Assembly (NCBI GenBank): GCA_041750195.1
Contig: JBGSZX010000063.1
Coordinates: forward strand, 35,131 to 99,130
DNA: 64,000 nucleotides
Origin: Bdellovibrionota bacterium
Lineage (GTDB): Bacteria > Bdellovibrionota > UBA2428
Direction of reading: 5' to 3'
In this document: one piece after another, positions 1 through 64,000 of the stretch
How positions within the stretch are numbered: position 1 is the stretch's first letter
Layout of the letters: each line of letters begins with the position of its first letter
Translations under genes and position numbers: made by a program
The notes under the pieces: generated by a model
The model's input: the letters and a program-made list of their open reading frames with translations, nothing else
The model's database searches: none
Told to the model about the DNA's origin: nothing

Positions 1-2127
1 TTGATCAACAGAGGCTAAAATCTCTTTCAAAATTTCCTTTTGGAATTCTTGGTTTCGCATGTTTCCAGGTTTCCCAAAAAATGAGGGATTTTTAATTTGG
101 ATGTGAAGGCTTTTTTCAAAAATTGTTTTCACGACTTTTTCGTGTGCCTTCTTATAGCTTTGCTGAATCACTTCATCTTTCAGACGTGCTTCGTTAAGTC
201 TTTGGCTATTTGCTTTTAACGATACTTCCTGAGGACGAGATACTTTTGTACGAAGGATAAAGCTCAATGACTTTCGTTCTCGATCCACGAAATAAACTAA
301 ATTTGGATCTTCCCCACGATCGTTACCTGCCTTTACCAATTCTTCTGCAAATAACATTTGAAAAAGTTGAAGCGCACGGGATTGCTCCGGAGGGAGGAGT
401 GCCGTTGAGAGAACATCTGAATGTGTAATTGATTGAGCGACCAAGTTATAGTTGATGGAATCAGATACCTCTTTAGCGACCTTACTCATAAGACCTTTTC
501 TATTGTCACCAGCAGATAGGGCTTTGCCTACTTTTTCGGCAATATCATTTGCTGCTCGTTTGATGGACTCATCAGAAATTTCTTTTCCTTCGAGAGGGAT
601 ATCTATAATGTCAAAGGAAGCCGTTTTGGTAAAAGCCTTATGGTGCTTAAGTTGATTTTGCATTTGCTCCGACGTGACATATTGGTCTTGCATGTTGAGT
701 CTATCGAGCTCATTTAGTTCATTGGAGACTAGAGATATCATCATCTTGGTTCTGGTTCTCTCAAGGTATATTGAATTTAGCTTCGAGCGAATGGCCTCTA
801 AAAATGCGGTGTAATCTTTTGGAGCTTCCGGAAGCGTCATTGTAAAACCACTCCACTCAAATTGGCCGATTTTATTGTTTACGTCTTCTCTTGGGAAAAT
901 CACAAGCGCGGTTGTTCCAAAGTAGTGTTGGCTGTGTAATTTTCGGATTTCCTCAGACGCGGCATTGACAAGCGGTAGGCCCGTTAGGGGCACAGAAAAG
1001 GTGATTCTTTCTTGTTTGCCGCCAATAACAATTGAGATTTCTGACAAAGGAGAATTCACAGAAGCTTTGTAAGCCTGGGAGATTTCCTGATTGTAGATTC
1101 CTTTAATATAGTCAGAGTCGATTTTTAAAAAATTTCGGGCAATGAAGGCTTTGTAATAAGCTTCTGTGACATTCTTTCTGATGGTTTTTATGTCGTCAGA
1201 TTTATCGGCCCTAAGTGAAATATCTTGACTTCCAGCTTCTATGATTAACTTTCCATTTTTCTGAAGCTCTTCGGCTAGGTCGTTTATGATGCTTTTATAG
1301 TTTTTTTCGATGTATGAAAGACTAAGATAAGCAATATCCCTTTCGCTTAGGCGCTTTGAAAAATCTGGGATTCCTTGTCTCCATTCATTGTCGCCAAATT
1401 TAAAGACAAAATTGCAGCTTTCGCCTTTATCAATTTTGCTTTTGCAGGCGCTTTGCCAAATATTAAGGATTCGGTCATAAATTTCACTATAGCTTTCATT
1501 TTTATCTCGGCGGTCTTGTTCCATCAATGTTCGAACGACATGTGAAACTCGATAGTCAGGCACAGCTTCAAATTTGTTGTTGATAATCAACATACGATCA
1601 AGTTCAACGGCAAGCGCATAGCTTCCTAAGGTCAAAAGACGTTCATTGTCTGTGCTGCCTTTTCCCAAGCTTTGTTCTAATTCACGGGTTGTGATTGCAA
1701 CGCTTGCATTGGAAGTTAGAACGACTCCCGCCATTGAATTAACGAGCACTGGCTTTGCTCTGAGTGGTGCTTGGTCCTCCCATGCAGGAATATCGAGAAG
1801 GGGAATCCCAATATCGAAAGCCAGTTCAGCTTTTGGAGCTGATTCTGCTGAAGGCTTGGGAGGGAGGACCATGGAATTATCTAAAAGAGAGGAATAGCTG
1901 ACGCCTCCCAAAGCGTTTGAATCCAATTGAGTAGGCCCAGAAGAGAGCTTATCTGTATATAGGTCTGTATATATATGACTATGGCTAGTCGGAACGGGCG
2001 TCTCAGCATTCACGTTATTGCTTTCACCCCCGATGCAGGCGCTAAGCGCTAAAATAGGGAGTCCTCTGTAAATTGCTTTTACACTGAAAGGGCTTCTGCG
2101 GGGGATATAATGGCGTCTCATTCTCAT
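1..2127 (-). CDS. Large hypothetical lipoprotein, >=709 aa, runs off the window start (absent from the ORF track)
   Basis: Manual translation from ATG at 2127: MRMRRHYIPRRSPFSVKAIYRGLPILALSAC (lipobox LSAC). No in-frame stop in the stretches translated; the frame ends at position 1 as ...KEILASVDQ. Confidence 0.75.
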   Translation of the reverse strand, partial: MRMRRHYIPRRSPFSVKAIYRGLPILALSACIGGESNNVNAETPVPTSHSHIYTDLYTDKLSSGPTQLDSNALGGVSYSSLLDNSMVLPPKPSAESAPKAELAFDIGIPLLDIPAWEDQAPLRAKPVLVNSMAGVVLTSNASVAITTRELEQSLGKGSTDNERLLTLGSYALAVELDRMLIINNKFEAVPDYRVSHVVRTLMEQDRRDKNESYSEIYDRILNIWQSACKSKIDKGESCNFVFKFGDNEWRQGIPDFSKRLSERDIAYLSLSYIEKNYKSIINDLAEELQKNGKLIIEAGSQDISLRADKSDDIKTIRKNVTEAYYKAFIARNFLKIDSDYIKGIYNQEISQAYKASVNSPLSEISIVIGGKQERITFSVPLTGLPLVNAASEEIRKLHSQHYFGTTALVIFPREDVNNKIGQFEWSGFTMTLPEAPKDYTAFLEAIRSKLNSIYLERTRTKMMISLVSNELNELDRLNMQDQYVTSEQMQNQLKHHKAFTKTASFDIIDIPLEGKEISDESIKRAANDIAEKVGKALSAGDNRKGLMSKVAKEVSDSINYNLVAQSITHSDVLSTALLPPEQSRALQLFQMLFAEELVKAGNDRGEDPNLVYFVDRERKSLSFILRTKVSRPQEVSLKANSQRLNEARLKDEVIQQSYKKAHEKVVKTIFEKSLHIQIKNPSFFGKPGNMRNQEFQKEILKEILASVDQ

Positions 2128-2139
2128 GGGGTATTGAGA

Positions 2140-2156
2140 AGCAAACTATGAGCCAG
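2140..2156 (-). promoter_or_regulatory. Putative sigma54 (-24/-12) promoter of the large lipoprotein gene
   Basis: Minus strand CTGGCTC-ATAGT-TTGCT matches TGGCAC-N5-TTGC with exact GG-N10-GC spacing, about 13 nt before the ATG. Confidence 0.5.
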
Positions 2157-2352
2157 AATAGGCCGGCGAATGCTAACGTCGCGCCTGTGCCGCATTTTGT
2201 CGTTAAGTGTGAATTTGTTTAACACATTCTCGACAGGTAAAAGTGAGGCGTCGTGAATAAAGCCGCGATCTTAGCGATTTGAGCTTTGTTGCGAGTCCGT
2301 TACCAAAATGTACACCTTCTAAATTTGGGTTTGAGTCATTCATACCCTGAGC

Positions 2353-2369
2353 TTGGCACGTATGCTGCT
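2353..2369 (+). promoter_or_regulatory. Putative sigma54 promoter of the porin-like gene
   Basis: TTGGCAC-GTATG-CTGCT, GG-N10-GC spacing, 45 nt upstream of an ATG that has an AGGAGG SD. Confidence 0.55.
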
Positions 2370-2413
2370 CAAGCTCTTGCGTGCGCAACGAACACGCGTA
2401 TTAGGAGGAACTT

Positions 2414-3562
2414 ATGAAAAATAATTTTAAACTATGGAGTGCAACTGCTTTTTTAGCCTTGGCTGGAATCGCGGGAGCCGCAAATGCTGCGAGCATTGAA
2501 ACTTCACAAAACAAAACGACATCGGCTTGGGCTATTTCGGTAGATGCATCAGCAACAGTTGTTGGAAGCAATTCCGGAGCCATCATTAATGATGGTGGAG
2601 CTGCCGATGAAACTGATTATTTTGTGGATAAGCCAATCATGGCCGTCAAGGTGACATCTCCCAACGGTGTTATCGAATTCGAAGGCGTCTTTGATTTGGA
2701 AACTATTACTCGCAGAAACATAAATCTAAATGGATCTGACGAAAAATATTCTAGTCTTGATGGAACACCTGCTCGACACATCCTTCAAGAACTTACTGCA
2801 AAGTATGCAGCTTCAGAAAGTCTTTATGTGAAAGCCGGATTGGGAACTGTTGCTTATATGGAAAAAGAAAGAAGCACTTTTGCGACTCGCCCCCTGCAAA
2901 ATTCTTCTCAAATTCGTGAACGTCTTTTTGCTGAAGTTGGTTATGTCTTAAAGGATAGCGGAACTAAAGTAATGGTTTCTATCTTTGATGGAACTGAACA
3001 AAAAGCAGTTGATTTGATGGATGATTTCAGCATCCGGGACTTCGCTCAAATTCAAGATTTAAATGATCGTTCTGCGACATCTGCAAGTTTGGCTGCGCGA
3101 GTTGAGCAGGCTATCGGAAAAACAGGTCTAACTGCTGGAGTTGGTTTTGCGCAAATCAATAACTACGACAACGCTGGCTCTGACCAACAACGATTGGCTT
3201 TATCTCTTAAAGCTCAATACATGGTTTCTAGCTGGGCTGTTACTGGACTCGTTCAGTTTGTTCAGACTTTCGATGCTGTCGATTTAAGATCTACAGTTGC
3301 TGAAGTTACTGCTTCAAACGGAAAGTTGACTGCGTATCTTCGTGGAGAGTGGGCAGAAACTTCTGAGAATTCAGCAGATGACGAATACCGAGCGACTTTA
3401 GGAGTGCAATACGATTTGGTTGATTCGGCTGCGGCTAAAATCAGTCCATTCGTTGAATTGCTTGCTGAAGACCGTGAAGGTGATAACAACATGAATCTCG
3501 GAGCTCTTGCTGGAATTAGAATTACAGGCGGAACTTCTCAAATTGCAAACAAATCAGAGTAA
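2414..3562 (+). CDS. Secreted outer-membrane beta-barrel/porin-like protein
   Basis: Sec signal (AGAANA), many alternating amphipathic beta-strands (e.g. RLALSLKAQY, YRATLGVQYDL), strong SD, own terminator. Confidence 0.6.
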   Translation: MKNNFKLWSATAFLALAGIAGAANAASIETSQNKTTSAWAISVDASATVVGSNSGAIINDGGAADETDYFVDKPIMAVKVTSPNGVIEFEGVFDLETITRRNINLNGSDEKYSSLDGTPARHILQELTAKYAASESLYVKAGLGTVAYMEKERSTFATRPLQNSSQIRERLFAEVGYVLKDSGTKVMVSIFDGTEQKAVDLMDDFSIRDFAQIQDLNDRSATSASLAARVEQAIGKTGLTAGVGFAQINNYDNAGSDQQRLALSLKAQYMVSSWAVTGLVQFVQTFDAVDLRSTVAEVTASNGKLTAYLRGEWAETSENSADDEYRATLGVQYDLVDSAAAKISPFVELLAEDREGDNNMNLGALAGIRITGGTSQIANKSE

Positions 3563-3629
3563 TCGCACCTGAGATTATTGGTCACATTGTTTTATGTGAA
3601 TTGAATGGTTTCGGTATTCTGAAATGTGG

Positions 3630-3667
3630 AAGCCCCCTAGGACACGTATGTCCTAGGGGGCTTTTTT
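3630..3667 (+). terminator. Rho-independent terminator between the convergent porin-like and flagellin genes
   Basis: Perfect 15-bp stem AAGCCCCCTAGGACA/TGTCCTAGGGGGCTT, 4-nt loop, T-tract. Confidence 0.9.
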
Positions 3668-3691
3668 AATGGTTATTGTTTCGGGTTAAGA

Positions 3692-4525
3692 TTACTGTAC
3701 AAGTCTAAGAGCGATGGCAGTATTCTGGTTTGCTTGAGCCAAGACCGAAGTCGAAGCTTGAGTTTTCACAGAGTCACGAGCCATGTCAGCACTTACTGCA
3801 GCAAAGTCAGCATCTTTGATACGTGATACAGCGGCAGTAAAGTTCTCAACAGCTACTTCAGTGTTATTGATTGTAGATTGTAATCTATTTTGCAATGCAC
3901 CTAGGTTAGAGCGGTTAGAGTTAAGAACAGTAAAAGAGTTATCAAGACTTTCTAATCCAGTCTGAGCTGACTCTTTGCTTGAGATATCGATCCCTGACAA
4001 TCCCAAGTTGTCCAACGTTACGTTGGTTTCGCCTGGATTGTAGCTAATACGGTCAAGGAATTCGTTGTTTTTAGTACCAATTTGGAAATCAAGCTTTTCG
4101 CCTGAACCGTTTAGAAGAGCTTGCCCGTTGTATTCTGTAGATTGAGCAATACGCTCAACTTCTAGTTTCAACTGTTGTGCTTCTCGGTCTAGGTAACCAC
4201 GTTCTTTATTTCCGATAGTGTCAGAAGCAGCTTGTACACTTAGTTCTCTAAGTCGAACAATCATATTTCCAACTTCATTCATCGCGCCTTCCGCAACTTG
4301 AATGAATGAGATACCGTCTTGAGCGTTTCGTTGAGCTTGTTTAAAGCTTCTTACGCTACCATTTAAGTTTTCACTAATAGCAAGACCAGCAGCATCGTCC
4401 GCTGATTTGTTAATGCGTGAGCCCGAAGCGAGCTTTTCGTTTGATTCCGCTAGAGTTGATTGAGTTTTTCTCAATTGTCTTTGAGCGTTCACAGAAAGCA
4501 TGTTTGTATTAATTCTCATTCCCAT
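3692..4525 (-). CDS. fliC: Flagellin (short, 277 aa)
   Basis: N-terminal MRINTN...LASGSRINKSADDAAGLAISE and C-terminal RSNLGALQNRL...SRIKDADFA...LAQANQ flagellin motifs. Confidence 0.97.
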   Translation of the reverse strand: MGMRINTNMLSVNAQRQLRKTQSTLAESNEKLASGSRINKSADDAAGLAISENLNGSVRSFKQAQRNAQDGISFIQVAEGAMNEVGNMIVRLRELSVQAASDTIGNKERGYLDREAQQLKLEVERIAQSTEYNGQALLNGSGEKLDFQIGTKNNEFLDRISYNPGETNVTLDNLGLSGIDISSKESAQTGLESLDNSFTVLNSNRSNLGALQNRLQSTINNTEVAVENFTAAVSRIKDADFAAVSADMARDSVKTQASTSVLAQANQNTAIALRLVQ

Positions 4526-4528
4526 TTG

Positions 4529-4549
4529 TTAATCTCCTTCAAAATTCAT
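4529..4549 (-). CDS. Putative 6-aa uORF (MNFEGD) in the flagellin leader
   Basis: AGGAGG 5 nt before ATG AAT TTT GAA GGA GAT TAA; it contains the flagellin SD (GAAGGAGA) and stops 3 nt before the flagellin ATG. Confidence 0.35.
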   Translation of the reverse strand: MNFEGD

Positions 4550-4835
4550 ATGGACCTCCTTGTTTAATAAAGTTCTTCGAGTTGCCGCTCTCAGAGCTTT
4601 TCGGCCTCCTTGGCCTTTTTGTGTCAGTTACAAAGTTATAGTTATTGTTTCGGGTTTATTTTTGACTTGCTAATTTCTAGTCCGGATGAATTTCCGCTGA
4701 AATTAGCGTCCATCCTTGAGTTTCGAACCTGGTTCGTCTGTCGTCCTCCCCTTTCTCTTCGTGACTGACCCGGAATGAAATCGCGGGACACGCTTCGCTT
4801 CCCGTTATTAGGAAGAATCGCGATGCACATTCACT

Positions 4836-4863
4836 AAATCGGAATATTGACGCTGGACTTTAG
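4836..4863 (-). promoter_or_regulatory. sigma28/FliA-type promoter for flagellin
   Basis: Minus strand CTAAAG-N14-TCCGATTT versus consensus TAAAG-N14-GCCGATAA. Confidence 0.7.
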
Positions 4864-4880
4864 CGAAAAGTGCAATTATC

Positions 4881-4908
4881 TTGACTACTTGCAGTGCGTT
4901 ATTATGAT
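4881..4908 (+). promoter_or_regulatory. sigma70-like promoter of the rsmH-ftsL-ftsI-murE operon
   Basis: TTGACT-N16-TATGAT upstream of the ATG at 4933. Confidence 0.5.
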
Positions 4909-4932
4909 GCAATGCAGAAAGGTGCTGATTTC

Positions 4933-5811
4933 ATGACGCTTGTTCATGTCCCTGTCATGCTTGATGAGATTCTAAAAAATCTACCAGAAGTATCAGAGGG
5001 TCGATATTTAGATGTAACTGCCGGTGGAGGTGGACACTTAAGCCAAGTTCTTCTCGCCAAAAATTTGTGGAAGGCGCAAGCGTGGGATCGAGATCCTGAC
5101 GCTAGGGCGAGAGTCGAAAAACGTTTGCTTGACGAAGGTCTTGATGTGCAACGATTAAAATTTTTTAAGAAAGATTTTGCCCAAGCGCCAGAGGCAAACG
5201 ATTTTTTTAATTTTATTCTTGCCGATCTTGGAGTTTCTTCTTTTCAGTTAGATGACATGTCTCGTGGAATGAGTTTGCGCTCGGAAGAGGCCTTGGACTT
5301 TCGGATGAATCCAGGTGAAGGGCCAGATTTTCTAAGCTGGCTTCGCGCGTGTGGAGAATCCAAGCTCGCTGAGTGCTTCTATCGTTACGCGGAAGAGCCC
5401 AGGGCGAAGCCTCTTGCTCGTAATATGCTCGCTTGGGACGCTAGTATCTTTGTGAATGCAAAAACTTTTGCGGCAAAAATAGCCTCATATTTCAACTATC
5501 GTGACCCTAGTCGTAAGCACCCAGCCACTAGAATATTTCAGGCGCTTCGAATTGCCATCAATGATGAGCTGGGACAATTAGAGAGTTTGTTGGATTGGGC
5601 TCCATCCCACTTAGAAAAAGGTGGCCGCTTGGCCATTCTTAGTTTTCATTCCCTTGAGGATAGGCTTGTTAAGCAAGCGTTCAAAAAATTGGCGGATAGC
5701 GGAGACTACATTTCGCTCTATAAAAGGCCATTAGGACCCACGCCACTTGAGTCGCAGAAAAATCCACGATCAAGGAGCGCAAAACTTAGAGTTTTGGAGA
5801 GATGTTGGTAG
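4933..5811 (+). CDS. rsmH: 16S rRNA m4C1402 methyltransferase RsmH (MraW)
   Basis: HVPVML, DVTAGGGGH, DLGVSSFQLD, FQALRIAINDEL, SFHSLEDRLVK, NPRSRSAKLR motifs; start placed at MTLVHVPV. Confidence 0.96.
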   Translation: MTLVHVPVMLDEILKNLPEVSEGRYLDVTAGGGGHLSQVLLAKNLWKAQAWDRDPDARARVEKRLLDEGLDVQRLKFFKKDFAQAPEANDFFNFILADLGVSSFQLDDMSRGMSLRSEEALDFRMNPGEGPDFLSWLRACGESKLAECFYRYAEEPRAKPLARNMLAWDASIFVNAKTFAAKIASYFNYRDPSRKHPATRIFQALRIAINDELGQLESLLDWAPSHLEKGGRLAILSFHSLEDRLVKQAFKKLADSGDYISLYKRPLGPTPLESQKNPRSRSAKLRVLERCW

Positions 5812-5825
5812 ACTAGACTAGGGAC

Positions 5826-6161
5826 ATGGGGCACCTAGTATCACAGAATCAAGGTCATTCGGGAGCCGGGAAGATTTTCCTGGTTTTGACGTTATGTGCA
5901 TTGTCCTTTCTTTTGCATGCTTGGCTGCGAACCAAAGTCATCACTTCAAGTTTCGAAGTTGCCGAAAGGCGCAAACAAAAAAACTCATTAGAATCTCAAC
6001 TTATCGACTTAAAGGTCACCTATGCCAAACTTCTGGATGACAAAAATTTACTCAAACTCAAACAAAATTTGGGACGTGATGAAGAGTGGAAGATGGCAGA
6101 TGTCGAGAAAATTATATTTTTAGAAATCGATCATGAGTCGCCAGAAAGTTTCCATCCATGA
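5826..6161 (+). CDS. ftsL: Cell division protein FtsL-like
   Basis: Single TM helix plus coiled coil, located between rsmH and ftsI. Confidence 0.7.
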   Translation: MGHLVSQNQGHSGAGKIFLVLTLCALSFLLHAWLRTKVITSSFEVAERRKQKNSLESQLIDLKVTYAKLLDDKNLLKLKQNLGRDEEWKMADVEKIIFLEIDHESPESFHP

Positions 6162-8074
6162 TCAAGTTTAGGATCTATTTTCTGTTGAGTATTTTTGGAA
6201 TAGCTTCGCTTCTTCTAATATATAGAGCGGTCCAACTACAGCTTCTTCCCAGTCGACACGTAGAGCGCTTGGCCCGAAGACAACTTAATAAAACGATAAG
6301 CATTGTAGGAAGGCGAGGGGACTTAAGGGATAGAAACGGTCAAGATTTGGCTATTTCGACTAATTCCCTTTCTATTTATCTTAATCCCCAGCAGATTGTG
6401 GACTTTAGCAAAGTCGCAAAAAGTCTTTCTCGAGTCTTAGGGGTTTCTGGGAGTGAGCTCGAAAAAAGAATTCGTAAACTTAAATCTAAAAAGTTTGTTT
6501 GGTTGCAGCGACAGCTTAATTCCGAACAATTGTTTCGATTGCGTAGCTTAGAATTAAAAGATTTCCCGGGAGTTGGAATTTTACCTGAGTTTCGACGGAT
6601 TTATCCTTATAATGAAACAGCTTCGCATCTTTTGGGATTTGTCTCGATTGACGGTAAGGGGCTCTCGGGGGTAGAGGCGGCACAAGAGCTAAGGCTCACG
6701 GGTGAATCTAGAGAGGTTATTGTTCCTCGGGATGCTCGTGGTCGGCCGCTGTTTAACCATACTGAACAGCTGAGGCTCGAAGATACCAAAGGTGAAGACC
6801 TTCAACTCTCGCTGGACATCAATTTTCAGGGCAGAGTTGAGTCCCTACTTGCGAATGCAATAGATTTTCATAAAGCAGATTCAGCCATGGCATTGGTTAT
6901 GAATCCAGAATCCGGGGAGCTATTGGCCTGGGCTCTTTCTCCCGGGTTTGACCCAAATCAAGCTGGGCACTTTTCGATAAATTCGCGCAGGAACCGAGTG
7001 ATTGCAGACCCTATTGAGCCGGGGAGTGTTGTGAAGCCTTTTTTGGTAGCCCGCGCTCTTGAGGATAAACTTGTTTCTCCCTCGAGTCTCATACCCGCGG
7101 GAGACGGCAAGCTCAAAATCGGGAACAAGGTCATCACGGATTCTGAAAGCAAACATTATTTTAAGGAGATATCCATTCGAGATCTCATAAAATTTTCAAG
7201 CAATGTGGCCACTGTAAATTTGCAAAAAATGATGGGATTTTCCCGAGTCGAAAGCGTCTATAAAGACATCGGGTTTTTTGAAAAAACCGGAGTAGCGATT
7301 CATGGAGAATCTAAGGGGATATATCACTCGCCAAGCTCCAAACAAAAACTTGAACAAGCGACAATAAGCTACGGACATGGAATCGCGGTAACTCCACTTC
7401 AGGTGCTGGTAGCCTATTCCATATTTGCCAACGGTGGTTATAAGGTAAAACCAAAAATATTTCGTTCAAGAGAAATTGAAGTTAAAAACGAATCTCAGCG
7501 AATATTTTCAAAACGTACTTTGAAGCAAATGAACGAGATATTAAAAAGAGTTGCTGAAAAGGGTGGAACTGGTGAAGCGGCCAATGTCCCTGGCTTCAAG
7601 GTTGCGGGAAAAACTGGGACGGCTCTAAAAACAAAAACGGATGGAAAAGGTTATGTCTCGGGGGCGTATGTTTCATCATTTGCAGGCTATTTCCCCGCAG
7701 ATAAGCCCGAGATCGTCGCTTACGTTGTCGTGGATAACCCAAGAGAAAATGGGAAATATGCATCACAGGTCGCTGCGCCTCTGTTTGCTGAAATTGCAAA
7801 ATCTTATCTTTCAATCGTAAAAAGAGATCGCTCTGAACAAATTGTAGCGAAGGCAGTATTGAGAACTTCGAACAAAACTCAAAATCCAAAAACTATTGGG
7901 GTCCAAGATGAACAGATGCCGACCCTAAGAGGAATGAACCTGGTCACGGCCTTAAAAATGCTCGAAGATAAACCAGTTCGGGTTCAAATTGAGGGCGAAG
8001 GACTTTGGGTTGAGGATCAGATCATTAAAAAGCAAAAAAACGGAAAAGATATCGTGGAGCTTTGGATGCGCTAA
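6158..8074 (+). CDS. ftsI: Class B penicillin-binding protein FtsI/PBP3 with C-terminal PASTA-like region
   Basis: RGDLRDRNG, EPGSVVK (SxxK), SSN, AGKTGT motifs; dcw context. Confidence 0.93.
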   Translation: MIKFRIYFLLSIFGIASLLLIYRAVQLQLLPSRHVERLARRQLNKTISIVGRRGDLRDRNGQDLAISTNSLSIYLNPQQIVDFSKVAKSLSRVLGVSGSELEKRIRKLKSKKFVWLQRQLNSEQLFRLRSLELKDFPGVGILPEFRRIYPYNETASHLLGFVSIDGKGLSGVEAAQELRLTGESREVIVPRDARGRPLFNHTEQLRLEDTKGEDLQLSLDINFQGRVESLLANAIDFHKADSAMALVMNPESGELLAWALSPGFDPNQAGHFSINSRRNRVIADPIEPGSVVKPFLVARALEDKLVSPSSLIPAGDGKLKIGNKVITDSESKHYFKEISIRDLIKFSSNVATVNLQKMMGFSRVESVYKDIGFFEKTGVAIHGESKGIYHSPSSKQKLEQATISYGHGIAVTPLQVLVAYSIFANGGYKVKPKIFRSREIEVKNESQRIFSKRTLKQMNEILKRVAEKGGTGEAANVPGFKVAGKTGTALKTKTDGKGYVSGAYVSSFAGYFPADKPEIVAYVVVDNPRENGKYASQVAAPLFAEIAKSYLSIVKRDRSEQIVAKAVLRTSNKTQNPKTIGVQDEQMPTLRGMNLVTALKMLEDKPVRVQIEGEGLWVEDQIIKKQKNGKDIVELWMR

Positions 8075-9546
8075 TGAGAGTTGAGAAATTTCCAAAAATA
8101 GATGTCGGTAGAAGCCGTTTGATTTGGGATTCTCGGCAAGAGCATGCCAAAGCTGAAATTCTTGTACTCCTCGAAAAAAATATTGGAGAAGACGAAATTT
8201 TCGAACAACTCATCACTAGAGATGGCGTTTGTAAGATTGTGGCTAGCAAAAGGTGGAGAGAAAAACTTTCGGCAACATTGCTAGAGGTTGAATATGTTGA
8301 ATCAGCAGAAGCCTGGTTGGCAAATAGTTCCGCCCAATATTATGGAGAGCCATCTAAAAACTTGTCTGTCATAGGAGTTACCGGCACTAATGGAAAAAGC
8401 AGTATCGTAGACATCATTGGGCAGGGTCTTTGCCGCAGTGGAAAAAAAGTATTGGTGATTGGAACTTTGGGTGTGCGCGTTTTTGATCCCGATTTCTCAG
8501 AATCGGAGCCTGCTGTCAAAATTAAGATGGGGTTTACCACTCCCGAAAGCCCGACATTACAGAATTTGCTTGCTCAGTGTCTTGAGGATGGAATCACGCA
8601 TGTTGCAATGGAGGTTAGCAGTCACGCAGTGGAGCTTTCTCGTGCACAGGCTGTTGATTTTGATGTGGCCGTTTTTTCGAACTTGTCTCAGGATCATTTG
8701 GACTTCCATGGGAACATGACAAATTATTTATTGGCAAAGGCAAAACTTTTTAATGTTCTTCTAAAAAATTCATCTAAAGCAAATAGAAAGGCTGTCTTGG
8801 GATTTCCTGATAGGGCATCGCAAGAAATTGAGAACGTATTGAGTCTTCCTGATTCAATTGAGCAAAGTTTTATTCGACCAGCAGACCTGAAAGTCACAAG
8901 CCAGACTACAAAAGGAATGTCTTTTTCCTATCTCGAGGAATCCTATTCTTCGCCTTTGATCGGTGAATTCAATGCGTGGAATTTGAGCTTGTCATTAGAG
9001 GTTTTAAAATTTTTTGGAACGCCAGCAAAAGATTTGAAAAAGTTTGTCAGTGAAGTTAATGGAATTTCTGGACGATTAGAAAGATGCGCTCCAAATGTTT
9101 TTGTGGACTTTGCTCATACTCCAGAGGCGTTGCGTGGAGTTTTGATCGCTCTGCGTTCCATTGCTCCAAACAATGCAAAGATAATTTGTGTCTTTGGTTG
9201 CGGTGGTAATCGCGACCGTCAAAAACGACCCTTGATGGGTGCTATTGCATCGAAATTTGCCGATAAAATAATTGTAACCAATGACAATCCCAGGCGTGAA
9301 ATTCCAGCTGATATTGCTAAGGATATTGTGGTCGGCATTCAGGGCTTTGTTGATGGAGATTCAAAGCTAAAGATTGAGCTTGATCGAAAAGCTGCGATTG
9401 AGTTGGCCTTGAAAGAAAAAAAACCAAATGACATTGTCTTGATTGCAGGGAAAGGTCACGAGGACTATCAAATTGTCGGCGACCTGAGCATTCCCTTTTC
9501 CGATCAAAAAGTTGTGCGAAATTATTTTAGCTCGAAATCTAAATAG
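8074..9546 (+). CDS. murE: UDP-MurNAc-tripeptide (meso-DAP) ligase MurE
   Basis: GVTGTNGKS, MEVSSH, NLSQDHLDFH, FGCGGNRD, DNPR (mDAP specificity), AGKGHE; ATG overlaps the ftsI stop. Confidence 0.95.
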   Translation: MRVEKFPKIDVGRSRLIWDSRQEHAKAEILVLLEKNIGEDEIFEQLITRDGVCKIVASKRWREKLSATLLEVEYVESAEAWLANSSAQYYGEPSKNLSVIGVTGTNGKSSIVDIIGQGLCRSGKKVLVIGTLGVRVFDPDFSESEPAVKIKMGFTTPESPTLQNLLAQCLEDGITHVAMEVSSHAVELSRAQAVDFDVAVFSNLSQDHLDFHGNMTNYLLAKAKLFNVLLKNSSKANRKAVLGFPDRASQEIENVLSLPDSIEQSFIRPADLKVTSQTTKGMSFSYLEESYSSPLIGEFNAWNLSLSLEVLKFFGTPAKDLKKFVSEVNGISGRLERCAPNVFVDFAHTPEALRGVLIALRSIAPNNAKIICVFGCGGNRDRQKRPLMGAIASKFADKIIVTNDNPRREIPADIAKDIVVGIQGFVDGDSKLKIELDRKAAIELALKEKKPNDIVLIAGKGHEDYQIVGDLSIPFSDQKVVRNYFSSKSK

Positions 9547-10520
9547 GCTGGTTTTAATGTTCTAGGATCTTGTTCGTTTAGTGCCTTGCCGTCCCAGACT
9601 AAATTGTATTTATCATGGTAGCTTGCAAACATTTTTGTATGAGAAAAAAAATTGTTAACTCTAGCGCGGCACGCTTCTGGTGAAATTTTCCTAAACCTAT
9701 TGAGTGCGAAATCAATCATGTCTTCTATGGATTGAGTGCATATTCCGGAGCTGCTATCAATGAGTTCAGGAAGTGATCCAAAAGGGGTTGCAATTACGGG
9801 AATACCGGTGGCCATTGCCTCTATGACAGCAATGCCAAAAGGTTCGTGCCACAAAACGGGAAATAGCAAAGCTCTGGACTGGTGAAACAATTCAATTTTT
9901 TTGGAATCATCAACCATGCCATGAAATTTAGTTTTCCAAGTAAGCAGCCCTTGGGCTGTGAACGGTCTTTTACCTCCCATAACATCTAGAGGTAGCTTGG
10001 AAGCGCGTGCAATTTTTATTGCTCCCCGTAAATTTTTTATAGACCACGAAGCTTTCGCTAAGAAACTAAGTCGAGATGATGATTCGAGTGTGCTTGTTCT
10101 AATGGGATAGTTTTCTACTTCTATTCCATTGTAAACAAAGGATTCCGAATTGTGCCTTTGCGCATGGTTTTTACTTACAAATATTGAGTTTTTTGGGAAA
10201 TGCTCATCAGCTTTTCCATTACCATGAATGGTGACCACGTGTGGAAATTGATTCAAATCAAAGGAGGGGCTTGGAATGGTATGAAAGTGAACAAGGTCGA
10301 CGTTGTTCTGATGAATCCAAGAATTTAGAGACGCATGCGAAAAATCGATATTGTCGACAACTTGGGCAAAATCATAGGCATTTGTTTTTTTTGTGCACAA
10401 AACTGTGGCACGCCAGCCATTTTCCGCCTGAGCCTTCGTGAGGCAGGCCACAGCGCGTTCTGTTCCCCCATATTTGATGGCAGGGAAGCTGGATGGCAGG
10501 ATGTGGACAATGTGTTTCAT
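9522..10520 (-). CDS. Glycosyltransferase family 4
   Basis: YGGTER N-terminal motif and EPFGIAVIEAMATGIPVIA GT4 signature. Confidence 0.9.
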   Translation of the reverse strand: MKHIVHILPSSFPAIKYGGTERAVACLTKAQAENGWRATVLCTKKTNAYDFAQVVDNIDFSHASLNSWIHQNNVDLVHFHTIPSPSFDLNQFPHVVTIHGNGKADEHFPKNSIFVSKNHAQRHNSESFVYNGIEVENYPIRTSTLESSSRLSFLAKASWSIKNLRGAIKIARASKLPLDVMGGKRPFTAQGLLTWKTKFHGMVDDSKKIELFHQSRALLFPVLWHEPFGIAVIEAMATGIPVIATPFGSLPELIDSSSGICTQSIEDMIDFALNRFRKISPEACRARVNNFFSHTKMFASYHDKYNLVWDGKALNEQDPRTLKPAYLDFELK

Positions 10521-10585
10521 TCTTAATTAACTCTTAATACAATCTTAAATTAATAAGCAATCTCCTTCCACTACAATATGCAGAT

Positions 10586-12770
10586 ATGGATAGGCATGCG
10601 CCTTTTTGGTTGATCTGTGGAAAACGCCTACTTGCGGTGAGCGCAGTGTTGTCATTCTTATCATTTACTTCGTGCAGGCCCTCGGACATTGCGAGTCGCT
10701 TTAAGTCTGGCGCTAATAAGCAAGAGGGGCTTAACTCCTCTAGTTTGTTTTTGTTCGAGCGTTCACCATCTGCGGCACTTTCGAATCAGAAAATTTTATC
10801 GACCGAAAACCTTGATCGTCTTGTCCCAAAATCAAAACACGTATTCAGTGGAATATTAGATAGTCGAAGTGCTCTTATGGGTAGCAAGTTGATTTTACAA
10901 TATAGCCATTTTAATTTGTCAGCTCCAACCTTCTATAGCTGGGCCGGACAAGATGTTTATTGGAAAGATAATCCTGACTATCGTGCTTTTTTCGCTTATT
11001 ACTATTCCACCAAATCGATTGATTATATTGATGGATTACTAGGATCTCTTAAAACCGCAGGGCTCATTTTAAGCAATCAGGTTGCCTGGGGCGAGAATAT
11101 GATGAGTGGCGCTACCTTCGTTGCGCCAAATGTTTTTCCCCTTTTGCTTTCGGTTGATAATTCAAAGTTGCCGTCTGGGGTTAATTCGTTTGTGACAGAT
11201 ACTGGTTATTGTCCTATCTTCAATTCAAACTTTCGTGTTGATGGTGAAGGCTCTTGCTTAAGCTGGAGCAATGTTTCGGCATTATCTCCAACTGATCGTG
11301 AAGCGGCATTTTTTGGAGACAATGCCTATTTATTTAAAAAAATATCATTCTATAGAGATTCAGACCGGCCTAGCTTTAACAATGTCGATGACGCAGATGT
11401 GGTTGCTCACGAGATGTTTCACGTAGTTCAAGATGCCATAGTTCCTGATGTTCTCGCCTCTACACCCGGAGTTAATTTGCAGATGGACGCTCTCTTCGAG
11501 GGAACAGCTGACTTTTTTGTTGGGGGCCCTGAACAGAGACACGGCTATGGGTAGATACCATCATTTCAATCTATATGGTTTGATTCCGGATGCCTTTGTG
11601 GGAACTCTTGGTGGAACCACAAGAGATATCGATAATACTTTAACTTTTCCAAATGCGTATTTAGACTCTCCACACGATCTAGGGCGCATTGTTTCAGGTG
11701 CGCTTTATGATTTGGTATGGGTTAGCTCTGGAAATACGCTAGATGTTTTTCCGAGTGAAAGCCCCTGTCCTTTTGCAGATCTAAATTGTTCGGTCCAAAT
11801 GGGCTCGCAAACCAAGGCTCAAGCCTATGACAATGTTTTAGAGCTTGTGTTGCTAAGTTTTGCAAAACTTGAGGCGACTCCTAGCGCAGAAAACGTAACT
11901 TTTAGTGGTTTTTCTAAACTAATGTTGGATTCCTGTGACGCTTTGGCGACGTGGTGTACGCGATCTAGCTTTACAAAAATTTTAGAAGCTCGAGGCCTTA
12001 AGACGATACATAATTGGTACATTGGCACAGATACGGCCGCAGCTCCGCAAAATGAACATTTAGCAAAATTTGGAGATGATCCAGTGGCCAGGGGGATCAT
12101 CCTTCCCGACACTTTGGGTTGGATTCCGTTTAGACCAGGTGGGAGTAGCTCCTTTGCGAATGATGATCAGTATGTCGACCCGTGTGAGGCCATCATTGTT
12201 TTTCCAAATGTTACAAATTCATCGAACTTGCTTGGTTTTGATTCTGCTCCGACTAACATAGCGGATTCTTGGTCTACAACAGCAGAAAAATTTCGTGGCA
12301 CTCCAATTTATGAAATTGTATACCAAATTGTTTCAACGCCTTTAGGCTTTTCCAGTTTTAAGCACCCAACTTATCAGGCCTATGTTGAGCCGTGGACTGG
12401 GGTGGCCGGTGCTGACGTTAAAGGCATTCCCTATTTAGCGGCTGGAGAATCAATAAAAGAGTTAGCCGAGGACGAAGAAAGCCGTATCTTTGGCATTTAT
12501 AATAACATTGAGTTTGATTCGCCTCAGTCGTCGAAATCGGCAAATTCCGCTAGCAATCTCTACAAGCTCCGAACGCCCATTGGTTGGCTGTTCAAGGCCC
12601 CATCTTCGGGCGGAGATCAGATGGTCCTAGAGTTTTCTGTAAAATACAAATCTTTTGATGCGCACCTATTAAAGGAGTTTTCTATCTTTAATGATACCGA
12701 TAACGGAGACATCCAAACAATATCTCAGACACTTGAGGTTGATAATACATCTAATAGTTTTTGTAACTAG
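10586..12770 (+). pseudogene. Zinc metalloprotease lipoprotein (gluzincin, M4/M36-like) split by a 1-nt frameshift into ORFs 10586-11554 and 11448-12770
   Basis: Lipobox FTSC; VVAHEMFH plus ALFEGTADFF; removing one G from the G5 run at 11522-11526 joins the frames as EGTADFFVGALNRD...; downstream PHDLGRIVSGALYDL is typical of the thermolysin-like C-terminal helix. Confidence 0.7.
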
Positions 12771-12983
12771 ATTTTCACAATCAGTTAAGTGCTAAATTTC
12801 TTAGCCATTTTATTCCCAAAAATTTTAACACAATCTAAATCATGCCACGAATTGTGACTGTTTTTGAGTTCCTCGAATTCATATACTGAAAGAGTAGTCA
12901 ATGTCGCTGAACGTTAGATCTTAATAAAACACGTAGTTCATAAAGAACTAAGTTCCCCTAACTAGCAAAAATTTGGAGTCTTC

Positions 12984-15900
12984 ATGCGTAGAACGTTAAG
13001 TAATTTTTTTCCTACAATTCTAAAGAGCGTGAAGCATTTTATGGCAATTGGATTTTTAGGATTCTTCACAGTATCTTGTGATAGCACTCTCTTTTTTCAA
13101 GAGCTCGACACTGCTCTCAAGATTGGGGCCCCATCAATAATTCTTAATGGATATAATCCAGTTGAAAATGGAGCTTATACCGACGACTTTTCATTTCAAC
13201 TTGAGGCACCTGGCAACGTATTATCGAGCGACCCAAATAAGCAGTATATAAAATTATATTTCAAGATTAACTCCAAGACATCTCTTAGTTGCGGAGAGGG
13301 CAGCCTCTATAATCTCGAATTGAAGCCAAAGATTATCGTTTCAAAAATGGATCTTAGTATCAGAGTCATTGCTTGCAACGGCGAGGGCGGCATATCAAAG
13401 GAATTGATTCAAAACTTCAAATATAAAGCGCCAGTAATAGATGTTGGTACTCCTCAAACTTTGAGGAATCCACTTCCGCCTATTCTAGAACATACGAGTA
13501 CAGAAATTAAAAACTTTGGAAGTTTTAAAAACAACTTCCAGTTAACTTTGAAATATCCTGATTCGTCTGTGTCAAGTTCACTCTATCGCATTTACTACGC
13601 AATGAATTCCCAATTGGCTCTAAGCTGTTCTTCGGGGGCGACATATGCTCAGCCTATTCTAGTCAATTCTAGTGTTCAGTCTGTCCGTGCCATTACTTGT
13701 TCGTCAGACGGATCGGCGAAGTCGGCAGAAGTATCTATGGTTTTTAACTACGACAACGTGGCACCTGCCGGCCAAGTTCAATTCAGCAGTCCTACTGCCT
13801 CTTTCAATAATTCTGTTCTTCTCGGACTTTCACATGCTGATTCCAATGCAGATATTTTTTATAGCGTTGGATCATCTGCCAATTGTTCGGCGACTCTCTA
13901 CGTCGCACCTATAAACGTCACCTCCACTCAAACAATTAGTGCCGTTGCCTGCGACAAACTTAAAAATAGGGGGGATTTGAGGCAGGAAACTTACACCAAA
14001 ACTGTGACGACCATCATTGTCCCTCCCCCGGCCGCAAATCCAAAGTCGAAAAATTTTGGAGCATCGGGATTAAGTGTTTCATTGACTTCGTCTTCTGCTA
14101 CTAACAACAGTGGTTATTTTATTCGTTATGCTCTTAATAGTACAGTTAATCTTAGTTCTTGCAGTAAAGGGACGGCTTATTCCTCGGCCCTTGCGATTCC
14201 AAGCCAAGCCACTTCGAATTTAAGAGCTATTGGTTGTGATGCTTCCGGAAACAAAAGTGCAGAAATTTCTGAAACATATACACGTGATTTAACGCCTCCT
14301 CCGGGACCGGTCCTAAGTCACCAAAACCGAAGCTATCGGGAGCTATTTTACGCGACGATTAGCTCGGCAGAGGCCGGAAGCTACATTCGTTACTCTCTTG
14401 ATGGCACTGTGCCATCAAGCTGCGCAAATGGAAGTCTTTATTCATCGCCTATTGAGATTTCTGGCACTACTCGAAGGCTCCGTGCCATTGCTTGTGATGC
14501 TGAGGGCAACATGAGCGCGGCTGCAGCGGCCGATTATCTTTTTGATATCACACCTCCAACTTTAGTCGTTAAAACTCCAGCGGGGAATGCTCTTGTCACT
14601 GTTGATTTTATTTTTAGTGGAGATTGCGAAACGGGCAATAATGTTTTGGTTGCTTTCGGAGCTAAAAACCTTTCTGTGAATTGTAGTAATTCCAACTTTA
14701 GCACAAGCATAGCTATTGCCGATCTTGTTTTGGGAAACAATGAACTGTCTCTCAACCAAACTGATTCAGTGGGAAACCTTTCCGTGCGTAAACATGTCGT
14801 TATCAAAGATATTGTTAGGCGTAGTTTTGCTGAAGCTCAAGTTGTTTTGAGAAAATGCATAGCTTGTCATGGAGCGGGTGGAGCGGCGTCTTCAAAATCT
14901 TTTGAATTTGCGAATGAAGCGGCAGCCTTTAGTTCTCCTTGGTTTAAACCGGGAAACATCGAGTCTCTAGGGCTTTTGAGAACAAGGGGATCAGCTATTG
15001 GTAAGAGTCGTTCTATCGCGACAATGCCCACATCGTCAGTTTCTTGGACTCAAGCCGAGTATCAAATTTTAGAGGATTGGGTGATGGGTGCGAAGGTGGG
15101 AGATGGAGAGCTCGGCGTTGGTGGCCCGGTATGCGATGCTAGCTCCGAAACGGCACAGACCGATAATCCAAGATTGACCAAGCATCAGCTAATCAAAACT
15201 CTTACGGCACTTTTTGGTAGTTCAATGGTAGATTCAGTTGCCTCCGATTTAGCGCTGCTTCCAGCCGACTCCGAAGTTTGGAACTTTGATCGAACAAAAA
15301 TTTCTTCAATTAAAGAACAACATCTAGAAGTTTTTGTAAAGATTGCATCGGTATTGTCAGAGAACATTTGGAACAATACGACTGCTAGAAACGCTACGTT
15401 TGGCACCTGCGCATCGGCAACAAGTGTAAAAACTTCTTGTCTGGATGTTTATTTGTCGGGGTTTTCGTTAAGACTATTGCGTAGACCGCTTTCGACCAAC
15501 GAGAAAAATAAAATTAAATCTATTTATACGGCTGCTGGTTCGGCTAAAGAAGGTTTTGTCAGGATGCTCGGATATCAGTTGCTTCATCCATATTTTCACA
15601 TCCGATGGGAACTTGGCTCAAGTAACGAGGGTAGCGATACAGAATTTAAATTGACGGCCTATGAAGTGGCATCGCGCCTTGCGTTTTCATTAACAGATCA
15701 AGGCCCAGACAGTGAACTCATCTCAAAGGCATCTGACGGATCAATTTTAAACGAGAGCACTCTAAGAGCTCAGGCCAGTCGACTCATGGGTACGGCCGCT
15801 GCGAAAGAAAAATTCAAGGACTTTGCTTTCTACTGGATGCGAGCCGATCTTAATTTTAATTTTTCAGAGCTGCCATCCGAACTTGTTTCGGGGATCGACA

Positions 15901-16715
15901 CGACGAAACTGGGAGATGCGGCGATTGAGGAGACTAGGAAGTTCATGGAGTACATGATTTGGGACGGGCAAAAGAAATTTTCTGATCTTTTATCCTCCCA
16001 AGATTCTTTTGCTAGCAACGCTCAATTGGCTTCAATTTATGGCCACAATCCAGTAAGTGGCTCAAATCGCGCAACCTTTGCGGGGCGTCGTAAAGGCGTT
16101 TTCGGTCGTCTGCCATTCCTGTTCTCAAGTTCACCACGAACCGCGTTGATTCGACGATCATTAAATTTCAGAGATCGAGTCCTTTGTGATGAGATAAAGG
16201 GGCCCAATGCCGATGTGTTCTTAATGAGAGATGATTTTAAAATCCCCGATACTGAGGCTCAAACTCTTTCGAACCGAGATTTCATTGCAACGATTACGAG
16301 ATCTGAGGGTTGCATGAGTTGTCACGCAAGTATCAATCCAACAGGGAACGTCTTTGAAGGCTATGATTCGCTTGGGCGTCCTCGCACCACAGAAAAGGTA
16401 TTCAATAGCAACAAAGTTGTTGTAAATAATGTTGCGGTAGACACTGCAGATAGCGTACCTCTCGGTGCCCTTGGCAGCTTTTATTCACAAGACTATTCTG
16501 AGCTCATTCCATTGATTGTGGAATCAGAAGCGGCACAAGGGTGCTTTGCTCAAAAATTAGTGTCGTTTAGCTCTGGTAGGACGATGAGTCCAGATGAGTC
16601 TTGCAGGGCTCAACGTGTGTACAATGTCTTAAGACAACCCGGAAGTAATTTAATAGATGCCATCGTCGAGACGGTAGCCAATGAAACAATCCTTAACAAG
16701 AGAGTAGCCCCTTAG
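12984..16715 (+). CDS. Lipoprotein with five chitobiase/Fn3-associated-like repeats, an Ig-like domain, a c-type heme motif and DUF1587/1595/1592/1588/1585-type (PSD) domains
   Basis: Lipobox TVSC; five Y..C..G..Y...I...RAIAC repeats; CIACH; RLTKHQL, YEVASRLAF..PD (DUF1592-like); LIRR..RVLC and CMSCHASINPTG..FEGYDSLGR (DUF1588-like). Confidence 0.8.
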   Translation: MRRTLSNFFPTILKSVKHFMAIGFLGFFTVSCDSTLFFQELDTALKIGAPSIILNGYNPVENGAYTDDFSFQLEAPGNVLSSDPNKQYIKLYFKINSKTSLSCGEGSLYNLELKPKIIVSKMDLSIRVIACNGEGGISKELIQNFKYKAPVIDVGTPQTLRNPLPPILEHTSTEIKNFGSFKNNFQLTLKYPDSSVSSSLYRIYYAMNSQLALSCSSGATYAQPILVNSSVQSVRAITCSSDGSAKSAEVSMVFNYDNVAPAGQVQFSSPTASFNNSVLLGLSHADSNADIFYSVGSSANCSATLYVAPINVTSTQTISAVACDKLKNRGDLRQETYTKTVTTIIVPPPAANPKSKNFGASGLSVSLTSSSATNNSGYFIRYALNSTVNLSSCSKGTAYSSALAIPSQATSNLRAIGCDASGNKSAEISETYTRDLTPPPGPVLSHQNRSYRELFYATISSAEAGSYIRYSLDGTVPSSCANGSLYSSPIEISGTTRRLRAIACDAEGNMSAAAAADYLFDITPPTLVVKTPAGNALVTVDFIFSGDCETGNNVLVAFGAKNLSVNCSNSNFSTSIAIADLVLGNNELSLNQTDSVGNLSVRKHVVIKDIVRRSFAEAQVVLRKCIACHGAGGAASSKSFEFANEAAAFSSPWFKPGNIESLGLLRTRGSAIGKSRSIATMPTSSVSWTQAEYQILEDWVMGAKVGDGELGVGGPVCDASSETAQTDNPRLTKHQLIKTLTALFGSSMVDSVASDLALLPADSEVWNFDRTKISSIKEQHLEVFVKIASVLSENIWNNTTARNATFGTCASATSVKTSCLDVYLSGFSLRLLRRPLSTNEKNKIKSIYTAAGSAKEGFVRMLGYQLLHPYFHIRWELGSSNEGSDTEFKLTAYEVASRLAFSLTDQGPDSELISKASDGSILNESTLRAQASRLMGTAAAKEKFKDFAFYWMRADLNFNFSELPSELVSGIDTTKLGDAAIEETRKFMEYMIWDGQKKFSDLLSSQDSFASNAQLASIYGHNPVSGSNRATFAGRRKGVFGRLPFLFSSSPRTALIRRSLNFRDRVLCDEIKGPNADVFLMRDDFKIPDTEAQTLSNRDFIATITRSEGCMSCHASINPTGNVFEGYDSLGRPRTTEKVFNSNKVVVNNVAVDTADSVPLGALGSFYSQDYSELIPLIVESEAAQGCFAQKLVSFSSGRTMSPDESCRAQRVYNVLRQPGSNLIDAIVETVANETILNKRVAP

Positions 16716-16724
16716 GAGATCATA

Positions 16725-18251
16725 ATGAGCATAAATAAAAAAATCACCGAATCACGACATATCTCTAGGAAGCAGTTTCTTCAGGGACTTGGAACAACTT
16801 TGGCGCTGCCGCCATTGATTTCTATGATGCCCAAAGCAATGGCAGATGCAGTGGTTGCAAATAAAAAATTGCGACTTTGTTTGCTGGCAAATGAGTATGG
16901 GATGCATAATGACCACCTCGTGCCATCCTCAAGTGCTTCTTCGAATGCGACTCAGACTATAAATAGCATTGGTAGCCAGACTATTCCCACTATAAAGGCA
17001 ACACCGCTAAGCTCTTTCGGTAATCCAGTTTCTTATATTGTTGATAACAAGATGAATGCGCTCAAGGATGACATGAACATTATTTATGGGCTTGATTTGA
17101 TGAGTGCCTATGGCCATAATTTTGGTTTTTATTCCGGATCAATGGGGGGCCGTGATCCTGAATGCGGCAGAAGCATTGATGTTATCATTTCAAATTCTGC
17201 CAAATTCAAATCCGACTTTAAGGGCAAAGTACCCGTTGTCCGTAATACCAACTATGCTTTTGCTGGCGGCTTCTTTTATGATCGAAAGCAAAGTTCTAGC
17301 GGTAATTTTTTACTTGGTGAGGCAAATGTCTTAAATCAGCAAAGAGATGTAAGTGATAAGGCAATCTTTGAAAGGCTATTTGGCGGTGGTACTGTAGCTC
17401 CCCCATTGAGTGCGGATATGACTCGGCGTAAACTTCTCATTGATCTTGTGAAAGATGATTACACTGCTCTTCGGGATAGTCATAGAATATCTGGAGCGGA
17501 CAAACAGTTGCTTCTTCAGTTTGCAGAATCTATTTTTCAAGTCCAAAAAAATCTTGATAAAACATCACCTAGTTGTACGGCTCAGGCGCCTTCTAGTTTT
17601 GCTTCTCCGACTGGAGCTTGGCCTGCAGATTGGAATGGATATTGGAAAAATATTTCTGAAATGATGATCCTAGCTTTTCAGTGTGATGTTAGCCGTATTT
17701 ATTGCACAAGTCCGTATAATGGGGATCAGCATCACCAAGTTGATGATTCGGCGGCTGCTTATTGGGGTTCAAAATGGCAAAAAGAATGGATTGACATTAT
17801 GACTCAGCACTTACTTTTAGGTCTTAAAAACACAACAGATCCATTTGGGAATGGAGAGTCATTGCTTGATAACAGCTTGGTTGTTTGGCACAACGAACAT
17901 TCGGGAAGAGCGGGGCACACTCATGAGAGTATTCCCGTTATGACATTTGGAAAGCTTGGGGGAGCCGTAAGGGCTGGCTATTTTATGAATTTTGACCAGA
18001 CAACTCTCAACGCTGCAAAACGTGAAAACAGGGGATACCCCTCTAAGATGATGATGGTTACTATTTTGGAGGCAATGGGCGTTACAAGGGCTGAAATTCT
18101 TAGGGAAGGTGATGGCACAGGATTTGGTTCGTGGCCTGATTACTTGGTTTATGCGAATAGTACCCCAAGTTACTATCTACGCGATCAATACGACCTTAAC
18201 TACTTCGGAACGAGACATAGCAATGCGCTTCCTTTCTTCACTAATATTTAA
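16725..18251 (+). CDS. DUF1552 (HXXSHH)-family protein with Tat-like signal
   Basis: ISRKQFLQGLGTTLALPPL signal, SID..I, FERLF, AFQCDVSR, QHH, LLDNSLVVW..E...HTH...PV; usual partner of DUF1592 proteins. Confidence 0.8.
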   Translation: MSINKKITESRHISRKQFLQGLGTTLALPPLISMMPKAMADAVVANKKLRLCLLANEYGMHNDHLVPSSSASSNATQTINSIGSQTIPTIKATPLSSFGNPVSYIVDNKMNALKDDMNIIYGLDLMSAYGHNFGFYSGSMGGRDPECGRSIDVIISNSAKFKSDFKGKVPVVRNTNYAFAGGFFYDRKQSSSGNFLLGEANVLNQQRDVSDKAIFERLFGGGTVAPPLSADMTRRKLLIDLVKDDYTALRDSHRISGADKQLLLQFAESIFQVQKNLDKTSPSCTAQAPSSFASPTGAWPADWNGYWKNISEMMILAFQCDVSRIYCTSPYNGDQHHQVDDSAAAYWGSKWQKEWIDIMTQHLLLGLKNTTDPFGNGESLLDNSLVVWHNEHSGRAGHTHESIPVMTFGKLGGAVRAGYFMNFDQTTLNAAKRENRGYPSKMMMVTILEAMGVTRAEILREGDGTGFGSWPDYLVYANSTPSYYLRDQYDLNYFGTRHSNALPFFTNI

Positions 18252-18264
18252 GATTTTTGCAGGA

Positions 18265-18285
18265 GGGCCCACTTAATGGGTCTTT
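18265..18285 (+). terminator. Possible weak terminator after the DUF1552 gene
   Basis: GGGCCCA-CTTAA-TGGGTCT followed by a short T run. Confidence 0.4.
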
Positions 18286-18845
18286 ATGATGTCGTGTGTG
18301 TGATGTGACCTCCCCCGATGCCGTTGTGCTTACAATGAGTGCGATTGAAGTCGAGCTGCTAAGTCAAAGGCGGGCATTTTTTAAAAATTCCAATTATCTG
18401 CTTCCAAATATCTGCTTCCAAGACTCACGATTCGACCGAAGGGACGTCCCGCAAAAAACTTCTCCAAAATACCGTTGCTCGTATGCCAGATTGCTTTTTC
18501 ATTGGCCGTTTTGGCAAGTCCATCTTTCGTGGCTAAGAAATGAACCGGTAGCTATGTCAAAAAATTACTTGCCATGGTCAATTTAGCTATGAAAAAGCAA
18601 GAACTAGCCGAGTTATTTGGGCTCCATATGAGAGGCCCATATTTGACATAAACTGCACAATGGACCATTTTCCTGAAGGCTAAATACTAAGACTCTGGGT
18701 GCATCACCCACGCGAAATCACAAAGACGCCCCCGCGACGATCGGATGCCAGGTGGATGCCAGCTGGATGGCTTAATGGCAGATTAACCAAAACTTAACTC
18801 GATATTAGCGCCAATATTTTGCATTCTATAAGAGGGACAACGGTC

Positions 18846-18873
18846 TCAAGTTTATTTGTTTGGATGCCGATAG
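18846..18873 (+). promoter_or_regulatory. sigma28-type promoter upstream of the Flp/Tad cluster
   Basis: TCAAGTTT...GCCGATAG (TCAA-N16-GCCGATAG), 30 nt before the first pilin ATG. Confidence 0.65.
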
Positions 18874-18903
18874 GCAGTGAGAAAGAGAAAGGGCTTATTG
18901 ATT

Positions 18904-19089
18904 ATGCGCACTCGTGAACTAAAAAATTCTAAAAAAGGCCAAACATCTGTGGAGTATATTCTTATTCTTGCATTGCTAGTGGGAGTCATTGCACTTTTCG
19001 GCGGTCAGTTCAAAGAAAAGATTCAACAGGTTGTTGGCAGTTTGTTTGACAACGTAAATAGTGGAATCTCTGACCTTAGCGCTCCGTAA
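18904..19089 (+). CDS. flp: Flp-type pilin
   Basis: Class III signal KKG/QTSVEY followed by a hydrophobic helix; about 61 aa. Confidence 0.85.
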   Translation: MRTRELKNSKKGQTSVEYILILALLVGVIALFGGQFKEKIQQVVGSLFDNVNSGISDLSAP

Positions 19090-19149
19090 TTTTACTGGAG
19101 TTTTGTAGGTCGTGCTTCTGGTTTGCTTTTGAGAGCTTGAGGAGCCGTT

Positions 19150-19362
19150 ATGACTTTCAAAACAAAAAGAATAAAAAAATTAAAAGGCCAGGCCCTTCTT
19201 GAGTATGTACTCTTGATGGCTGGCCTTTCTATCGTTGCGGCGGCCTTTGTTTCTTTTATGGGAGGCGTTGTTTTTAAGACAGGCTTTGAACAACTGCCGT
19301 CAAAAATGGCTCCATGCTTATCGCATCAAGCTGGATCAGGCGGAGGAGGCACATGTCAGTAA
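19150..19362 (+). CDS. Flp-like pilin
   Basis: KG/QALLEY plus hydrophobic helix. Confidence 0.8.
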   Translation: MTFKTKRIKKLKGQALLEYVLLMAGLSIVAAAFVSFMGGVVFKTGFEQLPSKMAPCLSHQAGSGGGGTCQ

Positions 19363-19649
19363 AAATAAATGCCGCAATAAATCCCGCAATAAATGGCTCA
19401 GACCAATTAGATAAACTCGGTAGTAAACAGGGCCAGACGGCTGTCGAGGTTATTTTAATGATTGCCTTTGTGGCGGGCATCATGACTTTTATTACTCCTA
19501 TCTTAGATACAAAAATTACAGAAGTTGTGGGCAAGGTCGTAGGCGCAGTTAACACCGTCGGTTGGACCGGAGGCTATGCACCAATTTCTCCGGAAAAGCC
19601 CCTGGCCGCACATTATGACGGCAGCAAAGCTGCCATGGGTACAAAATAA
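19353..19649 (+). CDS. Flp-like/minor pilin
   Basis: QG/QTAVEV plus hydrophobic helix; GGAGG SD upstream of the ATG at 19353. Confidence 0.75.
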   Translation: MSVKINAAINPAINGSDQLDKLGSKQGQTAVEVILMIAFVAGIMTFITPILDTKITEVVGKVVGAVNTVGWTGGYAPISPEKPLAAHYDGSKAAMGTK

Positions 19650-19674
19650 AGTAGGAAAGATTTCGATAAAAAAA

Positions 19675-20226
19675 ATGAAAACGCTCAGTAAAAAGAATCG
19701 GAATAAAAAGAAAGGCCAAGGGGTTATTGAATTCGCCTTTGTTTCATTTATCTTTCTAAATTTATTTTTATTAACTTTGAATGGCATTTTAGCTTTTAGC
19801 GTTCATCAATACATTTCATTTGCAACTTTTATGGCCGCCAGGGCTTATCAGGCTTCTGACTCTACTGTTCAAGATCAAAGTCAAAATGCACAGGATACCA
19901 TTAAGTCTTATTTCAACCTTCCTGGCATTCGAAAAGAAATGGCCAGAATAAAAAGTATAGAGATTCCCGATGGAAGCAGGCCAACAAAACATGGATATAA
20001 AGTGCCTGAGCCAGGCGCACAAATTCGAGTTGTGTTTGAAGTGCCGCTATTTCAGTTTCCACTGGGTCCTGCGAGTAGAGACTATGGCTGGATAACAATG
20101 GAAAGTATTAGCTATTTGGGGCGCGAGCCAACAGTCCGAGAATGCGGCACCTTCTTTGAGGCTTTCTGGAAATATTATGGGGGAGGGGGCGACACATGGA
20201 AAGGCATGGACGACAACAATTGTTAG
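19675..20226 (+). CDS. TadE-like pseudopilin
   Basis: KKG/QGVIEF, TM helix, FATFMAARAY TadE-type motif. Confidence 0.8.
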   Translation: MKTLSKKNRNKKKGQGVIEFAFVSFIFLNLFLLTLNGILAFSVHQYISFATFMAARAYQASDSTVQDQSQNAQDTIKSYFNLPGIRKEMARIKSIEIPDGSRPTKHGYKVPEPGAQIRVVFEVPLFQFPLGPASRDYGWITMESISYLGREPTVRECGTFFEAFWKYYGGGGDTWKGMDDNNC

Positions 20227-20699
20227 CGCCTCAGTTTTCAAAAAAAAGTTTGTCGAAAAAATGGCAACGCAAAAAAGGCCAGTCCCTTGTTGAGCTTTTG
20301 CCTGCCATCGTTCTTTTTTTTACGGTCCTCGTAGGAGCCTTTTCCTATTTCAAAGTCATGCGCTCTGCCGTTGTAAGACAAGAAGTTGTGCGAAACATGG
20401 CCTTTGCGGCCATTGGAAATATGGGTAGTTTGACGACTCCGCCCGATCAACTAAGTTCCGCTAAAGGAGATCCCTTGGAATCTGGCCCCTCACTTAGGGG
20501 CTTAGGGGGCGAAAGATTTATTTCGAGTAGCAACCAGGTTTTTGTTGGGGGGGCAACGCGCTGCTTTAGGTTGTATCCTAGGGACACCACCATTTCATTG
20601 TCGACTCCGCTGCCTTCATTCTTCCAGGACAGCCCTCCGCAGGTCCAATTTTCGACCTATGCTGTTGTGCAGCGACTACCGGACGGAGACTGCAACTAA
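20196..20699 (+). CDS. TadE-like pseudopilin (start uncertain)
   Basis: KKG/QSLVEL plus TM helix. Confidence 0.75.
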   Translation: MERHGRQQLLAPQFSKKSLSKKWQRKKGQSLVELLPAIVLFFTVLVGAFSYFKVMRSAVVRQEVVRNMAFAAIGNMGSLTTPPDQLSSAKGDPLESGPSLRGLGGERFISSSNQVFVGGATRCFRLYPRDTTISLSTPLPSFFQDSPPQVQFSTYAVVQRLPDGDCN

Positions 20700-20703
20700 A
20701 GCG

Positions 20704-20731
20704 TTAAGATTTCAATAACTTTTTCCGATAG
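20704..20731 (+). promoter_or_regulatory. Second sigma28-like promoter, upstream of cpaB
   Basis: TTAAG-N15-TCCGATAG, same spacing as the site at 18846. Confidence 0.5.
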
Positions 20732-20754
20732 GAAACATTGGAGACCGATGATTT

Positions 20755-21651
20755 ATGAACCAGTCTAAAGCATTTTTGATTAGCTTCTTTGCGGCCGCTG
20801 TAGCCATGCTTCTTGTGTTTGTTTACATCAACAACGTAAAAAAAGAAGTAACCGCTCAGTATGGTACAGAAGTTGTCGTGGTTACGGCATCTCGAGATAT
20901 CAATGAGCTTGAAGAGATTCAGGCAGATATGCTCACAACAACCACTATTCCAAAAAACTTTGCCCAACCTGATTCTCATGGAGACATTAAAACATTTGAA
21001 GGTTCTGTGGCCGCTTCTCCCATTAAGCTTGGGGAACAAGTCTTGTTGACCAAGGTTCTCTTAAAGGGAGCCCATACTGGAATTTCTTCACAGGTTGCGA
21101 TTCATCATCGAGCCATTTCTATTCCTGTTAACAATGTCACTGGCGTGACTCGCCTTTTGCGGCCGGGTGATCGTGTTGATATCATCGCTAACGTAGAATA
21201 TCCTTCGCCAGATGGAGTCCAAAAAGAAGTTAAGACTTTGCTCCAAAACGTTCATGTCTTAGCTGTTGGTGAACAAATCCAAAATAATATTCCAGAGGCA
21301 TTTCAAATTGATCCTGTGTCGGGAAACCGAAAGGCCATTAATTTAAAAGGCGATCGAACTTATAATACGGTTACTATCGAAGTGAGTCCTCCCGATGCGC
21401 AAAAAACAATTTTTGTTATTGAGTCAGGAGCGCAACTTTTTCTAACGTTAAGAAATCCAGTAGACCGCTTGGTGTCCTCTGTTCCGACGACAACTGTCGA
21501 TGAAGTACTTGGGGATAACTCTAGAAAAGCTGCTCTAGAAGCTGCAAAAAATAGAATTCCAGCAGCAAGACCAGTTCCAAAGCCCGCTCCCGTGAAAGTA
21601 ATTCCAAAAACTTCTGCGTTTGGCAAAGGGGGAATTCCAATTGCGAACTAA
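20755..21651 (+). CDS. cpaB: Flp pilus assembly protein CpaB/RcpC
   Basis: SAF-like VVVTASRDI; RAISIPV..VTGV..LLRPGDRVDII; LLQNVHVLAV; VTIEVSP. Confidence 0.92.
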   Translation: MNQSKAFLISFFAAAVAMLLVFVYINNVKKEVTAQYGTEVVVVTASRDINELEEIQADMLTTTTIPKNFAQPDSHGDIKTFEGSVAASPIKLGEQVLLTKVLLKGAHTGISSQVAIHHRAISIPVNNVTGVTRLLRPGDRVDIIANVEYPSPDGVQKEVKTLLQNVHVLAVGEQIQNNIPEAFQIDPVSGNRKAINLKGDRTYNTVTIEVSPPDAQKTIFVIESGAQLFLTLRNPVDRLVSSVPTTTVDEVLGDNSRKAALEAAKNRIPAARPVPKPAPVKVIPKTSAFGKGGIPIAN

Positions 21652-23347
21652 TCAATTTTTTCTAGCAGGACTATTTTTTTTATTTGCAGTCTCTGCGACT
21701 GCGCAGAACGCGGCAAAGCCAGATCCTATTATTATAGATAGCGAAGAGACAGATTTTCTTGGTGGTATCGCAAACACCACTTTGGACCGTTTAACACAAG
21801 AACAGCTCAAAAAAGGTGTCATGAAGCCTTTGTATGGTATCGAAGATATTTTTTTTACACCGGGTTCAGAGTCAATCATCGACGTGACTCAGTATGGCCC
21901 CACTTGTTTGCAGGCATTCCCAGGAGGAATCATTTCTTCTGATGATCCCCCGCGTAAGGCAGGAGATCCACCCAGTGCGAGATCCATCAAAGCAGGAAAT
22001 ACTCTAGGTTCGGCCCAACTTGTAGTTACGCGAGATACCACGGGGAAGGGAAATTGTGCGGTCGAACATGGTGAAATTCTAAAAGTGTTTCGATTTACTG
22101 TGACATCAAGGGATATATTTAAAGCATTGCAAGAGCTAAACGCCTTGGTGGGCAGTGTAGAGGGGCTCGAAATCCGAGTTGTTGGTGATCGCATTGTCTT
22201 AGATGGCAAAATTGTTGTTCCTTCTGAATTGGATCGTCTGCAAACAGTGGTAAAAAATTTCAATGCAGGAAAACCCGACAACGCCAAGATTGATATCTTG
22301 AGTCTCTATGAAATGTCGCCCTTAGCTTTTAAGCTCATAGCGGACAAAATGGAAGAAGAAATCGCAGGGGGTCCTGATCGACCAAGAGATATTACTGTTC
22401 GTGCGCTCAATGGCAGATTCTTTTTAGAGGGATCGGTAGACCAGCGCTCTGATAGGCAACGAGCCTTAAAAGTTTGTAGAGCTTATTTGCAGCAACGGTT
22501 GATTCGAGAAGTTGAGGGAATCTTAAAGCCCGCTGATACAGATCAAGGTGATGACCCTACGGCTCTAAAAATGTGTAACAATTCTATTTGGATTCGGCAG
22601 GGTCAACCTAAAGAGCCGTATCCCGTTATCTCTATTCGGGCAGATTTTGTAACGATGAATCGAGACTACTTTAAGGAGTTTGAATTTTTTTGGAGACCCA
22701 CATTGGCGGCTGAAGGGGATGTGAATTATCGTTCAGATCTGGGACAGTTTACCACTGGTTTCTTGGGAACAATAAGAAGACTGTTTCCGGTTCTAAGAAA
22801 AGCAGCAAATCATGGATACGGGAGAGTTCTAAAATCAGCAACTGTTATTTTGGTCGACAATCCTGATGCAAGTGGAAAGCCACCATCGGCAAAAATTTCT
22901 GAAACACTTAAAATTCCATTTGTTAGCGGCCAAACCGAAAATGGCCAGCCGACCTTTTCGGAATCTCAAATTACGACAACATTGAACGTGCTTGCTAAGA
23001 CGGTTCCTGGCTCCGATAAAATTGAAATGAGTGTCGTCGCCGAGTTAACTCAAAACTTAGGCGGCACTCCTGCAAAAACACTTAGCAATACGGTCGACAC
23101 GAGTCTTGTCGTTACTAATGGAGAGAGCGCTGCTTTGGGCGGCATTATTGGAGATTCAAAATCGGTGAGATACGATCGCTCACCTGGTTCGCAAAAAGAC
23201 GGAAACTTTGAAATCTTTGGCCTCGGCCGAGGACATTCTATGGAAGATACAAAAAGCCAATTTTTGGTTTTTATCACACCTGTTAAAATGAAAAATCCAG
23301 GTCAAGGCACCACTGAATTGAAAAGAAAGTTTAGGTTGAGAAAATAA
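21620..23347 (+). CDS. Tad secretin-like protein (CpaC/RcpA type) with BON-like domains; true start possibly 21641
   Basis: Signal peptide, IVLDGKI and FFLEGSV BON-like segments, C-terminal GESAALGGII...FLVFITP secretin motif; position between cpaB and the ATPase. Confidence 0.75.
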   Translation: MAKGEFQLRTNQFFLAGLFFLFAVSATAQNAAKPDPIIIDSEETDFLGGIANTTLDRLTQEQLKKGVMKPLYGIEDIFFTPGSESIIDVTQYGPTCLQAFPGGIISSDDPPRKAGDPPSARSIKAGNTLGSAQLVVTRDTTGKGNCAVEHGEILKVFRFTVTSRDIFKALQELNALVGSVEGLEIRVVGDRIVLDGKIVVPSELDRLQTVVKNFNAGKPDNAKIDILSLYEMSPLAFKLIADKMEEEIAGGPDRPRDITVRALNGRFFLEGSVDQRSDRQRALKVCRAYLQQRLIREVEGILKPADTDQGDDPTALKMCNNSIWIRQGQPKEPYPVISIRADFVTMNRDYFKEFEFFWRPTLAAEGDVNYRSDLGQFTTGFLGTIRRLFPVLRKAANHGYGRVLKSATVILVDNPDASGKPPSAKISETLKIPFVSGQTENGQPTFSESQITTTLNVLAKTVPGSDKIEMSVVAELTQNLGGTPAKTLSNTVDTSLVVTNGESAALGGIIGDSKSVRYDRSPGSQKDGNFEIFGLGRGHSMEDTKSQFLVFITPVKMKNPGQGTTELKRKFRLRK

Positions 23348-23348
23348 A

Positions 23349-25565
23349 ATGAGTCAGTCTAGACCTGTGGGAGCTTCTGGAACCCGAGCAGACATCACTC
23401 AGATGGCGTCTAGCACGGGATTTATTGTGGCTGTTATTGGCGGAAAAGGTGGCATTGGAAAATCGGTCTTTGCTGCGAATTTAGCTGTGGCGATGGCCAT
23501 GGATTCAAAAAAAGGTCCGTTGATAATGGACTGTGATCCAAATTCCTCTGGCGATATCAATCTTATTTTAGGGGTTAAGCAACCTAAGGCTTATGGCGAT
23601 TTGATTCTAGAAGGTAAAGTTCCTGATTCTAGACGATTGCTTGCCATGGTGAGTCCGGTGAACACCGGAAATCCTCAGACGCCTTTGTATGCTTTGCAAA
23701 TGCTCTCTAATCCTGAAGCTCTTCTGAATATTGATACCGAAAAATTTGATTTAGCGCTGAATCTTATTCAAAAAACTTTTCCTATAACCATAATAGATTG
23801 TGGAAATGATTTAACTGAAGGCACCATGAAGATTCTGGATCATGCCACCTTAATATTAGTGCCAACAAATCCTGATATTCTTGTTCTCAACCAGACACGA
23901 AAACTCATTGATAAAATTCAAAGCAATTTATTTCCACAAGAAATTACAAAAATTATTGTAAATAGATTTCCGGCTAATAGTATGTACAATCCAAAATTTA
24001 TTGAGCAAAGTCTCAAAAGACAGGTCTTTGGGGTGATTCCCGAAGATCCAGCTAGTGCCTCATCTGCCTTAGCAAAAGGAGCTCCTTACGTATTGATGTC
24101 TCCAGGATCGGCAGCATCGAAAGCGGTCGCAACATTGAGCCGATTCATTGTTGATCGTAGAGTTTTGGAGCAACTTGCTAGAACTCAAAAGCCAACACGG
24201 TCCAAGCCAGTAGCTGAGGCACCTAGCGCGGACAAAGATGGAAATGTTATTCCTTTAAATAAGGACATCGGAAAAGGCGTGAGCGATCCTCGTAGTGCTT
24301 TTAAGCTGCGAGTCCACGCACAGCTTGTCGAAAAAATGGATTTAAAAAAGGAAGAGTTAGATAGAAATCTTTCGGAAGAAAAAAAATTAGAACTACGATC
24401 CAAGGCTCAGTCAATAGTTGCGGAAGTTCTGAACAACGAAACGCATCCTTGGAAAGCCCGAGAAGAGAGTGCTCAGTTAATGAAAGAAATCCTAGATGAG
24501 GCTTTGGCCTTGGGCCCCTTAGAAGATTATTTAGCAGATAAAGACATTTCTGAAATTATGGTTTGTCGGGCCGATCTCACTTACATCGAGAAGAATGGGC
24601 GCATTCAAAAAGCCAAAACAAATTTTTCGAGCAATGTTCAACTTCGACAAGTCATTGAGCGAATTGTAAACCCCATTGGAAGACGTATCGACGAAAAAAG
24701 TCCTTATGTCGATGCGCGACTTGCAGATGGCTCGCGTGTTCATGCGATCATTCCTCCGTTAGCTATTGATGGCCCGATGCTTACAATTCGTAAGTTTCCA
24801 AGCAAAAGATTGGGCCCCGAAGATCTCATTAAATTTGGATCGATGAGCCCAGAAATGTCAGCCTTTTTACGAGCTGCTGTTGAGACTCATTCTAATATTC
24901 TCATTAGCGGTGGTACGGGTTCTGGTAAAACAACTTTACTCAACGTGATGTCTAGCTTTATTCCGGCCAATGAAAGAATTTTAACGGTAGAAGATTCGGC
25001 TGAACTTCAAATGCAACAGGAACATGTGGGACGATTAGAATCTCGTCCTGCTAACATAGAGGGCACGGGTGCTGTGAGCATTCGAGATCTTGTGAAGCAG
25101 ACTCTGCGCATGAGGCCTGACCGAATTGTTATTGGTGAGGTGCGCGGCGGAGAAGCCTTGGATATGTTGCAAGCTATGAATACGGGTCATGATGGCTCGA
25201 TGGCTACGGTTCACTCGAACAATCCACGAGATGCGATGGCGAGGCTTGAAACTCTGGTCATGATGGCTGGCATGGATTTACCGGTCGAAGCTATTCGACA
25301 ACAAATCGCGGGAGCCGTTCATTTGGTCGTGCAGCAGTCTCGACTTTCGGATGGGTCTCGGAAAGTCACTCATATTACAGAAATTACGGGAATGCAGGGT
25401 GATGTGATTACCATGCAAGATATTTTTATTTTTAAAAAAGAAGGCATCGACAAAAATCGAAAAGTGATTGGACGCCACATGGCGACTGGATTTATGCCTA
25501 AGATGGTTGAAAAAATGGAAGCGTTGGGCATCAAGCTACCCAAGGGGATCTTTAAAGCAGCATGA
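23349..25565 (+). CDS. tadA: Fused CpaE(TadZ, MinD/ParA-like)-CpaF(TadA) pilus assembly ATPase
   Basis: N-terminal deviant Walker A GGKGGIGKS; C-terminal GGTGSGKTT, LRMRPDRIVIGEVRG, AMNTGHDGSMATVH. Confidence 0.93.
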   Translation: MSQSRPVGASGTRADITQMASSTGFIVAVIGGKGGIGKSVFAANLAVAMAMDSKKGPLIMDCDPNSSGDINLILGVKQPKAYGDLILEGKVPDSRRLLAMVSPVNTGNPQTPLYALQMLSNPEALLNIDTEKFDLALNLIQKTFPITIIDCGNDLTEGTMKILDHATLILVPTNPDILVLNQTRKLIDKIQSNLFPQEITKIIVNRFPANSMYNPKFIEQSLKRQVFGVIPEDPASASSALAKGAPYVLMSPGSAASKAVATLSRFIVDRRVLEQLARTQKPTRSKPVAEAPSADKDGNVIPLNKDIGKGVSDPRSAFKLRVHAQLVEKMDLKKEELDRNLSEEKKLELRSKAQSIVAEVLNNETHPWKAREESAQLMKEILDEALALGPLEDYLADKDISEIMVCRADLTYIEKNGRIQKAKTNFSSNVQLRQVIERIVNPIGRRIDEKSPYVDARLADGSRVHAIIPPLAIDGPMLTIRKFPSKRLGPEDLIKFGSMSPEMSAFLRAAVETHSNILISGGTGSGKTTLLNVMSSFIPANERILTVEDSAELQMQQEHVGRLESRPANIEGTGAVSIRDLVKQTLRMRPDRIVIGEVRGGEALDMLQAMNTGHDGSMATVHSNNPRDAMARLETLVMMAGMDLPVEAIRQQIAGAVHLVVQQSRLSDGSRKVTHITEITGMQGDVITMQDIFIFKKEGIDKNRKVIGRHMATGFMPKMVEKMEALGIKLPKGIFKAA

Positions 25566-26452
25566 GCCAGATTGTCTCTACCTTTAATCCGCTCGCCGTG
25601 AGCATGGTTAGTGGATTTTTGTTTTTTCTTGCCATTTATTTTTCATTTGAAAAGTTATACCAAAACGTGTGGTCAAAACTAAAGGTAACAAGCAAGCTCA
25701 CCTACGATGTTTACCAGGACATGTTCTATATCAAAAAAACTGAAAAGGGCGTGATCATTCAGCAGTGTATGATTTCAGGTGGATTGGCCGTGCTGGCACT
25801 TTACATGTTTTCTGGATCTCCGATTTTTGCATTGGTGACGGCCGTACTTATTTTTTTTGGAACATGGAAACTTCCGCTAATTTATTTAGAAAAAGTAGTT
25901 AGGCCAAGCAGGACCAAAACATTTTCGGATCAGATGATTGATGGGTTGACTCTGATGGGCAATGCTATGAAATCCGGAATGAACCTTTCGCAGGCCTTCA
26001 AGATATGTGTTGATGAAATGGATGGTCCTCTGGCGCAGGAATTCGGTTTGATTCTAGATAAAAATCGCATTGGTCAAAGCATTGAAGAGGGCTTAGAGGA
26101 TTTGGCTGGAAGATTGCCTTCTGAAGATGTCGTGATGTTCTCGACTAGTGTCAATATTTTGAAAGAAACGGGCGGAAACATGACCGAAACTTTTGGAACG
26201 ATCACCAAGACCATTCGAGAGCGGATCAAGCTTCAAAATAAAATTGATGCTTTGACGGCTCAGGGAATGACTTCTGCCGTTGTTGTTTCGGCCTTGCCAT
26301 GGGCGTTGCTAGGAATTTTATATTTGATCGATCCAAATTTGATGAGGCCCATGCTTGTGACGATTCCTGGATGGATCATTTTATCGATGGTACTTTTTTT
26401 GGAAGGTGTTGGATTTTTTGTGATCAAGAAATTGGTAACCATTAGGGTATAG
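25562..26452 (+). CDS. tadB: TadB (T2SSF-family) inner-membrane platform protein
   Basis: QMIDGL..M...MKSG, ETGGNM, ALTAQG motifs and several TM helices. Confidence 0.9.
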   Translation: MSQIVSTFNPLAVSMVSGFLFFLAIYFSFEKLYQNVWSKLKVTSKLTYDVYQDMFYIKKTEKGVIIQQCMISGGLAVLALYMFSGSPIFALVTAVLIFFGTWKLPLIYLEKVVRPSRTKTFSDQMIDGLTLMGNAMKSGMNLSQAFKICVDEMDGPLAQEFGLILDKNRIGQSIEEGLEDLAGRLPSEDVVMFSTSVNILKETGGNMTETFGTITKTIRERIKLQNKIDALTAQGMTSAVVVSALPWALLGILYLIDPNLMRPMLVTIPGWIILSMVLFLEGVGFFVIKKLVTIRV

Positions 26453-26578
26453 TTCTGGACATGGTGCGCCGCAATATTTTTCAAACATACGAAGATTGAA
26501 TATGGCATGTGAAGTTATTGACGCTGCCATGGAGTCTTTTACTGGTAACATCAAGGAAGTTGTTGGAGGTCTTTTAAT

Positions 26579-28174
26579 ATGGGGAATCGTATTTTTGGTG
26601 TCTTGATCGCGTGGGGCGTGTTTCTAATGACGGCTCCTGCAAGTGCTGGAGTAAACGTCAATAATGGAAATTTCTATGTAGCAAATACGGATTTCTTTTT
26701 GCAGACTTCTGGGCTGAACATTGAAATTGCTCGCACTTATAATAGTCGTTCGAGTTACGTCAATGGATATTTTGGAATTGGGTGGTCTTCAGAGATTGAG
26801 GGCCGTTTAGATGTTGGCGCTAAAAAAATAGATTTTTATGAAGGTGGCGGTGGAAATATTGTTAGCTTCACTAAGTCTAAAGATGGTAGCTGGAATAATT
26901 CTCTTTATGGTCATCAAAGCATTAGCAAAAATAAAAATGGAAATTACTATTTAACGACCGCAATTGGCAAAATTTTTGGATTTAATGCTCAGGGGCAAAT
27001 GATCAGCCTTGCGGATTCAAATGGAAATCTTATCTCAATTAATTATAAAGATGGATTGGTCAGCCTTCTCCAAGACAACTTTAATAATCAGGTTAAATTT
27101 ACTTGGAAAAAGTTTGGTGCAAGACCACGAATTGTTCGCATCGAAAGAGACGCACTTAAGGTGTCTTACAATTACTCTCCCATCGGAAACCTGACCAAAG
27201 CGGTGGGTGTCGATGCTGTTCCTTATAATTATGAATACGATGAAGAACATAACTTAACAAAAATTACCTATGCCAACGGTGATTTCAAAAAAATGAATTA
27301 TGACAAAGCTCGTGACTGGATCACGCAATTCCGTGATCGCACAGGGATGGTGACAGCGTATGATTATTTCGCGGATAGCCTTGATCCAGAAAACAAATTT
27401 GGAACCATTGTTTCTAGGTCTCAAGAGGGATCAAAAAACAGCGAGTTCTCCAAATTTTGGTATGAATTCCGAAAGCGCGCTGACGGAAGTAAGTTTAATT
27501 ATAGAAGTGTCACTTCTATAAATGGCGTTGTTACCGAAACACTTTTTACGGAATGCTGTGGAACTCCCTTGGTTGTTTCTCAGTGGCCAGACAAGGTAAA
27601 AGGAATTTCCAAGCAAAAATTGGATTGGACTGTTGCTCAGTCCAACAAGACCTCAACATATTTTGAATATTATGGAGACGGACTGTTGAAAAAGAAGACT
27701 TCAGCGAACGGCACTGTTACGGCTCTAACTTACGATCCAAAACACAAAAAAGTTGCGAGTGTTCAAAAGGGAAGCCGGAAAATTTCTTATGGCTATGATG
27801 TCAATGGCAATTTAAAAACAGCTTATGATCATTCTGAAAATAGGAATCTTGCCTTGGCCTATGACAAGGATGGACGCATTACAGTTGTCAATGAGTCCGT
27901 AAAAGCAGGTAAAGCTGTTGCGTCGAGACAGGTCTTTTTTAGATATGATGGAAATGGACGCCCTATAGAGATTAAAGAAAAGACCAAAAAAGGTGAAGGC
28001 GTTATTCAAATGAAATATGCTGCCAATGGTGAAGTCATTGGAGTCTACAATGCTAAAGGACGAGAAATTGCTTCAGAAAAAGATATGGAAACAGCGCGAG
28101 CTGTCACCAATACTTTTCAAAACTTGTTAGAAATTGTACAGCCCGCTGGGGTGACCTTGGGGCCGGAGGGTTGA
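26579..28174 (+). CDS. Secreted YD/RHS-repeat protein (Bd0109-like) without toxin tip
   Basis: Signal peptide; GVNVNNGNF...RTYNSR...FGIGW (DUF6531-like); many YD repeats; TECCGTPL; no DPxG core end. Confidence 0.8.
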   Translation: MGNRIFGVLIAWGVFLMTAPASAGVNVNNGNFYVANTDFFLQTSGLNIEIARTYNSRSSYVNGYFGIGWSSEIEGRLDVGAKKIDFYEGGGGNIVSFTKSKDGSWNNSLYGHQSISKNKNGNYYLTTAIGKIFGFNAQGQMISLADSNGNLISINYKDGLVSLLQDNFNNQVKFTWKKFGARPRIVRIERDALKVSYNYSPIGNLTKAVGVDAVPYNYEYDEEHNLTKITYANGDFKKMNYDKARDWITQFRDRTGMVTAYDYFADSLDPENKFGTIVSRSQEGSKNSEFSKFWYEFRKRADGSKFNYRSVTSINGVVTETLFTECCGTPLVVSQWPDKVKGISKQKLDWTVAQSNKTSTYFEYYGDGLLKKKTSANGTVTALTYDPKHKKVASVQKGSRKISYGYDVNGNLKTAYDHSENRNLALAYDKDGRITVVNESVKAGKAVASRQVFFRYDGNGRPIEIKEKTKKGEGVIQMKYAANGEVIGVYNAKGREIASEKDMETARAVTNTFQNLLEIVQPAGVTLGPEG

Positions 28175-28178
28175 TAAG

Positions 28179-28511
28179 ATGAAAAAGTTCATTTTGTTTA
28201 TTGCGGTTGTAAGTTCAGGATCACTATTGGCACAAACTAATTTTTCGGGCGGGATGTCGTACAACGGCGGAGGTGGAGGCGGAATGCCCCAGGGCTATGC
28301 TGGAGCTGGTGGATATCAAATGCCACAAGGTTCGCTCGCTGCCGTTCAGCCGGGAGCGATTCAGGTCCCTCCTCGAGGCGTTGGTGAGCAGCAAGCCTAT
28401 GCGATGACCCCAAGTATGGGGTGTGGTCCTCGTGGCAGCTATTCTGGAATTGAAGGACCCATTCGTGGTGGCGTTGCTATAGATCCGTCTGGACAAGATC
28501 AGCATAGATAG
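28179..28511 (+). CDS. Small secreted Gly/Pro/Gln-rich, probably disordered protein (positional Bd0108/Hit analogue)
   Basis: Signal peptide MKKFILF...SLLA, low-complexity mature part, 4 nt after the RHS stop. Confidence 0.7.
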   Translation: MKKFILFIAVVSSGSLLAQTNFSGGMSYNGGGGGGMPQGYAGAGGYQMPQGSLAAVQPGAIQVPPRGVGEQQAYAMTPSMGCGPRGSYSGIEGPIRGGVAIDPSGQDQHR

Positions 28512-28540
28512 TTTCTCGTTAGCCTGTTAAGCCCTATCCC

Positions 28541-29125
28541 ATGAGAATTACCGGTGGACGATGTGGGGGCCGGCGCTTGGATGCGCCAAAGGGAATCAAT
28601 ACTCGTCCCACGAGCGACTCCCACAGAGAAGCACTTTTTAATATTGTCGATAATGGTCTGGGGCATAGCTACCCCCATGTCCTAGATTTGTTTTCTGGCT
28701 CCGGGGCCCTTCTTGCTGAGGCACTTTCTCGTGAGGCCAATTTTGCTGTCGCTTTTGAAAAAGATCGCGAGGCGGCTAAGTGTATCCAAAAAAATATTGA
28801 AGCTCTTCGAAATGAAATCGATTTTGAATTTATTCAACTTCATGAAGCTAAAATTGAACGATGGCCCGAGGCGCTAGCTAAAATTTTACCCGACGATTTT
28901 AAGGGATTTGATTTAGTACTTTGTGATCCTCCCTATAGTCGGGGATTGGGCGAAAGAGCCTTGCGAGCATTGTTGAGCTCAGAAGGTATCGTTGCCGATA
29001 CGGCAATTGTCTATCTCGAGGCCGCGAAAGAAGATCCTGTTCCCGGGTTCCTTCACTGGGAACTTGTTAAAGAACGGCAGAAGGGCGTTAGTCGGCAGCT
29101 TTTTTATCGTAGATTGAAGGCGTGA
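28541..29125 (+). CDS. rsmD: 16S rRNA m2G966 methyltransferase RsmD
   Basis: MRITGG, RPTSD..REALFN, LDLFSGSG, DPPY. Confidence 0.93.
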   Translation: MRITGGRCGGRRLDAPKGINTRPTSDSHREALFNIVDNGLGHSYPHVLDLFSGSGALLAEALSREANFAVAFEKDREAAKCIQKNIEALRNEIDFEFIQLHEAKIERWPEALAKILPDDFKGFDLVLCDPPYSRGLGERALRALLSSEGIVADTAIVYLEAAKEDPVPGFLHWELVKERQKGVSRQLFYRRLKA

Positions 29126-29144
29126 ATATGCTACGCTCACTTTT

Positions 29145-29669
29145 ATGACTCAGAATATTTCTTCTGCATCCAAAGTTTCTGCCCCTAAAGTTGCAGTTTA
29201 TGCCGGAAGCTTTGATCCAATAACGTGGGGGCATGTGGATGTTCTTCAAAAAGGGGCGAGAGTCTTTGATAAAATTGTTCTTTTGATTGCGGAGAATTCG
29301 CAGAAAAAATATTTGTTTTCGGCGCAAAAACGCCTGGAATTGGCAACGGATTCGTTGGCTTTTATGACTTTGCCCTGCGAAATTGAAGTTTGTACTCACG
29401 CTGGCTTGTTGGCTGACTTCTGCCGAGAAAAAAACATTTCGTTCTTACTCCGAGGATTGCGAGCTATCAGCGATTATGAGAATGAATTGCAGGTCGCAAC
29501 AATGAATCGAAAATTATTGCCGGGTCTCGAGACTTTACTTGTGATGGCAGATGAAAAGCATTTTTTCTTAAGCAGTTCTTTGGTAAAAGAAGTCGCTCAA
29601 CACGGTGCTCCCCTCGATGATTTGGTTCCCGCTCCGGTGGCGAAGGCTTTACGTGCCCAGTTTGCCTGA
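29145..29669 (+). CDS. coaD: Phosphopantetheine adenylyltransferase
   Basis: YAGSFDPITWGH, LRGLR..SDYE, SSSLVKE. Confidence 0.96.
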   Translation: MTQNISSASKVSAPKVAVYAGSFDPITWGHVDVLQKGARVFDKIVLLIAENSQKKYLFSAQKRLELATDSLAFMTLPCEIEVCTHAGLLADFCREKNISFLLRGLRAISDYENELQVATMNRKLLPGLETLLVMADEKHFFLSSSLVKEVAQHGAPLDDLVPAPVAKALRAQFA

Positions 29670-29730
29670 ATTGATTTTGCTCAAATAATCCGCTGACATT
29701 GATCTCTTTGTGCAGTAGCAATCTATTCAT

Positions 29731-30900
29731 ATGATCACTTCTAAAGTTCAAGAAAGTCAAACCTTAGCATTGTTGGGAAAAGTTCGGGCCATGAAGGCGG
29801 CAGGGGAAGATGTTGTTTCTTTTGCAGCAGGTGAACCCGATTTTGATACACCGAAAGAAGTCATCGACGCCGCCGAAAAAAGTATGCGTGCTGGCAACAC
29901 TCGTTATGTTGCGAGCCAAGGGCAGGCTAATGTCCGCGAGTGGGTTGCAAAAGATGCTCGTGAACGTTTAGATTCCACTTGGGTTCAGCCGGAACATGTT
30001 ATTGTAGCGGGCGGCGCAAAGCAGGCCCTTTACTTGCTTTTTGATTCTATCTTGGGTCCAGGCGACGAAGCTATGATCCCAATTCCTTATTGGGTTTCTT
30101 ACCCGGGGATCACAAAAGTTGTTGGTGGAACTCCTAACTACGTTAAGACTCAAGAGGCCAATGGCTATTTCCCAACGGTTGAAGAATTGAACGCTGCCTA
30201 CAATCCAAAAGTTAAGGCACTTGTTTTTTCGTCACCTTCTAATCCTACCGGAAAAATGATTGATGCTGATTTGCTTAGGGCGATTGGTGAATGGTGTATC
30301 AATAAAAAAGTTTATCTTTTGTACGACGAGCTTTACGAACGACTCGTTTTGAACGATGAAAAACAACACGTTTCTTTGTTTTCGCAATTCTCCGAATCTG
30401 AGTCTGAGTATTTGTTTTCAGTAAATGCTTGTTCCAAAACCCTGGCCATGACGGGTTGGCGTTTAGGGTGGATTTTGGGGCATAAAGAAAACATTCAGAG
30501 GTTAACGGCCATTCAATCTCAAATGGTGACTTGTTATCCTGGTTTTGTGCAAGACGGCGTTGTGGCAGGCCTTGAAGCGGCCCCCGGATTTTTGCCGCCC
30601 ATCGTAGAGGCCTACAAATCTCGTCGTAAAAAAATAGTTAAAGGGATCAATGCCATTCCTGGTTTGAAATGTGTTGAGCCCGATGGTGCATTTTATTTAT
30701 TTGTAAATATCGAAGGTGTTCTTAAGGCTAAGAAGTGGGCTGATGACAAAGAGTTTGCTGCGCGGGTCTTAGAACAGCAAAAGGTTGTTGTGATCCCCGG
30801 CTCTTCATTTGGAATGCCTAACTGGATCAGACTTTCATTTGCGACAAGTGAAGCCGAGATTGACCGTGGCATCGAGCGCTTGAAGACGTTTTGTTCATAG
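29731..30900 (+). CDS. PLP-dependent class I (aspartate) aminotransferase
   Basis: AGEPDF, SPSNPTG, DELY, SKTLAMTGWRLG, GAFY, RLSFA. Confidence 0.93.
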   Translation: MITSKVQESQTLALLGKVRAMKAAGEDVVSFAAGEPDFDTPKEVIDAAEKSMRAGNTRYVASQGQANVREWVAKDARERLDSTWVQPEHVIVAGGAKQALYLLFDSILGPGDEAMIPIPYWVSYPGITKVVGGTPNYVKTQEANGYFPTVEELNAAYNPKVKALVFSSPSNPTGKMIDADLLRAIGEWCINKKVYLLYDELYERLVLNDEKQHVSLFSQFSESESEYLFSVNACSKTLAMTGWRLGWILGHKENIQRLTAIQSQMVTCYPGFVQDGVVAGLEAAPGFLPPIVEAYKSRRKKIVKGINAIPGLKCVEPDGAFYLFVNIEGVLKAKKWADDKEFAARVLEQQKVVVIPGSSFGMPNWIRLSFATSEAEIDRGIERLKTFCS

Positions 30901-30943
30901 GTTGTCGTCTGCGCGGCTAAGCAACTTCATGGCTGTGCCTATT

Positions 30944-31016
30944 GCTATTCGTTCACAGTCTATTTGTGCTCACGCTATTTGTGCTCATGCTATTCGTTCA
31001 CATACTATTTTGATTC
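30944..31016. repeat. Degenerate ~15-bp tandem repeats (GCTATTCGTTCACA / GCTATTTGTGCTCA), about 5 copies
   Basis: Seen directly downstream of the transposase-like gene. Confidence 0.75.
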
Positions 31017-31100
31017 GAGCATTCATCTGATGGACGAGCCATCGTCGCTAGGTTCGTGCGCGGGCCATCATCTGACACAAGGGTTTTGGTGCAGGAGTTA

Positions 31101-31700
31101 TTAGCCAAAGCCCGCCGCTATCAGCGTGGGCGATCGTCTTAAAAGTCCTTGATCAAAAGCATCTTGAATTTCTGCAAAGATCGCTCTAGTTCCAGCCCGA
31201 TTCATTCTAAGGTTAGTTTCGTTAGTATTGATGCCGATATATTTGAGAACGTTTCTAAACTCTTTGCCCCAACTCACAAGCCTAGTCCATGGTCTTGAAT
31301 CCCAGAATCTAGAATCAAAAGCGTCACGCGCCTTTTCTGTTTTTGTTCCCATCGCGAGTTGCGCCACTCGGCCTGTAAAACCTTTTAAGAAGGCCGAAAG
31401 CTGTTCGCGAGAAGGCGCCTGTATCAAGAGGTGGAGGTGATTCCCGGCATTAGCAGCAGCGTAGATTTTGATGTGATGTTTCGCTGCCTGAACTTGAAGG
31501 ATCTGTTCAATTTTGTCATTGAGTCGAATGAGCGAGCGCGTACCGTTGGCATTTTCTGATCGCATTACAATATGCATTGGAAGGGTACGCTTGAAAATAC
31601 GTTTTACTTTAGGATTTGATTTCTTAAGTAGGCTGCCGCCAAAAGCAGTCGAATGTGCAAGCCAGCCTCGAGGGAAGAGTTTTGTTTGCTTGCTCGTCAT
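31101..31700 (-). mobile_element. Y1 (HUH) transposase, IS200/RAYT-like
   Basis: PMHIVMR, NAGNHLHLLI (HUH), FWDSRPWTRLV, and the catalytic-type Tyr in VLKYIGIN. Confidence 0.85.
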
Positions 31701-31740
31701 ATTGATTTCATAGTAGCGATGGGTCGAGAAATCAAGAACC

Positions 31741-31940
31741 GGAGTCGAAAATATTAAAAAAGTTTGACTCCTCCTCGCGTGAGTCGATATTCAATGACTC
31801 AAGACTCAAGACTCACAAAGGTTTAGATGATGATTGGGAATAAATAGGAGCACTCGCGGCGCAAACATGCACAAGCAAGCGCAATCAGTCGCCACCAAGC
31901 ACTTGCGGCGCAATCAGTCGCAAGCAAACGTAAGCAAGCG
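31741..31940. repeat. GAGTC/GACTC hairpins and short direct repeats upstream of the transposase
   Basis: GGAGTCGAA..TTTGACTCC (31741-31771), GAGTC..GACTC (31781-31800), AAGACTC x2, GCGCAATCAGTCGC x2 (31879, 31908), several CAAGCA. Confidence 0.7.
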
Positions 31941-31965
31941 AAAGTGTTGCTCGAGTAAAGGAAAA

Positions 31966-33405
31966 CTATCCGAACAGTGCCATCCAATGTGCAAAGTCTT
32001 TTTCGGCGCGCGCTTTCAGTTTTTGCTTTTTATCTTTGTCGCGTTCGCCAATGCCGTTTAGGGGAACAAGTCCCCAGTTCACATTCATGGGCTGAAAATT
32101 CTTGTGATTTCCATTGTAAGTCGCATGCGCCAAGGCACCCAAAACGGTTGTCTCTGGAGGCGGCAAGGCCGTGCTCATTCCGCGAAGCTCCAAGCTCGTA
32201 AGCCGGCCTACAAGGGCGCCAATCGCGCAAGATTCAAGATATCCTTCGACACCTGTAATCTGCCCCGCAAAACGAATCCACGGATGTTTTTTTAAGCGCA
32301 AATTGCAGTCGAGCAAACTTGGAGAATGAATAAAGGTGTTTCGATGTAAGCTTCCTAATCTATAAAACTCGGCATTCGCGAGCCCAGGAATCATTTTAAA
32401 TATTCTACTCTGCTCCCCGTATTTTAATTTTGTTTGAAAGCCAACCAAACTCCAGGCTCGTCCTTCGCGATCTTCTTTGCGAAGCTGCACGACGGCGTAG
32501 GGACGTTGTCCTGTACGTGGATCGGTGAGGCCCACGGGTTTCATGGGACCAAACAACAAAGAGCGCTCGCCTTTTTCAAGAATGGCTTCGATGGGTTGGC
32601 AGCCTTGAAAATATTTAGCTTTTTCATAATTGTGAGCGGGCACAACGTCAGCTGCCTTTAGTGCCGCGATAAAATTATCGAACTCTTCTTTGGTAAAAGG
32701 GCAATTCAAATAATCGCCATCATCGCTTCCCTCGGCGCTCAAATTTTTGTCATAGCGATTTTGTGTAAATGCGATGCTTTTGTCGATGGATTCACCGGTG
32801 ATGATAGGGGCAATGGCATCATAAAAGTATAATTTTTCGCCCAAAAGTGGCTCAAGACTTTTCGCCAAATCTTCCGACGTCAATGGGCCCGTTGCAAAAA
32901 CACATGGTAATTCTTTTCCATTCGAAGAAGACAGTGCAGATTCCCAATGTGTGAGAGGTTGGCGCAAGACTGTAATGTTGGAATGCTTTTCGATGGACTC
33001 TGTGATTAGTTTAGAAAAATGTATGCGATCAACGGCAAGAGCCTGCCCAGCAGGAACTTCACTTTGGCTTGCCGCTTTTAATATCAGCGAATTCATTTGT
33101 GTTAATTCGTGCTTTAAAATGCCCGGCGCACTTTCGACATCTTTAGATTTTAATGAATTGCTGCAAACAAGCTCGGCAAAATCGGGTCCTGTGTGAGCTT
33201 CGTTTGAGCGAACGGGACGTTGCTCAATCAGTAAAACTTTGTGACCCCTTTCGGCCAATTGCCATGCACACTCGGAGCCGGCGAGCCCAGCACCCACTAC
33301 GATGGCCTCGCATCCCTGACTTTCGATAAGGGTAGAAATTTTGATTTGGGGATCGATGTTGATTTCGCTCATATATTTTTGGTTTCGCTCACTAGTTTCG
33401 CTCAC
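31966..33405 (-). CDS. trmFO: tRNA (uracil-5-)-methyltransferase TrmFO (Gid); start may be 33372
   Basis: GAGLAGSE, AELVCSNS, YFYDAIAP, FGPMKPVG, VGFQT, FAGQITGVEGY, FQPMN. Confidence 0.96.
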   Translation of the reverse strand: MSETSERNQKYMSEINIDPQIKISTLIESQGCEAIVVGAGLAGSECAWQLAERGHKVLLIEQRPVRSNEAHTGPDFAELVCSNSLKSKDVESAPGILKHELTQMNSLILKAASQSEVPAGQALAVDRIHFSKLITESIEKHSNITVLRQPLTHWESALSSSNGKELPCVFATGPLTSEDLAKSLEPLLGEKLYFYDAIAPIITGESIDKSIAFTQNRYDKNLSAEGSDDGDYLNCPFTKEEFDNFIAALKAADVVPAHNYEKAKYFQGCQPIEAILEKGERSLLFGPMKPVGLTDPRTGQRPYAVVQLRKEDREGRAWSLVGFQTKLKYGEQSRIFKMIPGLANAEFYRLGSLHRNTFIHSPSLLDCNLRLKKHPWIRFAGQITGVEGYLESCAIGALVGRLTSLELRGMSTALPPPETTVLGALAHATYNGNHKNFQPMNVNWGLVPLNGIGERDKDKKQKLKARAEKDFAHWMALFG

Positions 33406-33508
33406 AAGTTTTGTTCACTGGTTTCGCTAGTTGGTTTTGATCTACTGTGCCACTTCTAGTTTTGCCATTTATATCTATTTCAAAAAACTCAAAATTCTTG
33501 CTTGATAA

Positions 33509-34501
33509 ATGCTCAGAATTTACCTAGCTTTTGCCGCAATGAGCCGAAGACTTCAATGGCTTTTTGGTGGATTTCGTCAAACGCCTCTCATATCCGTCTA
33601 TAGTTTTTTCGCGGGCTTCTTCTTGCTCAAAATGCTGATTTCGGAATTTTTGAGTTTGGCATTTACTTTGTCGGGGCGAGGCGAGGGATTTTCGGCGCAA
33701 GTTATTGAAAATAATGAGATATTTATTCAATCAATTTCGCTTCTTTTGGGCATTTGGTTGGTATTTGGGAAGGCATCCTCGGGGGCATTAAAGGCATCTA
33801 TTGGCGATTCCTTGGGTTTTGCAGATGGAAGTACCACGCTTAAATTTCGTCGATTGCTTACGGAGGCTCTTGGTCCTGCGGCTAAAGCCTTTTCATTGGC
33901 GAGTATTGGCGTGGCTTTATGCCTTAGTTTTGGTTTGTTCCGCCTTGAGGGCCCTGTTCTTGATCTGTCATGGATAGGCGTGTGGTCGCCACTTTGGCTA
34001 TTACGCGCCTTTTCATTTTTCCTTTGGGTATTGGTTCTTGAGATGACGAGGCATCACTTGATGAAAGCTTTGCTTTTTGAACGTGGAACGGAGCTCATTG
34101 GACGCATGGCTCTCATATTGTTTGAGGGCTATTTGATCTTTAAGGTCTTCCGCTTGCCCGGTGAAACTTTAGAGCAAGGGCTAGTTGCAGCTGTTTCGAT
34201 TTGGGTTGCTGCGTTGATGCAAATTTGGACGGGTTATCGTGTTCGCAGTAGATTGGCGGCCTGGAAGCGTACGATTGCTCTTAGCATCTTCTTGATCACC
34301 ATTTTTGGAGTCTATGGCTTACCTTTTTCTTGGGGGCGAAGCGTTTCTTTGTACTCGGCCCTTAGCGGCGGTGACGAGCTCGGTTCAGTCGCAATGGGGC
34401 TTTTGATCGAGCCTTATTTGCTGGGCAACGTCATTTTCATTGGAATGCTGACGTTATTGTCGTGCTTCATGCTACGCCGTGTTCACTCTCGAACATTATA
34501 G
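33509..34501 (+). CDS. Polytopic membrane protein, unknown function
   Basis: About 7-8 hydrophobic segments; directly upstream of tolQ. Confidence 0.7.
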   Translation: MLRIYLAFAAMSRRLQWLFGGFRQTPLISVYSFFAGFFLLKMLISEFLSLAFTLSGRGEGFSAQVIENNEIFIQSISLLLGIWLVFGKASSGALKASIGDSLGFADGSTTLKFRRLLTEALGPAAKAFSLASIGVALCLSFGLFRLEGPVLDLSWIGVWSPLWLLRAFSFFLWVLVLEMTRHHLMKALLFERGTELIGRMALILFEGYLIFKVFRLPGETLEQGLVAAVSIWVAALMQIWTGYRVRSRLAAWKRTIALSIFLITIFGVYGLPFSWGRSVSLYSALSGGDELGSVAMGLLIEPYLLGNVIFIGMLTLLSCFMLRRVHSRTL

Positions 34502-34558
34502 AATATCGATTTTGTAACTCTATTGCTCAGGACAGAGTTCAGCTCTAGAATTTTTAGA

Positions 34559-35245
34559 ATGAATACACCAAATGCACTTGAACTTGCGTCCGGCACAGGC
34601 CCGGTTGTCCAATTTGTTTTAATCAGTTTAGTTTTTCTGTCAGTGGTTTCTTGGTCAGTTATTTTAGGAAAGTGGATGGGCTTTCAAAAGGTGGCTCGAG
34701 AATCTACAAGGTTTCTAAATTTATTTTGGAACGGAAAATCTCTTGATGTTATTTATGCCGAAGCTAAATCTATGACCGATAGTCCGGTATCGAATGTTTT
34801 TCGAACTGGATATAAAGAATTTCAAAAAGTTGCGAAACGCGGCGAAGAAAAAAATGTAAATTCAGAAACCTTGGGGACTCGTGGAATGGAGAACGTTGAA
34901 CGCGCTCTAAAAAAAGCTTCCGTTTCCGAATCTATGAAGCTCGAAAAAAGATTGCCATGGCTAGCAACGATTGCATCGACGTCGCCGTACGTGGGTCTGT
35001 TTGGAACGGTTTGGGGAATCATGAACGCCTTTCAAGGCATTGGTCAGGGGGGCCCGGCAACGCTTCAAAACGTCGCGCCAGGAATATCTGAGGCTTTGAT
35101 CGCAACGGCTGTTGCGTTGGCGACGGCAATTCCAGCTTCAATATTTTACAATTTGAATGTAAACAAACTTAAAACTTTTCGAGTCCAGATGGATGGTTTT
35201 TCGGCTGACTTCAGCAACATCCTTCGCAGGGGTTACTTAGATTAA
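34559..35245 (+). CDS. tolQ: TolQ
   Basis: LATIASTSPYVGLFGTVWGIM, VAPGISEALIATA. Confidence 0.93.
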   Translation: MNTPNALELASGTGPVVQFVLISLVFLSVVSWSVILGKWMGFQKVARESTRFLNLFWNGKSLDVIYAEAKSMTDSPVSNVFRTGYKEFQKVAKRGEEKNVNSETLGTRGMENVERALKKASVSESMKLEKRLPWLATIASTSPYVGLFGTVWGIMNAFQGIGQGGPATLQNVAPGISEALIATAVALATAIPASIFYNLNVNKLKTFRVQMDGFSADFSNILRRGYLD

Positions 35246-35667
35246 TGGCTGGCCCAAACTTAAGCAGTGATAGTGATGATTACGCGCCAGTATCAGAAAT
35301 GAATATGGTGCCATTCATTGACGTGATGCTGGTGTTGCTCATTATTTCGATGGTCACGACTCCGTTTTTGGAGCAAGGCGTGAATGTTGAACTTCCTGTG
35401 GCTGGTGGCCAAAGTTTGCAGAAAGAAGTTTCTGCATCTCCAGTAATTCTTTACGTTTCGAAGAATCAGAATCTAAGAATCGGAGATAAACCTATTGCGC
35501 GAAGTGCGCTGACTAAAAACTTGTTAGAACAATTTAAAGACCGTGCCTCCAAAGAACTTTTTGTGAGAGCTGACAAAGCGGTTCCTTATGGTGTGGTTGC
35601 GGAAATCATGTCTGAAGTACAAAACGCTGGAATTGAACGCGTTGGCCTGGTCACCCAGCCAGAGTAA
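35245..35667 (+). CDS. tolR: TolR
   Basis: NMVPFIDVMLVLLII, RADKAVPYG. Confidence 0.92.
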   Translation: MAGPNLSSDSDDYAPVSEMNMVPFIDVMLVLLIISMVTTPFLEQGVNVELPVAGGQSLQKEVSASPVILYVSKNQNLRIGDKPIARSALTKNLLEQFKDRASKELFVRADKAVPYGVVAEIMSEVQNAGIERVGLVTQPE

Positions 35668-35700
35668 ATTTTTACTCAATAGGGGAGAAGAAAGGTAGCA

Positions 35701-36627
35701 ATGAGGGAAGTCGCTTTTTTGAAAAGCATGCGAGAGCATGTTCAAAAAAATCTACCTCCTATATCGTTGGAGAACGCAGAGTCCAGGGGACTCCCTGTTT
35801 CTATCGAAAACGATCCTTATAAAAAAACTTTTCTGACTTCTGCGCTCGCACATTTTACCTTCTTAATTCTCGCACTGATTGTTCCTCAGATTCTTCAAAT
35901 GGTTGGAGTGGGACCCTCCTATCAGGAAAAATTTAAGAAGAAAGAATTTAAAAACGCCATCAGGGTGGATTTGGTGGGGCTTCCCACCAAGAAGCTTATC
36001 GATTTGCAAAAAGTAGATCCTACTGAAGCTGTTGGTAAAAAAGTTGAAGAGGCTCCCGCGCCGCCGGCCCCGTCAGAATCGGCAATGATACTGCCAGATG
36101 AGCAAAAAAAAGTAGAAGAAGCTAAGGCCAAAGAGTTGCAAAACCAAAAGCTAAAGCTAAAGCAAGAATCGGTCGCAGAGAAGAAAAAAAAGAGGTTAAG
36201 CGAACTTAGGGCCTCCATGAAAATTGAGCAACGCCGTAAGGAGATGCTTAAAGAGCTGAGCGAAGGTGAAGTTGCCGATACGGGACGAGAAATCCTAGCT
36301 GGAAATATAGTTTCCCAGGGTTATAGTGTAACCGGGGATGTCGCGTCAGACATGGATGTCTATCAGGGGCACCTGAAGGTTCATATCAGGAAAAGTTGGA
36401 ATTTGCCGGGCTGGATGCAGGCATCAAATCTATCTGCAAAAGTATTGGTTAAATTTGCGCCCAACGGACGCATATTGTCGCAAGTATTTTTGAAAAACAG
36501 TGGAAACAGTGAATTCGATAGTCATGTTTTAAGGGCTATCAAAGAAGCAGAGCCTTTTCCAAAGCCGCCGCCAAGTTTAGAGCGTGAGGTAATGGAAGAA
36601 GGAGTTGAATTGGGCTATCCCCAATAA
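35701..36627 (+). CDS. tolA: TolA
   Basis: TM helix with S-x3-H, Lys/Glu-rich helical linker, C-terminal SGNSEFD...PFPKPP; between tolR and tolB. Confidence 0.85.
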   Translation: MREVAFLKSMREHVQKNLPPISLENAESRGLPVSIENDPYKKTFLTSALAHFTFLILALIVPQILQMVGVGPSYQEKFKKKEFKNAIRVDLVGLPTKKLIDLQKVDPTEAVGKKVEEAPAPPAPSESAMILPDEQKKVEEAKAKELQNQKLKLKQESVAEKKKKRLSELRASMKIEQRRKEMLKELSEGEVADTGREILAGNIVSQGYSVTGDVASDMDVYQGHLKVHIRKSWNLPGWMQASNLSAKVLVKFAPNGRILSQVFLKNSGNSEFDSHVLRAIKEAEPFPKPPPSLEREVMEEGVELGYPQ

Positions 36628-36640
36628 AGAGGAAAATTTT

Positions 36641-38044
36641 ATGAAAAATATTATAGCTATGTTGTCAGTTTGTTTCTTGTTTGTTCTGAGCCCGCTTAAG
36701 GCTAGGGCACAATCTGCGACCGAAGCAACAAGCCAAGTAAGTGCTGAGCCCTCGTCGGCGGATGCTTCTTCTGCGTCCACAGTTAGCGCGTCCGGGAGAA
36801 TTTATATTCCCGTGGGCGATGCAAACTTGAAAAAAGTACTTATGGCCGTTGAGCCAACGGTTGGTGGTGGAGCCCTTGCGAATTCTTTTTATGCCACATT
36901 AACAAGTGATATGGATTTTACAGATCTCTTTGAACTGTTGCCGCCCTCAAAATTGCCTGTTGCAAAGGGCGGGCTTGTCCCCGGAAGTTTTAAGTTTTCT
37001 CACTACAAAGCTTTGGGTGTTGAGTTCTTAATCAAGAGCGGAGTGAGCATTGCAAATGGCAAATACCAAGCCGAACTTAGGTTGTATGACGTAGCACGTG
37101 GTGTGCAAATCTTGGGACGTCTTTACCCCTTGGTGGGGCAAGTTGCCGATCCTGGCAGAAAGCTCGCTCACTATAGTGCGAATGATGTCATGCAGTCTTT
37201 GACTGGAGAGCCCGGTATCTTTCTGACGCGTATTTTGATGAGTTGTGGCAAGCGAAATAAAGAAATTTACGTTATGGATTTTGATGGAGCCAATGCATCG
37301 AAGCTCACTCGAGATGGAAATTTTGCACTTTCTCCTACTTGGTCACCAGACGGAAAATCCGTTGCTTTCACCTCATATCGAGCTTGGGGAACCAAGGGTG
37401 CTTTGAATCCCAATTTATACTCTTACAATATTGAAACTCGAGAGCGAAAAGTGGTTAGCTCGTCGAAGGGTTTAAATACAGGGGCATCCTATCATCCGCA
37501 TGAAAACAAAATTGCGTATACGTACTCTCAGAATGGAAAACCGGAAATCTACGTTTTCGATTTGGATAAAAAAGTGCGCTACCCCATTACCAAAACATTA
37601 TTTTTTAGTGTTGAGCCCGATTGGTCTCCTGACGGCAATCGACTGGTTTTTTCCTCTAGCAAAACAGGGCGCCCGCATATTTGGGTTGCCGATGCTAACG
37701 GTCAAAACGACAAGAGACTTACCTTTGCGGGGCGCTATAATAGTTCTCCAAATTGGTCTCCCAAAGGCGATAAAATTGCCTTTTCAGGACAAGAAAATGA
37801 TGGAAATAATTTTAACGTATTTACGATTGAGCCAGGCGGATCTAATTTAGCGCGCCTCACATCGGATTCGTTCTCAAACGAAAACCCTGTCTTTTCACCG
37901 GATGGTCGATTCCTTGCCTTTTCAAGCAAGGAATCTGGCACCTACCAAATCATGGTGATGACGGCTACTGGTGGCAGACGAAAAACGCTCACCTCTAAAC
38001 AATTGGGTGACTGCAAGCAGCCTGCCTGGTCTCCTAGGCTGTAG
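36641..38044 (+). CDS. tolB: TolB
   Basis: Signal peptide, TolB_N-like domain, repeated PxWSPDG PD40 blades. Confidence 0.92.
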   Translation: MKNIIAMLSVCFLFVLSPLKARAQSATEATSQVSAEPSSADASSASTVSASGRIYIPVGDANLKKVLMAVEPTVGGGALANSFYATLTSDMDFTDLFELLPPSKLPVAKGGLVPGSFKFSHYKALGVEFLIKSGVSIANGKYQAELRLYDVARGVQILGRLYPLVGQVADPGRKLAHYSANDVMQSLTGEPGIFLTRILMSCGKRNKEIYVMDFDGANASKLTRDGNFALSPTWSPDGKSVAFTSYRAWGTKGALNPNLYSYNIETRERKVVSSSKGLNTGASYHPHENKIAYTYSQNGKPEIYVFDLDKKVRYPITKTLFFSVEPDWSPDGNRLVFSSSKTGRPHIWVADANGQNDKRLTFAGRYNSSPNWSPKGDKIAFSGQENDGNNFNVFTIEPGGSNLARLTSDSFSNENPVFSPDGRFLAFSSKESGTYQIMVMTATGGRRKTLTSKQLGDCKQPAWSPRL

Positions 38045-38095
38045 TAACGCTTTCTGTGTTTGACATTGGGCCTGGGTCGGTAGAAACATAGGGCC

Positions 38096-38299
38096 ATGAT
38101 CGAAAAAGATATCAAGTCCCTAGATGAGCTTGTAAAAAAAATGGAATCCGATCAGCTCCCCCTTGAGGAGGCGCTGGATACTTTTAAAAAAGGTATTGAA
38201 CTCGTCAAAAAATGTAGTGAAACGCTCGAAAAGGCTGAACTACGTATCCGTGAAATTATTCAGGACGAGTCGGGTGAATTGAGTGAGTCAGATCTTTAA
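38096..38299 (+). CDS. xseB: Exodeoxyribonuclease VII small subunit
   Basis: LDELVKKME...LPLEEAL..FKKGIEL...C...LEKAE. Confidence 0.92.
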   Translation: MIEKDIKSLDELVKKMESDQLPLEEALDTFKKGIELVKKCSETLEKAELRIREIIQDESGELSESDL

Positions 38300-39200
38300 C
38301 AATCGGTTAAGCGCTTCGAAATTTCGACTGGATTCGTTTTTGTTCCAATGGTTGAGGCAAAATCAGGATTGGCATCCAGACCTTATAGAAGCGACCTCTC
38401 ATTGTATCATTGGAGCAGGCAAGGGGTTTAGACCCTTTTTGTATCTGGAGCTTTGTTCTGATTTGCAAAAGACAAATCAGCATTCAAATTCTAAATCATT
38501 AAAGACGGCACTAGCGATCGAATTTTTGCACACTTATTCTTTGATACATGATGATCTGCCCGCAATGGATGATGACGATTGGCGCAGATCAAGGCCCACT
38601 CTTCATAAATTGCACGGAGATGCGTTTGCTATTTTGGCCGGCGATGCTTTGTTGACCGCATCATTCGAACTTTTAGCAGAGGCCTTTGAGTCTTCCCCTG
38701 AAAAAGTAGCGCATGCTATTAAGGTTTTTGCGAAAGCTTCAGGCGCCGCGGGCATGATCAAGGGGCAATGGCTTGATCTAAAAAATAGCAAAGGGAAAGA
38801 AAATGAGAAAGCATTTGAAGCAGATAAGTTAAAAAAACTGCATCGGCTCAAAACAGGGGCTTTGTTGGGCGCTGTTGCAGAAATCGCAGCGCTTGAATCT
38901 TTGCCAATAAATATCTTTAAGGCGGAGGCCGAGTTTTTTCGCGAGTGGGGAATTGGCTTGGGTTTGCTTTTCCAGATGAGAGACGACATTTTAGATTTGG
39001 GAAATTCTAAAATCACCGGTAAATCTCATGGGAAAGATCAGCGACAAGGGAAGGCTACATTTGCGAACATTTATTCCACACAGGAACTATTGGACACAAT
39101 GAATGAATTGCAAGATGCTTTGATTCGTCATCATCCAAGGCCAATGTCCGAAACTTTTTCAAATGATTTTGTAAACTTTGCGGTTCGCCGATCTAATTAG
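38283..39200 (+). CDS. ispA: Farnesyl/geranyl diphosphate synthase
   Basis: HTYSLIHDDLPAMDDDDWRR, AILAGDALL, KTGAL, FQMRDDILD. Confidence 0.92.
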   Translation: MSQIFNNRLSASKFRLDSFLFQWLRQNQDWHPDLIEATSHCIIGAGKGFRPFLYLELCSDLQKTNQHSNSKSLKTALAIEFLHTYSLIHDDLPAMDDDDWRRSRPTLHKLHGDAFAILAGDALLTASFELLAEAFESSPEKVAHAIKVFAKASGAAGMIKGQWLDLKNSKGKENEKAFEADKLKKLHRLKTGALLGAVAEIAALESLPINIFKAEAEFFREWGIGLGLLFQMRDDILDLGNSKITGKSHGKDQRQGKATFANIYSTQELLDTMNELQDALIRHHPRPMSETFSNDFVNFAVRRSN

Positions 39201-39204
39201 AAAA

Positions 39205-39990
39205 ATGAACGAAAAAAAAATAAAACTGCGTGCGGATGAAATTGTCTTTAGGCTAAAACTCGCAGAAAGCAAATCCAAAGCTCAGGCACTTATAATGGCC
39301 GGAGAAGTTATGTTCGAAAAAAATGGACAGTGGATTGAAATTCTTAAACCTGGTCATCCTTACCCGGAAAACACAATTTTCAAGCTAAAACACGACGGCC
39401 CTCAAGATGTTGGTCGTGGTGCGCAAAAGCTGCGAGGGGCCTTCGAAGAATGGCCAGAGCTCGTTTCGGTTGCAAAAAATTGTGTAGCTATAGACGTCGG
39501 ATCTAGTACAGGTGGCTTTACACAGGTTCTTTTAGAGCTCGGAGCTAAAACTGTAGCAGCTGTAGATGTTGGAACTCATCAATTACATGAAAAATTAAGG
39601 TCAGATTCTCGAGTAATCTCTTTGGAGCAAACACATATTTTAAAAATAGATGCACATTTTTGGACGACAAATACTCCAATCCAATTGCCCTTTGATTTTG
39701 CAGTTATGGATGTTTCCTTTATTTCTGTGACTCGAATCATTGCCCATGTTGCATCATGGCTGCGGTTAGGTGCTCCGTGGATAGTATTGGTAAAACCACA
39801 GTTTGAACTCGAAAAGTCATTCCTTAAAAAAGGCATCGTGAAACGACCAGAAGATCGAGAGATGGCTTTAGTAAAGGTTAGAGATTTTGTTGCGGAAACA
39901 AATATGTTTGAGTGGGTTGCGCATCGAGACAGTCCTTTGGCTGGAAGCGATGGTAATTTAGAATATTTGGTTTATCTTAGAAGGTGCTGA
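39205..39990 (+). CDS. tlyA: TlyA-family rRNA 2'-O-methyltransferase
   Basis: S4-like N-terminus, DVGSSTGGFT, DVSFIS, LVKPQFE, GSDGNLEY. Confidence 0.93.
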   Translation: MNEKKIKLRADEIVFRLKLAESKSKAQALIMAGEVMFEKNGQWIEILKPGHPYPENTIFKLKHDGPQDVGRGAQKLRGAFEEWPELVSVAKNCVAIDVGSSTGGFTQVLLELGAKTVAAVDVGTHQLHEKLRSDSRVISLEQTHILKIDAHFWTTNTPIQLPFDFAVMDVSFISVTRIIAHVASWLRLGAPWIVLVKPQFELEKSFLKKGIVKRPEDREMALVKVRDFVAETNMFEWVAHRDSPLAGSDGNLEYLVYLRRC

Positions 39991-41051
39991 TGAGAGAATT
40001 GATTCAAAAACTTTTTATCTTAATTTTTATTGCTTCGTGTTCCAGTGTTTCAAAGAAACCTGTGAAACCAGCACCAAAGCCGGGCGAAGCTCCTCAAGAT
40101 ATATTGTCGGCGCTTCCTTTAGACCCAATCGTCAAGGTAGAGGGCCAAGATCTAGCTGCCGGTGAAAGCATTGACGCGTCGACGGGCGTGGCCAAGCCTC
40201 GAGCCCCCGTCATTGGTGTCTGGATTGATTCGGTTGGTCTTGATGCCTTCTGGGCTCTTGGATATTTGCAGGAGCTTGATAAAGCTGGCGTTAAAATTTC
40301 AAAAGTTGTTGGACAAGGATTTGGTTGTTGGATCGCTTTGGCGTGGGCTCAGCAAGGAAGTTCCAATCAAGCTGAATGGCAGGCTTTCAAATGGAGTCAA
40401 TGGAACTTAATTGGTTTAGATGCAAGTTTGCTTAAACGCATTACGGGCAATCAGGTTTCTTATCAAACGTTTCAGTCGCAATTTGAAAAATGGTTGCCGG
40501 CTAAAGAATTTAAATCTTTAAAATTGCGAAGCGATTGTCCCGTCGTGAGCACTCGTAATAGACAAAAAGGAATTTTAACCAGCGGCCATTCTTTGGGAAT
40601 ATCAAGAGATATGTGGTATCAAATGCGCCAACCATTTTATGGGCCAGCCATGGAACCAAAATCTACGGATGCCTATTTGTCGGCTTGGTCTTTCGGAAAT
40701 TTGCGACCAAAGGACTATGATGCATTTTCTAGGAGCGGCAAGTCTGGCGAAAAAGTTGATTTATGGATTCATTTGAGGACCGTACCAGCAAGTACCTGGG
40801 CACACGATGATCCGTGGCTTTTTGCTGCTGCTAGCAAAGATGAGTGGGATCATGAAACTTGGTTTCAAACGCCAGATGGTAGCTGGGTTCTGCGCAAAAC
40901 ATTGTTCGACAATAAAATTGCAACCAAAACGAATGTTCTGGATTTTGCCCGTCGACGAGAATTTTTACTTGAAGGTAGAAATTTGGGAAAAAAATGGATT
41001 TCAGGTCAATGGTTTCAAAATAATCTGCAAAATAGCTTCTCGCCAGAATGA
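39984..41051 (+). CDS. Lipoprotein with degenerate patatin-like N-terminal domain
   Basis: Lipobox IASC; ALGYLQELDKAGVKISKVVGQGFG resembles the patatin start, but the GxSxG Ser is replaced by Gly. Confidence 0.55.
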   Translation: MLMRELIQKLFILIFIASCSSVSKKPVKPAPKPGEAPQDILSALPLDPIVKVEGQDLAAGESIDASTGVAKPRAPVIGVWIDSVGLDAFWALGYLQELDKAGVKISKVVGQGFGCWIALAWAQQGSSNQAEWQAFKWSQWNLIGLDASLLKRITGNQVSYQTFQSQFEKWLPAKEFKSLKLRSDCPVVSTRNRQKGILTSGHSLGISRDMWYQMRQPFYGPAMEPKSTDAYLSAWSFGNLRPKDYDAFSRSGKSGEKVDLWIHLRTVPASTWAHDDPWLFAAASKDEWDHETWFQTPDGSWVLRKTLFDNKIATKTNVLDFARRREFLLEGRNLGKKWISGQWFQNNLQNSFSPE

Positions 41052-41071
41052 TTTTCAAGTAGCTTTGTGAG

Positions 41072-42100
41072 ATGTCTATTGTTATTGATCCGAACGATCG
41101 TGATCAATTAGAGTTTGTTATTCGCCGATTGAGAGAAGGAAGTCCCATTGCACTTCCTTCTGAAACCGTTTATGGATTGGCGGGAATTGCAACGTCAGAA
41201 AAATCTTTAGCAAATATCTTTAAGTTAAAAAATCGGCCAAGTTTTGATCCGCTCATTGTACATTTGTTGGGCTACGAATTTTTGAAAGCATATTGCGAGA
41301 TAGATTTTGAACTCCAAAGGAATCTTTGCGAAATGTTTTGGCCGGGGCCATTAACAATTTTGTTTAGAAAGAAGAAGTCTATTCCAGATTTATGTACCTC
41401 CGGTAGTCCCTTCGTTGCGTGCCGCGCACCAAGTCATCCTATTTTTGTAAGAGTTCTCGAGGCACTCGAAGGCGAAGGATTGGCAGCACCCAGTGCCAAT
41501 CGCTTTTCTAGTATTTCACCAACTTCGTCAATGGACGTCATTTCTGAACTTGGACCTCACGGGTTGGAAGCCGTGATCGAAGGTGGGCCCACTAAGTTTG
41601 GAATCGAAAGCACCGTCGTAAAAGTACTTTCGGAGTCGCGAATCGAAGTGATTCGTTTAGGCGCACTAAGTCTTGAAGATCTTAAACAGTGTGGGGGGCC
41701 ACATCTTACAATTGAAGTGCGCGAGTCAGGCACCGGTGCCGAGTTAAAAGCTTCTCGCATGGCTTTCGATGCGCCTGGGCAACTAAAAAGACATTATTCT
41801 CCTAAAAAGTCTTTGTGGTTTGTGCACGATAGCAAAAATAGAGAAATTGATTTTTCGAGCGCAGCAAGAATAAGAATATTGAATAAAGATGTTGTTCCAA
41901 ATTCATTGGATGGGCCATGGAAGCTAGATATTTGTTTGAGTGAAAATAATGATCTTGTTGAGGCGGCAAGTAAACTCTTCAAAACATTGAGAGAATTAGA
42001 CAAAAACGAAGAAATCTCTCTCATCGTGGCTCTGCCCAGCGATGAACAGGGGCTAGCTCTTGCTATTCATGATCGACTTCGTCGCGCATCTCATGGTTAA
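41072..42100 (+). CDS. tsaC: Threonylcarbamoyl-AMP synthase (Sua5 type)
   Basis: PSETVYGL, KNRPSFDPLIVH, FWPGPLT, APSAN, GIESTV, PGQLKRHYSP. Confidence 0.94.
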   Translation: MSIVIDPNDRDQLEFVIRRLREGSPIALPSETVYGLAGIATSEKSLANIFKLKNRPSFDPLIVHLLGYEFLKAYCEIDFELQRNLCEMFWPGPLTILFRKKKSIPDLCTSGSPFVACRAPSHPIFVRVLEALEGEGLAAPSANRFSSISPTSSMDVISELGPHGLEAVIEGGPTKFGIESTVVKVLSESRIEVIRLGALSLEDLKQCGGPHLTIEVRESGTGAELKASRMAFDAPGQLKRHYSPKKSLWFVHDSKNREIDFSSAARIRILNKDVVPNSLDGPWKLDICLSENNDLVEAASKLFKTLRELDKNEEISLIVALPSDEQGLALAIHDRLRRASHG

Positions 42101-42102
42101 AC

Positions 42103-42891
42103 TTGAGTTGTTTCTTTTGCGGGGTTAATAATTGTTTTATGGATTTAATGAACGGTCTTAAAATATTTTCTTTAGCGTTTGCAAAAGTATGGTCACATTC
42201 TGATTTGCGTAGGTGGTATTTTAAAACCCTGGTTCTTACAATGCTCATAGCGGCTACTATCATAGTCGGGATATTTTTCTTAGGTTCGTGGGCTCTTAGT
42301 TCATATGTAGATAATAATTGGTATGCAGGTGCAGCAATGGTCGTCTGGGTCTTGGTCCTTTTTTATCTGGGGGGACAGATCGCTACAATTTGCATGAATG
42401 CCATGGTGATGATTGTTGGAGGTGAAAGTGCGGTGACTCGCTTTTATCTTAGCAAGTCTCAGGTGGCGGCTTCTCCCCCAAACAGAAAATTTATAGGTAA
42501 CATTAAGCTTTACAAGGGTGAGGTGTTTTCGATGTTAAGAACATTGCTTGTGGCATGTGTCGCTTGGCCTTTATTCTTAATTCCACTCCTGATGCCCTTG
42601 GGGGTTCTTATTTTTGCATGGACGATGGCGGGTGACGCCATGGCTGTGTCTAAAAGAATGCTTCATGTCGCCGGACTTCAGGCACTTCAGGACAGAGAAA
42701 AAGTTTCGGTATCGAGTATGATAGGAGTTGGATTATTGCCGTCTTCTCTAGCGCTTTTTCCGGTTTTGGGGTGGGCATTGCTTCCAATACTTCAGGTTGC
42801 GGGCGTGGAGTTTCAGCTTCAGGAATCGCGGAGTGGCAAAAAACTTAGAGATATTTTGCCAGAAGGCCATGGCGAAGACCCCAAGGCGTAA
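42103..42891 (+). CDS. EI24/CysZ-like membrane protein (start uncertain)
   Basis: Hydrophobic topology with LFLIP...LFPVLG segments typical of EI24. Confidence 0.5.
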   Translation: MSCFFCGVNNCFMDLMNGLKIFSLAFAKVWSHSDLRRWYFKTLVLTMLIAATIIVGIFFLGSWALSSYVDNNWYAGAAMVVWVLVLFYLGGQIATICMNAMVMIVGGESAVTRFYLSKSQVAASPPNRKFIGNIKLYKGEVFSMLRTLLVACVAWPLFLIPLLMPLGVLIFAWTMAGDAMAVSKRMLHVAGLQALQDREKVSVSSMIGVGLLPSSLALFPVLGWALLPILQVAGVEFQLQESRSGKKLRDILPEGHGEDPKA

Positions 42892-43765
42892 TAAAAACTT
42901 CGCTTTGTCCAAGCCTAATCAAACAAGTTGTAAGAATTAATATTCCTGCGGGCAAGATATCGGCGCGATCTGCCACCATGCCTGTCATAGCTTTTCTAGC
43001 GCGTATTGGTTTGGAGCGAACTTGGTTAGCTAAGTCTTCGAGCGCTTCTAAGCTGACTAGGGACCCTTCGGGATGTTTTGATATCGCATCACAAAGTTCG
43101 GCAGCTTGGAGAAGTGTTCCTCCAACGGCTACGGCCTTGTAATCTTCTGGCTTATATTGGGCCAGCAGCTGAACATAGTAACTATTCGGAAAATAATTTC
43201 TGATTTCAACTTTGGCTTCGTTCCAACGTTCATCGCTAACTGGAATTTTGTCTAGGCCAAGGCCCTCATGACATTTGAGAGCGCCCCCTTGAAAGCTATG
43301 GGCTTTGAGTTTGGGTTTCAAAAAACCAACCTCAGTTGAGGCGCCTCCGATATCCATAAAGACAAAGGGCGAATTAGGGAAGTGATGTTTGGCAGCCTGA
43401 GCCGCACCACGCATGCTAAACTCGGCTTCCTCGAGGCCCGAAATGATTCTCAAGGGAAGCCCCAGGGCTTGCTGTACAATTTTTTGAAGGGCTTCCGGGT
43501 TTTTTGCATTTCGGGCTGCCGCAGTCGCGACCACTTCAACATGGGTTATTTGTCTGCTCCGAGCCTTTAGCCGTAGTGCAATTTCATCAAGCGCTTTATG
43601 GGTCGAAACCAGAGAAGCTTCATCAAAAAAACCGTCTTTTGTTTCTAGGGCTTTGCCGAGTCGGGTGACCCAGGAGTTTGTTTCGACGGGGGCCAACGCT
43701 CCGCGTTCGCTAGTGGCGAAGAGGTATTTTACGGAATTACTGCCTATGTCGATAGCTGCGAGCAT
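42845..43765 (-). CDS. ppx: Ppx/GppA phosphatase
   Basis: AAIDIGSNS, ATAAAR, ISGLEEA, DIGGASTE, RADI, GLRHG. Confidence 0.9.
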   Translation of the reverse strand: MLAAIDIGSNSVKYLFATSERGALAPVETNSWVTRLGKALETKDGFFDEASLVSTHKALDEIALRLKARSRQITHVEVVATAAARNAKNPEALQKIVQQALGLPLRIISGLEEAEFSMRGAAQAAKHHFPNSPFVFMDIGGASTEVGFLKPKLKAHSFQGGALKCHEGLGLDKIPVSDERWNEAKVEIRNYFPNSYYVQLLAQYKPEDYKAVAVGGTLLQAAELCDAISKHPEGSLVSLEALEDLANQVRSKPIRARKAMTGMVADRADILPAGILILTTCLIRLGQSEVFITPWGLRHGLLAKYL

Positions 43766-43784
43766 ATGCTAAGTTATACCAGGT

Positions 43785-45230
43785 ATGTTGGGAATATTGC
43801 TAGCAGCAGGAAAGGGAACGCGCATGAAAAGTTCGCGTTCCAAATTGTTATTCGAAGTCAATGAAGAGCCTCTTTGTTTTGCTCCCTATCGGTGCCTCTT
43901 TAATCTGTGTGAAAAAGTCTTGGTTGTCATTGGACATCGTGGTCCGGAAGTTAAAGATAAGCTAATGGAAAGAGCTATTGAGGTTTTTGGTCGCGAAGAG
44001 GCGGTCTCAAAAACTTTATTTTATACCCAGGAAGAACAAAACGGCACTGGCCATGCGGTGCGTGTCGCGCTTGAGGGTGGCGCAAAAAATACAGGTTCCT
44101 ATGATCATTGTTTGGTTTTAAATGGGGACTTGCCATTGATCCGAGAAGAAACCTTAGCAACTTTAATCAAACAAGCCACAGCTAAGTCATTGGATGCAAG
44201 CTGCCTTAGTTATCATGCTAAAAGTCCCTCAGGCTTAGGGCGCATTGTTCGGGATCAATCAGGAAGATTTACTAAAATCATTGAAGAAAAAGACGCCAAT
44301 CCACAGCAGCGACTTATAGCGGAAGTTAATAGCGGAGTTTACTTGTTTCGCCTAAAGGCACTTGAAGAAAAAATTAACGAGTTAAATACAAATAATAGTC
44401 AAAATGAAATTTATCTTACAGCTATGCTAGGTGCTGAAGCTCAGCCAGAATTAAAATCCGATGCTGTTATAGTTGAAGCGGAAGAAGATTTGCTTGGAGT
44501 TAACACCACCTATGAACTGTCACGGATTAGAAAAATTTCTCAAAGTCGATTGAAGAAAGCCTTGTGCGAAGAAAATGGGGTTATTTTTGAGGACATTGAT
44601 AATTGCTTTATCTCTGCGAAATCTCAGTTTCTTGGAAATGCCGAAATTGGAATAGGCTGCAGAATTGAAGGTCATAGTGTCATCGGTGAGGGTGTCTCTC
44701 TGGATGGCCATGTAAATATTAAAAATTCTAAGATCAATGCTGGGGCTCATATATTATGGTCGAGTGTGGTTTCCGGTTCACAGGTTGGTGCGGGTACAAA
44801 AGTAGGGCCTATGGCTCATTTAAGGCCAGGCAGCGACTTAGGTAAAAAGGTAAAAGTTGGTAATTTTGTTGAGATCAAAAATACAAAATTACACGACGGT
44901 GCAAAAGCTTCGCACCTTTCTTACTTGGGGGATGCGGATATCGGTGAGGAATCAAATATTGGAGCAGGCACCATTACCTGTAATTTTGATGGCTTCAATA
45001 AATATAAAACTGTCATTGGAAAGCGGGCTTTCATTGGATCCGACTCGCAACTTGTGGCACCCATTGAAATTGGTGACAATGCCTACGTTGGCTCGGGAAC
45101 GACAGTGACAGAAGACGTGCCAAGCGGTGCTTTGGCAATTTCAAGGCCAGATATGGTCATAAAGGAAGGCTACGCCGAAAAATTGATTGCAAAACATAAG
45201 GCAATCAAGGAAAAGATTTCCAACAAGTAA
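43785..45230 (+). CDS. glmU: Bifunctional GlmU
   Basis: LAAGKGTRMKS, GTGHAV, GNFVEIK, HLSYLGD, GAGTITCNFDG. Confidence 0.96.
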   Translation: MLGILLAAGKGTRMKSSRSKLLFEVNEEPLCFAPYRCLFNLCEKVLVVIGHRGPEVKDKLMERAIEVFGREEAVSKTLFYTQEEQNGTGHAVRVALEGGAKNTGSYDHCLVLNGDLPLIREETLATLIKQATAKSLDASCLSYHAKSPSGLGRIVRDQSGRFTKIIEEKDANPQQRLIAEVNSGVYLFRLKALEEKINELNTNNSQNEIYLTAMLGAEAQPELKSDAVIVEAEEDLLGVNTTYELSRIRKISQSRLKKALCEENGVIFEDIDNCFISAKSQFLGNAEIGIGCRIEGHSVIGEGVSLDGHVNIKNSKINAGAHILWSSVVSGSQVGAGTKVGPMAHLRPGSDLGKKVKVGNFVEIKNTKLHDGAKASHLSYLGDADIGEESNIGAGTITCNFDGFNKYKTVIGKRAFIGSDSQLVAPIEIGDNAYVGSGTTVTEDVPSGALAISRPDMVIKEGYAEKLIAKHKAIKEKISNK

Positions 45231-45234
45231 TTAT

Positions 45235-47133
45235 ATGTGTGGCATTATTGGATACGTTGGAAAAGGCAACGCCAAGCCCCTTCTTTTGGATGGGCTTAGG
45301 CGAATGGAATATCGTGGCTACGATTCGGCAGGAATTGCCATGCGCCCGAGTGGACCCAATGCCAAAATCATTGTTCGAAGATGTGTGGGGCCGGTTCAGG
45401 GTTTGGTGGATGCCGTTGAAGATATCACCGAAAGCTACCCACAGGGAATAGGACACACACGATGGGCGACTCATGGGGTTCCCAGCGAAATCAACGCCCA
45501 TCCACATAGTGCTAATCTTTTGGTGCTCGTACATAATGGAATTATTGAAAACCATGCGGAGATTAAACTTGAGTTGATGGACCAAGGCATTTCTTTTGAG
45601 TCTCAAACAGACACCGAAGTCTTTGCAAAATTAATTAATAGTAAAATTGAGAAATTGCTTAAGAAAAAATCGGCATCAATCGTAGATCTTGATGCTGAAT
45701 CTCTGGGGCGTCTTGTGTTTTCGGCACTTCAAGAAGCTGCCTCAGAAGTGCAGGGACATTATGCGGTCCTGTTTATGCTTAAAGATATTCCTGGACGCCT
45801 TTTCATGTTGCAGTCTGGGGCGCCGCTAGTGGCGGGAATCACTAACGACGGGGTGCTTATTGCTAGCGATCTGCAGGCACTTTTGCCTTACACTCAAAAT
45901 GTTTCTTTTGTTCCGGTGGGAAGTATCTCAGAAATTTCGGAAACAAAACTCAAGGTTTATTCTTTAAAGGACCTCAGTCCCATCGATCCTAAAATTGAAA
46001 AAATTGAGTGGACTGCTGATAAAGTCGCCAAAGATGGTTTTGATCATTTTATGCTCAAAGAAATTTTTCAGCAGCCAAGTGTGATAGCAGATACATTGTC
46101 GGGGCGAATGCCAATTTCTGATTTAGGTGCGTTTGTTTGGGACAATCCCTCGGCTCACGAAGCTCTATGGAGAAATGTTAAAAAAGTTTACTTGGTTGCC
46201 TGCGGAACGGCTTATCATTCTGCCATGGTTGCTAAGTATTATTTCGAAAAATGGGCGAAGATTTCTGTTGAAGTGGATATCGCAAGTGAGTTTCGTTATC
46301 GCTCTCCAGTTATGGAGCCCGGAACATTGGTTGGTGTGATCTCTCAATCCGGAGAAACTGCCGACACTCTTGCAGCACTTCGCTTGGCAAATGATCAAGG
46401 GCTTTCGACATTTTCAGTTTGCAATGTGCCTGGATCGACCATCATGAGAGAGTCTAATTTTCAGTATTCTACAAAAGCGGGACCAGAAATTGGGGTCGCA
46501 TCTACCAAAGCTTTCACGGCGCAATTGACCGTGCTTTGTTCATTGGCTTATGACGTCGCGAGACTTCGGGGCATGAGTCCAAGCCACGAAGAATTTATTG
46601 ATGGATACCGTTCCCTGGCAAGGTTGCCCCAAGATATTGAGTCACTTTTGCAAAAATCAGATGAGTTCCAAAAAGTTGGTGCGACTCTTGATGACAAGAA
46701 AACCATTCTTTTTGTAGGACGAGGAACCATGTACCCAATAGCGCTAGAGGGTGCCTTGAAGTTGAAAGAAATTACTTATCGTCACGCTGAGGGGTATGCT
46801 GCAGGTGAGTTAAAGCACGGTCCCATTGCTCTTGTTGATACTAGCCTTGCGGCGGTTGTGCTTGCTCCTCGAGATGAGCTGCGTGCCAAAACACTTTCAA
46901 ATTTAGAAGAAATCAAATCTCGAGGTGCCTATATCATTGGCATCGGGGAAAAAGATGACCAGGGGTTTAAAAATCTTTGTGACCAATATATTGAGATGCC
47001 CAAAACGACTTGGACCTCAGCTCCTATTATGTACGTGATTCCTACTCAGCTTATTTCTTATGGCTTGGCTGTGAAGCTAAATTGTAATGTTGATAAACCG
47101 CGAAACTTGGCGAAATCAGTAACCGTCGAGTAA
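45235..47133 (+). CDS. glmS: Glutamine-fructose-6-phosphate transaminase
   Basis: MCGIIG start, EYRGYDSAG, GHTRWATHG, SQSGETADT, PRNLAKSVTVE. Confidence 0.98.
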   Translation: MCGIIGYVGKGNAKPLLLDGLRRMEYRGYDSAGIAMRPSGPNAKIIVRRCVGPVQGLVDAVEDITESYPQGIGHTRWATHGVPSEINAHPHSANLLVLVHNGIIENHAEIKLELMDQGISFESQTDTEVFAKLINSKIEKLLKKKSASIVDLDAESLGRLVFSALQEAASEVQGHYAVLFMLKDIPGRLFMLQSGAPLVAGITNDGVLIASDLQALLPYTQNVSFVPVGSISEISETKLKVYSLKDLSPIDPKIEKIEWTADKVAKDGFDHFMLKEIFQQPSVIADTLSGRMPISDLGAFVWDNPSAHEALWRNVKKVYLVACGTAYHSAMVAKYYFEKWAKISVEVDIASEFRYRSPVMEPGTLVGVISQSGETADTLAALRLANDQGLSTFSVCNVPGSTIMRESNFQYSTKAGPEIGVASTKAFTAQLTVLCSLAYDVARLRGMSPSHEEFIDGYRSLARLPQDIESLLQKSDEFQKVGATLDDKKTILFVGRGTMYPIALEGALKLKEITYRHAEGYAAGELKHGPIALVDTSLAAVVLAPRDELRAKTLSNLEEIKSRGAYIIGIGEKDDQGFKNLCDQYIEMPKTTWTSAPIMYVIPTQLISYGLAVKLNCNVDKPRNLAKSVTVE

Positions 47134-47145
47134 ACTTTCATCTAA

Positions 47146-48492
47146 ATGATGAATGTGTTGCTGATAGAAGATGATCCTTTGGTACTGCGTGCGCTGCAAA
47201 AGGCTATTCCGCAAAATTCTTACGTAGAGACGGCAAATTCTCTGGTAGATTTTTTTAGGAAGCCAAGCAAAGTAGATTCGTGGGATTTAGCGCTAGTTGA
47301 TTTGATGAGTGAATTAGATCCGCAAGGTGAAAAATCAATTGAGCTTATTCAGGTTTTCAGAAAAAAGTTTCCTTTAGCAGCCATCATTGTTCAATCTGGG
47401 GTGGGTGAAATAGAAGTCATGCGACAAGTTGTGCGCCAGGGCGCCAATCGCTTTGTTCTTAAAGAAAATATTTTAGAGCAACTTCCATTGATCTTTGAAT
47501 GGGTCAAAGAGCTGCGTTCTCATCGCGATCGCGTTGAAAGTCTGATGATTGGCAAAAGTTTAGCTATGACTAAATTTAAAGAAAAACTCCTGCGTGCCAT
47601 GCCAGAAAGTGATGACATTTTGATTGAAGGGGAATCGGGCGTGGGAAAAGAGCTTTGCGCTTTGGCCTTTACTCGCGAAGGTCGGCCTTTCGTCTCTGTG
47701 AACGTTGCTAGCATTCCTAGTGATATTTTCGAGGGAGAGCTATTCGGGTATGAGCGTGGAGCTTTTAGCGGAGCACAATCGGCCAAAGCTGGCTTGCTTG
47801 AAGCCGCGGAAGACGGAATTCTATTCTTGGACGAAATTCAGTCTCTGAAATACGACTTGCAGGTTAAGCTTTTGAGAGTTTTAGAAAATAGGACCTTCCG
47901 AAGGTTGGGGTCGAATCAAGAAAAGCAATTTAAAGGTAGGATATTGTCGGCGAGTAACCGGCCGTTGGCATCTCTAGTGGCAGATTCCAGTTTCAGAGAA
48001 GATTTGTTTTTTAGATTGTCGGCCATTTCTATTAATATTCCACCGTTGAGGATGCGAGGGGGGGATGTCACCTTACTCGCACAAAACTTTTTATCTGAGT
48101 TTGACCTGCATTCAGAAAAGTCATTTGAGGATGACGCACTTAAAATGTTGGAGGCTTATGATTGGCCAGGTAATGTTCGGCAGTTAAAAATGTGTGTCAA
48201 AAATGCCGTCATGAACGCATCGATACCCAAAATAGGACAACAAGAGTTAGAGGTTTTTTTCGAACGATGGGAAAGCGTTTCTCTGGCGCCGAGCATAAGC
48301 CAAGGTAATTTTACGGTAGATTGGAATGAGGGGCTTGATGCAAATGTTGCAAAGCTAGAGAGATACATCATTTCAAAAGTTATTGAACGAGATGGCAGTG
48401 TGAAAGCTCGCGAGACTTTAAAAATTAAGAAGTCTAGATTTTATGAGAAAGTAAAAACTCTGGGGATCTCTGCTCAGGAATCGTCTGAATAA
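47146..48492 (+). CDS. NtrC-like sigma54-dependent response regulator
   Basis: Receiver (IEDD, VD), GESGVGKE, GAFSGA, LFLDEI, FREDLFFRL, WPGNVRQL, C-terminal HTH. Confidence 0.9.
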   Translation: MMNVLLIEDDPLVLRALQKAIPQNSYVETANSLVDFFRKPSKVDSWDLALVDLMSELDPQGEKSIELIQVFRKKFPLAAIIVQSGVGEIEVMRQVVRQGANRFVLKENILEQLPLIFEWVKELRSHRDRVESLMIGKSLAMTKFKEKLLRAMPESDDILIEGESGVGKELCALAFTREGRPFVSVNVASIPSDIFEGELFGYERGAFSGAQSAKAGLLEAAEDGILFLDEIQSLKYDLQVKLLRVLENRTFRRLGSNQEKQFKGRILSASNRPLASLVADSSFREDLFFRLSAISINIPPLRMRGGDVTLLAQNFLSEFDLHSEKSFEDDALKMLEAYDWPGNVRQLKMCVKNAVMNASIPKIGQQELEVFFERWESVSLAPSISQGNFTVDWNEGLDANVAKLERYIISKVIERDGSVKARETLKIKKSRFYEKVKTLGISAQESSE

Positions 48493-48499
48493 AATTAAA

Positions 48500-48820
48500 T
48501 TATTTATCGAAGGAAGCCATGCCACCTTCAGGAACTTTTCCTGAGTTGATAGCTTCTTTTAATACTTGAGACACTTTAAAGGTCATAACTCTGCGTGCAG
48601 AAATTTCCATAGACCTTCCACTTTGAGGATTGCGGCCCATGCGAGAACGTTTGTCGCGAAGAACAAAATTTCCAAATCCCGAAATTTTAACGTCTTCACC
48701 ATTACTGAGTGAATCCTTTATTGATTTGAAAACAGTTTCTACAAGTTCAGCGGCTTCGAGTTTTGAGTAGCCGCAGATTTGAGCCACGCGTTCTACGATG
48801 TCGAATTTTGTAAGTGTCAT
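48500..48820 (-). CDS. ihfA: Integration host factor alpha
   Basis: LTK..I, VKISGFGNF..RDK..RMGRNPQSG, ISARRV.TFK.S. Confidence 0.88.
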   Translation of the reverse strand: MTLTKFDIVERVAQICGYSKLEAAELVETVFKSIKDSLSNGEDVKISGFGNFVLRDKRSRMGRNPQSGRSMEISARRVMTFKVSQVLKEAINSGKVPEGGMASFDK

Positions 48821-48963
48821 TTGCTAATCCCCCACACGTTCTCATCTAATGTTAGCTTAAGTTTGTGTATTTTCTAGCGGGTCAATTGTGAATTAGGGCA
48901 CTTGACGCCATGCATTTTGCCGCCGGGGCTTTCAAAAAAATGGCGCTTTGCTGACACAGATTT

Positions 48964-49950
48964 CTAAAAAGAACTAAAAGCTCGCACTTCGTTTAACGAT
49001 TTTACTCCTTTTAGACACATCATGAGTCTTTCGAGGCCAAGGGCAATGCCTCCAGCTTGGTCAATTTGATCAAGGGCACCCAAAAAACTTTCATCTAGCT
49101 CTGGTACGTTGCGGTGGGGGTGTAGTTCTTTTCGTTTCGTCATATCTTCAAGGCATCGGCTTCTTTGTTCTACAGAATCGGTAAGCTCACCAAAGGCATT
49201 GGCCAGCTCAATCCCCTGAAAGTAAATTTCAAAACGTTCACACAAATACTCACGGCCTTTTATTTTCCTTGAGAGGGCGGCCTGAGAGGCTGGGTAATCT
49301 TTTAGAAGAACAAGATTTTTGTTTGAAAAAGCGGGTTCAATTTTGCTTGCGATGAGGGCATTAAAAGCCGTGTCGAAGTCCCATTTTAAATCAAGATCCC
49401 GGTGGCCTTTTTCAAAGGCAATCTTACTGAGCAAAGCCTCGTCGCCATTTTTTAGGATGGATTCCAGATCAATTTTACAAATTTCTTGAAAGGCCTCACA
49501 GACATCTATGCTTTCGATGCTCTTCCACTGACTGGGATCCTTGGCATGGCGATCTGCTAAATAGGTAAATAGTTCTGAGCAATCCTGAGCGATATCCATG
49601 TAACTGCCTGGGTGCCTGTACCATTCAAGCATCAAAAACTCAGGCTCATGAGTCTTGCTGATTTCGCCATTTCTAAAACTGGGTGTGATCTCAAAAATTT
49701 TATCAAGGCCAGTCGCAAGAGCTTTTTTGAGGTGATATTCGGGCGACGTTGCTAGAAAAAGTGTTTTTACTGATCCAGAGCTCATGCTGGGAATAAATTC
49801 GGACTCAAAATACTCAAGGTGGGGTTCAAGACCTGGATTGCTCACGAGCAAAGGCGTATCGATTTCAATAAATCCATTCTCATAAAAATAGTCGCGCAAA
49901 TCCCGAATAAACTTCTGGCGCCACACTAAGATGTCTTTAAGCTTGTCCAA
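48964..49950 (-). CDS. epmA: EF-P lysine aminoacylase EpmA (GenX/PoxA)
   Basis: Truncated LysRS-like: TSPEYHLK, FRNGE...HEPEF.MLEWY, GIELANAFGELTD, GIALGLERL. Confidence 0.93.
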   Translation of the reverse strand: MDKLKDILVWRQKFIRDLRDYFYENGFIEIDTPLLVSNPGLEPHLEYFESEFIPSMSSGSVKTLFLATSPEYHLKKALATGLDKIFEITPSFRNGEISKTHEPEFLMLEWYRHPGSYMDIAQDCSELFTYLADRHAKDPSQWKSIESIDVCEAFQEICKIDLESILKNGDEALLSKIAFEKGHRDLDLKWDFDTAFNALIASKIEPAFSNKNLVLLKDYPASQAALSRKIKGREYLCERFEIYFQGIELANAFGELTDSVEQRSRCLEDMTKRKELHPHRNVPELDESFLGALDQIDQAGGIALGLERLMMCLKGVKSLNEVRAFSSF

Positions 49951-49979
49951 GGTCTTTCTCCGCTTTATACCCTTGAGTT

Positions 49980-51134
49980 ATGGCGGAGACGGCTTTGACT
50001 GTCAGTAATTGGGTCCTATTTTTTTCGGTCTCATGGGACGCGGTGGATCGCGTAACGGAGCTTGTAAGCGCACGCCCAGGTTTTTTGGGTCTTGAGGAGC
50101 TTCCCGATGCCGACTCAAATCTTTACGGCACCAGCGATGAATTTGAAGTTTTGGAATTTGGCTCGGATGCTGCAAAAAAATGTGCCGATTGGTTAGAGAG
50201 CGGAGATTTCCAAAAAAACCGTTCCTCCAAGGCTTTCGTAAAAGTATATTTTGAGAGGGGGTTGCCGTCTGCCATCGAAAACATCTCGGAGTGGAAAGAA
50301 TTTTTTTCTGCGGAAAAGTCTATAGAAAGTTTAACAGAAGAAGACATCCAAATCATTTCATGGCAACCCTTGCCGGATGAAGATTATTTAGCAAATTATC
50401 GCAAACAAGTTAGGGGCCAGGCCTTCGGAAAAAATCTATGGATTGGCCCTCCGTGGGAAGTGCCACCTTCAGAGAAAGATATATTTTTTGTTGAACCCGG
50501 CATGGCCTTTGGGACGGGTGATCACCCTACAACTCAAATGTGTCTTGAGATTTTGGAGTCCCTGTCTTCTGACAAGGTCGAGGATCCTTTGAAGATTTCC
50601 AAGACGCCCATTTATGATATTGGAACGGGCACGGGCGTGTTGGCATTGGCTGCGCGCAGATTTTTCCCAGAACGCTCATTGATTCTCACGGATCTTGATC
50701 CGCTTTGTGGCCCCGAGGTTAAAAAAACTTTTGAACTTAATAAAACTTCAATGCAAAATGTGGAACTTCGCTTGGGAGCGGCGGCAGACTTAAAAAGCTC
50801 TGGCGTTGTCCTTCTGGCAGAATCGGGCAAAGAACAAATTCATTTGCTCCACAACATGTGGCCCCAAAGCAATCTGATCATTTCTAATATTTATGCTGAA
50901 GTTCTTCAGGGACTTTTGCCTGAATTAGCGGCTCTTTGTTTGCCCGGCGCCTATTGGGTTGTGAGTGGCGTTTTAGAAAGCGCGGCCTCTAAGACCTTCG
51001 ATAATGAGGCCTCAAAATATTTTGAGCTGCTAGATGCCAAAAGTTCCATTGTTGAAGAAGCTCAATTAAGCCGAGATCAAGGCCTTAATGCGAAGCAACA
51101 TGTCTGGTTAGCCCGTTTATTTAAGCGTCGCTAA
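49980..51134 (+). CDS. prmA: Ribosomal protein L11 methyltransferase
   Basis: PPWE, EPGMAFGTGDHPTT, DIGTGTGVLA, SNI.A. Confidence 0.88.
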   Translation: MAETALTVSNWVLFFSVSWDAVDRVTELVSARPGFLGLEELPDADSNLYGTSDEFEVLEFGSDAAKKCADWLESGDFQKNRSSKAFVKVYFERGLPSAIENISEWKEFFSAEKSIESLTEEDIQIISWQPLPDEDYLANYRKQVRGQAFGKNLWIGPPWEVPPSEKDIFFVEPGMAFGTGDHPTTQMCLEILESLSSDKVEDPLKISKTPIYDIGTGTGVLALAARRFFPERSLILTDLDPLCGPEVKKTFELNKTSMQNVELRLGAAADLKSSGVVLLAESGKEQIHLLHNMWPQSNLIISNIYAEVLQGLLPELAALCLPGAYWVVSGVLESAASKTFDNEASKYFELLDAKSSIVEEAQLSRDQGLNAKQHVWLARLFKRR

Positions 51135-51186
51135 GTCTAAGAATTTTGCATTGCCACAAAAGCCGGACAGCTCTATTTCATAATCA

Positions 51187-51708
51187 ATGATTCTAACTGG
51201 GCTAGAAATAAAAAAACGTTTAGGCACTGATGTAAAAATCGAACCCTTCGAAGAGAAATTCGTAAATCCAAATTCCTACAATTTGAGGCTCGACCCTGCC
51301 TTAAAGGTTTACACGCAGATGCCCCTCGATATGAAATCTGATAACCCAGCCCAAGATTTAACCATTCCCGCAGAGGGCTTGGTTCTTGAGCCCGGCAAAC
51401 TTTATTTGGGTCGAACCTTTGAATACACCGAAACAAAAAACTTAGTGCCCATGTTGGAAGGCCGCTCAAGCATTGGTCGACTCGGTTTGTTTGTTCATGT
51501 GACAGCAGGATTTGGAGATGTCGGTTTCAAGGGTTTTTGGACACTAGAAATGCATTGCATCCATCCCATTCGTGTTTATCCAATGGTCCCCATTTGTCAG
51601 ATTTTCTATCACTCAGTTGAAGGTGAAATCAGTGAATATCGCTCGGGCAAATACCAAGCGAACGAGGGCATTCAAACCTCTCGCTTGTGGATGGATTTTC
51701 AACCGTAA
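51187..51708 (+). CDS. dcd: dCTP deaminase
   Basis: NPNSYNLRL, EGRSSIGRLG, GF.G..TLE, ICQIFY, GKYQ. Confidence 0.93.
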   Translation: MILTGLEIKKRLGTDVKIEPFEEKFVNPNSYNLRLDPALKVYTQMPLDMKSDNPAQDLTIPAEGLVLEPGKLYLGRTFEYTETKNLVPMLEGRSSIGRLGLFVHVTAGFGDVGFKGFWTLEMHCIHPIRVYPMVPICQIFYHSVEGEISEYRSGKYQANEGIQTSRLWMDFQP

Positions 51709-51790
51709 TTTTGATTTTTTAAAAATTTGTTCGCATGCGGAGTTCTAATGTCGGAGTTCCAATGCCGGGGACCTTGAGTCACTTGAGGAT

Positions 51791-52189
51791 CTATCCGCCG
51801 CCACAGGCACCACAGCTAGCAGCGCTGTTGGCCTCATCAAATGGCGTTTCACCGCCCTCAGACTTGATTGAGCGGCAGGTATCACAGTCTCCGGATCCAC
51901 ATTCCTTACCGCCATCTTCGCACGGCCTGCGGGTTTTTAGGTCCCAGCTGAGCATCTCCCATTCGGCAAAATGTCGGGCGGCAAAGCTCCTGGCTTGTGC
52001 GAATTCTTTGAAGATTTGGGAGAATTCTTCCCGAAAAGGCAAAAGACTGTGGATAAATACTTGGTATTCAAATTGCTCACTTTGGGGATCAAAAATGGCG
52101 TTGATTCCGCCTTCTTTTCGGTCGTTTACGAAGACAACCCTCGGTAGATCCAATTCCTTTAACGCTAGGACCCGTAGTAAGTTATTCAC
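51791..52189 (-). CDS. Hypothetical protein with Cys-rich C-terminal tail
   Basis: GAGGA SD before GTG; tail CEDGGKECGSGDCDTC...SCGACGGG. Confidence 0.7.
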   Translation of the reverse strand: MNNLLRVLALKELDLPRVVFVNDRKEGGINAIFDPQSEQFEYQVFIHSLLPFREEFSQIFKEFAQARSFAARHFAEWEMLSWDLKTRRPCEDGGKECGSGDCDTCRSIKSEGGETPFDEANSAASCGACGGG

Positions 52190-52342
52190 AAGTTATCCTC
52201 ACAATTAAGCATCTCAAAAGTCATGCTTAAGTTTTGTTTTATATTCATCGCGTCATTCCTGTTGCGGCTCATAATCATGGCTTCTCAATATTCATTAATA
52301 CTCGCCCAGATTCGTCCAGCAATGATCCGTTATAGCATCATC

Positions 52343-54601
52343 TTAGGCATAACGGGTCTTAATAAGTTCCACCAAAGCTTCTTGAGCACCTTTTGGACCA
52401 TAGCCAAATTTTTCCTGCATGCCATCATAAACTTTCACTAGCATTTGATGAGATTCCGAAAGTGACCTGGTGTCATCGCTCGACTTAGTTAAGGATTCGA
52501 ATTCCTTTAGGTCCAAAATCAATGAACCCATAGTTCGAATCTTAGAATTTTGAGATTCCCTAACATGATCAATCATTTTCTCCATGAGATCTGGAAAAAT
52601 TGAATGGTACGGCAGAACACCAGTGCTGTCTCTGGATGGGTTTTCGACAGACCATGCCCCTAGTCTTGAAATTATATTTTTTCTGAACTCAAGTTCATGC
52701 CCTTTTGTGACGCCAACAAGTTCTTCAAATTCTTTCATAAGTGAAGCATCAGGATCTTCGCTCTTTCCGGTAATTCGATTCCTAATTTTTTCATCCCTCA
52801 CAAAATGCGTAGAGTGAAAAACATATTTTCCAAGAAAGTCTTGCAATTGCTCTGATTGTTCTAGGTTTAAGCAAGTGCGCATTTCTTCTTCGACCAAATC
52901 AAGCCAAACGCCACGCACTTCATCAATCAGGGCATCGTAATTGTGATAAAGACCCATGGGCTCTTGTCGCAAGTATTCAAAATCTTGCGGCCGTTTCACG
53001 AGGGCTTTTAATTCCGAAAATATGGCATTGGGGCTTAAACAAGGGAAGGCATCATTCTGCGCTGCGAGTTGCATAAGAGCTTTGAGCTCTCTAGCAGACG
53101 GCCCAAGTAGACCCTCATAGTAGGGAAGTCTTTGGTGTTCATCGACGAGTTCTTCTAAGTGGCCTAAAAGTTCTCGTCGTTGGTCTTCGTCGATTTCTTC
53201 GGGCACATGCGCATTGTCGTATAAAAAAGCCTTTTGAATGGGAGAAAGTTTTTCTAGTACTTTGCAAAGTAAGGCATTCTTATCTTTGAGCAATGGTTTT
53301 TTTAAACGTGAGGCCACGGCCCAGACGGCGAGCAAATAGGTGGTGTGCGGAAGGATTTCTTTTGATCCCGCAGTTTTTATCGCGGTATCTTTGTAAATGT
53401 TTTCTTCGTCGCTAATGCGAAGCAGGTAAGGAACTTTGATGAGCTCAATGCGGGCCTTGAAACTGCTATATTCTGGGTGCTCTCTAAAAGCTTCAAGTTG
53501 TCTGTCGTTGGTGCTGCCTATGAAAACAGTGTCGAGATAAACCAAAATTCCCCCAAGACTTAAGGTTCCAGATTCGCAGGTGTTCAACAAGTATTTGAAA
53601 TGCTCGACTGGTCTTTTGAGCATGTCATTAAACTCTACGGAGCCTCGATTGCCATCTATCAAGTGTCCTTCGAGTTGAAAAAGATTGAGGCTTTGAAGTG
53701 CGGCGGGAAGATTGGCAAGCGATCTGTCTAGAGTCACCTGGCGCATGCTCGCATCAACGGCAAGTTGAGGCTGAATGGTGACCATTCCCTTCCGAAGTTT
53801 CGGAGACAGGTAAAAGCGTTCCACTCTTACATGCTTAAGAACTTTGTTGAAATCGCCGCCGTAATTGTCGAGCAAGGCTTCGAGAATCAACGTGTTTTTG
53901 TGGCTAAGCTCAGCTCTTAAAAAAGTTTCTCTACAAATTTTTAGTTTTTGTCTTTCTGTTTGAGATTTTGCTTTTTCAATCCAATCTTCAAAAAGTTGTT
54001 CGCGTTCTGCGCGGGGAATAAGATAGAGTGGGCTTTCGCTAAGCTCGCTTCTTACGATAGCTCCAATTTGATCTTGCTCAAGGTGCGCAAATGAATCTAC
54101 GTTTCCGGAATCGCCGCGTGGCCCGATGCCCATCGTTTTTCTATCAACCGCATCGTGCGGAAAAATCCAACTAAAACTAAAACCCATGCCTTCAGCATCT
54201 CTGGAATAGGCTTCGATTCCGTCAAAGAGAATGTTTACGAAGCTACTTTTCGCAGAACCGTTGGGGCCATATAAGAGTAACAATTTATCCGAGCGTCCAG
54301 ACTGCGCAAAGGCTCTCAAATTTTTAACGAGTAGCTTCTGAACATTTTCGTGACCCGCAAGTGGGTTTGGAACCTCTGCATGGGCATTGTTAAATATTTT
54401 GTACCGTTGGATATTTTTTTTGCGGACCTTTTTTGTTTCAGCTCCAAAAAAATCTATCGCATCCACAATGTAGGATGCCGAATTGCGAGTGTATCGGTAC
54501 GGGGCTTCGGCGCACAGCTTGAAAAAGTCATCAAAAGTTAAAACACGTTTAGAATCATCAAAGCGTGTTTTGATCGAGGTTTTTATGGTTTCAAGGCTCA
54601 C
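52343..54601 (-). CDS. prkA: PrkA/YeaG-family AAA+ serine protein kinase
   Basis: LLLYGPNGSAKSS, GNRGSVEFNDMLKRP, RIELIKVPYLL, GPSARE. Confidence 0.85.
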   Translation of the reverse strand: MSLETIKTSIKTRFDDSKRVLTFDDFFKLCAEAPYRYTRNSASYIVDAIDFFGAETKKVRKKNIQRYKIFNNAHAEVPNPLAGHENVQKLLVKNLRAFAQSGRSDKLLLLYGPNGSAKSSFVNILFDGIEAYSRDAEGMGFSFSWIFPHDAVDRKTMGIGPRGDSGNVDSFAHLEQDQIGAIVRSELSESPLYLIPRAEREQLFEDWIEKAKSQTERQKLKICRETFLRAELSHKNTLILEALLDNYGGDFNKVLKHVRVERFYLSPKLRKGMVTIQPQLAVDASMRQVTLDRSLANLPAALQSLNLFQLEGHLIDGNRGSVEFNDMLKRPVEHFKYLLNTCESGTLSLGGILVYLDTVFIGSTNDRQLEAFREHPEYSSFKARIELIKVPYLLRISDEENIYKDTAIKTAGSKEILPHTTYLLAVWAVASRLKKPLLKDKNALLCKVLEKLSPIQKAFLYDNAHVPEEIDEDQRRELLGHLEELVDEHQRLPYYEGLLGPSARELKALMQLAAQNDAFPCLSPNAIFSELKALVKRPQDFEYLRQEPMGLYHNYDALIDEVRGVWLDLVEEEMRTCLNLEQSEQLQDFLGKYVFHSTHFVRDEKIRNRITGKSEDPDASLMKEFEELVGVTKGHELEFRKNIISRLGAWSVENPSRDSTGVLPYHSIFPDLMEKMIDHVRESQNSKIRTMGSLILDLKEFESLTKSSDDTRSLSESHQMLVKVYDGMQEKFGYGPKGAQEALVELIKTRYA

Positions 54602-54678
54602 AATTTACATTCTATCGAGTGCCGGGCCCTGGTGTAAGAGCCAATTCTTTGGAGCAGGCAAAAAAAATGACGCAAAAT

Positions 54679-54720
54679 AAAAAAGGGGAGGATTTCATTT
54701 AAGAAATCCTCCCCTTTTTT
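54679..54720. terminator. Rho-independent terminator downstream of rpsR (T-tracts on both strands)
   Basis: AAAAAAGGGGAGGATTTC-ATTTAA-GAAATCCTCCCCTTTTTT. Confidence 0.9.
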
Positions 54721-54742
54721 ATCAAAGTTGAGTTTGTATTTT

Positions 54743-54835
54743 CGTAGATTATTCAGCAATTATCCGATGCTGAATAATCGCTAGCTTACTCAGCAATTAT
54801 CCGATGCTGAATAACCGTAGATTATTCAGCAATTA
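54743..54835. repeat. 2.5 tandem copies of a ~36-bp palindromic unit derived from the rpsR 3' end
   Basis: TTATTCAGCA-ATTATCCGA-TGCTGAATAA units at 54743-54778 and 54779-54815; partial third copy overlaps the rpsR stop. Confidence 0.9.
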
Positions 54836-55193
54836 ACGGTGCAAGAAAGCCTAGGGCGCGAGCTCTTTTGATGTGTTGAGAGAGCTTGCGTTGATTTTTG
54901 GCGCTAACACCAGAAACGTGACGAGGAACAATTTTGCCAGTTTCAGACACGAATCGGTTCATAACCTTCATGTTTTTGTAATCAAGAACTAGGGTTTTAT
55001 CCATAATGAATGGACAAACTTTGCGTCGACCAAATCGACCACCACTACCGCCGCCGCTTCCACCGCGGCGAGGACGTTCAGAACGACCGTCGTCAGAAGG
55101 CTTAGAATCTCTATTAGAGTCTCTGTTTGAGTCTCTATAGCTTGATTCTTTGCTGTCGGATTTTGATCCGTATGGAGGATTATTATTTTCCAT
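54822..55193 (-). CDS. rpsR: 30S ribosomal protein bS18 with ~50-aa disordered N-terminal extension
   Basis: RRKVCPF, LDYKN, FVSETGKIVPR..SG.SAK.QR, IKRAR..G; start placed at MENNN. Confidence 0.95.
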   Translation of the reverse strand: MENNNPPYGSKSDSKESSYRDSNRDSNRDSKPSDDGRSERPRRGGSGGGSGGRFGRRKVCPFIMDKTLVLDYKNMKVMNRFVSETGKIVPRHVSGVSAKNQRKLSQHIKRARALGFLAPLIAE

Positions 55194-55302
55194 TCTTCTT
55201 CGCCTTTCCAGCTTCAATGCGTTTCTTGATACGCTCTTTTTTCTTACGTTGAGCGGCCTTTTGTTTCACTTTTTTAGTCAATCGGTTGTCGTCGCGACCC
55301 AT
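55183..55302 (-). CDS. Unannotated 39-aa highly basic protein
   Basis: MGRDDNRLTKKVKQKAAQRKKKERIKKRIEAGKAKKNGK*; AAGGA SD 8 nt upstream; overlaps the rpsR start by 11 nt. Confidence 0.7.
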   Translation of the reverse strand: MGRDDNRLTKKVKQKAAQRKKKERIKKRIEAGKAKKNGK

Positions 55303-55407
55303 ATTATATTCCTTAAAATTAATCAGTTTCCATCAAGGCAAATGCCTGTTGAGCCGGAACTTCTAGCGAACGGGCTCAACAAGGTCAAGCTTTTTGCGGA
55401 GCGACCC

Positions 55408-56046
55408 CTATAAGAATCGTCCCGTAAATAAAAGGTCTTTGGTTTCGGCTCTGCGCTTAAGCTCGATGATTCGTATCGCTACATTGTCATCTAGGTCTTG
55501 GCCATCGCCCATCATCACGTTGATCTCGGCATAAATGCGTCTGCCATAGAGATTATGGTGGGTGAGGTAAACCATCACCTTGGGATCGGTCCAGTCGTCC
55601 TTGGTGAGGATGCGTTTGCCTTTGGCGAGGAGTTCATGGTCACAAGCTGAATAAAATTCAACATTTAGGGCCCCAAAGTTTGGAGAATCGCGATGGCTAG
55701 TTTGTTGGATAACAATGTAGACCCCGCGCGACTCGCTAAGCCAAACACCGTTGATCTTAAATCGTCCAGTCACATCTGGCCAAGGAACGATGCCCTGGGG
55801 AGAAACGGGGCTATGGGCGTCTAGAATTTTGTCTCTGGACGTCAACATAGAATCGTTAACGTTACATTCTGCAGCAGGAAAAAGCCCAAAAGGAGTTCCG
55901 GCATCGCCGCTGCCACCCAAAAGCCAATTCTTCATGGGTTTCATTCCCATGGAAATACTTGTTGTTGAAGTTAGGCAAACTATGGCAAATGCCATGAAGC
56001 CAAACAGACGACCCTTCCAATTATTCTTTCCGAACAGACCCTTCAT
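55408..56046 (-). CDS. Hypothetical secreted protein
   Basis: AAAGGGG SD, N-terminal signal-like segment, no recognised domain. Confidence 0.7.
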   Translation of the reverse strand: MKGLFGKNNWKGRLFGFMAFAIVCLTSTTSISMGMKPMKNWLLGGSGDAGTPFGLFPAAECNVNDSMLTSRDKILDAHSPVSPQGIVPWPDVTGRFKINGVWLSESRGVYIVIQQTSHRDSPNFGALNVEFYSACDHELLAKGKRILTKDDWTDPKVMVYLTHHNLYGRRIYAEINVMMGDGQDLDDNVAIRIIELKRRAETKDLLFTGRFL

Positions 56047-56097
56047 TTCAAACCCCCTTTAGGTTTTGTACCAATTTAAACTCTTTCCAAGATCCGA

Positions 56098-57957
56098 TTA
56101 GAGATCTTTCGGTGTAAGGCCTTGGTTACGTGGCGCTACGTCCGAAATCCGAGATGAAATATTAACTTTCATAGACGGATTGAAATAATATCCCTTCGAG
56201 CCGTTCATAATATAACGACTCTCACGGGGGTTGGGCTCTAGGAGTTTTCTGAGCCGGTTGATATTGATGTATATATTGTTGTCGTGGCGAAGTGGGTTGT
56301 ATTCTTGTCCCCAAATTTCTAGCGCCAATACTTCTTTGGAGAATTCCTTCCCCGGAGTTTCTGCCAATAGAAGCAATATTTTCATGAGAGTAAATTTATT
56401 GTGGAACGGAATCTCTCCTAGATGCTTTTCGCGCACATAGTTAGAGTTTCTGTCGATTTCAATGTCGACACTTTGATTAGGAATAAAGTGGAAATCGTCA
56501 AAGAATTCATTCACAAATCGCTGACCGTGAGAATCTAAGTTTCTAAGCTCATTGCTCCAGTCGTCGTAAGAATCATATTTAAAGCGGGCTAAAATAATTC
56601 TTTCGGGTCTGGCGTTCAATTGATTGATCAGTCTTCGTATCTTTTGATCATCGTCTTCAGAAGATTTAAGTCCAAGTTTTCGTTCTAAAACTTTTCGGGC
56701 TAGAGCTGCTCGCAAATAAAGTCTGTCGAAAGAACTTTGTTTTGCAATTTCCATAGTTTTATTTACTTTAAGGAGGGCTTCTTGATGAAAACCAGCAACT
56801 GAATCGAGTCTCGCCAAGAGTTCAAGGCAAGAGGCTTTGTGGCGCAGGATATTGCGCTCTCGATAATAGGCCATGGCTTCTTCAAGCATGCTGCGCGCTT
56901 CATCGAGCTGAGTTGACTCTCCGCCACGAATTAAAACTTCGGCCTTTAAAAGACGAAGACGCATGATGTCGCTTTGTTTGTTTTCTCTAACGGCGGCAAC
57001 TACAAGCTTGTCTATGATTTCATCGGCCTTTTCGTATTCACCCATGCGAGTGTAGAGAAATGCCATGCCGCGCAGGTAGCGTTTGCCGTAGTATGAGTTT
57101 TCATCCATTCCAGAATGAACAAGAACTTTTTTGTAACACTCTTCGGCCTGAACGTAATGTCCCGAAATGGTGTGAAGTTCGGCAAGTGTAAGGTTTGCGC
57201 GAATGTTAACTCTCCAAAACTGAATGCTTTGAGAATTGTGACTAGCGAGTTCTAGGTAAATGATGGCTTTTTCTTTATCTTCAAGGGCGGCGTAGCAAGT
57301 TCCTAAGGCCCATAAAACATAATGATAGAAGGGGCTGTTTTTATTTTGGCTGAAAACTTCTAAAGCTTCGGTGTACGCGTTGAGTGCTTCATTGTAGAGC
57401 CCTTTTTTTCTTAAGGAATCTCCACGTAAGGTGTGGCAATTTCCAAATGCGTAGGAAAATCCTGAATCTTGAGCGATTTTTTCAAGGACAGGTAGCTCAG
57501 CAAGAACTTCGGAATATTTGCCTTCTTGGCGTAACACTTCGAGTAAACCAAGTTTTACAAAAAAGTTGAGTTTATCATTTCCGATTTCTTTGGTTAACGT
57601 TAAGGCTTCATCGTAATTGCGACGAGCTTTGTTTTGATCTCCAAGATAACACCAGCCAGTTCCGATAGCATAAAGACATTCAGCAAAGGCAGATTTTTCA
57701 TTGGGAGTTTCGACGGGAATTTTTTTGATTGATTCGATATAAGAAGGTGCGCTGTCGAGATTGAATGATTCACCAGCAATTCGAATTAAGTGTCCAAAGG
57801 CTTTCAGTCTGGCTTCGTTGGTTCCGCTTCCAGAATCTACAAAGGTTTCGAGAGTTTCTTTTGCTTCTTTGGTCTTACCTTGCAAAATAAGCTCTACAGC
57901 TTTTGCTAATTCGGGAACTATTGAAGTTGTAGTGGTGTTATTTTTTTTAACTTCCAT
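56098..57957 (-). CDS. TPR-repeat protein with C-terminal OmpR-like winged-helix DNA-binding domain
   Basis: Multiple TPR helices; ILLLLA..PG..FSKE.L...IWG...NIYININRLRKLLE.NP...YI.....GY. Confidence 0.85.
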   Translation of the reverse strand: MEVKKNNTTTTSIVPELAKAVELILQGKTKEAKETLETFVDSGSGTNEARLKAFGHLIRIAGESFNLDSAPSYIESIKKIPVETPNEKSAFAECLYAIGTGWCYLGDQNKARRNYDEALTLTKEIGNDKLNFFVKLGLLEVLRQEGKYSEVLAELPVLEKIAQDSGFSYAFGNCHTLRGDSLRKKGLYNEALNAYTEALEVFSQNKNSPFYHYVLWALGTCYAALEDKEKAIIYLELASHNSQSIQFWRVNIRANLTLAELHTISGHYVQAEECYKKVLVHSGMDENSYYGKRYLRGMAFLYTRMGEYEKADEIIDKLVVAAVRENKQSDIMRLRLLKAEVLIRGGESTQLDEARSMLEEAMAYYRERNILRHKASCLELLARLDSVAGFHQEALLKVNKTMEIAKQSSFDRLYLRAALARKVLERKLGLKSSEDDDQKIRRLINQLNARPERIILARFKYDSYDDWSNELRNLDSHGQRFVNEFFDDFHFIPNQSVDIEIDRNSNYVREKHLGEIPFHNKFTLMKILLLLAETPGKEFSKEVLALEIWGQEYNPLRHDNNIYININRLRKLLEPNPRESRYIMNGSKGYYFNPSMKVNISSRISDVAPRNQGLTPKDL

Positions 57958-58143
57958 GTCCCTCTACCTCACCCGCCATAATACTGGCGTGTTTTTTGTA
58001 TACACTTTTGGGGCAAGATTGCCGAGCACAATCCCTGTGCCGCAATGAGTCTTACCTTTGTATGACTCTTCTAGCAGATGATCACGGCAATAAAAAGGGA
58101 ATATTTTGCGTTGCGTCAAAAAATGCGTAAAGGTGTTACTGGC

Positions 58144-59550
58144 CTATTTGGGAGAGGTCATGTCTTCTGGGCGGACCCATTCGGCAAACTGTTCAGCAGT
58201 AAGAAAGCCTAAACTGAGAGCCGCTTCTTTAAGTGTTGAGCCTTCAGAGTGCGCTTTCTTGGCAATTTTCGCCGCTTTATCGTATCCGATATGCGGGTTG
58301 AGTGCCGTTACCAACATTAACGTATTTTCTAAGTGCTTTGCGATGGTGGGCTCATTGGCTTGAAGTCCGTCTAGGCAATTTTCAACAAAGCTGAGGGCTG
58401 AGTCGCCAAGTAGGCGGGTGGAATGAATAAGATTGTGGGCCATCAATGGCTTGAAAACATTGAGTTCAAAATTGCCGGAGCTTCCGCCTACGTTGAGGGC
58501 AACATCGTTGCCGATGACCTGGCAGCATACCATGGTCATTGATTCGCTTTGGGTGGGGTTAACTTTGCCTGGCATGATTGATGAGCCGGGTTCGTTTTCG
58601 GGCAGGTTTAATTCGCCAATGCCACAGCGTGGTCCTGATCCCAACCATCTGACATCATTTGCGATTTTCATAAAACTACAGGCCAGCGTTTTGAGGGCCC
58701 CGTGTGCAAAAACAAAAGCGTCGTGCGCCGCCAAAGCTTCAAACTTGTTGGGAGCTGTCACAAAAGCGCAGCCGCTGATTTCAGAAATTTTTTGTGCCAC
58801 AAGCACGGCAAATTTTGGATGAGTGTTGAGGCCAGTGCCAACGGCTGTCCCCCCTTGGGCAAGTTGGCGCAGTCTAGGAAGGCACTGCTCAATGCGTTCG
58901 ATGCCGTAGTCTAGTTGAGTGCGGTAGCCGGAAAATTCTTGTCCCAGAGTGAGTGGCGTTGCATCCATTAAGTGAGTTCGACCAACTTTAATAATTTTGT
59001 CGAAGGCCTTTTCTTTCTTAAGAAGGGCATCGCGGAAAAGCTTGAGATTGGGAAGAAGATGACGCTCAAATTCTTCGATGGCAGCAATGTGCATGGCTGT
59101 TGGGAAGACGTCATTGGATGACTGAGATTTGTTGACATCATCGTTGGGGTGAATCGGCTTTTTGCTGCCTACTTCACCGCCCAATATCTGAATGGCGCGG
59201 TTTGAGATAACTTCGTTGGCATTCATGTTGGATTGAGTGCCGGAACCAGTTTGCCAAATAACGAGAGGAAAATGAGCATCCCATTTGCCTTCAATGACTT
59301 CGTCGGCCGCTTGGCAAATAGCTTTGCATTTGTCTTCTGGCAGGGTGCCCAGGTCTTTGTTCGCTAAGGCTGCGCCTTTTTTAAGGATGCCGAGGGCTCT
59401 AATGATGGGCCGTGGCATATGGTCCAGGCCTACTCTAAAATTTTCTAGTGAGCGCTGAGTTTGCGCACCCCAAAGCGCGTCTTGCGGGACTTTCATTTCG
59501 CCCATGGTGTCTGTTTCAATGCGGAATTTTGAGATGTCGAATTGGCTCAT
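58144..59550 (-). CDS. fumC: Fumarate hydratase class II
   Basis: [39 protein letters not shown]. Confidence 0.97.
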
Positions 59551-59630
59551 GCCTGATCTTTTAGGGCGAGATGTTGTTTCGGGCAACTGGTGGATTAGCA
59601 AAAATCGTGAGCTCTCGTTATATTAATGGA

Positions 59631-60092
59631 ATGATTTTGAATGCGATGATGCTTTTGGGATGTTGGGCCGGAACTCCACATATGGAACACAAGTTTTTAG
59701 ATGATGGCAATTGTGATGATTATGCGATTGAGTTTTATATGGAGGGCGACAAACTGCATCTTCGAAAATTGGCGGTTTCTTGCCCCAATAACTTTGATAC
59801 CACTTGGACTGAATTGAATTTTGATCTTCGCGATGATGGAGTTCTTTGGGCCAAGCCGACTAGGGGCGACGAAAAAATTGTTGGTTGGTTTAAGGACGCT
59901 CAGTTTCATGCTGAAGATTCATTAAATGCGTGGATGTATAGCGTATGGCATGCAGATTATATGCGGGATGATTCGGGATCGGAGACCATAGATTGGCAAG
60001 ATCGATTGATCCGGGCTGACGAGCAATTTTGGGCTGTCCAAGGATTGCTTCAAAAGGTTGAGTGCCAAAGTCTCGAGACCATGCGGCCTTGA
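59631..60092 (+). CDS. Hypothetical protein (start uncertain)
   Basis: ORF fills the intergenic gap; beta-rich, four Cys. Confidence 0.55.
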   Translation: MILNAMMLLGCWAGTPHMEHKFLDDGNCDDYAIEFYMEGDKLHLRKLAVSCPNNFDTTWTELNFDLRDDGVLWAKPTRGDEKIVGWFKDAQFHAEDSLNAWMYSVWHADYMRDDSGSETIDWQDRLIRADEQFWAVQGLLQKVECQSLETMRP

Positions 60093-60197
60093 ATTGCTGC
60101 ATGCAATTTAATTTCACTGGCGCAAATTTAAGTCGTTTTATGTTGTGCGTATTTCTTGCGTAGTGTTTTTTGTTCTCATCATCTTGAGGAGGACGAT

Positions 60198-60623
60198 ATG
60201 AAAAATATGACATTTACAAAATTTTCTGGGTTTTTATTGTTGGCGGGAATGCTTTGGTCTGCGGGATCAATAGCATCAAGTGTTGATAGGCAGTTAGACA
60301 ACTGTACTGGAAATGTCACTTGTGTGGCCAAGGTGTTGGCTGGATTGATTGATGGGAGTGGTTCTGGAGGAGGTGGCTCTAGCGAAGTCGTTGAGTTTTA
60401 TCATGACGATGGACGTTGTAATTTTGAATCATTGCTCACTGTCCTTCCAATTGGAGTTACTGAGGCAGAATGTGTGCGCAGATCTTCTGTCATTACCGAT
60501 AGAGTTTGGGGAATCAAGTATGCAGGACGCTGCAAAGATATTAGCGACAAGAATTTTTTGGATGCCTGTAAGCTAATCTCCGCAGGGGCCATTCCAAGTT
60601 TTGAAGACGCGGCCCTAAAATGA
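60198..60623 (+). CDS. Small secreted Cys-rich hypothetical protein
   Basis: GAGGAGG SD, signal peptide, six Cys, Gly/Ser linker. Confidence 0.75.
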   Translation: MKNMTFTKFSGFLLLAGMLWSAGSIASSVDRQLDNCTGNVTCVAKVLAGLIDGSGSGGGGSSEVVEFYHDDGRCNFESLLTVLPIGVTEAECVRRSSVITDRVWGIKYAGRCKDISDKNFLDACKLISAGAIPSFEDAALK

Positions 60624-60660
60624 GCGCGGCCCTAAATTCTTCCGAATAATATTCTTACGA

Positions 60661-61665
60661 TTAATTTCCGAAAAGCAAATCGATCACTTGGAGCATCTCT
60701 TCGCGAGTTGTTCCAAGTATCAGTAGATGATCTTTGAATAGCTCGGACTTATTGGCGTATTCAGGGTCGATCTCAATATTCCAAACATGGTTGGCGCGCA
60801 ATTTTTGAAGAATCGTAGGGTCCGAAAGCACTTCATCTAACTCTGGCAAGGCTGCCGTAAAATGTGCACGTTTTGCCCAAGGGCCAATGCTCACACCAAT
60901 TTTTTTAAGATAGGTAATTTCTAAAAGTTTCATCATGGCATCATCCGTGATCACAGGAGTTCCGCCAAAAACACGTTCGTGTCCTAGGTATAAAAATGAT
61001 TCTTTCCATCTATGTCGGGGCTCTTCCCAATCATGAAATTCTTGATAAACACTTCCGGCTTGAGGAATGAAGTTTGTGGCGTTTGTGAGGTGAATCGCTT
61101 CTAGTTTGTTCATCTCTCTTTTAATATCTTGGTTAAAAGTTGCGTAAGAGTAAAAATCCCAGAGTGTTTGTGTGGCAGACGCATTGGTGGGGAGATCATA
61201 GTCGTTAACTTTTTCGAATTTGAGATTTGAAAAATCTTTTTTGACATCACGCTCGAGTCTGCGAAGGTCACCAATCTTAAGAACTTCATCAATAATTTTT
61301 CCGCGAACAAGTTCACGGACATCATGCGGGGCGGGCCAACGAAGCTTGTGGCCAACAAGAGAGGTGACTTCATCGAGGTCATTATCGTTGAGGTGAAAGG
61401 CTTCCATGTCCTTGACTTCGATTGTTTTAACGGCGCTTCCTTTTTTATCGAAATATCCGGTGATTGATTCATCAAAGACTAACTCATGAATTTGATCCAC
61501 AACTTTAGCCTTTTCGAGCTCTGGCATGCGGGGGGCGAAAGTTAGGTCGATGCGAGCTTCAAGCTGAGCGAGTTTTTCTTTATAGTTTGGCGTCACGGCA
61601 AAGGCGCTTGGTAGTGTGATGTAAAATGAAAGGCCAAGTAGTAATTTTGAAGCATTTGAAAACAT
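60661..61665 (-). CDS. Hypothetical secreted protein
   Basis: GGAGG SD, signal peptide ending SAFA. Confidence 0.75.
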   Translation of the reverse strand: MFSNASKLLLGLSFYITLPSAFAVTPNYKEKLAQLEARIDLTFAPRMPELEKAKVVDQIHELVFDESITGYFDKKGSAVKTIEVKDMEAFHLNDNDLDEVTSLVGHKLRWPAPHDVRELVRGKIIDEVLKIGDLRRLERDVKKDFSNLKFEKVNDYDLPTNASATQTLWDFYSYATFNQDIKREMNKLEAIHLTNATNFIPQAGSVYQEFHDWEEPRHRWKESFLYLGHERVFGGTPVITDDAMMKLLEITYLKKIGVSIGPWAKRAHFTAALPELDEVLSDPTILQKLRANHVWNIEIDPEYANKSELFKDHLLILGTTREEMLQVIDLLFGN

Positions 61666-61823
61666 AAAGATTCCTCCAGGCCCCGCAAACTAGGCGGACT
61701 TAGGTGTCGGTGCAAGTCATCTTGCTATGACGCGATATGTTATTTGCGGCTACGGTAGGTCACAGAAAACTCTTTTCAACTGATATAAAAATGAAGTGCT
61801 ATGAATGAATACTAGAAAAGTAA

Positions 61824-61900
61824 TGGTAGGTCGTCCCGGGCTCGAACCGGGGACCCTCTCCTTAAAAGGGAGATGCTCTAACCAACTGAGCTAACGACCC
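61824..61900 (-). tRNA. tRNA-Lys(UUU)
   Basis: GGGTCGTTAGCTCAGTTGGTTAGAGC...TCTCC-CTTTTAA-GGAGA...GGTTCGAGCCC...ACCA; cloverleaf with encoded CCA. Confidence 0.97.
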
Positions 61901-61915
61901 GCAGAAGGAGATAGG

Positions 61916-62785
61916 ATGATTGGCGCGATGAGGCAACCCCAAATTTACAAAATTTTGTTGATTTTTTTTCTGGCGGGACAATTCCTGGGCTGTAGCTCGC
62001 TTAGATTGGCGCCACAGGAGACTCCTCGGGCCTTGGAGGCGAGTTTTTTTTCGATGGGAACGCGCTGGAATTTCTCAACAACCGGTGTTTCGCCCGAAAA
62101 GTTTCAAAATTTAAAAGCTAAGCTGACAGCGCTCGCATTGCTATATGAAGAGACTTTTTCGGATTGGTCGGAATCAAGCGAATTGAGAAAACTTGAAAAA
62201 AGTGGGCTGGGGAATAAACAGGTTCCTTCTGCACTTTTTTGGGATGGCCTTCTTTTGGCAAAGGACGCGTATCTTCTTAGTCATGAAAAGTTTGATATCA
62301 CGATTGGTGATGTGCAGTGGAAGCTTCGTAAATTTCCTTACGGCTTGAAACATTTAAAAGTTGATACCAAAGAAAAGTCGTTTTCTTTTTCAAAACCAGT
62401 TAAGCGCCTAACCTTTGGTGGCATAGCTAAAGGTATGGCCTTGGGAGATATGGCCGAAATGTTGCTTCGTTCTGGTATTCAAGAATTTAGAATTGATGCG
62501 GGTGGGGGAAACATTGTTGAGGCCAATCGTAATGGAGAACTAAAGTTTGTTTCGAAGTCTAGGATTTTTGCTTCTGGAAGCGCTAGCGAAATTCATATTT
62601 TTGATCCGAATTCTAAGATGTCACTTAGGAAAAACTTAGACGAACAAATAGAATTGCATTGCTCTGGAGCCGAGTTTTCTAGGGGCGCTTTGATGCGTCT
62701 TGGGGCCTTGTCGGACGCCTTGTCGACGGCTCTCTTGCTAGACAAAACGATACCTATGTTAGCGCATTGTAAATTAATGCCGTAG
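61916..62785 (+). CDS. apbE: FAD:protein FMN transferase (ApbE-like) lipoprotein
   Basis: Lipobox FLGC; SMGT, FS.W...SEL, FDITIG, GGIAKG, DAGGG, HIFDP, SDALSTAL. Confidence 0.85.
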   Translation: MIGAMRQPQIYKILLIFFLAGQFLGCSSLRLAPQETPRALEASFFSMGTRWNFSTTGVSPEKFQNLKAKLTALALLYEETFSDWSESSELRKLEKSGLGNKQVPSALFWDGLLLAKDAYLLSHEKFDITIGDVQWKLRKFPYGLKHLKVDTKEKSFSFSKPVKRLTFGGIAKGMALGDMAEMLLRSGIQEFRIDAGGGNIVEANRNGELKFVSKSRIFASGSASEIHIFDPNSKMSLRKNLDEQIELHCSGAEFSRGALMRLGALSDALSTALLLDKTIPMLAHCKLMP

Positions 62786-62878
62786 GCTTCCATTGTTTTG
62801 TTAAGTTTTCATTAAGATCGAAAAAGTAGGGCACATTTTAGGACGGGAACTTGCCAAATTGGTTACAATATAAGAGAG

Positions 62879-63820
62879 ATGACGGCTGTTTTTTACAGAT
62901 TATTTGATCGGGGATGTGGGCGCATAGTTAGCCTCATCGGACTACCTGCATTGCTATGCTTGCTAAATGCCTGTATGGCCATTGCGCCTGGTGCGGGTTC
63001 ACAAGAAGTATTTTTTGTCTTACACGATGGAACGCTTCAATGGTCAGAATCCACAGAACTATATACGAATCAATCGGCATTTGTAGTTGAGGGCTCATGT
63101 GATGTACGTGTGAGTCAGGCCAAAGTTGTGATCAGCGGACCTGGTGGGACTAAAACTTACACAACTCCGTGCGCTTCTGGTGGATTTAGATTTGAATTAA
63201 CGGATGCTAAAAAGTTGCCGTCAAATGGGGATTATGCCATGTCTTTTTTCCCTTTAGATGTTGAAGGGCAGCCATTTAATGTCGTTGAGGAACGTGTTTT
63301 GAAATATCAGCTCCGCGATTTATCAAATGAAATTGTTGTGAATCAGCCTTCGTCTAGCGGGCAAACGGTGGTGACTCCTACTTTTGATTTTTCGGGTTTG
63401 TGTTCGTCCAATTATGCCCTTAGTTTGAGTTTATCGGTTTCTTCGTCCACTTTGCCTGTTAGTTGTGCAAAAGGTGGAGGATGGAACTTTAATAGTGTCC
63501 CTTTAGTTCTGGGAGCAAATACTGTGGATCTAGCCTGGAGTGATGAATACGGAAATAATTCGTCTTCAAGTTTGACCATTATCCGGAGTCTCCCTGGGGC
63601 GGCCACATTCGTAAACGGAATGCTTTCTGGTACCCCTTCAGGTTTTGTGGATTCTTCGCCGTCTGGTGGTAACCGGGCAAAACTTTATTGGTCGTCGGCA
63701 CTGCCTCTTGCCGCAGCTCCTAATACGGGCCAACCAAACCCTTTAACCATAGAGTCAAATCCTGCTGGTCGAGGTTGGGTTATCCCAGGGGTATTCGGTC
63801 GTATAGTGAATACTCCGTAA
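62879..63820 (+). CDS. Lipoprotein with Ig-like domains
   Basis: Lipobox LNAC; two G.C...C..G beta-sandwich-like modules resembling the Ig-like segment of the 12984 protein. Confidence 0.65.
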   Translation: MTAVFYRLFDRGCGRIVSLIGLPALLCLLNACMAIAPGAGSQEVFFVLHDGTLQWSESTELYTNQSAFVVEGSCDVRVSQAKVVISGPGGTKTYTTPCASGGFRFELTDAKKLPSNGDYAMSFFPLDVEGQPFNVVEERVLKYQLRDLSNEIVVNQPSSSGQTVVTPTFDFSGLCSSNYALSLSLSVSSSTLPVSCAKGGGWNFNSVPLVLGANTVDLAWSDEYGNNSSSSLTIIRSLPGAATFVNGMLSGTPSGFVDSSPSGGNRAKLYWSSALPLAAAPNTGQPNPLTIESNPAGRGWVIPGVFGRIVNTP

Positions 63821-63821
63821 T

Positions 63822-64000
63822 TTAGGCGACTTCTTTTTTATCGTTCACGACAATATCTGCCGAAACCACAACGTTTCTCGAGGCCTTTTTGGCTTTGTAG
63901 AGCGCTTCGTCAGCAATTTGAATGAGTTCTTTCATGACTTGTCCGTGTTCCGGAAAGGTAGAGACACCTATGGACACTGTTAATTTTCCTAGCGGCTGCG
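63822..64000 (-). CDS. C-terminal end of a GGDEF diguanylate-cyclase-family protein (truncated by window end)
   Basis: QPLGKLTVSIGVSTFPEHG...LIQIADEALYKAKKASRNVV. Confidence 0.88.
   Translation of the reverse strand, partial: QPLGKLTVSIGVSTFPEHGQVMKELIQIADEALYKAKKASRNVVVSADIVVNDKKEVA

Follow-up and report, generated by a model that had tools for sequence, protein, structure and literature searches.

A Tad/Flp pilus operon of a Bdellovibrionota bacterium that probably ends in a 'hit' pair of the lineage's own

Introduction

The hit locus of Bdellovibrio bacteriovorus HD100, Bd0109/Bd0108, lies within the TAD operon bd0109-bd0119, as described by Capeness 2013 (PMC3818213), Prehna 2014 (PMC4267844) and Avidan 2017 (PMC5430801). 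The DNA analysed here, a window of 64,000 nucleotides from a Bdellovibrionota genome, carries a similar series of genes, in which the gene at the position of bd0108 encodes a protein with no detectable similarity to Bd0108. The question is whether this protein and the RHS protein encoded before it constitute the equivalent of the hit pair. Our analysis makes it probable that the region is a Tad/Flp (type IVc) pilus operon of Bdellovibrio-like predators, ending in the lineage's own 'hit' pair. Found in a relative of Bdellovibrio that has not been cultured, it corresponds to a known pilus operon with a host-interaction pair at its end, so that the gene layout adds a further instance to an arrangement already in print.

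Gene content and order of the operon

According to the ORF map, positions 18846-28511 of the window form one Tad/Flp operon with all genes on the plus strand (Table 1). It encodes five prepilins (three of the Flp type, two of the TadE type), CpaB, a secretin, a CpaE-TadA fusion, one TadB, the RHS protein and a small ORF; the five prepilins, cpaB, the secretin gene, cpaE-tadA and tadB named in the initial annotation were each recovered in place. The components of Tad/Flp (type IVc) systems (Flp prepilins, CpaB, secretin, TadA ATPase, platform protein) are all present, except that the paired TadB + TadC platform typical of these systems is represented by a single T2SSF protein. The reported lack of tadC and of a prepilin peptidase was borne out: TadB is the only T2SSF protein of the locus, which contains no second platform gene and neither an A24 peptidase nor a dedicated TadV. 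A further single-domain T2SSF protein is encoded on another contig (C43), away from the locus, where the genome's one A24 peptidase (a 277-aa open frame; genome 94.8% complete) is also found. TadV is reported to be absent from Bdellovibrio genomes too (Avidan 2017, PMC5430801), and the HD100 hit locus likewise lacks a TadV-type peptidase.

Table 1. Features of the operon, with positions in the window and the evidence for each assignment (E-values for family matches).
Feature	Position	Strand	Length (aa)	Evidence
Sigma-28 (FliA)-like promoter candidate	18846..18873	+		TCAAGTTT-N12-GCCGATAG, 31 nt 5' of flp1 ATG
flp1, Flp-type prepilin	18904..19089	+		Flp1_like 6.2e-07, Class_IIIsignal 8.3e-06 (Pfam); motif GQTSVEY
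flp2, Flp-type prepilin	19150..19362	+	70	Class_IIIsignal weak, 0.0043; motif GQALLEY
flp3, Flp-like prepilin	19314..19649	+		motif GQTAVEV and hydrophobic stretch; no family match
TadE-like pseudopilin 1	19576..20226	+		Pfam TadE 0.0017, below cut-off; motif GQGVIEF
TadE/TadF-like pseudopilin 2	20196..20699	+		motif GQSLVEL and hydrophobic stretch; no family match
CpaB/RcpC	20755..21651	+		TIGR03177 9.7e-44; RcpC 5.6e-21; SAF 1.6e-07
Secretin (CpaC/RcpA type)	21620..23347	+		PF00263 1.9e-09
CpaE(MinD/ParA)-TadA fusion ATPase	23349..25565	+	738	CbiA, T2SSE, TIGR03819
TadB-type platform protein, the only one of the locus	25562..26452	+		T2SSF 2.5e-18
Bd0109-type secreted toxin-less RHS/YD protein	26579..28174	+	531	RHS_repeat 9.5e-20, DUF6531 1.7e-12
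Secreted Gly/Gln/Pro-rich protein, Bd0108 position	28179..28511	+	110	ORF, composition, syntenic homologues

Prepilins were recognized by a G-x4-E-[YFVL] motif with a hydrophobic stretch behind it, a combination found in five ORFs. The flp1 frame is open from a GTG at 18877, with the ATG at 18904 the likelier start; flp3 probably starts at the ATG at 19353, and the start of TadE-like pseudopilin 1, which matches the equivalent place in a related locus (L117, see below) by tblastn, is probably internal, near 19675. Flp2 has two C-terminal cysteines, at residues 56 and 69. In the fusion ATPase, residues 27-239 form the N-terminal MinD/ParA-type ATPase (CbiA, 4.7e-15) and residues 388-664 the TadA part (T2SSE, 1.1e-60; TIGR03819, 1.2e-98); the two parts share one reading frame in nine of ten related loci.

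The promoter candidate has two mismatches to what we take to be the sigma-28 (FliA) consensus and is the sole match when up to three mismatches are allowed across the window, where 1.09 are expected by chance (with the consensus as assumed); its core occurs twice in the genome. Dependence of flp1 promoters on FliA has been reported (PMC5430801), and the candidate upstream of flp1 may drive the whole operon.

The initial annotation had the genes in the same order as in the B. bacteriovorus hit locus, and this order is indeed kept: cpaB-secretin-cpaE/tadA-tadB-RHS is common to all ten loci compared, L117 included, with the RHS gene directly 3' of tadB each time. Like the HD100 hit locus, the window has flp genes, cpaB, a secretin gene, cpaE-tadA, one tadB, an RHS gene and a small signal-peptide ORF, and the comparison supports orthology of the locus with the TAD/hit locus of B. 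bacteriovorus. The small ORF is directly followed by rsmD-coaD, unlike in L117, where about 500 nt further downstream there is another small ORF with a signal peptide. The genome belongs to the Bdellovibrionota, and its closest named records are MAGs labelled Bacteriovoracaceae or Bdellovibrionota. The suggestion that the organism is predatory fits with this placement, but the placement is no proof of predation.

The RHS protein

Orthology of the RHS protein to Bd0109 was assessed by reciprocal BLAST with a Bd0109-type protein from locus L117, whose neighbouring small ORF (101 aa) matches eight of eight published Bd0108 residues (N32, D36, A52, C56, C59, R81, K84 and Q101). The only match of the window protein in the genome of L117 is the RHS ORF of that locus (G135:C1:97206-98831), and the only match of the latter in the window's genome (G000) is the window RHS protein; the two are thus reciprocal best hits. 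They align end to end with 28% identity (BLASTP, E 6e-59), including the C-terminal tail TFQNLLEIVQPAG, and neither has a toxin domain. The window protein also has the other properties of the Bd0109 type, that is, a length of about 530-560 aa, a signal peptide, the N-terminal domain and YD repeats that run to the end. Judged by its sequence, it is orthologous to the Bd0109 type, from which it differs in the low identity, in a roughly 70-residue insertion that the Bd0109 type carries after the N-terminal domain, and in its cysteines: exactly two, adjacent (C326-C327), versus four in the Bd0109-type protein, none of them adjacent. RHS homologues were found in 128 of 151 genomes sampled across the phylum and, within the window's own family, in 18 of the 19 other genomes.

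The protein contains 11 YD/YE dipeptides, and its end at residue 531 falls inside the repeat region. The description as a toxin-less YD/RHS protein holds, RHS_repeat and DUF6531 being matched while a motif and domain search revealed neither a DPxGL-type autoproteolysis motif nor an extra C-terminal (toxin) domain. A canonical Rhs toxin of the T6SS or ABC type was ruled out on these grounds. The YD repeats and the N-terminal DUF6531-type region are shared with the canonical Rhs/Tc-BC cocoon proteins (PDB 7q97, 8h8a, 8qja), but the window protein is about half as long, lacks the PxxxxDPxGL autoprotease motif and the C-terminal toxin, has a Sec signal peptide, and is found outside any VgrG/PAAR or Tc context. 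In contrast to the cytoplasmic immunity protein of canonical Rhs toxins, the product of the gene downstream is predicted to be exported.

Canonical RHS/Tc proteins encapsulate cargo, and one can envisage a prey-directed delivery pair in which the RHS shell would export the peptide as cargo through the pilus machine, with no regulation of the predator's own pilus. A sequence search for relatives of solved structure yielded T6SS Rhs proteins and teneurins only, and 'Bd0109 delivering Bd0108' is among the options in Prehna 2014 (PMC4267844), where an RHS 'cage' for Bd0109 is put forward as a hypothesis. We consider delivery very improbable for the window pair, given that the missing autoproteolysis motif and C-terminal domain argue against it, that about 500 residues correspond to roughly half of a T6SS Rhs core (solved chains of 1065-1879 aa), and that genetic work in B. 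bacteriovorus (PMC3818213) indicates a function in the growth switch of the predator itself.

The small secreted protein

Immediately 3' of the Bd0109 orthologue, 4 nt past its stop codon and preceded by GGAGG, starts the ORF for a small exported protein of 110 aa, which is probably co-transcribed with the RHS gene and translationally coupled to it. The N-terminus is signal-peptide-like, with a hydrophobic stretch after Lys-Lys (signal peptides were called by eye and with an ad hoc rule, cleavage sites with a crude rule). The mature part of 92 aa contains 24 Gly, 10 Gln and 9 Pro, and G, P, Q, A, S and M together make up 68% of it. The two MPQG motifs are at residues 36 and 48, and C82 is the only cysteine; on all of these points (length, composition, signal peptide, two MPQG, one Cys) the initial annotation was right. 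The protein may be disordered, as suggested by its composition and by a pLDDT of 29-31 in complex predictions, whereas a charge-hydropathy analysis puts it on the ordered side (H 0.443 versus a boundary of 0.413).

A chance reading frame was rejected, as the frame is conserved in relatives (57% identity in G001; also in G005, G013 and G012). In G001, G005 and G012 the homologue lies directly between the RHS gene and rsmD-coaD, in agreement with the expected synteny. The sequence drifts to 39% identity among the relatives while the position is kept in these three genomes; the ORF is conserved in position and, at the level of its own family-level lineage, also in its sequence. When nine mature sequences were combined into a profile, it retrieved 22 proteins among 1.84 billion representatives, 20 of them short (84-123 aa) and with the same core. 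The small protein is, on this sequence evidence, a member of a small lineage-specific family.

Like Bd0108, the protein is about 100 aa long, is apparently exported, and has a GE-containing stretch ahead of a cysteine. Bd0108 is charged and polar and has a CXXC (C56, C59), whereas the window peptide is Gly/Gln/Pro-rich and uncharged and has a single Cys. Similarity between the two, which had been noted as absent, was not detectable by hhalign (P 0.86 versus 0.83 for the reversed control; two peptide subgroups within the window's own family gave 0.097 versus 0.28), and none of the 20 short profile matches resembles the Bd0108 type. The peptide may share an ancestor with Bd0108 or may have taken its place.

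Association of the RHS protein with the peptide, as proposed in the initial annotation, was assessed by complex prediction. The median score was 0.55 versus 0.01 for the best of three controls (range 0.00-0.01), with a partner pLDDT of at least 28 and agreement between runs in at least 23% of contacts; no interface was reported. Of 157 solved complexes 116 attain the mark for the complex score, as do 2 of 215 mismatched pairs, and scores of 0.60 or lower comprise only 18 of the 157 solved complexes and both passing mismatches, counts that hold only roughly because own alignments were used. By the tool's own calibration this is weak support for the pairing.

Alternatively, the small protein could be a lineage-specific secreted low-complexity protein, for instance of the cell envelope or matrix, that is functionally unconnected with both the RHS protein and the pilus. 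The weak complex score, the undetectable homology to Bd0108, the Atlas look-alikes at chance level (at most 0.81) and the quite different small genes that fill the slot in other families would be in keeping with this. Such a protein is nevertheless quite unlikely in view of the 4-nt gap and the GGAGG ahead of the start, the retention of the slot despite the sequence drift, the near-zero scores of the controls, and the distribution of similar ORFs described in the next section.

The position downstream of RHS genes across the phylum

Most RHS loci of the phylum continue with one to three small signal-peptide, Cys-bearing ORFs. Among the loci with at least 400 nt of sequence downstream of the RHS gene, a signal-peptide ORF starts within 200 nt in 107 of 111. 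In an enlarged set the figure is 145 of 171 within 250 nt, where three of the 145 ORFs seem to be spurious and four genuine ones escaped detection. The mature part contains a cysteine in 91 of 92 non-redundant first ORFs, and GE followed by C within 25 residues occurs in 56 of the 92 as against 18.3 expected from shuffles (kin are not independent). Exceptions are 17 loci of other families, in which the slot holds a Lys-rich ORF without signal peptide; no small signal-peptide ORF was seen past the RHS gene in L161, L165 and L187.

This positional pattern, an RHS gene followed by small secreted ORFs, is already known. In Bacteriovorax (Halobacteriovorax) marinus SJ the Bd0109 homologue BMS0182 is followed by the signal-peptide genes BMS0183/BMS0184, which take the position of hit and, according to Crossman 2013 (PMC3526173) and Prehna 2014 (PMC4267844), have little or no similarity to it; with them, a partner recognized by its place in the locus is already in the literature. 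The loci of this group have 2-3 short genes in tandem (55-90 aa), many of which encode several Cys, and a TECPMM-type motif is common to the second and third small genes of the loci analysed, whereas the window gene is single, longer and from a different sequence family. A 2023 survey (PMC10469934) describes arrays of 57-133 aa secretory genes beside Bd0103/Bd0109 homologues in activated-sludge Bdellovibrionales MAGs, again uncultured genomes with weak or absent similarity to Bd0108; the window's lineage differs in being nearer to Bacteriovoracaceae-labelled records and in its single gene. Of the earlier proposal of a new family of partner peptides defined by position, the lineage-specific family and the positional pattern stand, but the pattern is not new, having been published in these papers.

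Proposed role of the pair

A Tad/Flp pilus of this kind would serve at the stage of prey contact. The RHS protein and the peptide are probably exported to the periplasm by Sec, where the small and presumably unstructured protein may use its conserved core to bind the RHS protein; this core reads [VMP]-G-E-[QH]-x-A-Y, 5-9 residues, C, then, close to the C-terminus, R-G ... N-G ... H. If it works like Bd0108/Bd0109, the pair would tune both extrusion and retraction of the pilus, by which prey contact could be reported to the cell.

Paired cysteines in the RHS protein and its partner

New in the present data is a relation between the cysteines of the two proteins, determined for 128 non-redundant loci in which a partner could be called credibly. 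All 60 RHS proteins with an adjacent Cys-Cys pair have a partner with an odd number of cysteines (1, 3, 5 or 7), and 61 of the 68 without the pair have an even-Cys partner (0, 2 or 4). The association is not significant, as it comprises five independent contrasts only; in these well-supported contrasts parity follows the RHS state in 3.2 (average) and stays the same in 1.8, with 0 in the opposite direction (sign test, p 0.125-0.5). That the parity of the partner tracks the state of the RHS protein counts, too, against a small protein unrelated to it.

The relation could reflect a mixed disulfide between the peptide's single cysteine and the adjacent pair of the RHS protein, acting as a redox-sensitive covalent latch, with a change to self-contained even-Cys partners wherever the pair was lost, also in Bdellovibrio, whose Bd0108 carries a CXXC. 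We regard this as possible but doubtful. The two-plus-one cysteines of the window pair, the parities in both groups of loci, the position of the single Cys a few residues past the conserved GE core, and at least 14 changes of Cys number on the tree, never to an even one, are as one would expect for such a latch. The small number of contrasts and the sign test speak against it, and paired gain or loss of Cys is expected in any exported protein. Moreover, two plus one cysteines make an odd total unless two peptides bind, and of the 27 loci for which no partner was called, 24 have a CC-bearing RHS protein, many of them with a non-secreted Lys-rich neighbour. The counts depend on cleavage sites from the crude rule, and in L029, L032 and L072 the partner may be a lipoprotein whose Cys stands at +1, in which case its count would be even. 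That the ancestral hit pair of the Bdellovibrionota was covalent, with C326-C327 exchanging a disulfide with C82 of the peptide and the CXXC-bearing Bd0108 derived after loss of the RHS pair, seems unlikely; if true, the redox state of the periplasm would affect how the two proteins bind and release each other and, in turn, the pilus or growth signal. A disulfide latch is compatible with a pilus operon ending in the lineage's own hit pair and would refine that explanation.

Identity of the locus

The Bd0109-type RHS protein of the window opens with a signal-peptide-like segment, continues with a DUF6531 region and YD repeats, and carries neither a DPxGL-type autoprotease motif nor a C-terminal domain. 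Homologues occur in 128 of a sample of 151 genomes spread over the phylum; of the 19 other members of the same family, 18 have one. There is nearly always one copy per genome, as an open frame of 540–630 aa, and among named records the nearest are MAGs that carry the label Bacteriovoracaceae or Bdellovibrionota. The reference for the Bd0109/Bd0108 pair was L117, a locus in a genome of another family (G135), where a 101-aa ORF directly follows the RHS gene and has all eight residue identities published for Bd0108 (N32, D36, A52, C56, C59, R81, K84 and Q101; Prehna et al., PMC4267844); its RHS protein and this ORF were taken as Bd0109 and Bd0108. The RHS proteins of the window and of L117 were reciprocal best hits and aligned over their whole length, signal peptide and C-terminal tail included (28% identity, E 6e-59), which bears out the orthology to Bd0109 implied in the initial annotation. 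Because of the reciprocal best hits, the end-to-end alignment and a gene order (cpaB, secretin, cpaE-tadA, tadB, RHS) common to 10 of 10 compared loci, the locus is the orthologue of the TAD/hit locus published as bd0109–bd0119 (PMC5430801). Searched against the sequences of solved structures, the RHS profile returned T6SS Rhs proteins and teneurins only, and no structure of the Bd0109 type.

Gene content and regulation

Every gene between 18.9 and 28.5 kb lies on the + strand, with neighbouring genes a short gap apart or overlapping, and the gene content described initially was correct in every item. The prepilin signature G-x4-E-[YFVL] with a hydrophobic stretch is present in five small ORFs at the operon start, of which Pfam matched the first (Flp1_like and Class_IIIsignal), the second (weak Class_IIIsignal) and the fourth (weak TadE), and gave no match for the third and fifth. 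Neither a second platform gene nor a prepilin peptidase is present in the locus; in the genome (94.8% complete), the only A24 peptidase is encoded on another contig, and a second T2SSF gene with a single domain lies elsewhere. The latter (TadB/TadC-like, G000:C43:144983–145360, far from the Tad locus) could be the missing TadC or a piece of a second Tad system. The two ATPase parts, CpaE and TadA, share a reading frame in 9 of 10 related loci across the phylum, L117 included (a count of frame agreement, whatever the stops between the parts), and the CpaE(MinD/ParA)-TadA fusion is not unique to the window. Downstream of the operon are rsmD, coaD and an aminotransferase gene. The DUF1552 gene upstream is separated from the operon by ~600 nt of non-coding DNA, with a promoter candidate inside.

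Features of the Tad/hit-type locus and its upstream neighbour, in window coordinates.
Feature	Position	Strand	Remarks
DUF1552 (HXXSHH) protein, 508 aa	16725–18251	+	Tat-like start; upstream of operon
Sigma-28-like promoter candidate	18846–18873	+	
CpaB		+	after prepilins; TIGR03177, 9.7e-44
Secretin		+	after CpaB
MinD/ParA-type ATPase-TadA (CpaE-TadA) fusion, 738 aa	23349–25565	+	T2SSE, 1.1e-60
TadB-type platform protein (one)		+	before RHS gene
RHS protein, 531 aa	26579–28174	+	Bd0109 type; mature part 508 residues
Small protein, 110 aa	28179–28511	+	Bd0108 position; Cys at 82

The promoter candidate, TCAAGTTT-N12-GCCGATAG, is a near match to what we take to be the sigma-28/FliA promoter consensus. 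It is the sole match in the window at three mismatches or fewer and ends 31 nt before the flp1 ATG; its core occurs twice in the whole genome, and a search confined to the exact core found none on the Tad contigs of three compared genomes (G001, G005 and G012). Because of this candidate 31 nt before the ATG, ATG 18904 rather than GTG 18877 is suggested as the flp1 start, and control of the operon by the flagellar sigma factor, as for Bdellovibrio flp1, is suggested as well. The candidate fits the FliA-dependent flp1 promoters reported for Bdellovibrio (PMC5430801). A sigma-54 promoter before the small gene was considered and rejected: TGGCAC-N5-TTGCW gave 43 matches at two mismatches or fewer against 34.9 expected, none of them well placed before 28179 or 26579. 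Generic scans showed no enrichment of promoters (21 found, 20.3 expected) or terminators (10 found, 11.9 expected). The peptide gene would be read together with the RHS gene.

The small exported protein and its family

The small gene starts four bases past the RHS stop, behind GGAGG, and the 92-residue mature part of its product is 26% Gly, with two MPQG repeats and one Cys. In G001 (57% identity), G005 and G012 a homologue sits immediately downstream of the RHS gene, ahead of rsmD-coaD, and a fourth was found in G013; the synteny in relatives foreseen in the initial annotation is thereby borne out. The small ORF is a real gene. A further match, in G029 (E 0.0058), has one stop inside and was taken as chance.

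Pfam and NCBIfam gave no family match for the small protein; a word-based search of 5.8 billion proteins found, among 28 candidates, only the peptide itself, and the best score of an Atlas look-alike search (0.81) was at chance level. Nine mature sequences (alignment A4) were made into a profile, which found 22 proteins among 1.84 billion representatives at E up to 0.001. Of these, 20 are 84–123 aa long and combine a signal peptide and a stretch rich in Gly/Pro/Gln/Met with a common core ([VMP]GE[QH]xAY, 5–9 residues, one Cys, often PRG, NG, and a His at most 4 residues from the end). The other two are long repetitive proteins and were taken as composition artefacts. With them the window contributes another defined peptide family, whose conserved core is open to mutation. 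Beyond this new family, the proposal of a new partner family defined by position is not novel, as the concept is already in print (PMC3526173, PMC4267844 and PMC10469934): Crossman et al. placed two small genes with limited similarity to hit, BMS0183/0184 of B. marinus SJ, at the same position (PMC3526173); the available sections of Prehna et al. describe them as signal-peptide neighbours without significant homology to Bd0108 (PMC4267844); and a 2023 survey reported arrays of secretory genes of 57–133 aa beside Bd0109 homologues in Bdellovibrionales MAGs (PMC10469934).

The peptide groups (the window type, the g9 type of the same family, the Bd0108 type and the Bacteriovoracaceae type) were compared profile against profile, with signal peptides removed and reversed sequences as controls. 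Every P value fell between 0.09 and 0.87, no better than the reversed controls. For the window peptide against the Bd0108 type P was 0.86 (reversed control 0.83), in line with the lack of similarity noted at the outset, and the two types inside the window's own family were not significantly alike (P 0.097 against 0.28 for the control). At the level of sequence, common descent of the groups is neither shown nor excluded, and divergence is indistinguishable from replacement. GVGEQQAYA of the window may be the counterpart, by resemblance, of NPGEDPNEA in Bd0108 (residues 32–40), the conserved part of the region that responded to Bd0109 in NMR (PMC4267844). The peptide is putatively disordered.

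Occupants of the slot across the phylum

RHS loci were gathered by searches of genomes of the phylum and of related loci, yielding a first set of 119 and an enlarged set of 175; signal peptides were called by a crude rule of our own. In the first set, 111 of the 119 loci offered 400 nt or more of downstream sequence, and 107 of these had an ORF with a signal-peptide-like start within 200 nt after the RHS gene. The 92 non-redundant first ORFs have a median length of 79.5 aa, and all except one contain Cys in the mature part (91/92). GE is present in 62 of the 92 (30.2 expected from shuffles), and GE followed by Cys within 25 residues in 56 (18.3 expected), excesses that do not translate into a probability as the rows are kin. 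Downstream sequence was sufficient in 171 of the 175 loci of the enlarged set, with a signal-peptide ORF called within 250 nt in 145; three of these calls look spurious (L140, L143 and L147), and the rule overlooked four real ORFs (L015, L024, L044 and L048).

Seventeen loci, mostly of one other family, have in the slot a Lys/Ala-rich ORF of 60–123 aa without signal peptide (L141, L148, L150, L151, L154, L155, L157, L163, L164, L166, L170, L171, L175, L176, L177, L179 and L181), whose product is probably helical. Because of these loci, the slot directly after the RHS gene is to be regarded as conserved but its occupant as variable. The available sections of the published hit-locus descriptions yielded no mention of the Lys/Ala-rich occupant. 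Bacteriovoracaceae-labelled loci usually carry two or three small genes in tandem, and L117 has a second small ORF ~500 nt downstream. Among the loci so labelled, the second and third tandem signal-peptide ORFs of L052–L116 (52–66 aa, 400–1100 nt past the RHS stop) have the motif TECP(M/W)M(R/K)E-x-N-x-R-x-NPKA in common, with one Cys each, and make up a well-conserved peptide family of their own next to the hit slot.

Bd0108 and Bd0109 act in the change of Bdellovibrio from predatory to prey-independent growth and back. In recent comparisons of genomes, which search by sequence, bd0108 was scored as absent from many relatives (PMC11870529). In the window and the ~170 loci compared here, the position behind the Bd0109 orthologue is almost always occupied by a fast-evolving exported Cys peptide, and 'absent' therefore mostly means 'unrecognisable'. 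Our search of article texts found nothing in print for the window's lineage; Tables S7/S8 of PMC10469934 may list peptide arrays that overlap those found here. The locus itself is an ordinary member of a described system. The initial observation is confirmed, and its interpretation stands in part. A function of the RHS/peptide pair would be assigned by analogy with Bd0108/Bd0109.

Relation between the RHS protein and the peptide

Complex prediction was performed with the mature RHS protein (70 aligned rows), the mature peptide (9 rows) and three controls. The median score was 0.55, against 0.01 for the best control. Among solved complexes 116 of 157 reach the mark used, and among mismatches 2 of 215; scores of 0.60 or less comprise 18 of the 157 solved complexes and both mismatches that passed the mark, counts that are approximate here because the alignments were our own. 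The pLDDT of the partner was at least 28 and the contact agreement among runs at least 23%, with no interface reported. For the interaction proposed initially, the score thus exceeds the controls but the verdict is weak support, and the odds of binding may be raised a little.

The two Cys of the window's RHS protein, its only ones, are adjacent (CC, 326–327), and its peptide has a single Cys; RHS proteins of the Bdellovibrio type differ in having VF at the place of CC, plus four other Cys. Cysteine parity was analysed in 128 loci (158 non-redundant loci minus 27 without a partner call and 3 spurious ones). Where the RHS protein bears CC, the partner's number of mature Cys is odd throughout (1, 3, 5 or 7; 60 of 60 rows); where it lacks CC, the number is 0, 2 or 4 in 61 of 68. 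On a FastTree of the RHS proteins with Cys masked, CC rows show at least 14 changes in the Cys number of the partner, never to even, and the CC state changes at least 9 times. Such parity points to a mixed disulfide linking the peptide to the RHS protein, a reading that we consider rather unlikely, if far from negligible. Well-supported independent contrasts number just 5, with parity following in 3.2 (mean), unchanged in 1.8 and opposite in 0 (p 0.125–0.5), and pairwise gain or loss of Cys is normal for exported proteins. Moreover, the counts depend on cleavage sites from our own rule, the CC rows L029, L032 and L072 may be lipoproteins, which would make the partner's count even, and of the 27 loci that lack a partner call, 24 have a CC-bearing RHS protein. 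The parity pattern provides a testable lead on how the RHS protein and the peptide communicate. In many lineages the CC pair (TECCGTPL, alignment A2) supplies the only Cys residues of the RHS protein.

Follow-up and report, generated by a model that had tools for sequence, protein, structure and literature searches.

The locus raises the question of whether a very short gene directly in front of rpsR, the gene for ribosomal protein bS18, encodes a ribosomal protein of its own. Within the window, the whole stretch of 64,000 nucleotides that was analysed, this small gene occupies positions 55183..55302 of the minus strand. Its product is a Lys/Arg-rich protein of 39 amino acids, exactly the translation given in the preliminary description, with 18 lysine or arginine residues (46%) and four aspartate or glutamate residues. 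The gene is genuine, conserved and single-copy. Our favoured answer, to which we assign a probability of roughly 60%, is that it encodes a new, lineage-specific small protein of the 30S subunit, with an rRNA-binding helix of the kind found in bS22 and bS24.

The expression signals named in the preliminary description are present. The gene has its own Shine-Dalgarno sequence, AAGGA at 55310..55314 on the minus strand, 7 nt 5' of the ATG, and across the family of homologous genes a Shine-Dalgarno-like word precedes 139 of 205 unique members. Further upstream, a likely sigma-70 promoter spans 55360..55388 (minus strand), consisting of TTGACC at 55388-55383, a 17-nt spacer and TAGAAG at 55365-55360. 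This site is absent from the list of a consensus promoter scanner, which instead reports TGGAAA-18-TATAAT at 55332-55303 (3 sites versus 1.2 expected). In the six loci aligned, out of 16 from the bacterium's own taxonomic family, TTGAC is invariant and is followed downstream by a -10-like A/T stretch; in two of the six, the ATG lies very close to the -10 region, which would give a near-leaderless message. The inverted repeat that had been described across the promoter (55348..55380; GTTGAGCC at 55380-55373 and GGCTCAAC at 55355-55348) exists too, but it was set aside as non-significant: it folds no better than shuffled sequences (z -0.69), is recognisable only in a same-genus genome and is probably incidental.

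Downstream, rpsR (54822..55193, minus strand; PF01084/TIGR00165) encodes a 123-residue bS18 that is extended N-terminally by low-complexity sequence. The rpsR ATG (55193) falls within the final 11 nt of the small gene, so the reported overlap between stop and start is real, and is of neither the 1-nt nor the 4-nt type. A perfect hairpin of 20 bp with a T run behind it (54677..54722, minus strand), absent from a terminator scanner's list, probably terminates transcription of the two genes intrinsically. The genes rpsF and rplI lie together on contig C19, away from rpsR. The small gene directly precedes rpsR in all 16 own-family genomes, overlapping or abutting it in eight and separated from it by 22-90 nt in the other eight. 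Translational coupling, as had been proposed, is therefore not supported as a conserved trait, whereas the proposed two-gene operon with S18 holds throughout the own family but is specific to that lineage, most carriers having the small gene among unrelated neighbours.

Several further features surround this unit. Three 36-nt palindromic REP-like repeats (window 54745-54853, spacing 37 and 36) run from the end of rpsR towards the terminator hairpin. Upstream, most own-family loci contain a regulator with TPR and winged-helix parts (56098-57957) and an ORF of 212 aa with no family assignment (both within window 55408-57957), so that the gene neighbourhood is conserved on this side. Further downstream, at a distance of about 4 kb from rpsR (window 48964-51134), prmA and a class II aminoacyl-tRNA synthetase-like gene, which we take to be EpmA-like, are arranged divergently. 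Where bS18 is linked to the small gene, it carries long low-complexity extensions, N-terminal and D/R/G-rich in the own family, and C-terminal or at both ends in Oligoflexia loci (L103, L125 and others).

The small gene belongs to a family, encoding basic proteins of roughly 35 residues, that reaches well beyond this genus. Used alone as query, the protein matched ORFs in 18 of 61 relatives, all of them short and sharing the same start; a profile search returned one match per genome in 153 of 301 own-phylum genomes, and a model of 115 members likewise one per genome in 83 of 151. In the own phylum, presence is nearly all-or-none by family, with the gene found in f1 (13/13), f5 (6/6), f9 (26/27), f10 (13/13), f13 (8/10) and f14 (6/7), and the 115-member model giving no match in f2 (0/5), f4 (0/25), f7 (0/13), f12 (0/11) or f15 (0/3). 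A broader model still gave no match in five genomes of families without the gene, and no diverged copy was found in the DivIVA region of three such genomes. Searches centred on three loci of the pattern scan described below reached other phyla, whose names here are inferred labels. The Oligoflexia-type phylum (that of G310) has the gene in 78 of 81 genomes, Myxococcota in 52 of 151 with the broader model (41 with the narrower one) and Planctomycetota in 5 of 151.

Additionally, a pattern scan of GTDB contigs with residues 1-11 recovered at least 120 loci. The matches listed include Bdellovibrionota, Bacteriovoracaceae, Oligoflexales, Kofleriaceae and Nannocystaceae, and a few from Planctomycetota, Acidobacteriota and Spirochaetia; in 119 of 120 loci among the matches listed, the same basic helix follows these residues. 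This continuation shows the small gene to be more than a chance ORF, as does the fact that hundreds of genomes each hold a single homologue whose match begins at model position 1. At E<=0.001, 237 clusters (50% identity) match the family, whose members are called 'hypothetical protein' wherever the source gives a name. Pfam and NCBIfam searches with the protein, 16 members or 115 members yielded no meaningful match, and no chain in the PDB matched the family in sequence, whether the query was the protein or one of three alignments. Foldseek returned 0 matches at E<=10 for the AlphaFold model, a result that is uninformative for a single helix. A literature search covering few subscription papers found none on the small-gene family or on the ribosome structure of Bdellovibrionota or Myxococcota. 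The family appears to be undescribed.

Conservation is concentrated at particular positions. In the 115-member profile (alignment A3), the most constant residues are G2 (93%), G4 (85%), D5 (76%), R7 (85%), K11 (97%), R15 (78%), Q18 (90%), K22 (97%) and R24 (82%), followed by a variable tail. AlphaFold predicts coil, or an arm, for residues 1-9 and a helix of 29 residues for 10-38, with a mean pLDDT of 88. Selection on the protein is purifying. Pooling 58 disjoint pairs from the 205 unique genes (70-99.9% nucleotide identity) gives a dN/dS of 0.22, and restricting the count to codons 12-30, which lie outside the search pattern, gives 0.27 over 62 pairs; 10 of 13 differences from the same-genus genome fall at third positions. 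Furthermore, codon use resembles that of ribosomal-protein genes (z 2.5, p 0.005). A score this high was seen at 2 of 300 starts of ordinary genes and in 5 of 300 internal windows, the median of the ribosomal genes themselves being 1.6. As reference, 28 ribosomal-protein genes were taken from the cluster found by way of L2, other gene names being read from sequence. Such bias marks high expression, not ribosomes, and the small gene is probably highly expressed. Single copy, purifying selection and high-expression codon bias are all traits that the family shares with ribosomal proteins.

A second link to ribosomal genes comes from another lineage. Among the best-scoring 30 of 78 Oligoflexia-type loci, rpsR lies directly upstream of the small gene on the same strand in 21, and rpsT lies downstream in 15, adjacent in eight and after a gap in seven, five of these seven having rnhA in between; nine of the 30 have neither link. 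Judged from gene order, this differently arranged association with rpsR and rpsT would strengthen the idea of a ribosomal protein. In five other genomes checked, rpsR was variously in its canonical operon, joined to rpsF as a fusion, in divergent orientation to rpmB, or on its own, and because its placement varies in this way, its pairing in two orders with the small gene does not reflect the inertia of a canonical operon. The two linked lineages are related, however, and both arrangements may therefore descend from one. Outside them the synteny with rpsR does not hold: with 33 ribosomal queries and flanks of 1.5-3 kb, no ribosomal-protein neighbour was detected at 43 other own-phylum loci or at 46 Myxococcota loci.

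The neighbours at those loci are instead skp, aroK, the mreB region, a CarD-like gene, the DivIVA region, hinT, trpS, aspS, groEL and dnaG. A short variant of the small gene adjoins hinT in 13 of 46 myxobacterial loci (L214-L220, L278-L285), and in L226 the small gene precedes dnaG; the position 5' of dnaG is the usual place of rpsU. A relation to bS21, prompted by the loci before dnaG and hinT, was rejected, as a normal rpsU is present in the own genome. Two other observations emerged from these comparisons. One genome (G027, f9) encodes a bS6-bS18 fusion in an ORF of 207 aa (L333:1468-2091, minus strand; PF01250 at 3-92, PF01084 at 147-196), followed by a membrane protein gene and rplI. In six myxobacterial loci (L195, L196, L199, L200, L201, L204), a conserved ORF of 82-114 aa without a Pfam or NCBIfam match sits just upstream of the small gene.

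If the product is indeed a small 30S protein, its predicted long helix would be laid into a groove of 16S rRNA, where the near-invariant K11, R15, Q18, K20-K22 and R24 and the G-rich arm could contact rRNA at a fixed site, the variable Lys/Ala tail probably being disordered. By analogy with bS22 and bS24, the protein might stabilise rRNA or help to position mRNA, and it would be dispensable in some lineages. For the own family, we picture an rpsR that moved out of the rpsF-rplI operon and now depends on the promoter of the small gene for its transcription, which would match the output of the two. Because the link to bS18 recurs, the platform or the head-body side may be the binding site, a guess that we expect to miss more often than it hits.

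How well do other explanations account for these data? One places the protein on the ribosome loosely or conditionally, as a factor for stationary phase, hibernation or assembly, not as a stoichiometric subunit. The evidence for ribosome association is identical for this explanation and for a 30S protein, and a gene that often stands alone with its own Shine-Dalgarno sequence or a near-leaderless promoter, and that whole families lack, would suit such a factor. Against this, a promoter and terminator shared with rpsR and a growth-type codon bias suggest an output matched to that of core ribosomal proteins, and we consider a conditional factor rather unlikely.

Alternatively, the protein could bind nucleic acid away from the ribosome, compacting the nucleoid or acting as a general RNA chaperone, with the rpsR link reflecting shared high expression. 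A content of 46% lysine and arginine, the lack of any ribosomal neighbour at 89 loci outside the two linked lineages and an IHF-beta gene upstream in one locus are in line with that role, whereas a strictly single copy and two links to 30S genes are less so. Moreover, conservation in the 115 members is position-specific and extends to uncharged residues (G2, T/S9 and Q18), which implies a defined site. The chance that the protein acts outside the ribosome therefore seems small to us.

A third possibility assigns the family to the pocket of bS22/mS38/eL41 (h27/h44/h45), as a highly diverged relative of bS22 or an analogue of it. Lengths are similar, K11-M12 falls in register, and in the own phylum bS22 exceeds the cut-off only in f15 (3/3; L185-L187), a family without the small gene. 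In Myxococcota, six of 151 genomes carry both genes against 12.7 expected, for which a naive Fisher test gives p 0.009, kin not being independent. Nevertheless, the kinship with bS22/mS38 suggested in the preliminary description found no backing in profile comparisons. None of the family members tested matched PF08213, hhalign with tool-derived bS22 sequences gave a probability of 0.5-1.4%, which 23 of 100 column shuffles equalled, and the median PSSM z was 0.3; the S-V-[IV]-K-K-R and K-H-K columns seen in aligned bS22 sequences are missing from the family as well. The six Myxococcota genomes with both genes (G318, G330, G354, G382, G427, G462) hold them intact, the small ORFs having been read in all six and the bS22 ORFs in four. 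Mutual exclusion as proof of a shared site was rejected, since the three shared genomes (of 41 and 37) became six with the broader model. Occupation of the bS22 pocket is accordingly quite improbable.

Still less credible is a divergent bTHX in the 30S head. Like bTHX, the protein is tiny and basic, and most family members start with M-G-basic-G-D, the M-G-R-G-D here resembling the MGKGD start that the preliminary description gives for bTHX. Thx stayed below the cut-off in all 151 own-phylum genomes, which may leave the site vacant. The proposed kinship fails, however, on the models: none of the 115 members matched PF17070 (Thx) or TIGR04560 (ribo_THX) at E<=10, and in the own genome the bTHX models gave no match at E<=1. 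The start motif, in addition, appears dispensable, since short variants without G-D-N-R are clear members (PSSM z 7-9). According to the available part of PMC5737520, bTHX binds 16S h41/h42 in the head and is 27 aa in all, shorter than the 29-residue helix predicted for the family alone. Finally, a leader peptide that regulates rpsR in cis through its own translation could be read from the overlap or abutment in eight of 16 own-family genomes, but gene order in Oligoflexia largely refutes it, as the same protein, under protein-level selection, is conserved downstream of rpsR or far from it.

The proposal of a new 30S protein may extend to DUF6800 (PF20607), which of all named clusters in the ESM Atlas lies closest (0.91; 143-164 shared features; family on 12-24% of members). 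No family member tested exceeds the DUF6800 cut-off. The alignment of short variants nevertheless matches DUF6800 residues 1-34 without gaps (hhalign 69.8%, E 4e-5), a score that 0 of 100 column shuffles reach, although this control is lenient because column shuffling destroys helical periodicity. With the broad alignment, one of 100 shuffles reaches the score obtained, and with the main alignment hhalign gives 0.6% and the PSSM a median z of 1.4. DUF6800 differs in having a second helix and a P-x-Y-P end, and the match, a sequence likeness, is a lead rather than evidence of membership. In the own phylum, DUF6800 exceeds its cut-off only in f4 (12 of 25 genomes), which lacks the small gene, and it does so in none of 151 myxobacterial genomes. 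By the same logic, DUF6800 becomes a candidate ribosome-associated protein; its genes in f4 have strong Shine-Dalgarno sequences (L261, L266-L276), and a search of the literature for 'DUF6800' found 0 papers. It is conceivable, though we hold it doubtful, that a single undescribed ribosomal protein, at a 30S site that is empty in solved ribosomes, comprises two branches, the small-gene family and DUF6800. Lineages would then have kept either branch, across Bdellovibrionota, Oligoflexia and Myxococcota and, by way of DUF6800, in additional phyla.

New bacterial ribosomal proteins, such as bS22, bL38 and bS24, have so far come mainly from unexplained cryo-EM density. The small-gene family, in contrast, is an advance prediction, offering a defined sequence to seek in the ribosomes of cultured carriers, the gene being present in records named Paraliomyxa miuraensis and Nannocystaceae ST9. 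The gene is near-universal in several lineages and yet falls under gene-calling cut-offs. It may also give DUF6800 a function, and a protein located near the decoding centre or the mRNA exit would be relevant, in predatory bacteria, to how translation starts and to antibiotic sensitivity.

Among known systems, bS22, mS38 and Cox24 resemble the family in being about 30-35 aa long, very basic, helical, often unannotated and patchily distributed. The available parts of PMC10081302 and PMC10618245 describe bS22 as a basic protein of 33 aa in an rRNA pocket, unannotated in Borrelia, and that of PMC11851116 places the gene for bL38 downstream of rpmB-rpmG. According to PMC10618245, bS22 escaped detection in Borrelia because trypsin cuts proteins of this kind into very small pieces. 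For bS24, or cS24 (cyanobacterial Ssr3189; COG5794, PF30515), occurrence is reported only in cyanobacteria and algae, and PMC13640635 gives an invariant K9, R14 and N15. Our family departs from this spacing: counted from its invariant lysine, R stands at +4 and Q at +7, position +5 is K (50%) or R (21%), and N occupies +6 in only 15%; it is by such published residue spacing that the two are set apart. In architecture they are much alike. bS24 is described, in the parts available of 10.64898/2026.07.03.736309 and PMC13640635, as one N-terminal helix with an unconserved basic tail, encoded outside ribosomal operons. The family likewise combines a single basic N-terminal helix, here predicted, and an unconserved tail with an invariant lysine near residue 9-11, and, like bS24, it is encoded mostly outside ribosomal operons and is missing in some lineages.
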